From the IMG/VR virus record IMGVR_UViG_3300032277_000027, positions 1 through 38,441 of that record: 38,441 nt of DNA; one strand, given 5' to 3'. The notes under the pieces are model-generated. The model worked only from the letters and a program-made list of their open reading frames with translations, did not search any database and had not been told where the DNA came from. The position numbers and the translations under genes are program-made. This stretch comes from a virus. Taxonomy: Duplodnaviria; Caudoviricetes. Shown in pieces: positions 1 through 38,441 of the stretch (position 1 is its first letter; each line of letters opens with the position of its first letter).

Positions 1-127
1 TCACCACGTTTAACCATTTCGGCAAACACTTGGCCCACTGATTTATAATAGCAATCAATTTCCCTCGCTATATCCTTTTGAGTGTATTCATCACTTAATG
101 ATTTAGATAATATCTGTTTTCTTACCT
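1..127. repeat. Terminal direct repeat, identical to 38315-38441 (circular assembly overlap)
   Basis: 127-bp exact match between the two ends. It lies inside an ORF that reads through the junction. Confidence 0.95.
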
Positions 128-145
128 TCTCTTTTATTGATAACG

Positions 146-340
146 TCATATCAGTCTATCCTGATTAGTAATATATAAATTCATATTCCCACGCTTTTCC
201 AAGTGAACTATTCCACCGTAAACCAGTTTATTTAGCCAGTACCTAGCCGCTTCATGCGTACAGCCTTCTTGCCTGGCAAAGTCTTTTATTCTGTACCAAG
301 TAAAGGGCATTAAATGCGTGTTTACAGTGTGAATATCCAT
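146..340 (-). CDS. Small winged-HTH-like protein
   Basis: IKDFARQEGCTHEAARYWLNKLVYGGIV resembles a wHTH. GAGG RBS upstream. Confidence 0.55.
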   Translation of the reverse strand: MDIHTVNTHLMPFTWYRIKDFARQEGCTHEAARYWLNKLVYGGIVHLEKRGNMNLYITNQDRLI

Positions 341-370
341 TATTATCCTCTGTGTTTTCTAATATAGTGT

Positions 371-832
371 TTATTTCAATAGCTCATGGTTTTCATATAT
401 GTTGCCGATTACTTCAAAACAACTAAAATAACCGTCTATAGCTACATCCTCTCTTATTAAGCAATCTAAAGAAGAAAACATAAGCTCTGAGCCGTACCCA
501 AAGCGACCTGAATCAAATTTAATAAAAGATATTTCATCAAGCCAGTTATCCCATATCATATGGACAATATCACCCTCATATATCTCTGCCCCGTTCTTGT
601 CCTTTAGTCCTGTAAACTCTTCCCTGATTAGACCTCCGATAGCTGTGTCTGGCTTTGGCATTGGCGGTTCTCCGTAATTTGTATGGCATATTAGATTGCC
701 AATATCACCTGACTCATCTAACTCACGAAGATCTAAATAATAATACCCATCATTTAATGATGTGTTAAATATCTCAAAAGCTATAATTTTTTTTGAGCTT
801 CTATCTCTGCATCTAAATTTAATCTCTCTCAT
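371..832 (-). CDS. YopX family phage protein
   Basis: MREIKFR N-terminus, FTGLKDKNGAEIYEGDIV and EVIGNIYENHELL motifs. Confidence 0.92.
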   Translation of the reverse strand: MREIKFRCRDRSSKKIIAFEIFNTSLNDGYYYLDLRELDESGDIGNLICHTNYGEPPMPKPDTAIGGLIREEFTGLKDKNGAEIYEGDIVHMIWDNWLDEISFIKFDSGRFGYGSELMFSSLDCLIREDVAIDGYFSCFEVIGNIYENHELLK

Positions 833-1029
833 CCTGCGCCCTCTATTAATGCCTTCTCTAAACTCTCAAATTCAAACGACTTACCGTCATTAATCAACAG
901 CCATATATCGTTTCTGTAAACTATCTCGACATCATCATTAAAAAACCTTAGTCTCCCTGCCTTATCATTAATCACAGCATAGTTAAGCGATAGGGCTGGA
1001 AGTACATATTTTAGTGAGTTGTCGTTCAT
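829..1029 (-). CDS. Hypothetical protein
   Basis: ORF with ATGA overlap to the YopX gene. Confidence 0.65.
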   Translation of the reverse strand: MNDNSLKYVLPALSLNYAVINDKAGRLRFFNDDVEIVYRNDIWLLINDGKSFEFESLEKALIEGAG

Positions 1030-1062
1030 GTATTTATATCCGTTTATGGGGCATATAACTTG

Positions 1063-1248
1063 TTAGCCGTCAAAATCAACATCACTAAATTTTTGCCTTA
1101 CTTCTGCTTCTGCGTACCAGCCTATTTTCATTTCTCGCTCACATTCTGGGCATTCCCACAATACATCGTCACAAGCATGGCTCGGCAAAACATCGCAATC
1201 TAATTCAGTATTTTTATTACAATACGGGCAATCTATATCCATTATCAT
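1063..1248 (-). CDS. Small zinc-ribbon protein inside a putative integron cassette
   Basis: CPYC...CPEC motifs and GAGG RBS. The stop codon lies within a CTAAC core site. Confidence 0.75.
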   Translation of the reverse strand: MIMDIDCPYCNKNTELDCDVLPSHACDDVLWECPECEREMKIGWYAEAEVRQKFSDVDFDG

Positions 1249-1258
1249 TCCTCAATTC

Positions 1259-1317
1259 AGCTAACAATTAAATCAAAGCGGACTCGCTCCTCTCACCGTT
1301 TATTAATGCCGTTATGT
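1259..1317 (+). mobile_element. attC-like (59-base element) recombination site
   Basis: AGCTAAC-AATTA-AAT[C]AAA[G]CGG...CCGTTTATT-AATGCC-GTTATGT: R''/L''/L'/R' layout with 5- and 6-nt spacers and a bulged C in L''. Confidence 0.7.
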
Positions 1318-1485
1318 GTCGTAAATCTCAGTCCAGCAGTAACTTGTTTGATTAGTCTCGTCCAATATGCACTTTAAATCCTCAATAGGCATAGAAATAC
1401 TGCTTGGCTCTTGATTTGTCTCAACGAAACAAGGCCGATGCTCTCCGCATCCATCACATTTATATTTTCTATTTTCCGTTTCCAT
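1312..1485 (-). CDS. Small Cys-rich hypothetical protein, 57 aa (METENRKYKCDGCGEHRPC...), absent from the ORF track
   Basis: Translated manually. GGGG RBS. The TAA stop sits in the ACATAAC end of the attC-like site. Confidence 0.65.
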   Translation of the reverse strand: METENRKYKCDGCGEHRPCFVETNQEPSSISMPIEDLKCILDETNQTSYCWTEIYDT

Positions 1486-1537
1486 TATTTAATCCCCTGA
1501 CTTTCATTATATTCGCTTTCTTTGCTAGGCCATTTAT

Positions 1538-1966
1538 TCATAGGTCAAACTCTGGTTTAGTCAGAATAGTATCTGTCTGTGCTGCGTAACTTTCTACGCC
1601 GCGCATATATTCAACCATCTGCTTATTATTAAAATCACTAGTAACCGCTATGAACGCCATAGATCTTAAAGCCTGCTCATACACTAGGTTGCTGATTAAT
1701 TCGTCGTATAGCTCTGCAAATTGCTCTGAATCCCTTATTGAGATAGGACAACCAAAGGTGAATTTGCAATAGTTAGTTATTTCGTCTATTGGATAACCAG
1801 TTTTCTTTGCTATCTCACCCAGCCACTTATGATATAGACGGTTAATCTGTATTGACCTGGTTGGGCTGTAGGGTCTTGCGTTAAATTCCCATTGACCTTT
1901 TGATAAATCTATCTTATCGGCCTTAATCATAAAATTAGCTATATCTTTTTTACTGGTGATTATCAT
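1538..1966 (-). CDS. ninB: NinB/Orf-family recombination protein
   Basis: TRSIQINRLYHKWLGEIAK and TSDFNNKQMVEYMRGVESYAA motifs typical of NinB. Confidence 0.8.
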   Translation of the reverse strand: MIITSKKDIANFMIKADKIDLSKGQWEFNARPYSPTRSIQINRLYHKWLGEIAKKTGYPIDEITNYCKFTFGCPISIRDSEQFAELYDELISNLVYEQALRSMAFIAVTSDFNNKQMVEYMRGVESYAAQTDTILTKPEFDL

Positions 1967-1968
1967 TA

Positions 1969-2226
1969 TTAGCTCTTAATAGATAATTCGTCTAATGCGG
2001 CGTTAGTGCCTTCAAATTCTGGTATTTCTTCAGGTTTTTTAGATACCTCTTTCAAGTATTCCCGCAAAACCTCGATAGATAATCTAGCTAATTCTGGTGA
2101 AATTGAAGCACCAGACCATTGATAGCCGTTTTGCATAGTTAATAATGATACCGTGTAGCCATTATCCAGAACACGAGCTTTAATATCGCCTTCACCTCTG
2201 ATTATTTCTAATATTTCTCTTTTCAT
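1969..2226 (-). CDS. Hypothetical protein
   Basis: ORF with AAGG RBS, immediately upstream of ninB. Confidence 0.7.
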   Translation of the reverse strand: MKREILEIIRGEGDIKARVLDNGYTVSLLTMQNGYQWSGASISPELARLSIEVLREYLKEVSKKPEEIPEFEGTNAALDELSIKS

Positions 2227-2328
2227 AATCTATTTACCTTTATTAATCTATAAGACGTATTTTATTAAATATAACTAGATAAAGATAATTGAAAGAATTG
2301 ATAGGGTATTAATAGAGCTTATGGCAAT

Positions 2329-2361
2329 AAAAAAAGGCCCCGAATATCTGTGGGCCTTTTT
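2329..2361. terminator. Bidirectional intrinsic terminator
   Basis: AAAAAGGCCC / GGGCCTTTTT inverted repeat with A and T tracts on both sides. Confidence 0.8.
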
Positions 2362-2530
2362 ATATCTTATATATGTTTAATCATAAATTATGAGTTTAAG
2401 TTAGTCCATGATAGAAGGCCCTCGTTCGTTTAATTAGTGTTTATTCACTTTGTGTGATTAAAACAGTATCAATATATCTACATAATATCTAATCAGTGTT
2501 TTCTATGGTTAATTAACTTAGTTAATGAGC

Positions 2531-2571
2531 AATAAAAAGCCACTAAACGGAATTACCCTGAATAGTGGCTT
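2531..2571 (-). terminator. Intrinsic terminator downstream of the replication genes
   Basis: AAGCCACTA (2537-2545) / TAGTGGCTT (2563-2571) stem followed by a U-tract on the minus strand. Confidence 0.75.
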
Positions 2572-2616
2572 AACAGATACCTGGAAGTATTTCTGTCGAG
2601 TGTTGAGTATATCACT

Positions 2617-3066
2617 TTATTTAAGCCCTAAGCTCTTTTTTATCTCATCCATTGATTTATCCCTTACCTTTTTCTGTGCTTTCAATATCGGCAAAGCCTT
2701 TGAGTTATCAATTACCTTGTAAGCTGCTGTTGAATGCTTCCAATCCTCCTTAATGCCTATACAGCACGTCTTAAACTCTGACAATGTTGGAGGCCAGTCA
2801 CTATCCCACTTATCTATCCCCTGCTTTAACTGCTCTCCTGTTAGCCCAGATAACCCATTAGACCACTCTTGAACAGCTCTATCTTGTATGCCTTCAAGTG
2901 GGGCCGTCCATTTAGCAAAGTATCTGGCTTGGAATACCTTGAAAAGCTCAGTTATCCAGTGAATGGGTAAACCCGTTTTCAGCAATGTCTTTGGCTGCGA
3001 TTTCATCGAGTTTGCTTGTGAATCTTTCAGCTTTAGATTGTTGATTGTTTCTGTTATTGGCTTCAT
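2617..3066 (-). CDS. Putative helicase loader (lambda P / G39P-like replication protein)
   Basis: Directly follows and overlaps the initiator. W...L.GLT.EQL..GI...WPPTLSEFK pattern. Confidence 0.65.
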   Translation of the reverse strand: MKPITETINNLKLKDSQANSMKSQPKTLLKTGLPIHWITELFKVFQARYFAKWTAPLEGIQDRAVQEWSNGLSGLTGEQLKQGIDKWDSDWPPTLSEFKTCCIGIKEDWKHSTAAYKVIDNSKALPILKAQKKVRDKSMDEIKKSLGLK

Positions 3067-3592
3067 TTTCTTTATTCCGGTTATTCCAAGTTCTTACAGC
3101 TGCTTTCCAGTCTTTCATTTTGTTACGGCCTACCATCCAACCATTAGACTCGTAATGACTCATCCATTGGTTAGGTGATACTGTATAACCCTTTTCTCTT
3201 ATGTAATCACATAACTGCTTAAATTCTGGGGGTTTAAATGCCTTTCTTTTACTATCACTCTTACTATCACTATCATTCTTACTCTTACTCTTACTCTCTG
3301 CTACGTTTGCTACCTTTTGCTTGCATTTGCTAGCATTTGCTACCTTTTGCTTGCCTCCCTTAGAACCAGCTATGGCCCGCCTTTCACATGTTTCTGTGTA
3401 TTTTTCATCATCACGTAAGAACTGATTTTTAAATGGAGTAAACACTAAATCAACAATTCTAGTTAAGCTATATTCTTCATTTAGTTGATACGATTTTATT
3501 GCTTTTAACAGTTGCCCTGCTTCTTCATCGCTTAAAGAATCTATTACAGATAAGCTGTCTTTATGAATAATAAATGATTTTCTATTTGACAT
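2948..3592 (-). CDS. Phage replication initiator (DUF6291-like N-terminus, O-like)
   Basis: KSFIIHKD..LSDEEAGQLLKAI N-terminus, low-complexity linker, FKPP...YESNGWMVGRNKMKDWKAAVRTW C-terminal domain, internal iterons. Confidence 0.85.
   Translation of the reverse strand: MSNRKSFIIHKDSLSVIDSLSDEEAGQLLKAIKSYQLNEEYSLTRIVDLVFTPFKNQFLRDDEKYTETCERRAIAGSKGGKQKVANASKCKQKVANVAESKSKSKNDSDSKSDSKRKAFKPPEFKQLCDYIREKGYTVSPNQWMSHYESNGWMVGRNKMKDWKAAVRTWNNRNKENEANNRNNQQSKAERFTSKLDEIAAKDIAENGFTHSLDN
3250..3354. repeat. Iteron-like repeats (probable origin of replication) within the initiator gene
   Basis: TTTGC ends at 3310, 3320, 3330, 3340 and 3350 (10-bp phasing). 19-bp direct repeat TTTGCTACCTTTTGCTTGC at 3306-3324 and 3336-3354. 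CTTACT/CTATCA hexamer repeats at 3250-3296. Confidence 0.75.
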
Positions 3593-3720
3593 AATGAGTC
3601 CAAAAAAAAGCCCTCTTTGGTGATAGCGTTTGAGCGAAGTAAATAGAAACTTCCACTATCCCGAAAAGGGCTTGTAAACTATTTAATGTATCAGCGGTGC
3701 TCAAATCCCGTTATCTGATA
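3593..3720 (-). promoter_or_regulatory. Structured leader/attenuator (c4/CI-like) upstream of the initiator
   Basis: Hairpin 1 loop TTTGAGC is complementary to the GCTCAAA bulge in a long terminator hairpin (AAGCCCT/AGGGCTT followed by a U run). Confidence 0.7.
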
Positions 3721-3725
3721 GGCTT

Positions 3726-3754
3726 ATTATACTTTAAATTTACAGATAGTTCAT
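3726..3754 (-). promoter_or_regulatory. Putative sigma70 promoter for the replication genes
   Basis: ATGAAC-17 bp-TATAAT on the minus strand. Confidence 0.6.
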
Positions 3755-3772
3755 TAAATTCATCGGTGTATA

Positions 3773-3991
3773 TCATGGCTTAACCTCTGGTGGTTCAGGT
3801 AGTGGCATCCAGTGAGTTACAGCTTCAGTTATGTAAAGCTTGCTCCCTGTATCAACTATCCAAACACCTAGATCAAGATAGGCTCTTAAGCAATGACCTT
3901 TTGAACCTGTTATTAACACAATTTCGCTTATGCCTTTGTTGTTAGTTAGCTTATTTGGCAGTCTATCTTTAACACTTATCCATTCACTCAT
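3773..3991 (-). CDS. DUF551 family protein
   Basis: MSEWISVKDRLP...VTHWMPLPEPP. Start revised to the ATG at 3991. Confidence 0.92.
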   Translation of the reverse strand: MSEWISVKDRLPNKLTNNKGISEIVLITGSKGHCLRAYLDLGVWIVDTGSKLYITEAVTHWMPLPEPPEVKP

Positions 3992-4190
3992 ATCTAAAAT
4001 ACCCGTAATGACCTGCAACAGTATCAAACCCATCAGCAGATCTATGTTTATAAGTTAGCTTTTGTTCTTTTCTGATTTGAGCTAAGGAGCAGCATAAAAT
4101 ATTAGCCTTGCCATAAAATGTGGCGTAGCAAATTTGATAACCGTCGAATGTAGCTGGCTTTCCGTTAATTGTGTGCATGTACTTACTCAT
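3984..4190 (-). CDS. Hypothetical protein
   Basis: ORF with GGAGG RBS, in an operon. Confidence 0.75.
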   Translation of the reverse strand: MSKYMHTINGKPATFDGYQICYATFYGKANILCCSLAQIRKEQKLTYKHRSADGFDTVAGHYGYFRYE

Positions 4191-4191
4191 A

Positions 4192-4374
4192 TCACCTCCA
4201 AAACACTCTATAAAGTTCTACAGCCTCATATACAGCTAAACATATAAGGGCTATAGCTATGAACCAGGCTATTAGATTATTCATCATTATAGCTATCTCT
4301 CTCTTCTGCCTCTCTATCCGTCCTTTCCTCGTATTCTTCCTCTGTCTCTTCTTCGTCAGGTACATCAGAATCAC
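4192..4374 (-). CDS. Small membrane protein (start uncertain)
   Basis: Basic N-terminus and one hydrophobic helix. Confidence 0.45.
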   Translation of the reverse strand: MILMYLTKKRQRKNTRKGRIERQKREIAIMMNNLIAWFIAIALICLAVYEAVELYRVFWR

Positions 4375-4410
4375 GGTTAATAGAGTTATAATCCATACTT
4401 ATATAGTTAC

Positions 4411-5175
4411 TCATTTTCTTGAATCCTCTTTATTAGAATCTGTATGGCAAAATATGCCGCATTCAAAATCTAGGTTTTTCATCGGTCTGCCAGTTGCATT
4501 AATAGGCAATTCATCTAAAAATAAACGCTTACCCTTAACCCTAACTAATCTCGCTCCTATTCTCCTACTTTGTTCTGCTCTCTCGTCAAAGATAACGGGG
4601 TGCATTTTCCTTACATGGTTCCAATAAGTAGGGCTTGTCGCCTTTACGCACCCGATGCAGTTAGCGTTTGGGTAGCCCATCTTATAAATGTTAGGAAATT
4701 CTATTCCTGCTTCAGTTAATATATTAAAACAATCACCCTTAGATAGACCATGCTCAATTAATACAGGTAAAGTGTTTATTCTTTCATGCTCTTGGAAGTT
4801 ACAAAATCGGCTCTCTTCTCCTTTTGTAAATCCTAATACATGCCAATCAATTTCGTTATCCATTTCAAACTGCTGCCTTGCTACCTTCTTTAATTCAATA
4901 GTGCAGGGCGCACCGTTAGGTGCTGACATAAATGAACGTTTATCCCAAACATCTACAGCAGAGCAAGAAGGGTATTTACTGTTTGTTGCTGTTTCAATCT
5001 TTACACCTAACCATTTTTCAACATCATGTAAAAACCTTATATTGTCTTTGTCCTCTTCTTTAACTGGATTGTTTACTATTCTTACATTGCAGTTATGGCT
5101 GTATTGTTCAATTGTCTTTTTAGATGCCACCGCACTGGCAGCACCACATGAGAACCAAACAACTATTGTTTTCAT
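4411..5175 (-). CDS. PAPS reductase family / adenine-nucleotide alpha-hydrolase domain protein
   Basis: VVWFSCGAASAV PP-loop-like start, APCTIELKK, LGFT..E..R, GYPNANCIGCVK and ECGIFC cysteine motifs. Confidence 0.8.
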   Translation of the reverse strand: MKTIVVWFSCGAASAVASKKTIEQYSHNCNVRIVNNPVKEEDKDNIRFLHDVEKWLGVKIETATNSKYPSCSAVDVWDKRSFMSAPNGAPCTIELKKVARQQFEMDNEIDWHVLGFTKGEESRFCNFQEHERINTLPVLIEHGLSKGDCFNILTEAGIEFPNIYKMGYPNANCIGCVKATSPTYWNHVRKMHPVIFDERAEQSRRIGARLVRVKGKRLFLDELPINATGRPMKNLDFECGIFCHTDSNKEDSRK

Positions 5176-5390
5176 TTAATCACCCATTCATTTTTGTTAA
5201 TATGATTAGACTCATACTGCCTGGCCATTCTTAAAAAGCCCGTATCGTCTCTAAACTGAAATACTGCGCCTGTACCATCTATAGCTTTCATATAGACCTC
5301 AGCATCATATTCCTTACCCTTAGTAATATCCCTTCCATCTGATTTAGGTATAACGGTTATTCTTTGTCCTATTTCCATAGTGTTCTCCAT
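5172..5390 (-). CDS. Hypothetical protein (first gene of the leftward early operon)
   Basis: ORF overlapping the start of the next gene. The start may be the ATG at 5378 after GGAG. Confidence 0.7.
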   Translation of the reverse strand: MENTMEIGQRITVIPKSDGRDITKGKEYDAEVYMKAIDGTGAVFQFRDDTGFLRMARQYESNHINKNEWVIK

Positions 5391-5519
5391 TAATTGAGTA
5401 TTAATGATAATGAAGTTAATCAGATATATCTAATGAGTAATCTTTATAGGGTATAAGGAGATTTGATTATGAATGTAATTGGAGAGTTATATACTAGTGG
5501 TTAACTATAGGAGAAAACA

Positions 5520-5792
5520 ATGTGCAACTGTAAATCAATGTGCTGGATACCTGATCAAATGACAGATAATGGTCGCTGGCCCATGCCAGATCATCACCCT
5601 ATTTGTGAAGACTTTAAGCAAAACAGATATATAAGGCTATTTGACGACGAAGGGAATAGCTTTATTGATTTTCCTGAAAAAATGTATGAATTTATGTCTA
5701 GCATGGAATTTAAAGAAGGGAATTTCAAACAGGAAGATGTTTATTTAACAACAGATCAATTCAATAAGCTTGACGAGCATACTGGATTTTAA
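5520..5792 (+). CDS. Hypothetical protein (first gene of the rightward early operon)
   Basis: AGGAG RBS, divergent from the gene ending at 5390. Confidence 0.8.
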   Translation: MCNCKSMCWIPDQMTDNGRWPMPDHHPICEDFKQNRYIRLFDDEGNSFIDFPEKMYEFMSSMEFKEGNFKQEDVYLTTDQFNKLDEHTGF

Positions 5793-5909
5793 AACATAAG
5801 CGAGCCTTGATTGACCCGCCCATGCAAGGAACATATTTCTATACACCTATTTAGCTAGGTTAAGTATAGCACTATACGCCTTATTTGACATTTATAATTA
5901 TAACACAAT

Positions 5910-6024
5910 AAAAAAGGATTGAACATTGCTGAACAATCCTTTAATATTTACTAATCTGTAACGCATTGGTAGTGCTTGCAGAGAATCAGTACATGTGATA
6001 CGTATTCTTGCTTCAACAGATTTT
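5910..6024 (-). ncRNA. Putative small RNA (three-way junction plus terminator)
   Basis: TAGACT-18 bp-TAAAAT promoter at 6059-6030, AATCTGT/ACAGATT closing stem, two internal hairpins, AAAGGATTG/CAATCCTTT terminator with U6. Confidence 0.6.
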
Positions 6025-6097
6025 CCCGTATTTTACATTACTTGTTCTCTTTAAGTCTACTGCGTTGCTAAATTTTAATTAATTTTGGAGTATTACT

Positions 6098-6283
6098 GTG
6101 GACGATTATAGAATTTTGCAATTCGGAGAAACAATCAAGCATGGGGATGAAATAGATTCTTGCCGTGATGGATGGAGAGACAATCAAAAATGGGAGCCTG
6201 CGCCTGAGCATATGATTGGCAAAAAGGCTTCTGACCCAGCATACCCATCACATAGCAAATATAGACGCAAGCTAACCAAGTAG
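6098..6283 (+). CDS. Hypothetical protein
   Basis: GGAG RBS and GTG start. YRILQFGETIKHGDE...YRRK resembles a small phage protein family. Confidence 0.75.
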   Translation: MDDYRILQFGETIKHGDEIDSCRDGWRDNQKWEPAPEHMIGKKASDPAYPSHSKYRRKLTK

Positions 6284-6301
6284 TTAGTTAATAACTAACT
6301 A
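6281..6301. repeat. 21-bp palindrome TAGTTAGTTA-A-TAACTAACTA; second copy at 6474-6494
   Basis: Perfect inverted repeat. A near-identical copy flanks the other end of ORF 6312..6476. Confidence 0.8.
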
Positions 6302-6311
6302 GGAGAATACT

Positions 6312-6476
6312 GTGGATTTAGACTTAAATATTTACATCAAAGATCATAGAGGGCGTCAGATAGTTCATTACACCTTTACAGATGAGGATTTACTTGAATG
6401 GGCAAAAGCTTATATCAAAGATCAATATATGGATACTGAGTGTGAATTGGTATCTGTTACCTTAGTAAAGCCGTAG
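6312..6476 (+). CDS. Hypothetical protein, 54 aa (MDLDLNIYIKDHRGRQIVHY...), absent from the ORF track
   Basis: AGGAG RBS, GTG start, TAG stop. Confidence 0.7.
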   Translation: MDLDLNIYIKDHRGRQIVHYTFTDEDLLEWAKAYIKDQYMDTECELVSVTLVKP

Positions 6477-6524
6477 CTAGTTATTAACTAACTGGTACAA
6501 CAAATAATTAATTGGAGATTTACT

Positions 6525-6842
6525 ATGACTAACGAATTAACCACAACACAAAAACTAAATAATCTTGTTGATGCACTTGCAGAAGACGCAGATGAAAGCC
6601 CGTTTACTCAGGAAGAGTGGGATAGGATTGATAAGGAAAATGTAAAGCTTACCTTTCAAAACAATGAATTACATAAAAAACTTGAATATATACTTGGTTT
6701 CGCGTCTGAAATATATGCAGTTGAGCTATTGCAATACCATAACAAAAATTGGCTACAAGATGGGACAGAGCCAGCAAGATTAAGTGAATCAATACAGGAA
6801 AAGTTAGAAATAATCATCAGTACCATTAAAAGAATTAAGTAA
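6525..6842 (+). CDS. Hypothetical protein
   Basis: GGAG RBS. Confidence 0.75.
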   Translation: MTNELTTTQKLNNLVDALAEDADESPFTQEEWDRIDKENVKLTFQNNELHKKLEYILGFASEIYAVELLQYHNKNWLQDGTEPARLSESIQEKLEIIISTIKRIK

Positions 6843-7090
6843 CCCGTGATAACTGGCACGGGTAACCAACAGCACCAGGATAAAAATGCGTGAATAGAAA
6901 ACAAATTTTAGTTTGTACCTGTTTAGTAGGCGCAGGAATAGTATTTTAAACACTCGTTAACGGACATGGTTAGGGGCTTCAGTCAGCATCCAAGGATTGG
7001 TAAAGGCTTGAGTGATAAGTACAGACTAATAAACATAACAGTTAATGATTAGCTGATATTGATACTAGGTGTCCAAAGGCCTACTTAATG
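6842..7090 (+). ncRNA. Putative large structured RNA with multiple pseudoknots
   Basis: Intergenic region with an 11-bp closing stem, several hairpins and three loop-to-3'-tail complementarities (see findings). Confidence 0.65.
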
Positions 7091-7150
7091 TCACCTATTG
7101 TCTGAATATATAGTTATAAGCTTACTTAATAGGTCATAAAGACAAGTGAT

Positions 7151-7178
7151 TAGACAGGTGTATTGATAGGTTTAGAAT
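7151..7178 (+). promoter_or_regulatory. Putative sigma70 promoter
   Basis: TAGACA-16 bp-TAGAAT upstream of ORF 7206. Confidence 0.55.
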
Positions 7179-7205
7179 GTAATCTAACAATAGAGAGGAA
7201 TAAGC

Positions 7206-7409
7206 ATGGAAATACATACAGAAGAAACAAAGAAAACGTTTATTAATGACGAGCTTGAAAATGGATATACGATTGGCATAGTTGTCGATCACATGGATAA
7301 AGACGCACCTTTTGAATTTGATATTGATATAGCTGATTTTGGATGGACTAGCAAAGCCGATGTATTAAAGATCAAGAAAATGATCAATAAAGCTTTGTCT
7401 ATTTTATAA
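7206..7409 (+). CDS. Hypothetical protein
   Basis: GAGG RBS. Confidence 0.75.
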   Translation: MEIHTEETKKTFINDELENGYTIGIVVDHMDKDAPFEFDIDIADFGWTSKADVLKIKKMINKALSIL

Positions 7410-7432
7410 CCCCAATAACCGGATAGATAACA

Positions 7433-7747
7433 ATGAAAGCTGAAGAGTTTAATAAATTAATGGCAGAGCTGGAAGGAATAGATGTTAGTGAATGCAAGTT
7501 AATCGAAGGCTCGCTTCATCACGACACAAAACATTTTTATTATGTTTATAACTGGTATGAAGACTTAAACCTTCTAATGCCTTTAGCCTGGAAGTATGGG
7601 ATTTATGTCACTGAAATGTGTGGGGAATTTACAGGCCATTATTACCCAGTAAATGTTAAGAAAAGATATACATCAAAAGATAAAGACCCAATACAAGCCA
7701 TTAGAGACTGTTTAACAGCAATAGCAAAGGATAAAGATTATGAGTGA
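7433..7747 (+). CDS. Phage ABA-sandwich / DUF2591 (NinX-like) protein
   Basis: FNKLMAELEG...WYEDLNLLMPLAWKYGI...DPIQAIRDCL pattern. Confidence 0.6.
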   Translation: MKAEEFNKLMAELEGIDVSECKLIEGSLHHDTKHFYYVYNWYEDLNLLMPLAWKYGIYVTEMCGEFTGHYYPVNVKKRYTSKDKDPIQAIRDCLTAIAKDKDYE

Positions 7748-8006
7748 TGTTACCTGCCCATATTGCGGAGCAGCACAAGAAATAAATCATGATGATGGCT
7801 ATGGTTACGAAGAAGACATTGATCATGAACAAGATTGTACTGAGTGTTCCAAGACGTTTAAATTCACAACTAGTATCAGCTTTAATTATGAGGCTATTTG
7901 TCAAGATGGTGATCATGATATGCAGCCTTTCGGTGAAAAGTGGACTGATATGTATGCGTGTAAAAACTGCAATTACTGCGAAAAAAGAATAGCAAAGGAT
8001 AAGTGA
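7740..8006 (+). CDS. Zinc-ribbon protein
   Basis: CPYC, CTEC and CKNC motifs. N-terminal half resembles ORF 1063..1248. Confidence 0.75.
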   Translation: MSDVTCPYCGAAQEINHDDGYGYEEDIDHEQDCTECSKTFKFTTSISFNYEAICQDGDHDMQPFGEKWTDMYACKNCNYCEKRIAKDK

Positions 8007-8221
8007 TGGATAAAGCAGAAGCATTAAAAGCATTACAGCATGGCAAAAAACTTACACATCGTTGGTTTACTAGTGAAGAATGGATTGAATCAGTCGACGG
8101 TAGAGCAAGCACTTACAGGTTTGAAGACGGCTGTATTTGTAATGATGCAGAGTTTTGGAAGTTCCGTAGTGATGAAAGCTGGGACAATGGATGGAGTATT
8201 TTTAATGAAACTGTACTGTAA
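8003..8221 (+). CDS. Hypothetical protein, weakly DUF2829/Tad2-like
   Basis: AEALKALQHGKKL.H.W N-terminus and GWSIF C-terminus. Confidence 0.6.
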   Translation: MMDKAEALKALQHGKKLTHRWFTSEEWIESVDGRASTYRFEDGCICNDAEFWKFRSDESWDNGWSIFNETVL

Positions 8222-8330
8222 AGTTTACTGTAAATCAGTCCCCTATATAGCTGCTATCCTGGCACTAGGTTTATGTTGGTTGTTATTTAAAGGGTTTGTT
8301 CAGCCGTATTATTTATGGGTTATTGGGTAA
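8205..8330 (+). CDS. Small membrane protein
   Basis: MKLYCKVY...AAILALGLCWLLF with a GGAG RBS. Start revised from 8040. Confidence 0.55.
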   Translation: MKLYCKVYCKSVPYIAAILALGLCWLLFKGFVQPYYLWVIG

Positions 8331-8335
8331 TTACA

Positions 8336-8737
8336 ATGAATGAAAAAAATATGATAGCCATGCTAGAAAATGATCTAGCTTGTACTAGAGACAAGAATCA
8401 TTTCTTAACGCTAGAGTCTGCGAGGTTAGAACACCAGTTAATAAATTTAAAGGAAACGGTTAATGATTTTGCGTTATCTCTCTCTATGGCAGGCAAAGAG
8501 ATTGATAGGTTAGGTGGTGAAGGCAAGTACTATCGTCAGAAAGGATTTAATTATATAGAGAATATAACGACAAACCCAATGAATAATATGAAAATATTAT
8601 GCTTTTTTGGCTCTCATAAATACCAGTTAACTTACTATGCAAATAGACATGGGATGGCTTTTGGGTACAAATGTACATCATGTGGTAAGTGGGATGCAGG
8701 CACTCTTAAATGCGCTAAGGACAAACCAGATGAATAA
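8336..8737 (+). CDS. Hypothetical protein (coiled coil plus C-terminal LCFFGSHKY..CTSC zinc-binding module)
   Basis: ORF track with start revised. The C-terminal module resembles DUF1660-type proteins. Confidence 0.6.
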   Translation: MNEKNMIAMLENDLACTRDKNHFLTLESARLEHQLINLKETVNDFALSLSMAGKEIDRLGGEGKYYRQKGFNYIENITTNPMNNMKILCFFGSHKYQLTYYANRHGMAFGYKCTSCGKWDAGTLKCAKDKPDE

Positions 8738-9053
8738 CATGACAGATGAGGAAGCGAAGGGATTTAATTTAGCTTGTGTTGAGTTTATGGGTTATGAGTC
8801 TTTTGACATACTTATACTACCTGGAGGTATTTGTGATGCAAAAACATTACTAAGAGCCAAAATCCCAAACTACGCCACCGACAGCAACGACCTTGATCTT
8901 GTTATTGAGAAGATGAAATTGGATATTGTTTTTGAGCGAAGCAGTGGATACTGGAAATGTAAAGAATGGCTAAATCTTATTGTTGAAAATGACAAAGACC
9001 GCCGCACAGCTATTATCAAATGTATTCAACAGGTATTGAGGGGTAAGGTATGA
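8730..9053 (+). CDS. Phage ABA-sandwich / DUF2591-like protein
   Basis: FNLACVEFMG...IPNYATDSNDLDLVIEKM...TAIIKC. Start revised to 8730. Confidence 0.7.
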   Translation: MNNMTDEEAKGFNLACVEFMGYESFDILILPGGICDAKTLLRAKIPNYATDSNDLDLVIEKMKLDIVFERSSGYWKCKEWLNLIVENDKDRRTAIIKCIQQVLRGKV

Positions 9054-9238
9054 AAGTAACTATAAACAATATGGCCTTGGAAAGAGTAAAAGAGCATATT
9101 TTACAGGCTATTGATTTGCTGCCAGAAATAAAATCTACTGACTCAAAAACAAGAGCAGACAATTTAACGGTTATTAATGGAAGGCTTAAATCTACTTTTG
9201 AGTATATAAATTTACTAAGGGATAACAACGGAGAGTGA
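9050..9238 (+). CDS. Hypothetical protein
   Basis: ATGA-coupled ORF. Confidence 0.7.
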   Translation: MKVTINNMALERVKEHILQAIDLLPEIKSTDSKTRADNLTVINGRLKSTFEYINLLRDNNGE

Positions 9239-9239
9239 A

Positions 9240-9413
9240 ATGAAGATTAAAATACTATGGGTTATAGCAGCTGCTATAAATTTTTTAGTAATGATGTTAA
9301 TAGATTATTCACCTAATCAAACATTTTACGGGTTTATGTTTAACTCTTTCGCTATTTTATTTTTCTATCTGTCATGGATATGTGAAATTCTAGTTAACAA
9401 GGAATCAAAATGA
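9240..9413 (+). CDS. Small two-TM membrane protein, 57 aa, absent from the ORF track
   Basis: MKIKILWVIAAAINFLVMML... with a GGAG RBS. Fills the gap and overlaps the next start. Confidence 0.65.
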   Translation: MKIKILWVIAAAINFLVMMLIDYSPNQTFYGFMFNSFAILFFYLSWICEILVNKESK

Positions 9414-9715
9414 TGGACAGTAAAGATAAACCAGAGGCTAAGCAACCAGAAGAAGTTTATTTAGCTATTAATGATCCAGATTTAGAGCATAGTCATAGAG
9501 CTAATGCTCACTGGTCTGTTAAATACCTCTTAGCTGATACCAGCATAAGTGATGCAGATGTACTGGAAGCCGTTTCATTAGCGTGTGATGATTTAAGAGA
9601 GCGACACAAAGCCCAGCTTCAAGAGTTAGAGAAGCAGTTGATTGATTTGTTTGAATGTAAACCATTTAGTTTTAATACTGACACCATTAAAGAAGCATTC
9701 AAAGGGGTTGTATGA
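9410..9715 (+). CDS. Hypothetical protein
   Basis: Translationally coupled ORF. Confidence 0.7.
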   Translation: MMDSKDKPEAKQPEEVYLAINDPDLEHSHRANAHWSVKYLLADTSISDADVLEAVSLACDDLRERHKAQLQELEKQLIDLFECKPFSFNTDTIKEAFKGVV

Positions 9716-9978
9716 GTGAGTTGCCAGACAGCCTAAAAGATGTTAATTCAGTTTTGAAGCGAGGTAGAGAGGTGTTAAACGTGATAGAGCCTAAATTAAA
9801 ACATTGTAATGTTGCCGCTGTAATGTGCAATAAGATTTACACACAAGCCGAACTCCAACAAGAGAAGATGAAACTTATACAGTGGATTTATGACTGCGAT
9901 TATTTAAACGAAGATGGTGTGAGAGCTTTTGAAACAATGCCAGAATTAAAACAGCGTATAAGCCAAGATGGTGAATAG
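9712..9978 (+). CDS. Hypothetical protein
   Basis: Translationally coupled ORF. Confidence 0.7.
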   Translation: MSELPDSLKDVNSVLKRGREVLNVIEPKLKHCNVAAVMCNKIYTQAELQQEKMKLIQWIYDCDYLNEDGVRAFETMPELKQRISQDGE

Positions 9979-9980
9979 AG

Positions 9981-10196
9981 ATGAAGAAAACACAGCCAGA
10001 AGTCATTCAATATTTTTGTGATAAGTGTAAAAAAGAAATTGTAGGCTCTGATAAAGCAAGCGATTGCAAAGTGGTAATGACATCGGATGGGGTTGATTAT
10101 AGTGGACATGCTGTGTGGCATGGAACTGGCGGACAGTTCGACCTTTGTTATAACTGCTATGACGAAGTTATTAATATTATTAGGGGCGTGAAGTGA
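9981..10196 (+). CDS. Small zinc-finger protein
   Basis: CDKC...DLCYNC motifs. Confidence 0.75.
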   Translation: MKKTQPEVIQYFCDKCKKEIVGSDKASDCKVVMTSDGVDYSGHAVWHGTGGQFDLCYNCYDEVINIIRGVK

Positions 10197-10429
10197 TAGA
10201 TCAACTAAAAGCTGAAGAGATAGCGACAACGCATATAGAAAATTATGTTAAAAAATGCAACGTTAGGAATGAAAAAGAATTGCAAAACGCACTATTAAAA
10301 ATGTTCAGCGTATGCTCTCAAGCATTGGTATCAACTCAAGGCATTGAAACTACGTTAAATATTTTTGAAGGGACAAAAAACCACATAATTAAAACAAATC
10401 CAACTTACTCAAAAGACACGGTTCAATAA
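10193..10429 (+). CDS. Hypothetical protein
   Basis: Translationally coupled ORF. Confidence 0.7.
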   Translation: MIDQLKAEEIATTHIENYVKKCNVRNEKELQNALLKMFSVCSQALVSTQGIETTLNIFEGTKNHIIKTNPTYSKDTVQ

Positions 10430-10430
10430 G

Positions 10431-10673
10431 ATGCCTATACATGATAGATATTGCCCGAAGTTTTACAGCAAGACAGTACAGAGATGTACTTGCAAACCTA
10501 CCTACACCAAGTCAGAACTAGACCAGCAAATTGAACAGGCTTGCAGGGAGCAGCGAGAAGCCAGTGCAAAGAAATTTAAAGCAAATGCAGAGGTTTTTGG
10601 AATACATCCGAAAATAATAGCCGACTTAATTCTAATGATTAAATCAGCAACTAACACCAGTGAGAGGAAGTGA
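10431..10673 (+). CDS. Hypothetical protein
   Basis: ORF in operon. Confidence 0.65.
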   Translation: MPIHDRYCPKFYSKTVQRCTCKPTYTKSELDQQIEQACREQREASAKKFKANAEVFGIHPKIIADLILMIKSATNTSERK

Positions 10674-10888
10674 TGGAATACAGCGAATATAAAGAGATAT
10701 GCAGTATTTTATTTGAAAACTCAAGAGTAGATTTAATTCAAAAAATTACTGAATCAACTGGTTACGGGATGGCATTAAAAATATCAGGGCAAGAGAAAAT
10801 ATTAGTAGAGTGCGTGAGTATTCTCAAAGAGCACGATATTAAGCGCGATTTGCAAAGAGAAATCAAAGATATTTTAGACCAACCATAG
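10670..10888 (+). CDS. Hypothetical protein
   Basis: Translationally coupled ORF. Confidence 0.65.
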   Translation: MMEYSEYKEICSILFENSRVDLIQKITESTGYGMALKISGQEKILVECVSILKEHDIKRDLQREIKDILDQP

Positions 10889-10905
10889 CAGGCTAAGAGG
10901 TATAT

Positions 10906-11076
10906 ATGTACACAATAGAACGTAGAAAGCTAGGCCGATCACTAAAATACTGCATTATTAGAGATGATGGTTCTATATGTGATCTCTTTGATAGAGAAGG
11001 TGATGCAATAGCCAGGTTAGACTTTTTAAAACTTATGGGGTGGGCTGGTGAAACAGAAGAAATGCAGAGCATGTAA
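10906..11076 (+). CDS. Hypothetical protein, 56 aa (MYTIERRKLGRS...)
   Basis: GAGG RBS. Fills the gap before ninG. Confidence 0.55.
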   Translation: MYTIERRKLGRSLKYCIIRDDGSICDLFDREGDAIARLDFLKLMGWAGETEEMQSM

Positions 11077-11569
11077 GGAAAAGTTCTCGTATTTCAATAG
11101 TACACAGGTAGTCTGTAGTCCATCCTGCGCTTTAACGCTAGTCAAGCAACAAAAGAGCAAGGAATACGACAAGAAGACCAGAGAGCTTAAGGCTTCTATC
11201 AAAACAAAGTCAGATTGGCTCAGGGAGGCTCAAACGGCTGATAACGCATACATCCGTGAGAGAGATCGTGATGAACCATGTATTAGCTGCGGCAGACACC
11301 ATAACGGCCAGTATCATGCTGGACACTACCTTTCTAGGGGTGCATGTCCAGAATTAAGGTTTCATCCACTGAATAACCATAAACAATGTGCGCCCTGCAA
11401 TAATCATCTATCAGGGAATCTGGTAAAATATAGGGTCAATCTGATAAAGAAAATAGGACTTGATATGGTTGAGTGGCTAGAAGGGCCGCATGAGCCTCAG
11501 AAGTTAAGCGTTGATGATATAAAAGAGATAAAAGAATACTACAAAGAACAGTTGAAGTTATTAAAATAA
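11048..11569 (+). CDS. ninG: NinG/Rap recombination endonuclease
   Basis: CRAC...VCSPSCA, YIRERD..PCISCG, AGHYLSRGA.PELRF..NNHKQCAPCN.HLSGN. Confidence 0.95.
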   Translation: MKQKKCRACKEKFSYFNSTQVVCSPSCALTLVKQQKSKEYDKKTRELKASIKTKSDWLREAQTADNAYIRERDRDEPCISCGRHHNGQYHAGHYLSRGACPELRFHPLNNHKQCAPCNNHLSGNLVKYRVNLIKKIGLDMVEWLEGPHEPQKLSVDDIKEIKEYYKEQLKLLK

Positions 11570-11629
11570 TTGATACCCCATAAGAAATGGTGATTGGACG
11601 CATTAAATAAATAAAGGCTTAATAGACAC

Positions 11630-11779
11630 ATGAGCATAATGACAAAGAGACAAGATATAGAGGACGCATTCAGATCATTGGTGCGTGTAGCCCTTGCAAG
11701 CCTTAATAGCAATGAGAAACAGGTTTGCTTACAATATTTTATCGATATTTTAGTAGATATGCAGGAGAAATCAGAGTGA
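11630..11779 (+). CDS. Hypothetical protein, about 49 aa
   Basis: Manual translation MSIMTKRQDIEDAFRSLVRV... Confidence 0.45.
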   Translation: MSIMTKRQDIEDAFRSLVRVALASLNSNEKQVCLQYFIDILVDMQEKSE

Positions 11780-12009
11780 TTAATGATAAAGGCGATATAC
11801 ATATGGAGAATGGATCATCAATAGAGTTTACCAAAGGAGACGGGGATAAGTTTATTGGCCAGCCTGATATACAGGAGAACATGGAGAATCAATCCATGCA
11901 AGAGCAGTTAGAGCATGACCCTGATTATATAGCATGGGCCAAGACTCAGGAAATGACTGAAGCCGAGAAAGATCAAATGGCTAAAGACTTAGAAGGCGAA
12001 GTATTTTAG
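11725..12009 (+). CDS. Acidic hypothetical protein (start likely 11776 or later)
   Basis: ORF track. AGGAG lies before the GTG at 11776. Confidence 0.55.
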   Translation: MLTIFYRYFSRYAGEIRVINDKGDIHMENGSSIEFTKGDGDKFIGQPDIQENMENQSMQEQLEHDPDYIAWAKTQEMTEAEKDQMAKDLEGEVF

Positions 12010-12300
12010 ATCACCGGAGTTGTTTCCAGCATAGGCGTTGTTTTCTCCGTGGCGTGATCGATAACGGGATTGAGAATTTAAGAATCTAACTTACTATACA
12101 GTTTTTCATTAACTTTTTAGATAGAGTTCACCGTTAGGCAGAGCGAAACTGTAGGTGATTTTGAATAAATATAGCAATTGGGTGTAAAGCCCATTCAAAT
12201 TATGGTGTAGCTCGGTGAATCTGTCGCATTAGACCTTCCCGAGTTGCGCCACCCTTTTTGCCAGCACTATCCAGGCCCCCAGCGTGCCGCAGTGCTGGTT
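12009..12300 (+). ncRNA. Structured intergenic RNA region (series of hairpins) upstream of sak
   Basis: At least five stem-loops, several with G-U pairs that are valid on the plus strand. Confidence 0.5.
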
Positions 12301-12318
12301 CTTTTATTGGAGAGATAG

Positions 12319-12993
12319 ATGGACATTAAAGAGCTAGAAAAGCCCCTAAATAGGGATAACGTTAAAGAAAGAGGAAATGGAAAATTTAAACTTTCATATA
12401 TTGAAGGCTGGTTTTCTATATCAGAAGCTAATCGTATATTCGGGTTTGATAGCTGGTATAGAGAAACCGTTTATTGTAAAGAAGTTTGTCGCTACGAGTA
12501 TGAGGGAAAAAACAAAACTCCTATGTGGAAAGTAGGATATGAGGCATGTGTAAAAGTTACGGTTCATCAGAATAATGGAAGCATTCCAGGAGTTGTTATT
12601 CGTGAGGGTACAGGGCATGGCTCTGGTAATGCGCGTGATTTATTTGACTGCATTGAAGGCGCTGCAAAAGAAGCTGAAACCGATGCTATGAAACGCGCAT
12701 TAATGACGTTTGGTAATCCGTTTGGACTAGCTTTATATGATAAAACACAGGCTAATGTGGCAAGCCAGCAACAAATGGCAATTATGGCTGCAATTGATGC
12801 ACATCAATCCACAATAACAGCAATAAAGGATGGCATAGCAACAAACGATTTTAAAATTGCGTCAGAGGCTTGGAAAGAGCTTAATGATGATGAGAAAAAG
12901 AGTATATGGGTTGCTCCATCTAATGGCGGAGCATTTACAACAGAGGAAAGAAAGATTATGCAATCAACAGAGTTTAGAGAGGCAGGGCTATGA
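12319..12993 (+). CDS. sak: Rad52/Rad22-family single-strand annealing protein (Sak)
   Basis: LSYIEGW...[18 protein letters not shown] and [28 protein letters not shown] motifs. Confidence 0.95.
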
Positions 12994-13424
12994 GCAGAGG
13001 AATTAATAAAGTAATTTTAGTAGGCACATGCGGTAAAGACCCTGAAACACGGTACATGCCAAGTGGTAAGGCAGTAACTAATATGAGTATTGCTACCAGT
13101 AAAACATGGAAAGATAAGAAAACAGGTGAAAAGCAGGAGTCTACAGAGTGGCATAACCTGACTTTCTTTGATCGATTAGGTGAAATAGCTGGCGAGTATT
13201 TAAAGAAAGGCTCTCAAATCTATGTTGAAGGCGAGCTAAAGACTGAAAAATGGCAGGATAAGTCCGGCAATGATCGTTATACAACTAAGATAATCTGTAA
13301 TGAAATGCAGATTTTAGGGAAAAAGGATGATCAATCTAATTCTCCACAACAATCTAAACCAGAAAATACTCCAGCGCCAGCCGCGCCGATAGACGATGAT
13401 TTTAGCGATGAAATTCCTTTCTAA
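12990..13424 (+). CDS. ssb: Single-stranded DNA-binding protein
   Basis: [31 protein letters not shown] and acidic DEIPF tail. Confidence 0.97.
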
Positions 13425-13465
13425 AATGCTCGGCATTTGCTATTATTACACAAGGAGGTGTAGTT

Positions 13466-13879
13466 ATGAAACTATGCGGAAGATGCAAAGAAGAAAAAGA
13501 AGAAAAAGATTTTAATAAAGACAAGTACTCTAAAACGGGCCTGAGAAGTCAATGTAAATTGTGCATGAAGAAGGAAAGAGAAAAATTGTCAGACCACTAT
13601 AAGGAATGGAGGTCAACACCTGAAAAGCTGGAATGGTACAGGAATTACAGAAAAGGAAGATACCAAATTGACAAACGCAAGGTTAGCGCAAGAAACAAGA
13701 TAAATTGGGCTGTTTCATCAGGAAAAGTAATAAGGCCTGATTATTGCGAATCATGCAAGCACCATAGAACAACAGAGGCCCACCATGATGATTACTTGAA
13801 GCCTTTAAATGTTAGATGGCTTTGCTCTTGTTGTCATAAGCAATGGCATAGAGATAATGGAGAAGGGCTTAACGGTTAG
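13466..13879 (+). CDS. HNH-type endonuclease with N-terminal zinc finger
   Basis: CGRC...CKLC, and CESC..EAHHDDY.KPLNVRWLC..CH..WH. Confidence 0.85.
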   Translation: MKLCGRCKEEKEEKDFNKDKYSKTGLRSQCKLCMKKEREKLSDHYKEWRSTPEKLEWYRNYRKGRYQIDKRKVSARNKINWAVSSGKVIRPDYCESCKHHRTTEAHHDDYLKPLNVRWLCSCCHKQWHRDNGEGLNG

Positions 13880-13908
13880 CCTTTTTGATATAGATCAATA
13901 AAGAATAT

Positions 13909-14034
13909 GCGGGAGTAACACAACGTAAATGTGAAAGCAAAGGGCATGTCCTTGTTATTAGCGCCTTAGTACGGTTGGTAGTGTGTGGTTCACTAAAGCC
14001 ATTGTTGCAGGTTCGAGTCCTGCCTCCCGCGCCA
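13909..14034 (+). tRNA. tRNA-like element with an expanded D-loop and non-canonical anticodon loop (pseudo-tRNA or repurposed RNA)
   Basis: GCGGGAG/CTCCCGC acceptor stem, G discriminator plus CCA, GCAGG-TTCGAGT-CCTGC T-arm, ACAC/GTGT D-stem with a 59-nt loop, TGGTT/AGCCA stem with a 6-nt loop. Confidence 0.75.
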
Positions 14035-14038
14035 TATA

Positions 14039-14087
14039 TGCCCTGCCTTTCACTTAACTAGCACTTGGGTTTTAGGCGGGGTATTTT
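14039..14087 (+). terminator. Terminator-like hairpin after the tRNA-like element
   Basis: TGCCCTGCCT/AGGCGGGGTA stem followed by TTTT. Confidence 0.55.
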
Positions 14088-14103
14088 AAATTAGGAGAAG
14101 AAG

Positions 14104-14271
14104 ATGATAGCAAAGATAATTAATACTGTTTTCTACACTGTTTGCATCTTACTTATCATAGGCTTATTTGTGGTCTTTGGGAGTAAGGAGGCTAAAGCGT
14201 GTGATGACATGAGCGTAAAAGAGTTGCTTAAGACTTATAAGCCCTGTTTAGGTGGATGGTGTAAGCGATGA
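14104..14271 (+). CDS. Small exported or membrane peptide, 55 aa, absent from the ORF track
   Basis: AGGAG RBS, hydrophobic N-terminus ending in AKA, Cys-containing mature part, ATGA overlap with the next gene. Confidence 0.65.
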   Translation: MIAKIINTVFYTVCILLIIGLFVVFGSKEAKACDDMSVKELLKTYKPCLGGWCKR

Positions 14272-14573
14272 AACAAGGCAAAAATATTGGTTATCTACGT
14301 TACCTAAAAGGTGAGAATTTTAATTATGTAGATGATGGGGGGATAGTTGGGATAGAAAATGGACGCCACACTATTCAGATCATTAAAAGTATAACTAATG
14401 ATAATGTATTTTCAATTCTAGTTAATAATGAATTAACCACTCAAACAAGAGAAGAGTTAGCAGAATTTTTATGGGCTGCCGCATATCTTTTAGATTCTGA
14501 GAAGCGACACGAACCAAAAGGCGAGATAGTAGGAATTAATTATATAAATCATGGTGGTGATCATGAGCTATGA
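14268..14573 (+). CDS. Hypothetical protein
   Basis: Translationally coupled ORF. Confidence 0.7.
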   Translation: MKQGKNIGYLRYLKGENFNYVDDGGIVGIENGRHTIQIIKSITNDNVFSILVNNELTTQTREELAEFLWAAAYLLDSEKRHEPKGEIVGINYINHGGDHEL

Positions 14574-14647
14574 AGAATGGAGCAAAAGAAAGGCCTGGTT
14601 TTATACAGGCCTGTTCATTATGCTGTTTTGGGGCTGTGTATTAGTGG

Positions 14648-15076
14648 CTATTTTTGGTTAGCCGTTATTGTGTCGGCGTACTTATAGCACGTCTTTAAGG
14701 CTGTTCTGAGCTTGTCCGCTCTGGAAGCTTCCCGCCTAAGAAAGACTGCATCTTCGGAGAGAAGGCTTGCCCCAGTGGCATTCTTGCAGTCAGTTGAGGT
14801 ATTTCTGGGCACGTTTGCGCGACTCTTACGCTTCCGCAAGCTGTCAATGTCAGTATTAAGGCTGGCATTAATAGAATTAATCTCATTGAATTGAATTTGT
14901 AAATCATCATTAATCGCCTTTTGTTTCTTTTGCTCGTCCGACCTGGCTTCTGCTACCGCTTTATTAATCTGTGTTTCTGTTTCAGCTTTCCACTTGGTGT
15001 CTGTAATGCTTACGCCGTAAAAGTAACCGCCAATAGCCATAACAACAGCAGCAGATAGCGTGATAAATGGACTCAT
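14648..15076 (-). CDS. rz: i-spanin (Rz-like)
   Basis: N-terminal TM helix, coiled coil, ASRADKLRTALKTCY C-terminus, embedded lipoprotein gene. Confidence 0.88.
   Translation of the reverse strand: MSPFITLSAAVVMAIGGYFYGVSITDTKWKAETETQINKAVAEARSDEQKKQKAINDDLQIQFNEINSINASLNTDIDSLRKRKSRANVPRNTSTDCKNATGASLLSEDAVFLRREASRADKLRTALKTCYKYADTITANQK
14695..14886 (-). CDS. rz1: o-spanin (Rz1-like lipoprotein), embedded in Rz
   Basis: MRLILLMPALILTLTAC lipobox and Pro-rich mature part, in an alternative frame inside Rz. Confidence 0.85.
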   Translation of the reverse strand: MRLILLMPALILTLTACGSVRVAQTCPEIPQLTARMPLGQAFSPKMQSFLGGKLPERTSSEQP

Positions 15077-15240
15077 TTGTAATTATCCTTACTTCTGGAA
15101 TAGTGCTCTACGCCGTTAGCAATACCAAAAAACGTGACCAATCCGATTAAGACATTAGATAAATTAAGGCCATCAAGCTTTAATGAAGCAACTAATAACA
15201 CCAGGATAAAGAATAATATCTTCCTATTTCCTTCTAGCAT
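15073..15240 (-). CDS. Putative holin, 55 aa with 2 TM helices, absent from the ORF track
   Basis: MLEGNRKILFFILVLLVASLKLDGLNLSNVLIGLVTFFGIANGVEHYSRSKDNYK, ATGA-coupled to Rz. Confidence 0.65.
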   Translation of the reverse strand: MLEGNRKILFFILVLLVASLKLDGLNLSNVLIGLVTFFGIANGVEHYSRSKDNYK

Positions 15241-15244
15241 TATT

Positions 15245-15490
15245 TTAACCCTTAAAATTTGATTTAGTTACTTCTGATAATTCGTCTTGATTGATGTACC
15301 AAAAAGGCTTTCTTCCATCTGGAAATTGCATATGACCTAAGTCACCAGGCCGTGTTGATATATGGGCTATAACTCGATACATATTAAGCATATTAGAATC
15401 ATCCCACTCTCTAGACCGTCTAGCGCGTAGAAACATAATAAGAGGGAATATTAATACACCTATGATAATACCTAATATTAACTCAATCAT
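15245..15490 (-). CDS. Single-TM membrane protein in the lysis cassette
   Basis: N-terminal TM helix followed by a basic patch. GGAG RBS. Confidence 0.7.
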   Translation of the reverse strand: MIELILGIIIGVLIFPLIMFLRARRSREWDDSNMLNMYRVIAHISTRPGDLGHMQFPDGRKPFWYINQDELSEVTKSNFKG

Positions 15491-15836
15491 CTCCAAACCC
15501 CATGCCGCAGTGATTAAAGTGCCAGGGGCTAATCATGTATTTACACATAAATAACGCCAGCTTAAAGCGCCACTCATCCTCTTCATATAAGCCAGATCGT
15601 AGTATGTGTTTCAATCTTGCCGTTAGTGTCTTTCGATCATTATCGGCTAACTCCCAAAAGATTATAGAGCTAACCGTATAGTTATGAGGCACATCAATAA
15701 AAACAATAAATACAAATACCGCTGCTTTCTGAAATATATTTAGATCATCTCTTGATGAAGCATCATCAACAATTTTAGTTACGGCAATGAAACTAAGCCA
15801 GAGAATTAATGTGGATATGATTATGAAATAAATCAT
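15483..15836 (-). CDS. Two-TM membrane protein in the lysis cassette
   Basis: Two hydrophobic segments and a T.TARL...C..I.P...HC motif. Confidence 0.75.
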   Translation of the reverse strand: MIYFIIISTLILWLSFIAVTKIVDDASSRDDLNIFQKAAVFVFIVFIDVPHNYTVSSIIFWELADNDRKTLTARLKHILRSGLYEEDEWRFKLALFMCKYMISPWHFNHCGMGFGDD

Positions 15837-15848
15837 TCTATCTACCTC

Positions 15849-16112
15849 TTAATTAGTGTGATGTTTTTCTACATGATCTGTGATTCGATTATGGGCGAAA
15901 TCAATTTTTTTCTTTGCATCTATCTGGGCATTATTAAGGGCTAAAATTTGGCTATTCAATTTATCGTTGCAGGTTTCAATTTTGATCTCTATTTTCCTAA
16001 TAATCATGGTCATAAGATAATATGATAGTGTGCCAAGTGCCGCGAATAGAGCGCCAGTAACGCTAATCGCTACTGTTACCAGTAGATCGTGATTTATCAA
16101 CACTGTGTCCAC
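15849..16112 (-). CDS. TM plus coiled-coil protein (holin/antiholin-like)
   Basis: One TM helix, then a coiled coil ending AHNRITDH. Confidence 0.65.
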   Translation of the reverse strand: MDTVLINHDLLVTVAISVTGALFAALGTLSYYLMTMIIRKIEIKIETCNDKLNSQILALNNAQIDAKKKIDFAHNRITDHVEKHHTN

Positions 16113-16114
16113 TT

Positions 16115-16576
16115 CTACGCTCCTTTATGACGAGCAATAAAATAATGATTCCACATGCTATTAAAGTAATTCCTATAAGCATCAACGCTACCTACAAATC
16201 CTATTGTTAATTGTAAGATAGCAAGGATAAGCATTATGCCGCTAAAATAAGTGGCCTCTATATCGTATAATGATAATACCATGCTAATGGCTAGATTCAC
16301 CATGATTACAACAGACAGAATAGCTAAAGCGAAGCCTCTGAGATAGATGTAAGCCATTGTAAATCCTGATTGTATGGCCATTTGAAACATATAGAAGGGG
16401 GCCATTTGCCTGTAAGTCTCGAAGATAATACCTGTATCTTTATCTAACACTATCTCCTGATAGCCTGTCATTATTAAAAACTCAGCCGCTAATACTATCC
16501 ATATATGTCTATATATAGTATTTCTAAAGTGGAAAGCTACTAAAAACGAAGCAGTTAATAAAAAATAGTCCGTCAT
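16115..16576 (-). CDS. Multi-pass membrane protein
   Basis: About five hydrophobic segments. Confidence 0.75.
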   Translation of the reverse strand: MTDYFLLTASFLVAFHFRNTIYRHIWIVLAAEFLIMTGYQEIVLDKDTGIIFETYRQMAPFYMFQMAIQSGFTMAYIYLRGFALAILSVVIMVNLAISMVLSLYDIEATYFSGIMLILAILQLTIGFVGSVDAYRNYFNSMWNHYFIARHKGA

Positions 16577-16626
16577 TTCGGCTTATTTCTTGGCTTCTTC
16601 TTCTTTGGTTTTCTTGTACCTGCCAT
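16573..16626 (-). CDS. 17-aa cationic micropeptide MAGTRKPKKKKPRNKPK
   Basis: TAATG overlap with the endolysin stop, ATGA overlap with the next start, AGGAG RBS within the end of the endolysin gene. Confidence 0.65.
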   Translation of the reverse strand: MAGTRKPKKKKPRNKPK

Positions 16627-17093
16627 TAGATTGTCTCCTGTAAGAACTTTTCCCACTTGAATCCTCTGCCTGGGTCAACCTTTCTGCCAGGTGAAATGTC
16701 AGAGTGGCGTTTAACTTCAGTTATATTATATACCGATTTCCAGTGCTTAACTAATTCTACACCAGCCTCCCACTGCTCCTTTTTAATATAATTAGTCTTA
16801 ATTTCACTAATAAACGAGCCGTAGTCATGGTCGCCTTCTACTAGAAACTCAATACCAAGTGAATCTGTATTAAAACCTCTGGCATGATAAGCCCCCTGCT
16901 CTGGCCTCCTACACATCATTACATCACCATAAGGCATAATAAGCGCATGTGCCGATAACCCTAGTTTATCCAAGAAATCTACCGCTAACGTTGGCTCAGG
17001 GTCGTTAATGTATTCCCCCATTGCATGAATAACAATTAGCTTAGGGTTATTCTTCTGCGCTCCATGCGGTAAGTGGCGCTCTATTATATTCAT
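16626..17093 (-). CDS. Endolysin, N-acetylmuramoyl-L-alanine amidase (Amidase_2)
   Basis: IVIH, SAHALI, AYHARGFNTDSLGIE and HSDISPGRKVDPG motifs. Confidence 0.93.
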   Translation of the reverse strand: MNIIERHLPHGAQKNNPKLIVIHAMGEYINDPEPTLAVDFLDKLGLSAHALIMPYGDVMMCRRPEQGAYHARGFNTDSLGIEFLVEGDHDYGSFISEIKTNYIKKEQWEAGVELVKHWKSVYNITEVKRHSDISPGRKVDPGRGFKWEKFLQETI

Positions 17094-17944
17094 ATTACAA
17101 ACCCTGTAGGCGGGCCCATGAATGAATCACCTATTTGCATATAACTGGTATGCACATGAGCATTTGTTATATCTGCTCCAGTATCAACAAAGCCATAAGC
17201 TGGCATTCTAAATACATGGTAAGCATCATCTACAGCTGAAATTGAGGGAGTAGATAAATAGTCTTGTAAGGCAATTGTTCCGTCCTGACTATAGACATGC
17301 AAGGTAATATTCCCACCATATACATGAGTTAGCTCAAAATAAAGCCATTGCCCATAATAATCTTCTGGACTAAATATCAACGTATAACCAGATGGAATAT
17401 AACCACTGTTTGCCGTACCGTTTTCACTGATTGGCCCCGTACCATTAGCATCATTAGCTAGGCGTATAAAATGCTGCCCATCTGCGGCACGATTAATAAA
17501 GAAAACAGGGCGATTTGTTGCATTACTGGCATCATTCGACATTTCTACCATAAAGAATTTTTGTTCAGCATCACGGATACCATTTATAAACTCAGTGCCA
17601 ATCCTGATCGCACAACCAACTGACCAATTTCTAGAATCAGCAAGCAATAAAGCTTCTGTATCTTGGACTAGTAATGTGCCCATATCTAAAGATGCAACAG
17701 TGCTAGCTACTAAAGTGCTATTGATAAATTGCGGGTTAGCTGCATCCCATGTACCTGTAGTTACATATGTATCATCTGTACCTGAGCCACCAAATTCGGA
17801 ATCACCACCAGCCCCATCGGGATCAATCTGATTCGCAGCAGAATCATATGAATAACTAAAAACAGGAGTTGCATTCGCAGGTGCTTCAGTAGCAACTCTT
17901 CCACGCATACCGGAAGTTACTAATTTATTTCGCCACCAGCTCAA
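17090..17944 (-). CDS. Putative tail-associated beta-sandwich/lectin-like protein
   Basis: Located after the tail genes and rich in beta-strand residues. Start revised to the TTG overlapping the upstream TGA. Confidence 0.55.
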   Translation of the reverse strand: MSWWRNKLVTSGMRGRVATEAPANATPVFSYSYDSAANQIDPDGAGGDSEFGGSGTDDTYVTTGTWDAANPQFINSTLVASTVASLDMGTLLVQDTEALLLADSRNWSVGCAIRIGTEFINGIRDAEQKFFMVEMSNDASNATNRPVFFINRAADGQHFIRLANDANGTGPISENGTANSGYIPSGYTLIFSPEDYYGQWLYFELTHVYGGNITLHVYSQDGTIALQDYLSTPSISAVDDAYHVFRMPAYGFVDTGADITNAHVHTSYMQIGDSFMGPPTGFVI

Positions 17945-18252
17945 GTGAATGCCCCGATAGCAATAACAGACAAGTTTGCACCTGTAGTTACTTTCCAAGC
18001 GCCATTCTTTGATTTAGCACCGATAGGTATTGCAAAAGGCGTTAAATCTGCGCCCACAGTACCCCCTGTATAAACCGTTATAGAAGTGGCATCATCAAGT
18101 ATCGATATAGCACCAGGCGCAGTAGTAGCCGGAATAACTAAAAGCCCTTCTAATACATCGCCTATTGCACCAATCCCGCCAAGAACTTGCGATACTTGAC
18201 TTGCTGCAACTGTTTCATAAGTATTGTCATTAATTGGCGTGACTGGATTCAT
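17941..18252 (-). CDS. Small virion protein (tail-associated)
   Basis: Small Gly/Thr/Ala-rich beta protein with a GAGG RBS. Confidence 0.65.
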   Translation of the reverse strand: MNPVTPINDNTYETVAASQVSQVLGGIGAIGDVLEGLLVIPATTAPGAISILDDATSITVYTGGTVGADLTPFAIPIGAKSKNGAWKVTTGANLSVIAIGAFT

Positions 18253-18277
18253 AATAACCTCGAATTGTATAATTATA

Positions 18278-20029
18278 CTAAGCTAAAACCTGCTCATTAA
18301 CGATGTTTGTTGTTGTGCCTGCATCATTTGTTGCAACCGAAACCGTATTATTAATCATATTAACAGTAACCGCGCCCGCTCTAACATATGCGCCACCTTC
18401 TGTTGCAGGATTTACAAACGTATTCCCAACAATGTCAGCCCCATCTGCTGTAGCTGTTATATCCATTGCGATATTGAATCCCGTTGTTGCATTACTGCGT
18501 AATTTATTATTTGTAAATATACTATTAGCCTCTTGCGTATAATAGGCAGTGTGGCCAGAGCCAGCTACACCTTCTGTACAATTAACCTTATTTCCATCAA
18601 CAACAGTTCCAGAGCCTGCGCTAATTAACGAAATACCCCTGACTTGCGGGTTAGTTATTGTATTTCCTGATAAGTTAGTATTGACGCACCCACCAGAGTT
18701 AAGACCAATACCCCAACTTCCCTCGATAGACTTGTTGTTATCTAAATCAATGTCCTCTGTAATATTTAAGTTATAACACTGGCGCGTTGCATCACCTGTA
18801 TTATCAACAGTATTATTAAATATCTTTGAGTCTTTAACTCTTTGAAGATTTACTTGTCCTTGTAAAATAGTGTTGCCGGAAACAGTTGCATTTTTAATTC
18901 TGAATGAACCAGTTGAGTTACTAAGATGTATATCGCCAGCATTATCCAAATGACAATTTATTATCTTTATAGTATCAACGTCAGAAGTAGTGTATTCACC
19001 AGCGAAATCAATGGCATTATTAACTGTGTCTTTTACTCGACATGTATCAACAGTGATATTTGTCGTTGATTCATCAAGACCGCCAATTAACGCCAGTGTA
19101 CTGCTCTGACCATCACATGATGAGTTAACAAGCGTCCAGTTATCCACGTTTAAAGATAACGATACTGCTCCGTCTTGGTGAGCCGTTGAGTCGCCCATGT
19201 TGTTTGACTCAAAATAACATGCAGTAACAGTACCCCCATACCCTGTACTTAAATGTATTCCATTCCCGCCTGTGTTTATAAACCTGCATCTATCAACAAC
19301 AGTTCCATCCCCACCAGTATAAACAGCCTCACATAGTGAGTCATGGAGATAGCATCGAGTAATTAACGACCTATGCCCAACTAATCTGATCTCAGCATGA
19401 TTAACCCAAAAATTAAAGGTACTAGCATATGATGATCTATTACCATCAATTTCTAACCCAATAATAGAGACGTCTGTTGTTGAATCTGATGAGATTATTC
19501 TAGTTGAAGTTATAACATGATCGCCAATTGCATAAGAATTAGCTAATGTCGGCCCGTTAGTGGTGATCAGGTTACCTGTTATATCAGTTATGATATAAGC
19601 GCCTTGCTCTTGATTTGCCGCTTCTGTAGAACCTGTCCAGCCAACAGTATAGAAACTAATTGACTGATTAACACGAAATCCAGAAGCATCCGCTACCTCT
19701 ATAACAGGATTAGCAGAACCACTTGATTCTGAAACAGCAAATGTAGTAGCTACTTTATCTATTCGTTTTAGCTTTGCTCCATCACCTAGCCATGTTTGTC
19801 CAGTTAATGGCGTTAAAACAGCATCAATTATATACGTCTTCCCTGGCGTAAAAACAACCATCCCACCTATCCCAGCCTTAGTGATAGCTGATTTTACTGC
19901 ATCTGTGTCAATAGTTACGCCATCGCCTATAGCGCCTTCCATTGCGGGGTCGACAACTCCGTCTGATCCAATAACTGTTACCGGATTTATACCTGTATTT
20001 ACAACTGTTACAGGATTATGAATTGACAT
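18278..20029 (-). CDS. Tailspike with a right-handed parallel beta-helix (pectate-lyase-like depolymerase)
   Basis: GAIGDGVTIDTDAVKSAI motif and repeated V.GN.I beta-helix rungs. Confidence 0.88.
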   Translation of the reverse strand: MSIHNPVTVVNTGINPVTVIGSDGVVDPAMEGAIGDGVTIDTDAVKSAITKAGIGGMVVFTPGKTYIIDAVLTPLTGQTWLGDGAKLKRIDKVATTFAVSESSGSANPVIEVADASGFRVNQSISFYTVGWTGSTEAANQEQGAYIITDITGNLITTNGPTLANSYAIGDHVITSTRIISSDSTTDVSIIGLEIDGNRSSYASTFNFWVNHAEIRLVGHRSLITRCYLHDSLCEAVYTGGDGTVVDRCRFINTGGNGIHLSTGYGGTVTACYFESNNMGDSTAHQDGAVSLSLNVDNWTLVNSSCDGQSSTLALIGGLDESTTNITVDTCRVKDTVNNAIDFAGEYTTSDVDTIKIINCHLDNAGDIHLSNSTGSFRIKNATVSGNTILQGQVNLQRVKDSKIFNNTVDNTGDATRQCYNLNITEDIDLDNNKSIEGSWGIGLNSGGCVNTNLSGNTITNPQVRGISLISAGSGTVVDGNKVNCTEGVAGSGHTAYYTQEANSIFTNNKLRSNATTGFNIAMDITATADGADIVGNTFVNPATEGGAYVRAGAVTVNMINNTVSVATNDAGTTTNIVNEQVLA

Positions 20030-20061
20030 TTTTTTCTCCTAAAACTTGTTTATATTATATA

Positions 20062-21438
20062 TCAAAGTATATAGCCGTTTAATTGTATGGTTATATTCCT
20101 TGCAGTTCCTGTAGAACCATCATAAAGAGTTACGTGCTTGTATGAAAAATGCCTATTAGTATCTAAATCTATCATGCACTCAACACCAGCTCCAAGGCTC
20201 CTTGTTGCAGAAGTTATACCGCCAGCAGCAACTTTGCCAATCGGCCTGTCTGTTACGGTAGAGGCAGCATTTCTTACATGTAATGTGCTGGTAAAATGCG
20301 ACCCGCTCCCAACTCCCGTTGTATCATTGTCAGTTTCAATATATAAAATAGCTACTTTAGCCCCTGCCGGAATACCGCTTAGGCTGTATGCTGTCCATGT
20401 GTCATTAGTTGTAGCCGAGCTGCTAACTAAAACCGTTGGAGTATCAAGCATAACATGTCTAGCAGTTACTGCCGTTCCCTCTATTTGAAGCTCTGTTCCA
20501 GAAGGAAAATCAACGTTTCCACTGACATCCGCTGTAACTGTCTTACTTGCTGCTACTGTGCCTAGTGTTACGTTGTTGTAGCTAAGTTGAGTTGCGTTAG
20601 ACTCAATATCTACACCATTGATTTGAACAGCGGACGGGGCCGCCAAATTAATTATATTGCATGATAATATTGCTTGATCTACGGTAGTACCTGTTCTATC
20701 AATTTGTAGCCATTGTGCGGAAGTTGAAAGCGCATCGTCTGCTACATCAAATATATATGATTCTCCATTAGGGTAGGCTCTCCACGTGGAATTATCAGCA
20801 GTTACACCCGTTTCTACTTGTATGACTTGAGGTGCGCCATTCGTTATCGTTATATTGCCAGTAGCCACAGTATCAGCATCAGACCTTAAGAACTGACTGG
20901 CAGATAATCCAGCAAAAGCACTATTTAATAATACAAAATTTGTTCCATCATAAAATCCAAATACAGGCCCTATTTGTATATCACCCGTCTCAGGGTCATT
21001 GCCATTTAATAGCTTTATATTCAAAGCACCAATAAGATTGAAGTTAATGGTACATGCACCTGTATTGGCTACATCAGCTAAGAAAGAATACATTTGTCCT
21101 GTTTTATAAGCGCCAGGGCTTATCGGCAATGAAGCGGCATAAGTATCTGTACCCGCAGCACTAGCCCCTGCATATAATAGAGTGTTATCTATAACATCAT
21201 CAGCACTAGCGTAGGTTTGCAAGGCACTAGCATTACCTACCCCTGTATGCCTGAATGTTGACATAGGTAGATTTGCTGTGACCGCTGTCTGACCATCCTT
21301 AGTTATACACGTTGTTAATGCAGAGGCTATATCAGCTGTTAGCGTGTTCTGAGCCGAACTGTCTATTGTTGTATTGCCAATTGCTGGACTAACTGTAGTC
21401 ACTGGCAGGATATACACACCTGATCCGTTGAAAGCCAT
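20062..21438 (-). CDS. Tail fibre protein
   Basis: MAFNGSGVY...DIASALTTCITKDGQT..TANLPM N-terminal anchor and ANTGACTIN fibre motif. Confidence 0.85.
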   Translation of the reverse strand: MAFNGSGVYILPVTTVSPAIGNTTIDSSAQNTLTADIASALTTCITKDGQTAVTANLPMSTFRHTGVGNASALQTYASADDVIDNTLLYAGASAAGTDTYAASLPISPGAYKTGQMYSFLADVANTGACTINFNLIGALNIKLLNGNDPETGDIQIGPVFGFYDGTNFVLLNSAFAGLSASQFLRSDADTVATGNITITNGAPQVIQVETGVTADNSTWRAYPNGESYIFDVADDALSTSAQWLQIDRTGTTVDQAILSCNIINLAAPSAVQINGVDIESNATQLSYNNVTLGTVAASKTVTADVSGNVDFPSGTELQIEGTAVTARHVMLDTPTVLVSSSATTNDTWTAYSLSGIPAGAKVAILYIETDNDTTGVGSGSHFTSTLHVRNAASTVTDRPIGKVAAGGITSATRSLGAGVECMIDLDTNRHFSYKHVTLYDGSTGTARNITIQLNGYIL

Positions 21439-23447
21439 TATTGATTAACCCCTCTGCCCATTTCTTGACTAGATGAGATTATGGCAGACTTTCTCATAAT
21501 CTCTTCCGCTATTTTTCGTTTCATATTTTCAGGAGGCAAATCTAATGCCTTTGCCAAGTCTTTAGGTTGCAATATTAGTGCTTCAGCCACTTTTTGATAC
21601 TCTGGCGACTTATCTTTCCCTACCTGCTTTAATATAAAGTTTGCCGCCATTACTGGTCGAGACAATAGGTTAGGCAAGCTTACTTCTATTTCGCTGCTTA
21701 AATCGCCTAGACTACCTACTTTACCAGAAGCAAGCTCTTTCCCTTTTTGTTGATTAATTAAGGATTCTCTAACTTTATCAACTGCATTCATTTGCGAAGG
21801 GTTTAATACATCATCTATATTTTGATTGCCATTGAATCCAGTGGCCTTTTTCAGCGTCTTTGGCGCGTCCTTCATGGCTCTTAAAAAAGGTAACGGGGCT
21901 TCTTTTGTAGCAGGTGTCTCAAGCCCTTCTTTCAAAACTTGCCCTACCTTCATTTGATCTATAGGCTTTGATAACCTTATATTCTCTTTACGCGCAAAAT
22001 CATAAGCTTTATTGTTCTTACCTATCCAATCAACTAGCTTACCCTGTATTGATTTAGCTGCCTTTTTTTCGGCTCCAACTAACGCAGTATCACCAACTTT
22101 TTTAAGATTTGCATCAAGCCCTATCTTAATAAAATGAAGAAATTTAGTGGGGTTTGACTCAAAAGTTATCCCTTCAGCCTTTGCAAGCTTATGAGCAGCA
22201 GGAACAGCATCTTTAAGATAAGGATTTTCTAATAAGCCTATTAATTCATCATCTACTTCAACTGGTAATTTCCATGCTTCATTGTAATTTCTTTCTGCTG
22301 AAATACGCTTATTGGCTTCAGCTACTTTAAATTTTGTGCCTGTCTGAACCGTGTCAGCCGTTATATCATCTATTATTCCGTCTTCATCAGGGAATAAACG
22401 CTTTATCTCATCATCTATATTGTCTATTTGCTTACCAGCAATATCATCTGTTTGACCCGTCATAGTATGCTGATTTCTAAGCATATTGGCTTTTGTAGGA
22501 ATTGATACTTCGCCAGCTGTATCACCAGCAAGGTCACTCATCTTATCCATACGGCCTTTGGCTTGCATGGCTTTATGAGATTGTATTGCACCACCTGTAT
22601 ATTTAGACTTAGCCAATTCATCTTCAAACCTAGCTATCCTTCCGCCTAGAGCCTTTGGATTGCCTTCTTCGATAGATTCTCTAAATATTCTGCCTAATGC
22701 CTGTTGAGCTGTTTCGTCACCTTCAGACATTGACAATGCTCTTGCTATTCTAGCTCTGTCTTCTCCTGCAAGATTTCTCATGTATTTTGCTACATCGGCT
22801 TTTATGCCTTTATCAGAAAAAGGCTTTAAAAATTCCGAGCCTGCGCTTTTAATTTTTCCAACGCCACTAATTGCAGCAGGAATAGCAGAACCAAAAGCAA
22901 GACCCCATACGGCCTGATTTAGCTTTTCACTTGCAAAGTCGTCACCTGTAACTGGTTGAGTTCCAGCCCCAACAACACCAGCCGCACCACCTGTAGCCAT
23001 TCTAGCTGGCAATGTTGCTTGTCCACCTGGAACCGCCATAAGACCAAGAGAGACAGGGCTTAATAAGTTACCAGCCATTCTTGACCCATCAAATCCAGAT
23101 TCGCCTCTATTTTCACGGCCTTGCTGATAATATTGCTCTTCTTTTTTAATTACATCTGATTCACTAGGCAGCTTATTCTGTAGTTGAATTTTCTGTTCCG
23201 CAGTTAAAAACTCTGACTTAGGCTGTGTTATTCCGCCTTCTTGCAATACTTGAGATAACCCCTCAACTGGATCACGCATACCACGCATAAACCCACCTTC
23301 TCGGGAAGCTTGGATAGCGGGTATTTTTGACTCAGGAATAACAGGCGCAGGCTTACTTACAAGCCTCTTGACGGTAGCTTTTACTATTTCAGGATCGGTT
23401 CCATCAGGGAAATCTAAAACTCGACCATCTGATAAGTGCGCCCTCAT
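21438..23447 (-). CDS. Internal virion / ejection protein
   Basis: DGRVLDFPDGT N-terminus, Gly/Ala-rich hydrophobic region, position after the nozzle gene. Confidence 0.7.
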   Translation of the reverse strand: MRAHLSDGRVLDFPDGTDPEIVKATVKRLVSKPAPVIPESKIPAIQASREGGFMRGMRDPVEGLSQVLQEGGITQPKSEFLTAEQKIQLQNKLPSESDVIKKEEQYYQQGRENRGESGFDGSRMAGNLLSPVSLGLMAVPGGQATLPARMATGGAAGVVGAGTQPVTGDDFASEKLNQAVWGLAFGSAIPAAISGVGKIKSAGSEFLKPFSDKGIKADVAKYMRNLAGEDRARIARALSMSEGDETAQQALGRIFRESIEEGNPKALGGRIARFEDELAKSKYTGGAIQSHKAMQAKGRMDKMSDLAGDTAGEVSIPTKANMLRNQHTMTGQTDDIAGKQIDNIDDEIKRLFPDEDGIIDDITADTVQTGTKFKVAEANKRISAERNYNEAWKLPVEVDDELIGLLENPYLKDAVPAAHKLAKAEGITFESNPTKFLHFIKIGLDANLKKVGDTALVGAEKKAAKSIQGKLVDWIGKNNKAYDFARKENIRLSKPIDQMKVGQVLKEGLETPATKEAPLPFLRAMKDAPKTLKKATGFNGNQNIDDVLNPSQMNAVDKVRESLINQQKGKELASGKVGSLGDLSSEIEVSLPNLLSRPVMAANFILKQVGKDKSPEYQKVAEALILQPKDLAKALDLPPENMKRKIAEEIMRKSAIISSSQEMGRGVNQ

Positions 23448-24616
23448 TCGATTAAGTTTCCTTGTGAATCAAATTTCATAATATTTTCTTCTGTCTTAGG
23501 AGGCATGCCAGCCTTTATTCTTTGTTTTGCAAGAAGGTCTAGCACTTCTGTCTTAAAGTCATTAGCTGCTGACATAAACTCTTTCTCTGAAGTCGATTTG
23601 TTTAGCCTGTTAATAGCCGCCTCACCCTTTGACCCTTCTATCTCTGTAATCTGGCCTCCACCTTTTAAGTCTTCATAAATTTCCTTAAATGTCTTGCCTT
23701 TAATCTGGTCAAACAAAGCGTTAAAGCCTGCTGCATCTGTGCCAGGAATCATTCCACCCATTGCCAGAGGGTTATCCCATACTCCTACCGCATCTTTCAT
23801 ACCTGGATGGTTAATCATTTTATCAATAGAATCTAAAGTAAATCCAGTAGTTGACTCAGCAGAAGGCATATCGACCTCAGCCGTAGCTTGTGACTCGCCA
23901 ACCACTTTCCCAGAAGCCGCAGCCTTGCTCATTTCTTTTTTAACTTCAGGACTATGAGCAGGTGAAGTAAATTTAGATGCAGCAAGCAAATTAGGGCTAA
24001 TAGACTCCCCGTCTAATGTTGTTATATTCTGGCCTGGTACACCTCTGGTGTCGATAATTACAGGAACCGTTTTATCGCCTACCGTTATATGGTCTATTCG
24101 TGAATAAGCGCCTCTTCCGCTACTGCCCTTTTGTTTTAGCATAGCTAGGGCCACTTTATCCATGCCACTACCCTCTAATTCGGGTGTGGTCATTCCCTGT
24201 ATTGCACCACGCATAGGATCGGATTCTATTGCTTCCTGTTTAGGCTCGTAATTATAACCGCCTAAATCTTCATCAAATTCGCCTATCTGCTCATTAACTG
24301 CATCCTTACCCATAATCGTGTTAAGTACGTCTTCAGCAGCCTTAGACTTCATTTCTGATTTTTCAGCGCTTAATTCTGATTCTTTTGAGTCAACATCTTT
24401 TAACTGGCTTCGACTTAATAGTGCTGACGCTAATTTAGTTAACCCCTCGCCTAGACCATAAGGCACAACACGACCGCTAACCATTCTATTTGAATCGCTC
24501 TGTTTTAAGTTCTGAGCCTGTAAAGCTTCAATCACTTTGCGTCTACGAGCCTGAGACTCTAGCTCAGATTGAACTTGCTCATATGAGCCTGGTGTTGTAA
24601 ATGAAGTATATGCCAT
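23444..24616 (-). CDS. Internal virion / ejection protein
   Basis: LKGGGQITEIEG.K motif common in podophage DNA-transfer proteins, and position. Confidence 0.7.
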   Translation of the reverse strand: MAYTSFTTPGSYEQVQSELESQARRRKVIEALQAQNLKQSDSNRMVSGRVVPYGLGEGLTKLASALLSRSQLKDVDSKESELSAEKSEMKSKAAEDVLNTIMGKDAVNEQIGEFDEDLGGYNYEPKQEAIESDPMRGAIQGMTTPELEGSGMDKVALAMLKQKGSSGRGAYSRIDHITVGDKTVPVIIDTRGVPGQNITTLDGESISPNLLAASKFTSPAHSPEVKKEMSKAAASGKVVGESQATAEVDMPSAESTTGFTLDSIDKMINHPGMKDAVGVWDNPLAMGGMIPGTDAAGFNALFDQIKGKTFKEIYEDLKGGGQITEIEGSKGEAAINRLNKSTSEKEFMSAANDFKTEVLDLLAKQRIKAGMPPKTEENIMKFDSQGNLIE

Positions 24617-25809
24617 TATCCGCCTGCCAAATATCCTGCGCCCAAATTAAATAAACCGCCCATTAATGCGTTTCTTCCACTCATTTGTGAATTGTAATCG
24701 CCCATTGCATAGTTCCCTGCGGCAGTTGCCGCGCCAGTATAATCTGGCCCAGACACTTGCGGAGCTTGTCCATACGCTTGGAATTGAGGCATATTTACTT
24801 GTGATCCCGTACTAAAGGCATTGTATTCATTTAATGGCTGATTTCTTTGAGTTAATGCCTCAGATATATTTTGTCTGCGTGAATCCATACCAGTGGTAAA
24901 TTCATTCATTGAACCCTGCATTTGATTCTGAAATAAATTAATAGCCTCTGATTCAGTCATGCCTCGGCTTGCCATTTCATTAACAAATTGAGCCTGTGCA
25001 TCGCTCTGCCTCAATCCATGCTCTTGTGCTGCCTGAGAAGTTGCTGCAATATTAGCCTGCTGTCTTGCGTCTGTTTGCTTGCGGTCTAACTGCTCCATTT
25101 CTCTATTATAAGCCTCAGAGCCTTTTGGAATACCTTGAGCTATTAACTGAGCAGATTTTGTATCTCTATCACGACCTATGTCTGTATTAACACGGCTCAT
25201 CATTGCATCTACTACATCAGAGCGGGTTTTATCATAATCCCCACCCTGATATGTTGGTACATTCCCACCTATACCGGAATAGCTTGGGCCGCCATATTCT
25301 GGCGCGCTACCATCAATAGAAAATTTAGAGCCAAATGTGTCTTCCATCTGACCTAAGCCCATTAATCCTAAATCAGCCGACTTTTGCTGTGATTGCTGAC
25401 CAGTCTCAAATATTCTCTGTTGCTCTGGCGTTAATGTAGTAGTAGCAGTCCATTCATCTGTTAAGAAATCATCTCTATTTGGAGCGCCCCCAAATGATCC
25501 ATCACTTATAGTAGAGGTTGTTTGCAGTAAGTTTCTGACACCATCAGATAGTCCATTCCACTGTGCCATAGCAGCATCATAGCCTTCTTGGTCAAATCCC
25601 TGTTCAAATGTCCTTGACCCTAACGGATTATATTCATTTACGCGATTGGCTTGTGTTTGTTGTCTTGCAAGGTCTAAATTCCCTTGAGCAGTGGCTTCTG
25701 CTGCGCCCGTATAATCTGGTGCTTCAGGCAGATCAGGCCCAGATATAAAATCACCAACGCCATCAAATACATTGCTTAGACCTGGGAATATATTGTCGTA
25801 AAATGCCAT
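24616..25809 (-). CDS. Internal virion / DNA pilot (ejection) protein
   Basis: PDYTGAA, NPLGS, GIPKGSEAYNR motifs, Gln-rich body, Gly-rich C-terminus. Confidence 0.7.
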   Translation of the reverse strand: MAFYDNIFPGLSNVFDGVGDFISGPDLPEAPDYTGAAEATAQGNLDLARQQTQANRVNEYNPLGSRTFEQGFDQEGYDAAMAQWNGLSDGVRNLLQTTSTISDGSFGGAPNRDDFLTDEWTATTTLTPEQQRIFETGQQSQQKSADLGLMGLGQMEDTFGSKFSIDGSAPEYGGPSYSGIGGNVPTYQGGDYDKTRSDVVDAMMSRVNTDIGRDRDTKSAQLIAQGIPKGSEAYNREMEQLDRKQTDARQQANIAATSQAAQEHGLRQSDAQAQFVNEMASRGMTESEAINLFQNQMQGSMNEFTTGMDSRRQNISEALTQRNQPLNEYNAFSTGSQVNMPQFQAYGQAPQVSGPDYTGAATAAGNYAMGDYNSQMSGRNALMGGLFNLGAGYLAGG

Positions 25810-25894
25810 AATTGTTCTCTTTGTGAGTTATGCTAACTGAAGGAGCTGTCTGCGCCAAAGAGTTAAACCTATAATAACCTAAAATTGTAAAAAA

Positions 25895-27454
25895 TCAAAT
25901 AACGCCACCCGTTTCAAATAAATAATCGCAAGCAGTCCAATGAACTTCTAAGCTATCCGTATTAACTTTAAGCCCACCTGATACACAATAGCCAACATTA
26001 GCCGCAGGCGAAGTCCATTTCCTAACGATTTTAAGCCCGCTTGACCATAGCCCTACATCCCATTGAGACACATCCCATGAAGATGATCCTGTAGATGTAA
26101 AGCTAGAAACGCCTGTTATTTCATTGTCAGAATAATCAATATCAAATCCTGTTAAAAATGTAATATCACCGTTAACCTGAAGCAGCGGCCTGAACATTTT
26201 TATATCTTTTTGTTGAGACTGCATTCCAAAATAGTTAAAGGCAGTTTTCCCAATGGCAACAATTTCATTGCCATCATCATCCGCGCCTGACCATGCCTTT
26301 TGAACAACTGTAGATGCACCAAAATACAGCTCATCATTGTACATAGCAAAACACTCACCATCCCAATTCTCAAACTCACACCATGACCTTGTTATGGTGT
26401 TCATAACATATTGCTTATGCTGACCACCTTCAGCCACAGGAATATTAAATATTAAGGCTGATTTAAGTGGATGAATAGTACAATCCCACCCAAAATTACT
26501 ACCATAAGAACCAGCTGATAAATTAAATTCTTTTTCTATCTTATCTGTTAAAGATACCCGTTCATCTATTTTGGCTGTTTTTAATGCTTCACTTAGGGGG
26601 TATCCCCCGTTTTGTGTTAATGCTATCAAGTCACCACCAAATTGAATAAACGACCTTCTTCCAAGTGGCTTTCCAAGAAAATAAGTGCCTATCCTTGTCC
26701 AATTCGCAGCCGTTGACGGGTCAGTACCACGGTATATAATTGCCTCACCCTGAGAGGTCATAAATACAATGTGGTCATTTTGTCCATCGCCTCCGTCAAA
26801 TGTCCAAGTAGCAGCCCACATCAAATAGCCGCCCAAATTAGCAAATGATGATAAGTCAAAAGCAGTTAGAGCGCCACCAGCCGCGCCAGCAGCTAAGTAT
26901 TCAAACTCTAAACTGTTATTTTTAAGAAAAAATAATCTACCATTATATTCGGTAACATTGACCAAATCAGTTAATGTAGCACCAGATAACGCTGGACTAG
27001 AAACACCTGTTATAAGCGTCCATGTCGTACCATTATAATAATAGGGCGCATCAACACCATTAACCATGATTAAATAGTTATTAGTTCCATCACCAAAATT
27101 AATAGTCTGCCATCTACCATTAGTAACAGTTAATGTTTCTGCTGTGGCAGCGCCAGGTGAGCTTGCATCATATACATCAGTAGAGGTGCAAGCGAACATA
27201 TTATTAGTGCCATCCATACCATTATAAATAGCTAATGTCTCAGTTGTTCCCGTTATACCTGTAGAATATGCAGAATTACCGCCCCTTAATACACAGTCTG
27301 TAGTTGTAGGGAACCAGTTAACTAACTTAATAGCGTCTTGTGGTGGCATTGAAGCAATAGAGTTTTTAGCATTCCAGCCGCCCAATGGTGCAGGAACACT
27401 CTGAACTTGAGAAACTTGCGCTCTAGGGCCTTTTGTTCTTATTGGCCGCCTCAT
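25895..27454 (-). CDS. Tail nozzle / packaged-DNA stabilization protein (P22 gp10 / T7 gp12-like)
   Basis: PAPLGGWNA N-terminus, beta-propeller-like composition, position after the adaptor gene. Confidence 0.8.
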   Translation of the reverse strand: MRRPIRTKGPRAQVSQVQSVPAPLGGWNAKNSIASMPPQDAIKLVNWFPTTTDCVLRGGNSAYSTGITGTTETLAIYNGMDGTNNMFACTSTDVYDASSPGAATAETLTVTNGRWQTINFGDGTNNYLIMVNGVDAPYYYNGTTWTLITGVSSPALSGATLTDLVNVTEYNGRLFFLKNNSLEFEYLAAGAAGGALTAFDLSSFANLGGYLMWAATWTFDGGDGQNDHIVFMTSQGEAIIYRGTDPSTAANWTRIGTYFLGKPLGRRSFIQFGGDLIALTQNGGYPLSEALKTAKIDERVSLTDKIEKEFNLSAGSYGSNFGWDCTIHPLKSALIFNIPVAEGGQHKQYVMNTITRSWCEFENWDGECFAMYNDELYFGASTVVQKAWSGADDDGNEIVAIGKTAFNYFGMQSQQKDIKMFRPLLQVNGDITFLTGFDIDYSDNEITGVSSFTSTGSSSWDVSQWDVGLWSSGLKIVRKWTSPAANVGYCVSGGLKVNTDSLEVHWTACDYLFETGGVI

Positions 27455-28158
27455 ACGTTAAAGCTGCCATCTGGCACATATACGCGAGGTTGAGGCGAGT
27501 AATTGCCTTCAGACATATTGATATTACGCCTCATTGAATCGCTGGATAATGCTTTTGATACCATTTGTTCATAAGTATTAAAGTCTTCAGCATACTCTAG
27601 ACCTTTCTCTTTCTTCCATCGCCATCTAAGGCCCATCATTATTATTTTTTCAGGGAAAAGAAATGTATCTGTATCTAAATTAAAATACTGACTGTAGGTT
27701 GTGCCATCAGCACCTAATATCCAGTTTTCAGAGATATATTCAAACGCCCATGTATGCCCTGCTGCTGGCACTGGGTTACATAAAAGATTGCCACCTCTAA
27801 ATCTTGCCTGATAACGTGGGCCAGTAACTTCAATTGCTTTTACTTGTTGCCAGTCAGTAGCGTCAATAACATAAACAGGCAGCCTTAAATCTCTATCCCA
27901 TATTGTATTATCTTTTATATAAGCAAATCCGTTAGAAGCAATAGTCTGAATAGAGCCTTGATCCTCTGTCGCTATCGTTGTATGGGTTGCCTCATTGGTT
28001 AAAGCCTGCCAATCTCCTCTTGTTGCTAGCTCTTGGCCTTCTTCTTCCAATAAAGCTAATGCTTGCAATACTTGCTCATCCGTAGAACCTAGTACAGTTG
28101 TTGGAACAGGTATGTTTGTTCGCTTGCAAAAATTCTGGATAAGTTCAAGCATTGCCAT
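27451..28158 (-). CDS. Head-tail adaptor (tail tubular protein A-like)
   Basis: Size, position and GLRWRWKKEKGLEYAED motif. Confidence 0.75.
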   Translation of the reverse strand: MAMLELIQNFCKRTNIPVPTTVLGSTDEQVLQALALLEEEGQELATRGDWQALTNEATHTTIATEDQGSIQTIASNGFAYIKDNTIWDRDLRLPVYVIDATDWQQVKAIEVTGPRYQARFRGGNLLCNPVPAAGHTWAFEYISENWILGADGTTYSQYFNLDTDTFLFPEKIIMMGLRWRWKKEKGLEYAEDFNTYEQMVSKALSSDSMRRNINMSEGNYSPQPRVYVPDGSFNV

Positions 28159-28162
28159 GAGT

Positions 28163-28957
28163 TTACTCCGCTAATTTCTTTCTAAGGGTTTCTTTACTAG
28201 TATTCCAGTGAGGTTTTTTTCCAAACTTTTGCTCATATTGGAGCTTTAAAGTATCAATAGATTCGCTACCTTTCTGGACATCGTTTAATCCAATATCTAT
28301 AATCTCTGGCTCAGGTGTTATATCAGCCATAGTAATAACATTAGTAGGCTCTACATGTGCTGGTTGAGCAGGCGCTTCGCCTGTTTCTAATTGCGCCCTA
28401 TAAGATTGATTCTTTAATACCAAGCTTTCATTTTGAGTTTTAAGAGCTGCATTTTCTTGCTCTAACGCTGTAACCCTCATTGTTAACGGGCCATGATCGC
28501 TTGTTGCTTGCAGCCATGCTTGAGCCTTTTTCTTCAATCCTAATGCACCCATTCCAATACGAGATAATCCTTCGTCATTGGCCTGAGCTAAATCTTCAAC
28601 TGTGCGAATATTTGCATATAGTAATGATTCGCATTGAGCAGGGCTTAATAATGTCCAGCCTTTAATAGGAATCCCGTCTTCAGGTATCTCATTTCCTTTC
28701 TTCCAAGAATCTGCCTTAGCCTGCCATGCTTCAACCCATTTAGGGTTCATGCGGCCATTGCGGGCATTCATTTTGGCCTTGCCTAGCCATGCTTCCAACT
28801 CTTCTTCGTGAAGGTCTTTAGAGCCAGGAGGCGTTACTAACGCATAATTAACATCTTTTGATACATAGTGACCAGCTTTAATAGAAGCGTCTCTATCTTC
28901 TACTGCGCGTGTCTCAAAAATTACATAAGGTGGTCTTTCTTCTTCTGCTGTCAGCAT
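28163..28957 (-). CDS. Conserved podophage protein with an HhH-like IRTVEDLA..D..L..IGMG motif
   Basis: Lies between the capsid and adaptor genes. C-terminal GKKPHWN.S.ETLR.KL module. Confidence 0.7.
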   Translation of the reverse strand: MLTAEEERPPYVIFETRAVEDRDASIKAGHYVSKDVNYALVTPPGSKDLHEEELEAWLGKAKMNARNGRMNPKWVEAWQAKADSWKKGNEIPEDGIPIKGWTLLSPAQCESLLYANIRTVEDLAQANDEGLSRIGMGALGLKKKAQAWLQATSDHGPLTMRVTALEQENAALKTQNESLVLKNQSYRAQLETGEAPAQPAHVEPTNVITMADITPEPEIIDIGLNDVQKGSESIDTLKLQYEQKFGKKPHWNTSKETLRKKLAE

Positions 28958-28983
28958 TATTTTATTCCTGTCTGGAAGTTATT

Positions 28984-29006
28984 AAAAGAAAGCCCCCGAA
29001 GGGGCT
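28984..29006 (-). terminator. Intrinsic terminator after the capsid genes
   Basis: AGCCCC-TTCG-GGGGCT (UUCG tetraloop) followed by TTCTTTT on the minus strand. Confidence 0.88.
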
Positions 29007-29014
29007 AACCTAGT

Positions 29015-29470
29015 TTAGCGAGGGAACATACATAAAAGTTCATTCGCACTTGCATCACCTGCAAAACCACATACTGCACTTGTAGCTGCCACAATTACAT
29101 CTAATGTGCCATCACCTGCGCCAGTCGGGGTCATTGGGTCGCCATCTGCACCCGCTGTAAAAGCAATACTTAGTGTAGCTGGGCCTTCAATTTGAATCCA
29201 ACCAAACTCATTATCACTTAATGTTGCTTGCAATACACCTGCGCCAACTTCATCAGAAGCAGATAAATCGCTTGTTACATCGTTAGCAGCATAACCTGTT
29301 GCTGCAACATAATAAGCTACTTCACCTGCAACACCATCAGTTGCCGCTGCTTCTTCAGAATAAGTAATGTATTTATATACTTTACCATCCTGCATTTCTG
29401 CAATTGTACCAAGAGTAAATTGCGCTGTTGTATCTACGCGGTCTAATACCACGCCTGCTATAAAGGACAT
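29015..29470 (-). CDS. Capsid decoration/cement protein
   Basis: Follows the major capsid gene before the terminator. FGWIQIEG motif. Confidence 0.7.
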   Translation of the reverse strand: MSFIAGVVLDRVDTTAQFTLGTIAEMQDGKVYKYITYSEEAAATDGVAGEVAYYVAATGYAANDVTSDLSASDEVGAGVLQATLSDNEFGWIQIEGPATLSIAFTAGADGDPMTPTGAGDGTLDVIVAATSAVCGFAGDASANELLCMFPR

Positions 29471-29483
29471 AATAGTCTCCTAA

Positions 29484-30467
29484 TTAGGCTTTAAATACGC
29501 CTTGTTGTGCGCGGTTAGAGCATTCTAAGTTACCCATCCACAAAATAGGTGTAATAACACCATCTTGATTGATAGGACGTTGGTCTTCCACAATCTCAAG
29601 GTCTGCATCTTTATGAACACAAAGACCAAAATAGTCAGTGTTAATCATATAGCCGTGAGCAGTAGGAATACCAGAGTTACCATCGTGCATAACATCAGCA
29701 TTCTTATACTTCAAGCTTACAAAGCCGCCTTGAGCCTTATCTGCATCCATATATCGCTTGATTGATACCTGGCTATTTTCATAGAACTGGTAGTAATCAT
29801 TAGACATAACAATTAAGTCAGGCGCGTCTGAAGGGCCACGATCAAGCTCTAGCCATAAAGGCAGCATGATTTCGTTTTCAATGGTTGTTTCTGAAACAGT
29901 TACCGCACCACCGCCCTGTAAAGGAGCCGCAGCAGATTGAACTGTATTACGCCAGAAAGCATTAGCCGCAGTAGTTGAGTTAATACCACCTACTGTGCCT
30001 TGACCTGAGTCAGCGATAATAGCCTGAAGACCATTGATCTGATTTGAAGCTGTACCATCAGAATATAAATCACTTGAGAAATTATTGTTATAAGTTCTAA
30101 GCGCATTCTTAATACGGCTTTTAGCCAGATTGATGATTTTAGATTCACCGGAGTTAATACGAAGTTCACGACCTGATGCAACTACATTAATTGCAACTTG
30201 ACGCCATTGGTATTCCGCTGCACTAATTACCTCAGATGCAGAAATATCTAGAATATCCCAATCGCTATAACGTTGGTAGGTTGAGTTTTCAGCGTAATCA
30301 AGCGGACAAGCAATTGTTAAGCCGCCATCTTCAGTGCGCTGGTTGCCTTTCTTCATCATATATTTCAGAAAAGCGTTACGGTTAGAAACGTTATCTTTAA
30401 TTTCTTTCCGATGTTTACGGAAGGTAGTTGATACCAGTTCCGTGAATGTACTATTTGGGGATGCCAT
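29484..30467 (-). CDS. Major capsid protein
   Basis: 327 aa, after the scaffold gene. ELVSTT...DNV, GL.AII and GTVGGIN motifs of HK97-fold podophage capsids. Confidence 0.9.
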   Translation of the reverse strand: MASPNSTFTELVSTTFRKHRKEIKDNVSNRNAFLKYMMKKGNQRTEDGGLTIACPLDYAENSTYQRYSDWDILDISASEVISAAEYQWRQVAINVVASGRELRINSGESKIINLAKSRIKNALRTYNNNFSSDLYSDGTASNQINGLQAIIADSGQGTVGGINSTTAANAFWRNTVQSAAAPLQGGGAVTVSETTIENEIMLPLWLELDRGPSDAPDLIVMSNDYYQFYENSQVSIKRYMDADKAQGGFVSLKYKNADVMHDGNSGIPTAHGYMINTDYFGLCVHKDADLEIVEDQRPINQDGVITPILWMGNLECSNRAQQGVFKA

Positions 30468-30477
30468 AATTTAGCTC

Positions 30478-31506
30478 CTAATGTGAACGTGATTGAATAT
30501 CTTTAAATGTCTCTCTCATTGTGTCTTCCATCGTTCCATTAGACGCTGTAGGCGCTTTTTTGGTGTTTCGACCTCTGACATTTGTCTTTGAAGCTTTCTT
30601 AGCCTTCGAGACTTCCTGTTTGTTCTTCTCAGCTTCTTTGGCAGCTTTGTCTTGTTGGACGCGCTCCATTTCTTTCTGACGAGTTACAGGATTTGCCCAT
30701 ACTGCTTTTTCATAAGCGCCTTCTAAATCATCACCACTATTTATAAATGCGACAATCTGGTCAGACACTTCATCGAAGTAAGGATGAGCAGGGTCTTCAG
30801 CAAAAGCAGTTATACTCTTATTAACCTTTGATACTTCGGCATCATATACCTTTTTCTCATTAGCCTGAATATGACCTTTTAAGCTGTTAAGTTCATTTTG
30901 CATGTTTTGTACTACGGGGTCAACTTCTTGACCTTCTTGAGCTGGCCCTAGCGTTACACCATACTCTTGCGCCATTTGCTGAAATGCGGCTTGTTTAGCT
31001 TCAGGGGTTCCAGAAGATAGCTTATGATGGGCATTTAACATGAATTGCAATACTTGTGGTGCTGTTGCCCCATTTTGTTGCTCTATATGATCTAGCATAG
31101 GCTTAAATGGCTGCAAAGCATCACGCATTGATCTGCCTAGCGTAGAATCTTCTTTATTTAACTCTAAGCCTTCGCGCATTTGAGACTCGCGTAATTCAAT
31201 ATAATCTTGTACTTCAGGCTCTAATGCACTAAATTTTTCGTGCATGTCCTTTTTCCATGACTGAGGGGGCGCTTTAGCTGCAATAGGCTCAGGTGCTTCT
31301 TCTTCATTGATTTCTAGCTCACCTGGCTCATCTTCAGGTATTTCTGCTGGCTCATCTTCTTCATACTCAGCTTCTTCTGGTTCCGAGTTAGGAAATAGAT
31401 CATTCGACATAGTGTCTAATGCTGAATCCATATCAATACCACTATCAGTAGACTCTGTTGATTCTACTGCTTCTGTACCGCTGTCTGCGATTGCTTCTTC
31501 ACTCAT
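30478..31506 (-). CDS. Capsid scaffolding protein
   Basis: Acidic N-terminus, APPQSWKK and AYEKAVWANP motifs, directly upstream of the major capsid gene. Confidence 0.85.
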   Translation of the reverse strand: MSEEAIADSGTEAVESTESTDSGIDMDSALDTMSNDLFPNSEPEEAEYEEDEPAEIPEDEPGELEINEEEAPEPIAAKAPPQSWKKDMHEKFSALEPEVQDYIELRESQMREGLELNKEDSTLGRSMRDALQPFKPMLDHIEQQNGATAPQVLQFMLNAHHKLSSGTPEAKQAAFQQMAQEYGVTLGPAQEGQEVDPVVQNMQNELNSLKGHIQANEKKVYDAEVSKVNKSITAFAEDPAHPYFDEVSDQIVAFINSGDDLEGAYEKAVWANPVTRQKEMERVQQDKAAKEAEKNKQEVSKAKKASKTNVRGRNTKKAPTASNGTMEDTMRETFKDIQSRSH

Positions 31507-31520
31507 TGTTAGCTCCTCAG

Positions 31521-31904
31521 CTATTGTCGATCTACACTTAAATCTGCGCCTGCCCTCAACTCCTGCTCTAATGAGCCTTGCTGGTCAGAGGACATATTTC
31601 TAATTGTTTTCTCTACTTCTCTGTCAACCTGTAATTCAAGCTTAGCATTTTCATTCTTTACATTTCTTTCTGATTCAGCAACCATACTTGGATCATATTC
31701 AACGCAGTTGCTTTCCTTCATATCTTCATTTCTGGCCGCATGATTTGTTATTGTTCGCCCTGTGGTTGGCGATTCATACGGATCAAAAAAACGATTAATA
31801 ATGTTTGATCTTGGCTTTGTTCTCTGTTTAGGCTCCCCAAACTTCTCTACATATTCACTATAAGGGTAAAGTTTTCCGTCTTCTGAGTTTTGTATATATC
31901 TCAT
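31521..31904 (-). CDS. Conserved hypothetical protein between portal and scaffold
   Basis: PYESPTTGRTIT...R.EDMK..NC motif. Confidence 0.75.
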   Translation of the reverse strand: MRYIQNSEDGKLYPYSEYVEKFGEPKQRTKPRSNIINRFFDPYESPTTGRTITNHAARNEDMKESNCVEYDPSMVAESERNVKNENAKLELQVDREVEKTIRNMSSDQQGSLEQELRAGADLSVDRQ

Positions 31905-34153
31905 TCTTTACTCCTATATGGCTCTGGTGCGCCTTCTATACACCCTGCCTGATTAATGTCACTGGCAATATCTTTCATATGCTGTGCATGTTTATCAAGC
32001 ATAGATTGCTGTCTACGCTCAGAATCCTTAACAACTGATTTTAGTTTTTCGTTAGCTTCCATTTGATCTGCATCAAGTCTTATTTTATTAATGGCATCCT
32101 GCATCTTTATTTTTTCAACTGCTAGTTTCTGCTCAAAATCAAATTTCATCTTATCTGCTGCAAGCTTATTAAATTCAGCATCCAATTGCTTGCCCGCTTT
32201 CTCTTGTTCAGCTTTGAATTGCTCAGTTGCTTGCTTTTTCTCCTGCTCAAACTTTTGTCTTTCCTTCTGTAACTTCTGGCCTTCAGCTTGCAGTTTCTTC
32301 TGCATTTCCTCTGATTTTGGATCAGCTTGAGGCTTAGGCTCCTGCATTGAATTAATTTGGTCTTCAACATCATCGCCAAATCTAAAGCGCCTTGTGATCT
32401 GTATTAGCATAGATTTAGCTGCGCCAAACGGCATAATACCCTGCTGAATAAGTGGGCCAATTCCATTCATAAACTGAGCCATTGCATTCATAAACTCAGC
32501 AACCATCTGCTTATCTTCAGTTGCCTCAGCCTCTAATGTTGAATTAGTCTCAATATCAACTTTAAATGATCTAATGTAATCGTCTTGCAAAAACTCAAGT
32601 ATCTCTTCCCATGAAGGGCTTTGAGCTGATTGAACTAATTTAGGATCAGGCTTAAATGGAGGGGGAGGCGGTACTTGTTGGCCCTGCTGTTGTGCTGCCT
32701 GCATTTGAGGGGCCATTTCAGCTATTTTAGCTTTATGTTCCTGCTCCTGCATTTGTAGCATTTGCTGTGCTTTTTGCTTATTCTCAGCACTTGGATAAGG
32801 TAATCCGGTCGTTTTAGCCCATGTTTCGGCAGAAAGCTTATTAACCGCTACATCGAGCATAATTCTCAGTGAGTCACGCGCATAGTCCTGAACACGCTTT
32901 TGAAGACGCTTAAGACGCATTGTGCCCCAAGATTCTTTAAGTTTTTGTGCGCCTAATGTCTCAGATGCTTTAGTTGATCCACGAATAACATCAGATATAC
33001 CTGTTATTTCATAAATAACCTGCTTACATGACTCACGAGCTGTATATAACTCTCTTAATACATTAACCAATAGCTCTAATGGCATAAACCAGATAGCTTT
33101 ACTAAATCCGCCCTCTGCTAAAGCTTGCCCTTTGGTTGTGGGTACTAGCTCATTATCTTCGCCATCCATGATTTCCTCTAATTCATCACCTAAAGCGCCA
33201 TCATAAGCACCACGTACTTTAATTGCCTTCACTACCTTGTTGATTCGGCCTTGAATAACGTTTAATTCATGCGCTTGATTCTTATAGATTGTATATAAAG
33301 CTGTAGGCATTAAATCATTTGCTTTCTCAATAAACTGCATAGGTCGAGGGCAATTAAAGAACCCTGTGATGCCTAATTCATCATCTTGAACTAATAAATA
33401 CTTATTTTTATCCTGTGGCGAGATATAACGAATCTTTCTATCTTTTTTATCCCATATTTGATAAATAAGTGCGGTTTCTTTATCGCCTATATTATTTTCT
33501 GACTCGTCAGTATCGTCGCTGTCTGATTCTTCGCCTTCTGTAAACTCTAATTTATCTGTTTTAAGTGATAAATCATCACATTCATCTTCTGATAAATGAA
33601 GCTCATAAGCTACCCACGGCACATCTTCCCATTTAAGGGCGTATCCATAGAAAACACGATCCCATTTCTTTGCATCAAGACAAACAGTCTCATATTCTAC
33701 TTTCTCAGTAGATTCCGTTTTCTCTTCTTCATTAGCAGGCTCGCCTGAGATCATCGCTTCATATTCAATACATGAAGTGCCTCTACCTGGGAGTAAAGCA
33801 TCTAATGTTACAGATTGTATTGTATTCTCGAATCTCGCATACCCATCTACATTCGTATCAAGCAGATATTCAAGCATTCGAGTAGCAGATTTTGATCCCG
33901 CAACGACTAAAGGACTTTCTTCAGTGGAAAACCGTCTTTTAACGACAGGTCTTGGTGATTGAGAGAATACAGCGGGGAGTAATGTTTCAGTGTTTGAGAA
34001 AAGGATATTAAATGGGATAAGCTGTGGATCATCACCATTATATATTTCAAGTATGTCCTGACCGTCTTTAAGATAATCTTTTTCGCGCTTCTGAGCGTCT
34101 TTTATCTCATTTAGCCATTTTTGGACAACTGTTTTCGTTTCTTTTTCAGCCAT
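31901..34153 (-). CDS. Portal protein
   Basis: 750 aa, after TerL. FNILFSNTETLLPA and IYEITGISDVIRG motifs, Gln/Pro-rich coiled-coil C-terminal barrel. Confidence 0.9.
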   Translation of the reverse strand: MAEKETKTVVQKWLNEIKDAQKREKDYLKDGQDILEIYNGDDPQLIPFNILFSNTETLLPAVFSQSPRPVVKRRFSTEESPLVVAGSKSATRMLEYLLDTNVDGYARFENTIQSVTLDALLPGRGTSCIEYEAMISGEPANEEEKTESTEKVEYETVCLDAKKWDRVFYGYALKWEDVPWVAYELHLSEDECDDLSLKTDKLEFTEGEESDSDDTDESENNIGDKETALIYQIWDKKDRKIRYISPQDKNKYLLVQDDELGITGFFNCPRPMQFIEKANDLMPTALYTIYKNQAHELNVIQGRINKVVKAIKVRGAYDGALGDELEEIMDGEDNELVPTTKGQALAEGGFSKAIWFMPLELLVNVLRELYTARESCKQVIYEITGISDVIRGSTKASETLGAQKLKESWGTMRLKRLQKRVQDYARDSLRIMLDVAVNKLSAETWAKTTGLPYPSAENKQKAQQMLQMQEQEHKAKIAEMAPQMQAAQQQGQQVPPPPPFKPDPKLVQSAQSPSWEEILEFLQDDYIRSFKVDIETNSTLEAEATEDKQMVAEFMNAMAQFMNGIGPLIQQGIMPFGAAKSMLIQITRRFRFGDDVEDQINSMQEPKPQADPKSEEMQKKLQAEGQKLQKERQKFEQEKKQATEQFKAEQEKAGKQLDAEFNKLAADKMKFDFEQKLAVEKIKMQDAINKIRLDADQMEANEKLKSVVKDSERRQQSMLDKHAQHMKDIASDINQAGCIEGAPEPYRSKE

Positions 34154-34162
34154 ATTAATTCT

Positions 34163-35704
34163 CTAGAATTTATTGCGCTCTTTACGCTTCTTTTTGAAGT
34201 GCTGGTCTCTTATTGTGCCAAAGTTTACATTAACTATGTTACCTGCTGCAAACTTTTCAGCCTGTGACTGCTCGATCTTACCCTTACTAGGTGCAAAGGC
34301 TTGATCCAATATGCGACCAAATAACCCGCACACGTCTACTTTATCGTCTTTAAAGTTAGTATTAGGGATAAATTTAACTAACTGAGTTAACAGCTCATCC
34401 CCCCATTCAGTATTAGGGATATAAACCTTGCCCAATGAGGCTAAAGCCTGAAATGATCGCGCATTAGCTGCTTTATCGCCAACATGCGGCATCCATTCAA
34501 TTCTAAAATAGGTATCTGATTCAGACATTTGTTTCTTCAAAAAAGGTTCAACTGCACGTCTTATAACGCCCACCTCTGCCAGCCATACATTAGGTTTATG
34601 TCTATTTGCTAACCTTAATTGTTCTTCAATCCATTTATCAGGTGTTGTTTGCCCATGCCACCAATCAGTAAAGTACAAATCATGATCTATATCAAATCCA
34701 CCTATACCATGTTCTGTTGCATCCCCCGCCCCTTCACTCACCGCATAGTCAGACGCACCATAAATACTTAGAGGCGGCTCATCACCTAAGTTATATCGTT
34801 TGAACCACTCACGTTTAAAGAATACACCGGAATCAGGTTGTGGTGTTTGTTGATATAACGAGTTCCAGTTACGATAATCTTTAGATGTTTGAATAGACTT
34901 GGTTTCTTCCCAAAACTCTTTATGAAAATAATCAAGCCATAACCATTCGCCTACTTCACGCCCTAATATATCATTCTCACGCGCTTGGGCAGGCAGACAG
35001 ATAACACGCCACATCTGTTTATCAAATCCCTCAAACTCTCCGCTTTCTCCATTCCAATCATCGGGCAATATGCGGCCACTTAGATCATCTTCATGCCATC
35101 TTGTTTGTATAATAACTTGTGCAGAATTAGGCTTTAAACGAGTTAAAAAGTCAGCTCGATACCAATCCCACGTTTCATCACGTACTAATTCAGAATCAGC
35201 CTCTTTTCGCCCTTTTACCGGATCATCAATAATACCAAATGATGCACGACGACCTGTAACACCTGAGCCAACACCGCAAGCAAAGTAACTACCGCCTAAC
35301 TGTGTTTCCCACTCACCTTTTGCTCTTGAATCTTCAGATAAGGTTGTTTCAAATAATTCTGAATAATCACTGCTAGTAACTATATTCCTCACTTTACGAC
35401 CAAACGCAGTCGCTAACCCTTCACCATAAGAGCCACAAATAATAGATTTAGTAGGGAAACGACCTAAAAAGTAAGACGGGAATTTAACAGATGAATAAGT
35501 AGATTTAGCACTACCAGGCGGCATAAAGACCATTAAACGCCTACAACGTCCTTCAATAACATCATCTAAAGCATCACACAGTATTTCATGGTGAGTAGCA
35601 GGGGGTTCATCAGGGGATATGTATCGGCAATAGTCACTGAACTTAATACGTGCATTACGCCTCGATTGAAGTATTAACGCTGCTTGTTCTTCAGTGATAA
35701 CCAT
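34163..35704 (-). CDS. terL: Terminase large subunit
   Basis: Walker A MPPGSAKS, GVTGRRA, Walker B IIDDP, QTRWHEDDL, nuclease DDKVD. Confidence 0.96.
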   Translation of the reverse strand: MVITEEQAALILQSRRNARIKFSDYCRYISPDEPPATHHEILCDALDDVIEGRCRRLMVFMPPGSAKSTYSSVKFPSYFLGRFPTKSIICGSYGEGLATAFGRKVRNIVTSSDYSELFETTLSEDSRAKGEWETQLGGSYFACGVGSGVTGRRASFGIIDDPVKGRKEADSELVRDETWDWYRADFLTRLKPNSAQVIIQTRWHEDDLSGRILPDDWNGESGEFEGFDKQMWRVICLPAQARENDILGREVGEWLWLDYFHKEFWEETKSIQTSKDYRNWNSLYQQTPQPDSGVFFKREWFKRYNLGDEPPLSIYGASDYAVSEGAGDATEHGIGGFDIDHDLYFTDWWHGQTTPDKWIEEQLRLANRHKPNVWLAEVGVIRRAVEPFLKKQMSESDTYFRIEWMPHVGDKAANARSFQALASLGKVYIPNTEWGDELLTQLVKFIPNTNFKDDKVDVCGLFGRILDQAFAPSKGKIEQSQAEKFAAGNIVNVNFGTIRDQHFKKKRKERNKF

Positions 35705-36092
35705 ATTATAACCTTAGTATATCTGTCAGATACTATTGATAGATAATACCTATTAAAGATATAACTACAATAGAAAAATAATATTAATAGCGAATGATAG
35801 TAATTTAAAAAGAGTATATACTAAAGTGAATGTCAGGGAGACACGACCTAATAATGCCATGGTCATTAAATAAAAGGCTAAGTCGGGGGCAGAGGAACCT
35901 TCCCAATCTAACTGGTGATGTGCCAGCGATTACAAACCCGTTAGGGCAATACGACACGCATCAATCCTTTCTTTCAAGGGTTACCATACGGTTCCCTTTT
36001 TCTTTCTCAGTATATAGTAATACGTTCATCTTAGTTCTTAATAAGAATCATTATCAACAGATTGAAAAATTAGGTAAGAATTGTAAGGTGGT

Positions 36093-36138
36093 CTCCCCTC
36101 CCACACACACCACCCCGCCTGCCTTCACACCACCCCCC
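36093..36138. other. C-rich (G-rich on the minus strand) tract just downstream of terS; candidate packaging signal
   Basis: CCCCTCCCACACACACCACCCCGCCTGCCTTCACACCACCCCCC in an AT-rich genome. Confidence 0.45.
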
Positions 36139-36143
36139 ATAAC

Positions 36144-36518
36144 CTATTGATTAATAACGGTTTCTTCCTGTTCAGGGTTGATTACCTTCTCTTCTAATAG
36201 CCTAGCTCTGGCACGTTCAGCAATAATGTCGGCCAGTTGATCGTCGGTTAGTGACTTAGCTGATTGAGTGTGAGTCACATCAACGTTAAGCTCCTTTGGA
36301 ATAAACTGACTGAATGCTTTAAGAGTGCCTACTACATCATCCTTGAGTGCTTGTGTGATTAGTTCAGCCATAACAGTCGTTCCATCCTTACTAGCGGTTC
36401 CTAGTCCATCTACCGCTTTATTAAGCGAGTTTCTAACCTTATTAAGCAATTGATGCTGCTGTTTACTCATACCACTTGGGTTGCCTGATACACCTTTAGG
36501 AAAAGCCACTGATTCCAC
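36144..36518 (-). CDS. terS: Terminase small subunit
   Basis: FPKGVSGNPSG (DUF5681-like) N-terminus and LTDDQL C-terminus, upstream of terL. Confidence 0.8.
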   Translation of the reverse strand: MESVAFPKGVSGNPSGMSKQQHQLLNKVRNSLNKAVDGLGTASKDGTTVMAELITQALKDDVVGTLKAFSQFIPKELNVDVTHTQSAKSLTDDQLADIIAERARARLLEEKVINPEQEETVINQ

Positions 36519-36665
36519 TCCTTATCATGTTGATTTTCTTAATGATAATACTTCCTATTTAGACTGTCTATTAGTTTAATTAATACGGGTATAAAAACCT
36601 TTCATTGTCTTTTCTTTAATTCTTACGCGATACTCTTTACATCAACTAAATAAAGAAACGGGACT

Positions 36666-36965
36666 ATGAAAACAAAAGACTATGTTAAAAAGATGACATT
36701 AGATGATATTAGAAATAACTACGGTACTGAATTAAGTGTTACTCATACTGGCGGGAATTGTACTGCGAACTTCCATGAGCTTAATACTAATCAAGATCAT
36801 CTATACATTGCTGATGATTGTAATGCACTAACTAATGACTTTGAGCAAAATATTAGTGTAGTTGTTCATAACAAAGACGGGGACGAACTTGAATCAGCAG
36901 AACTATCTAATCTGTTTGAATTGAATGAATATCTAGGCCGTATATTTTATGTATGGGGTTATTAA
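36666..36965 (+). CDS. Acidic hypothetical early protein
   Basis: GGGGA RBS, divergent from terS. Confidence 0.75.
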   Translation: MKTKDYVKKMTLDDIRNNYGTELSVTHTGGNCTANFHELNTNQDHLYIADDCNALTNDFEQNISVVVHNKDGDELESAELSNLFELNEYLGRIFYVWGY

Positions 36966-37582
36966 TGAAAGTCCTTAATCTATATGCAGGTATTGGCGGG
37001 AATCGTAAGTATTGGTCTGGTTGTGATGTTACAGCCATTGAATATACACAAAAGATAGCTGATGTTTATAAAGATCAATACCCTCATGATACGGTCATTG
37101 TTGGTGATGCGCATCAATACTTATTGGATAATTTCCAGGAATTTGACTTTATATGGTCATCACCTCCTTGTCAGTCACACAGTAGAATGATCCGCTCAGG
37201 TAAGAATAGAAAACCTCGTTATCCTGACATGAAACTATATGAAGAGATATTATTTTTAAAACATAACTTTAAAGGGCTATGGATAGTTGAGAATGTTAAG
37301 CCATTTTATGAGCTGTTAATACCCGCTCTATCTGTTGGTCGTCATTTATTCTGGTCTAACTTTGAATTTGAAGCGGTAGAAATCAAGCAGCCTAAAGGCT
37401 TTATCATGAAAACGAATGTAGCTGGATCAATAGCCCTTAAGGAATGGCTAGGCATTAAATATGAAGGCAATATCTACTATGAAGGCAATCATTGTCCAGC
37501 TCAGGTGTTAAGAAATTGCGTACACCCTGATATGGTTAAAAACGTTATACAAAACGCAATAGACTTTAACAATAAAAGGTAA
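36965..37582 (+). CDS. C5 cytosine DNA methyltransferase (compact)
   Basis: Motif I LYAGIGG, motif IV SPPCQ, motif VI ENV, motif X-like RNCV. Start at the ATG at 36965 (TAATG overlap). Confidence 0.9.
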   Translation: MKVLNLYAGIGGNRKYWSGCDVTAIEYTQKIADVYKDQYPHDTVIVGDAHQYLLDNFQEFDFIWSSPPCQSHSRMIRSGKNRKPRYPDMKLYEEILFLKHNFKGLWIVENVKPFYELLIPALSVGRHLFWSNFEFEAVEIKQPKGFIMKTNVAGSIALKEWLGIKYEGNIYYEGNHCPAQVLRNCVHPDMVKNVIQNAIDFNNKR

Positions 37583-37587
37583 CTACT

Positions 37588-37845
37588 ATGCACACTATGA
37601 TTAATAAACAACTAGCCCCTTACACAGAGTTTCCACGTATTACACGTATTGAAGACTTGGAACCACTTGAAGTTAACCGGGTAGATTACTTAATAGAGTT
37701 TCCAGAGATATTCGAGAAGGTTGAGGGTTTTCCAGAATGGTTAGAGTGTGAAGATAGCATTGAAGAAACAGTTGCTAATAACATTGAGGACACTATGAGG
37801 TCTATTCATGAGTCATTAGTTTATCAACGCAAATACACTAAATAA
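37588..37845 (+). CDS. Acidic hypothetical protein
   Basis: AAGG RBS. Confidence 0.7.
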   Translation: MHTMINKQLAPYTEFPRITRIEDLEPLEVNRVDYLIEFPEIFEKVEGFPEWLECEDSIEETVANNIEDTMRSIHESLVYQRKYTK

Positions 37846-37860
37846 CACCTATTAACTACT

Positions 37861-38058
37861 ATGAGAGAAAATACTATGAAAGTAAATAACAAAAAAGTAT
37901 CTGAATTATCTGAAAGCTACATAAACGGAAACATTAACTATGTAAAAGACAAGGTTAAGCGAATTAACAAAGTAGAATTTGTCTTACTGTGTCAAGAAAT
38001 ACGCAACATGAAAGATAATATAGGCCTTGACGAAATAGCTTTTAAATTAACTAATTAA
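37861..38058 (+). CDS. Hypothetical protein
   Basis: ORF in operon. The start may be 37876. Confidence 0.65.
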   Translation: MRENTMKVNNKKVSELSESYINGNINYVKDKVKRINKVEFVLLCQEIRNMKDNIGLDEIAFKLTN

Positions 38059-38077
38059 GTTAGTTTCAATTAATACC

Positions 38078-38106
38078 AATAAAGCCCCTTAATTGGGGCT
38101 ATTTTA
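38078..38106. terminator. Bidirectional terminator between convergent operons
   Basis: AGCCCC-TTAATT-GGGGCT flanked by A/T tracts. Confidence 0.8.
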
Positions 38107-38441
38107 TCAGTTATTCTTTATGTTATTAACATTACCACCAAATGCAAAATCAGCTAACAATTGACTAGTATCAATTACTTTTTTCTTCTTCTTAGGTTTT
38201 GCCTTAACTGGCTTTGTTATTCTTACCTTAAAATCAATTAATCTTTGATAAACGTGGCTAGATGTTCGCTCAATGAATCCAAATTCATGCTTGTATTGCT
38301 TAACTACTTTAATCTCACCACGTTTAACCATTTCGGCAAACACTTGGCCCACTGATTTATAATAGCAATCAATTTCCCTCGCTATATCCTTTTGAGTGTA
38401 TTCATCACTTAATGATTTAGATAATATCTGTTTTCTTACCT
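38107..38441 (-). CDS. Winged-HTH-like DNA-binding protein, 118 aa, spanning the circular junction (true start ATG at 149)
   Basis: Joining the ends gives MTLSIKEKVRKQILSKSLSDEYTQKDIAREIDCYYKSVGQVFAEMVKRGEIKVV... The ATG at 147-149 overlaps the TGA of ORF 146..340. The TQKDIAREI..V..V segment has an HTH pattern. Confidence 0.7.
   Translation of the reverse strand, partial: VRKQILSKSLSDEYTQKDIAREIDCYYKSVGQVFAEMVKRGEIKVVKQYKHEFGFIERTSSHVYQRLIDFKVRITKPVKAKPKKKKKVIDTSQLLADFAFGGNVNNIKNN
38315..38441. repeat. Terminal direct repeat, identical to 1-127
   Basis: Exact copy of 1-127. Confidence 0.95.

Follow-up and report, generated by a model that had tools for sequence, protein, structure and literature searches.

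The window analysed here, a stretch of 38,441 nt, corresponds to a complete phage record (38.4 kb) whose ends carry direct terminal repeats. Portal, terminase, capsid and lysis genes are accompanied by early genes of lambdoid type, namely NinB, NinG, SSB and a Rad52/22-family recombinase. The few named relatives of the SSB come from gammaproteobacterial or pseudomonadotal assemblies, and the nearest relatives of the NinG protein belong to Vibrio and Pseudoalteromonas phages; these affinities point to a marine gammaproteobacterium as the likely host. The element of interest occupies a 363-nt gap between two small plus-strand open reading frames (6525-6842 and 7206-7409). No reverse transcriptase or nuclease that might partner it, as in retrons, DRT systems or IscB-type ncRNAs, was named among the 60 window proteins or 24 neighbours, and ARAGORN predicted no tRNA or tmRNA gene in the window.

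A metagenome scan returned five loci carrying the element: the window's own contig and the loci designated L090, L092, L089 and L093. The core is 94% identical to the window in L090, 96% in L092 and 85% in L093, and only part of it is present in L089. A further locus, L226, was found by scanning for the downstream linker. It lies in G051, a mosaic sister phage in which no match to the window's capsid protein was found, and carries a different insert of 218 nt between flanks 93-95% identical to window positions 6834-6905 and 7096-7178. The L226 core is 53% identical to that of the window and 53-56% identical to the other types; its global alignment score exceeds those of 1000/1000 shuffles against L093 and of 997/1000 against the window, and the tail motifs TGAT, TAGGT.TCC and TATTGTCT are retained. 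To judge from these sequence comparisons, the L226 element is a distant homologue of the window RNA. A covariance model scores it at only 13.8 bits (E 0.15), below a chance match elsewhere (15.2 bits), and for this reason its helices were assigned by hand. Only three divergent sequence types are available, from few assemblies, L090 and L093 sharing one and L089 and L092 another.

The first-pass annotation had placed the element at 6842-7090; the homologues shift its core to 6906-7104. Similarity extends over 6898-7108 in L093 and 6906-7106 in L092, and in both homology stops directly after TATTGTCT. A contig from run X5 has in common with the window only 6867-7103, with three differences, and a 22-nt linker, being unlike it at both ends, and in contigs from runs X1 and X2 position 6905 is joined to 7116 through other sequence. 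Core length ranges from 199 to 216 nt across the types. A coding frame was rejected, since all six frames are closed in three versions, with 3-11 stop codons per frame.

All helices of the first-pass annotation (P1-P4, P6 and PK1-PK3) were located in the sequence (Table 1). Its P1 of 11 bp (6908-6918/7019-7029) includes one U-G pair, with C6918 common to P1 and P2; PK1, PK2 and PK3 comprise 7, 6 and 7 bp, as described, and the imperfect pairs, read on the plus strand, are indeed all G-U. A better model of the P5 arm bulges G7006 and caps the arm with a tip hairpin (6990-6992/6998-7000). A single nucleotide, G7068, separates PK1 from PK2, and TGAT, TAGG and TATTGTCT stand out as short invariant unpaired motifs.

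Table 1. Parts of the structured RNA and of its immediate flanks (window coordinates)
Feature	Position	Strand	Remarks
Core structured RNA, non-coding	6906..7104	+	~200 nt
P1, closing the multibranch domain	6908-6917/7020-7029	+	paired changes in L093 and L226
P2 hairpin; its 9-nt loop L2 supplies PK3	6918..6936	+	invariant in 4/4 close homologues
PK3, loop 6925-6931 with tail 7079-7085	6925..7085	+	covarying across three types
PK1, junction 6939-6945 with tail 7061-7067	6939..7067	+	lineage-restricted
P3, closing the P4/P5 subdomain	6951..7014	+	invariant in 4/4 close homologues
P4, weak hairpin; its loop L4 supplies PK2	6957..6973	+	two one-sided changes
PK2, loop 6962-6967 with tail 7069-7074	6962..7074	+	covarying in L226
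P5 arm, tip hairpin and GGA-containing loop (6993-6997)	6974..7009	+	GGA in the loop in 3/3 types
P6 hairpin	7039..7055	+	paired changes in L090 and L092
Alternative tail self-hairpin, 9 + 5 bp	7054..7093	+	excludes PK1 and PK3
3' motif TATTGTCT	7097..7104	+	invariant in 5/5 aligned tails
5' leader/linker, outside the core	6834..6905	+	earlier-noted hairpin and TGG/CCA stem; 93% identical in L226
3' linker ending in a sigma-70-like promoter	7096..7178	+	95% identical in L226

Across the four close homologues the described structure is 98.8% paired, as against 28-44% for slid controls. Four pairs are changed on both sides, two in P1 and two in P6, the revised P5 adds a fifth, and one-sided changes in paired columns yield G-U, which fits a plus-strand RNA. 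The covariation score was reached by 2/500 shuffles, a count that is not to be taken as a probability, the sequences being few and related; with three divergent types from few assemblies, the underlying events are likewise few. Considered by helix, P1 in L093 has two pairs changed on both sides and one on one side, and its L226 equivalent is an A-U-rich stem of 12 bp in which five of the ten compared pairs are changed on both sides, according to a hand alignment. Two of the five P2 pairs are changed on both sides in L226 and one on one side, and P3 has a probable, hand-assigned equivalent of 4 bp there. The two one-sided changes in P4 give G-U or U-G. In P5, C6990-G7000 becomes U-A in L093, the neighbouring pair is unpaired in three of the four close homologues, and the tip comprises 5 bp in L226. 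P6 carries its two double-sided changes, and one one-sided change, in L090 and L092.

Covariation of the long-range pairs among homologues, set beforehand by the first-pass annotation as the test of its model, was observed for two of the three tail pairings. PK3 reads AGTAGGC/GCCTACT in the window and GAGAGGC/GCCTCTC in L093, where it can be extended to 9 bp, and AGACC/GGTCT in L226, where two G-C pairs are flipped and two pairs at the flanks no longer form. PK2 passes from GGACAT/GTGTCC in the window to GGATAC/GTATCC in L226, one pair being changed on both sides and one U-G becoming C-G; in L093 it is 5 bp long. These changes support a compact plus-strand RNA with long-range tail pairings, and of the three consecutive pseudoknots originally described PK2 and PK3 stand. 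PK1 does not stand in the same way. Its TAG/CTA is invariant in all four close homologues, T7063 is deleted in two of them, L090 and L093 retain 3-4 invariant pairs with a bulged extension, no pair is changed on both sides, and in L226 the helix is absent, the junction consisting of four A's that leave no room for it. Other long-range helices can be drawn in L226, between the P5 loop and CCTGAT (6 bp) and between the last junction and TATTGTC, so the lineages may differ in which knots they form and still agree in how many.

The nested free energy of the element is unremarkable (z = -0.73), as expected if the pseudoknots carry the fold. A descriptor derived from the window and requiring P1, P2, PK2 and PK3 together matches the window stretch and none of 3000 dinucleotide shuffles of that stretch. 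It also matches L226, an independent test since the descriptor was derived from the window, and again none of 3000 L226 shuffles. On both strands of 352 kb of AT-rich phage DNA it gave five matches, three of them true and the other two a single, probably chance, site counted twice. L093, with its 5-bp PK2, is missed by the descriptor. A looser version was rejected as a search tool, as it fires often and unspecifically in GC-rich DNA. A match to the stricter descriptor on the minus strand of G051 (L277, scan position 1960) is probably due to chance. Taken together, these data make it very likely that the element is a conserved RNA structure, and it appears to represent a real, previously undescribed family of structured phage RNAs.

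The distribution of this family is narrow within the collections searched. Blastn with the window, L093 and L226 versions gave no full-length match in 50,697 phage records, and plasmids contained no match. Of the pattern scans of IMG/VR, two gave chance matches only and one gave none; a scan over 22 of the 64 parts returned only L144, on the same contig as L093, and a further one nine loci, two true (L093 and L226) and seven due to chance. Six loci matched the window-type pattern in GTDB, none homologous, in a scan that divergent copies would escape because the pattern is not kept in L226. The tail pattern matched 19 times in 401 genomes of the class of G052, not more than in the reversed control, and no match had the topology. 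The element was likewise not found in records sharing the window's capsid protein (0/50 with model R1, none in 795 kb with R2, 0/41 further), searches which would probably miss types as divergent as L226, or in the early regions of three cultured Vibrio and Pseudoalteromonas phages. Two Vibrio phages contain unannotated gaps of 400-470 nt adjoining lysis-region genes (L299 5723-6124 and L300 4537-5003), without a match to the RNA or the descriptor.

In all contexts the RNA lies on the sense strand, close to where a rightward early operon begins. In L093 no other element separates it from the divergent control region, and a ribbon-helix-helix gene and a hairpin precede it. Two GACATGGG boxes lie 5' of the RNA there (2783-2800 and 2831-2846), the first within an inverted repeat overlapping TTGACA; they are possible operators of the nearby ribbon-helix-helix protein. 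The gene 3' of the RNA is different in each of the five contexts, with no function in common, and a start codon follows at most ~35 nt past the RNA in L092 and L093. In L226 the RNA is followed by a 153-aa open reading frame (4057-4518) whose product has a hydrophobic N-terminus and matches nothing in Pfam. G051 also encodes tRNA-Pro and tRNA-Leu (L278, 16392-16550) on the opposite strand, in a divergent control region ~600 bp from the RNA. PAPS-reductase-family genes occupy one slot in two of the phages (window 4411-5175 and L090 1187-1930), without a blastn match between them. No protein common to the window, G051 and the L093 contig was found in the DNA compared; three of the contigs are fragments, and a shared partner gene could lie outside them.

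The 5' hairpin that the first-pass annotation included in the element (6842-6863) is perfect, and the CTGG of its loop (6853-6856) is complementary, as noted there, to CCAG at 6875-6878. It is present in the window and L226, lacks its 5' arm in L089 and L090, and is lost with the whole leader in L093; missing in three of the five contexts readable upstream, it belongs to the linker, not to the core. The TGG/CCA pairing occurs more often than the hairpin whose loop suggested it, being possible in all four leader-bearing contexts and 5 bp long in L090 and L226. At the other end, the promoter-like TAGACA-16-TAGAAT (7151-7178) is the best match of the region, at 10/12, with site counts that do not exceed those of shuffles; it is kept in L090 and absent in L092 and L093, and a sigma-70-like site separates the RNA from the next gene in three of five contexts. 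A sigma-54 promoter at a TGGCAC motif was rejected for lack of the -12 element.

Short intergenic linkers of the window (6280-6307, 6473-6500, 7165-7214, 7401-7460 and 7702-7734) are met again in contigs of sister phages, where the small genes beside them are different, and one of them is a near-palindrome present twice. They look like recombination joints for cassette shuffling. Contigs from runs X2 and X6 hold other inserts in the slot of the RNA, with joints or loose ends before window 7114-7116; these may be more RNA types or small genes. The core is far more diverged than its flanks, which suggests old alleles exchanged by recombination at the linkers, and the small genes of the region appear to be exchanged likewise. 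With differing neighbours and no shared partner protein found, the RNA thus resembles a swappable gene cassette more than a leader belonging to one gene.

The tail offers a second conformation, in which it pairs with itself (7054-7062/7085-7093 and 7066-7070/7079-7083). In the window this hairpin has a free energy of -11.8 kcal/mol, and 0.5-0.7% of shuffles are as stable; in L093 and L226 it keeps the same register and is no better than shuffles (30% and 43%, respectively). Its formation would be incompatible with PK1 and PK3, and four of the PK2 bases would lie in its loop. The summed stacking of PK1-3 exceeds that of the tail hairpin, before loop costs, and the docked state is therefore predicted to be the more likely ground state.

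Gene-like mobility, together with the lack of both a fixed downstream gene and a phage partner, suggests that the RNA acts in trans on a host factor. The reading favoured here, tentatively and as a whole, takes window 6906-7104 as a non-coding cassette that mosaic marine phages exchange; its RNA is likely transcribed early and is predicted to dock its 3' tail on two loops, giving a stable particle that likely acts in trans on such a factor. The RNA would be transcribed within the rightward early operon, P1 would close the domain, and the tail would pair with L4 (PK2) and L2 (PK3), with a lineage-variable third helix in addition. PK3 would stack on P2 as an H-type pseudoknot with a crossing loop of 2 nt, the usual geometry of such knots. 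PK2 leaves a single nucleotide 3' of itself in L4, so that P4 probably must fray or the pairing be intermolecular. Docking would leave the 3' end buried, 3'-5' exonucleases would stall, and the RNA would outlive its mRNA. It may then work like the neighbouring small early accessory genes, as a decoy or scaffold for host proteins in takeover or counter-defence. Neither a second copy of the tail target pair nor an above-chance antisense match occurs in the window's genome. Points against the trans-acting reading include the ability of the tail to fold on itself and, in L092 and L093, a start codon lying as near as would be expected behind a cis element. A bolder extension, rather unlikely in its entirety, would make this 200-nt RNA "gene" in an early-operon accessory slot a new class of phage RNA effector. 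Its tail would reach across two or three loops, either those of its own molecule or, by swapping, those of others in a ring or cage, and would toggle against its own hairpin; its sequence types, passed between phages, would have diversified as if competing in an arms race against some host factor.

Several other explanations have to be weighed against a trans-acting cassette RNA. That the element is a two-state cis element of the nascent early transcript, either an antiterminator resembling put or a tail switch controlling read-through or translation, is unlikely, in spite of the constant sense orientation near the operon start, the position directly past the control region in L093, the lack of a named N- or Q-like protein among the 60 window proteins, the start codons close behind the RNA in L092 and L093, and a tail hairpin that holds its register in three types and pairs the invariant TAGG. 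That hairpin is not distinguishable from shuffles in L093 and L226, no terminator-like site occurs within window 5200-8400, neither state covers a ribosome-binding site, a promoter-like site lies 3' of the RNA in three of five contexts, and the downstream genes have no function in common. The riboswitch-like action suggested by the first-pass annotation is disfavoured because the downstream gene differs in 5/5 contexts; a check for an expression platform found the alternative tail hairpin, with no terminator called. An oligomer made of RNA only, in which the tail docks on L2 and L4 of the next molecule to build rings or cages like those of manA, EGFOA, ROOL and GOLLD, would be compatible with trans action and is quite unlikely. 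The strained geometry of L4 speaks for it, and precedents exist: manA RNAs of less than 200 nt assemble via kissing loops into 8- to 60-mers, and strand exchange yields a dimer in one EGFOA variant (bioRxiv 10.64898/2026.07.01.735769), and a GOLLD pairing found by covariation proved intermolecular (PMC12286853). The tRNA genes near the G051 copy would also fit, although no tRNA lies near the RNA in the window or the other contexts scanned, no match in sequence or topology to these four families was found, and the short linkers make intramolecular docking plausible.

Compact multi-pseudoknot cores typify ribozymes, and short invariant unpaired motifs are present here; a new ribozyme of self-cleaving or processing type, cutting the early transcript, is nevertheless improbable for an element that matches no Rfam ribozyme, exceeds the known small nucleolytic ribozymes in size and differs greatly in junction lengths between the window and L226. 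In C4/CI-type immunity an excised structured domain pairs through its loops with sites of the nascent transcript in trans, and here, too, two loops pair with two adjacent tail sites, both of which differ between types, and P1 joins the ends of a 122-nt domain, so that the compensatory changes could mark specificity types. An antisense RNA of this kind is nevertheless very improbable, with no Rfam C4 match and no antirepressor-type operon named downstream among the window proteins. The two tail strands are not repeated exactly anywhere else in the window, G051 or the L093 contig, where only scattered one-mismatch sites occur. A decoy for CsrA/RsmA acting through GGA loops, which the GGA in the P5 tip loop of 3/3 types might suggest, is a still fainter prospect: CsrB-type RNAs have many loops and little tertiary fold, whereas a search for CsrB/RsmZ-type features found one conserved GGA loop only, each core holds 2-6 GGA, near the chance level, and those outside the P5 tip loop are paired or not conserved. 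Finally, chance complementarity or an element acting at the DNA level would accord with the ordinary nested folding energy, but is hardly credible beside the compensatory changes in P1, P2, P6, PK2 and PK3, the one-strand G-U bias and the shuffle controls.

The first-pass annotation could assign the RNA to no family, and this is borne out: Rfam 15 gave no window hit at the gathering threshold, a best E of 2.7 locally around the element and no hit for L090, L092, L093 or L226. The manA model (RF01745) yielded nothing at E<=10 in the window's genome and recovered two of three cyanophages (~182 bits) as a positive control. The literature searched, with supplementary candidate lists outside its scope, holds no description of this RNA. 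To our knowledge, large ornate RNAs of bacteria and phages are rare, and most of those known (GOLLD, ROOL, manA and raiA) are without a known function. The short length of the present element makes it accessible to direct synthesis, probing and cryo-EM, and its three divergent natural types, with reciprocal loop and tail sequences, are ready controls for intramolecular versus intermolecular pairing. Should it act in trans, the phage proteins of early takeover or counter-defence would have an RNA counterpart; should it act in cis, it would represent an antiterminator or switch of a new kind that needs no protein.

Among known systems, HK022 put is similar in belonging to the early operon of a lambdoid-type phage and in needing no phage protein. 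It is ~70 nt long and consists of two hairpins directly behind the promoter, whereas the window element is three times longer and pseudoknotted, and it lies up to four small genes further downstream. P1 C4 and P4 CI likewise carry structured domains whose loops are complementary to sites in their own transcript; the window RNA differs in having no Rfam hit, one target set and no antirepressor operon in view. ROOL and GOLLD are, like it, ornate phage-borne RNAs with several pseudoknots, without a known protein partner and sometimes near tRNAs. ROOL contains three pseudoknots and averages ~580 nt (PMC5737381), and GOLLD often exceeds 800 nt (PMC12286853), roughly three to four times the 200 nt here; neither model hits the window RNA, and tRNAs lie nearby in only one of the contexts scanned. 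RaiA is of similar size, and one of its strands pairs with a junction and then with a hairpin loop, with a single nucleotide between (PMC12968392); in raiA this strand is the internal P5-P6 linker, and the 5' end is paired with the 3' end in P1, whereas the corresponding strand of the window RNA is its 3' tail. RaiA occurs in Firmicutes and Actinobacteria, and the element has no Rfam hit to it. The likeness to manA lies in a length of ~190-200 nt, occurrence in marine phages, a multibranch fold with loop pairings and an unassigned function, and manA is described as forming cages of RNA only (bioRxiv 10.64898/2026.07.01.735769). The manA consensus structure is closed by a stem of 5 bp between the near-5' and 3' ends, with many hairpins inside it, whereas in the window RNA a free tail of 75 nt outside P1 would dock back on the loops. 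The window RNA resembles an orphan ornate phage RNA standing outside every family tested. Its predicted topology, in which the 3' tail clamps the closed multibranch domain, has no parallel among the families compared.
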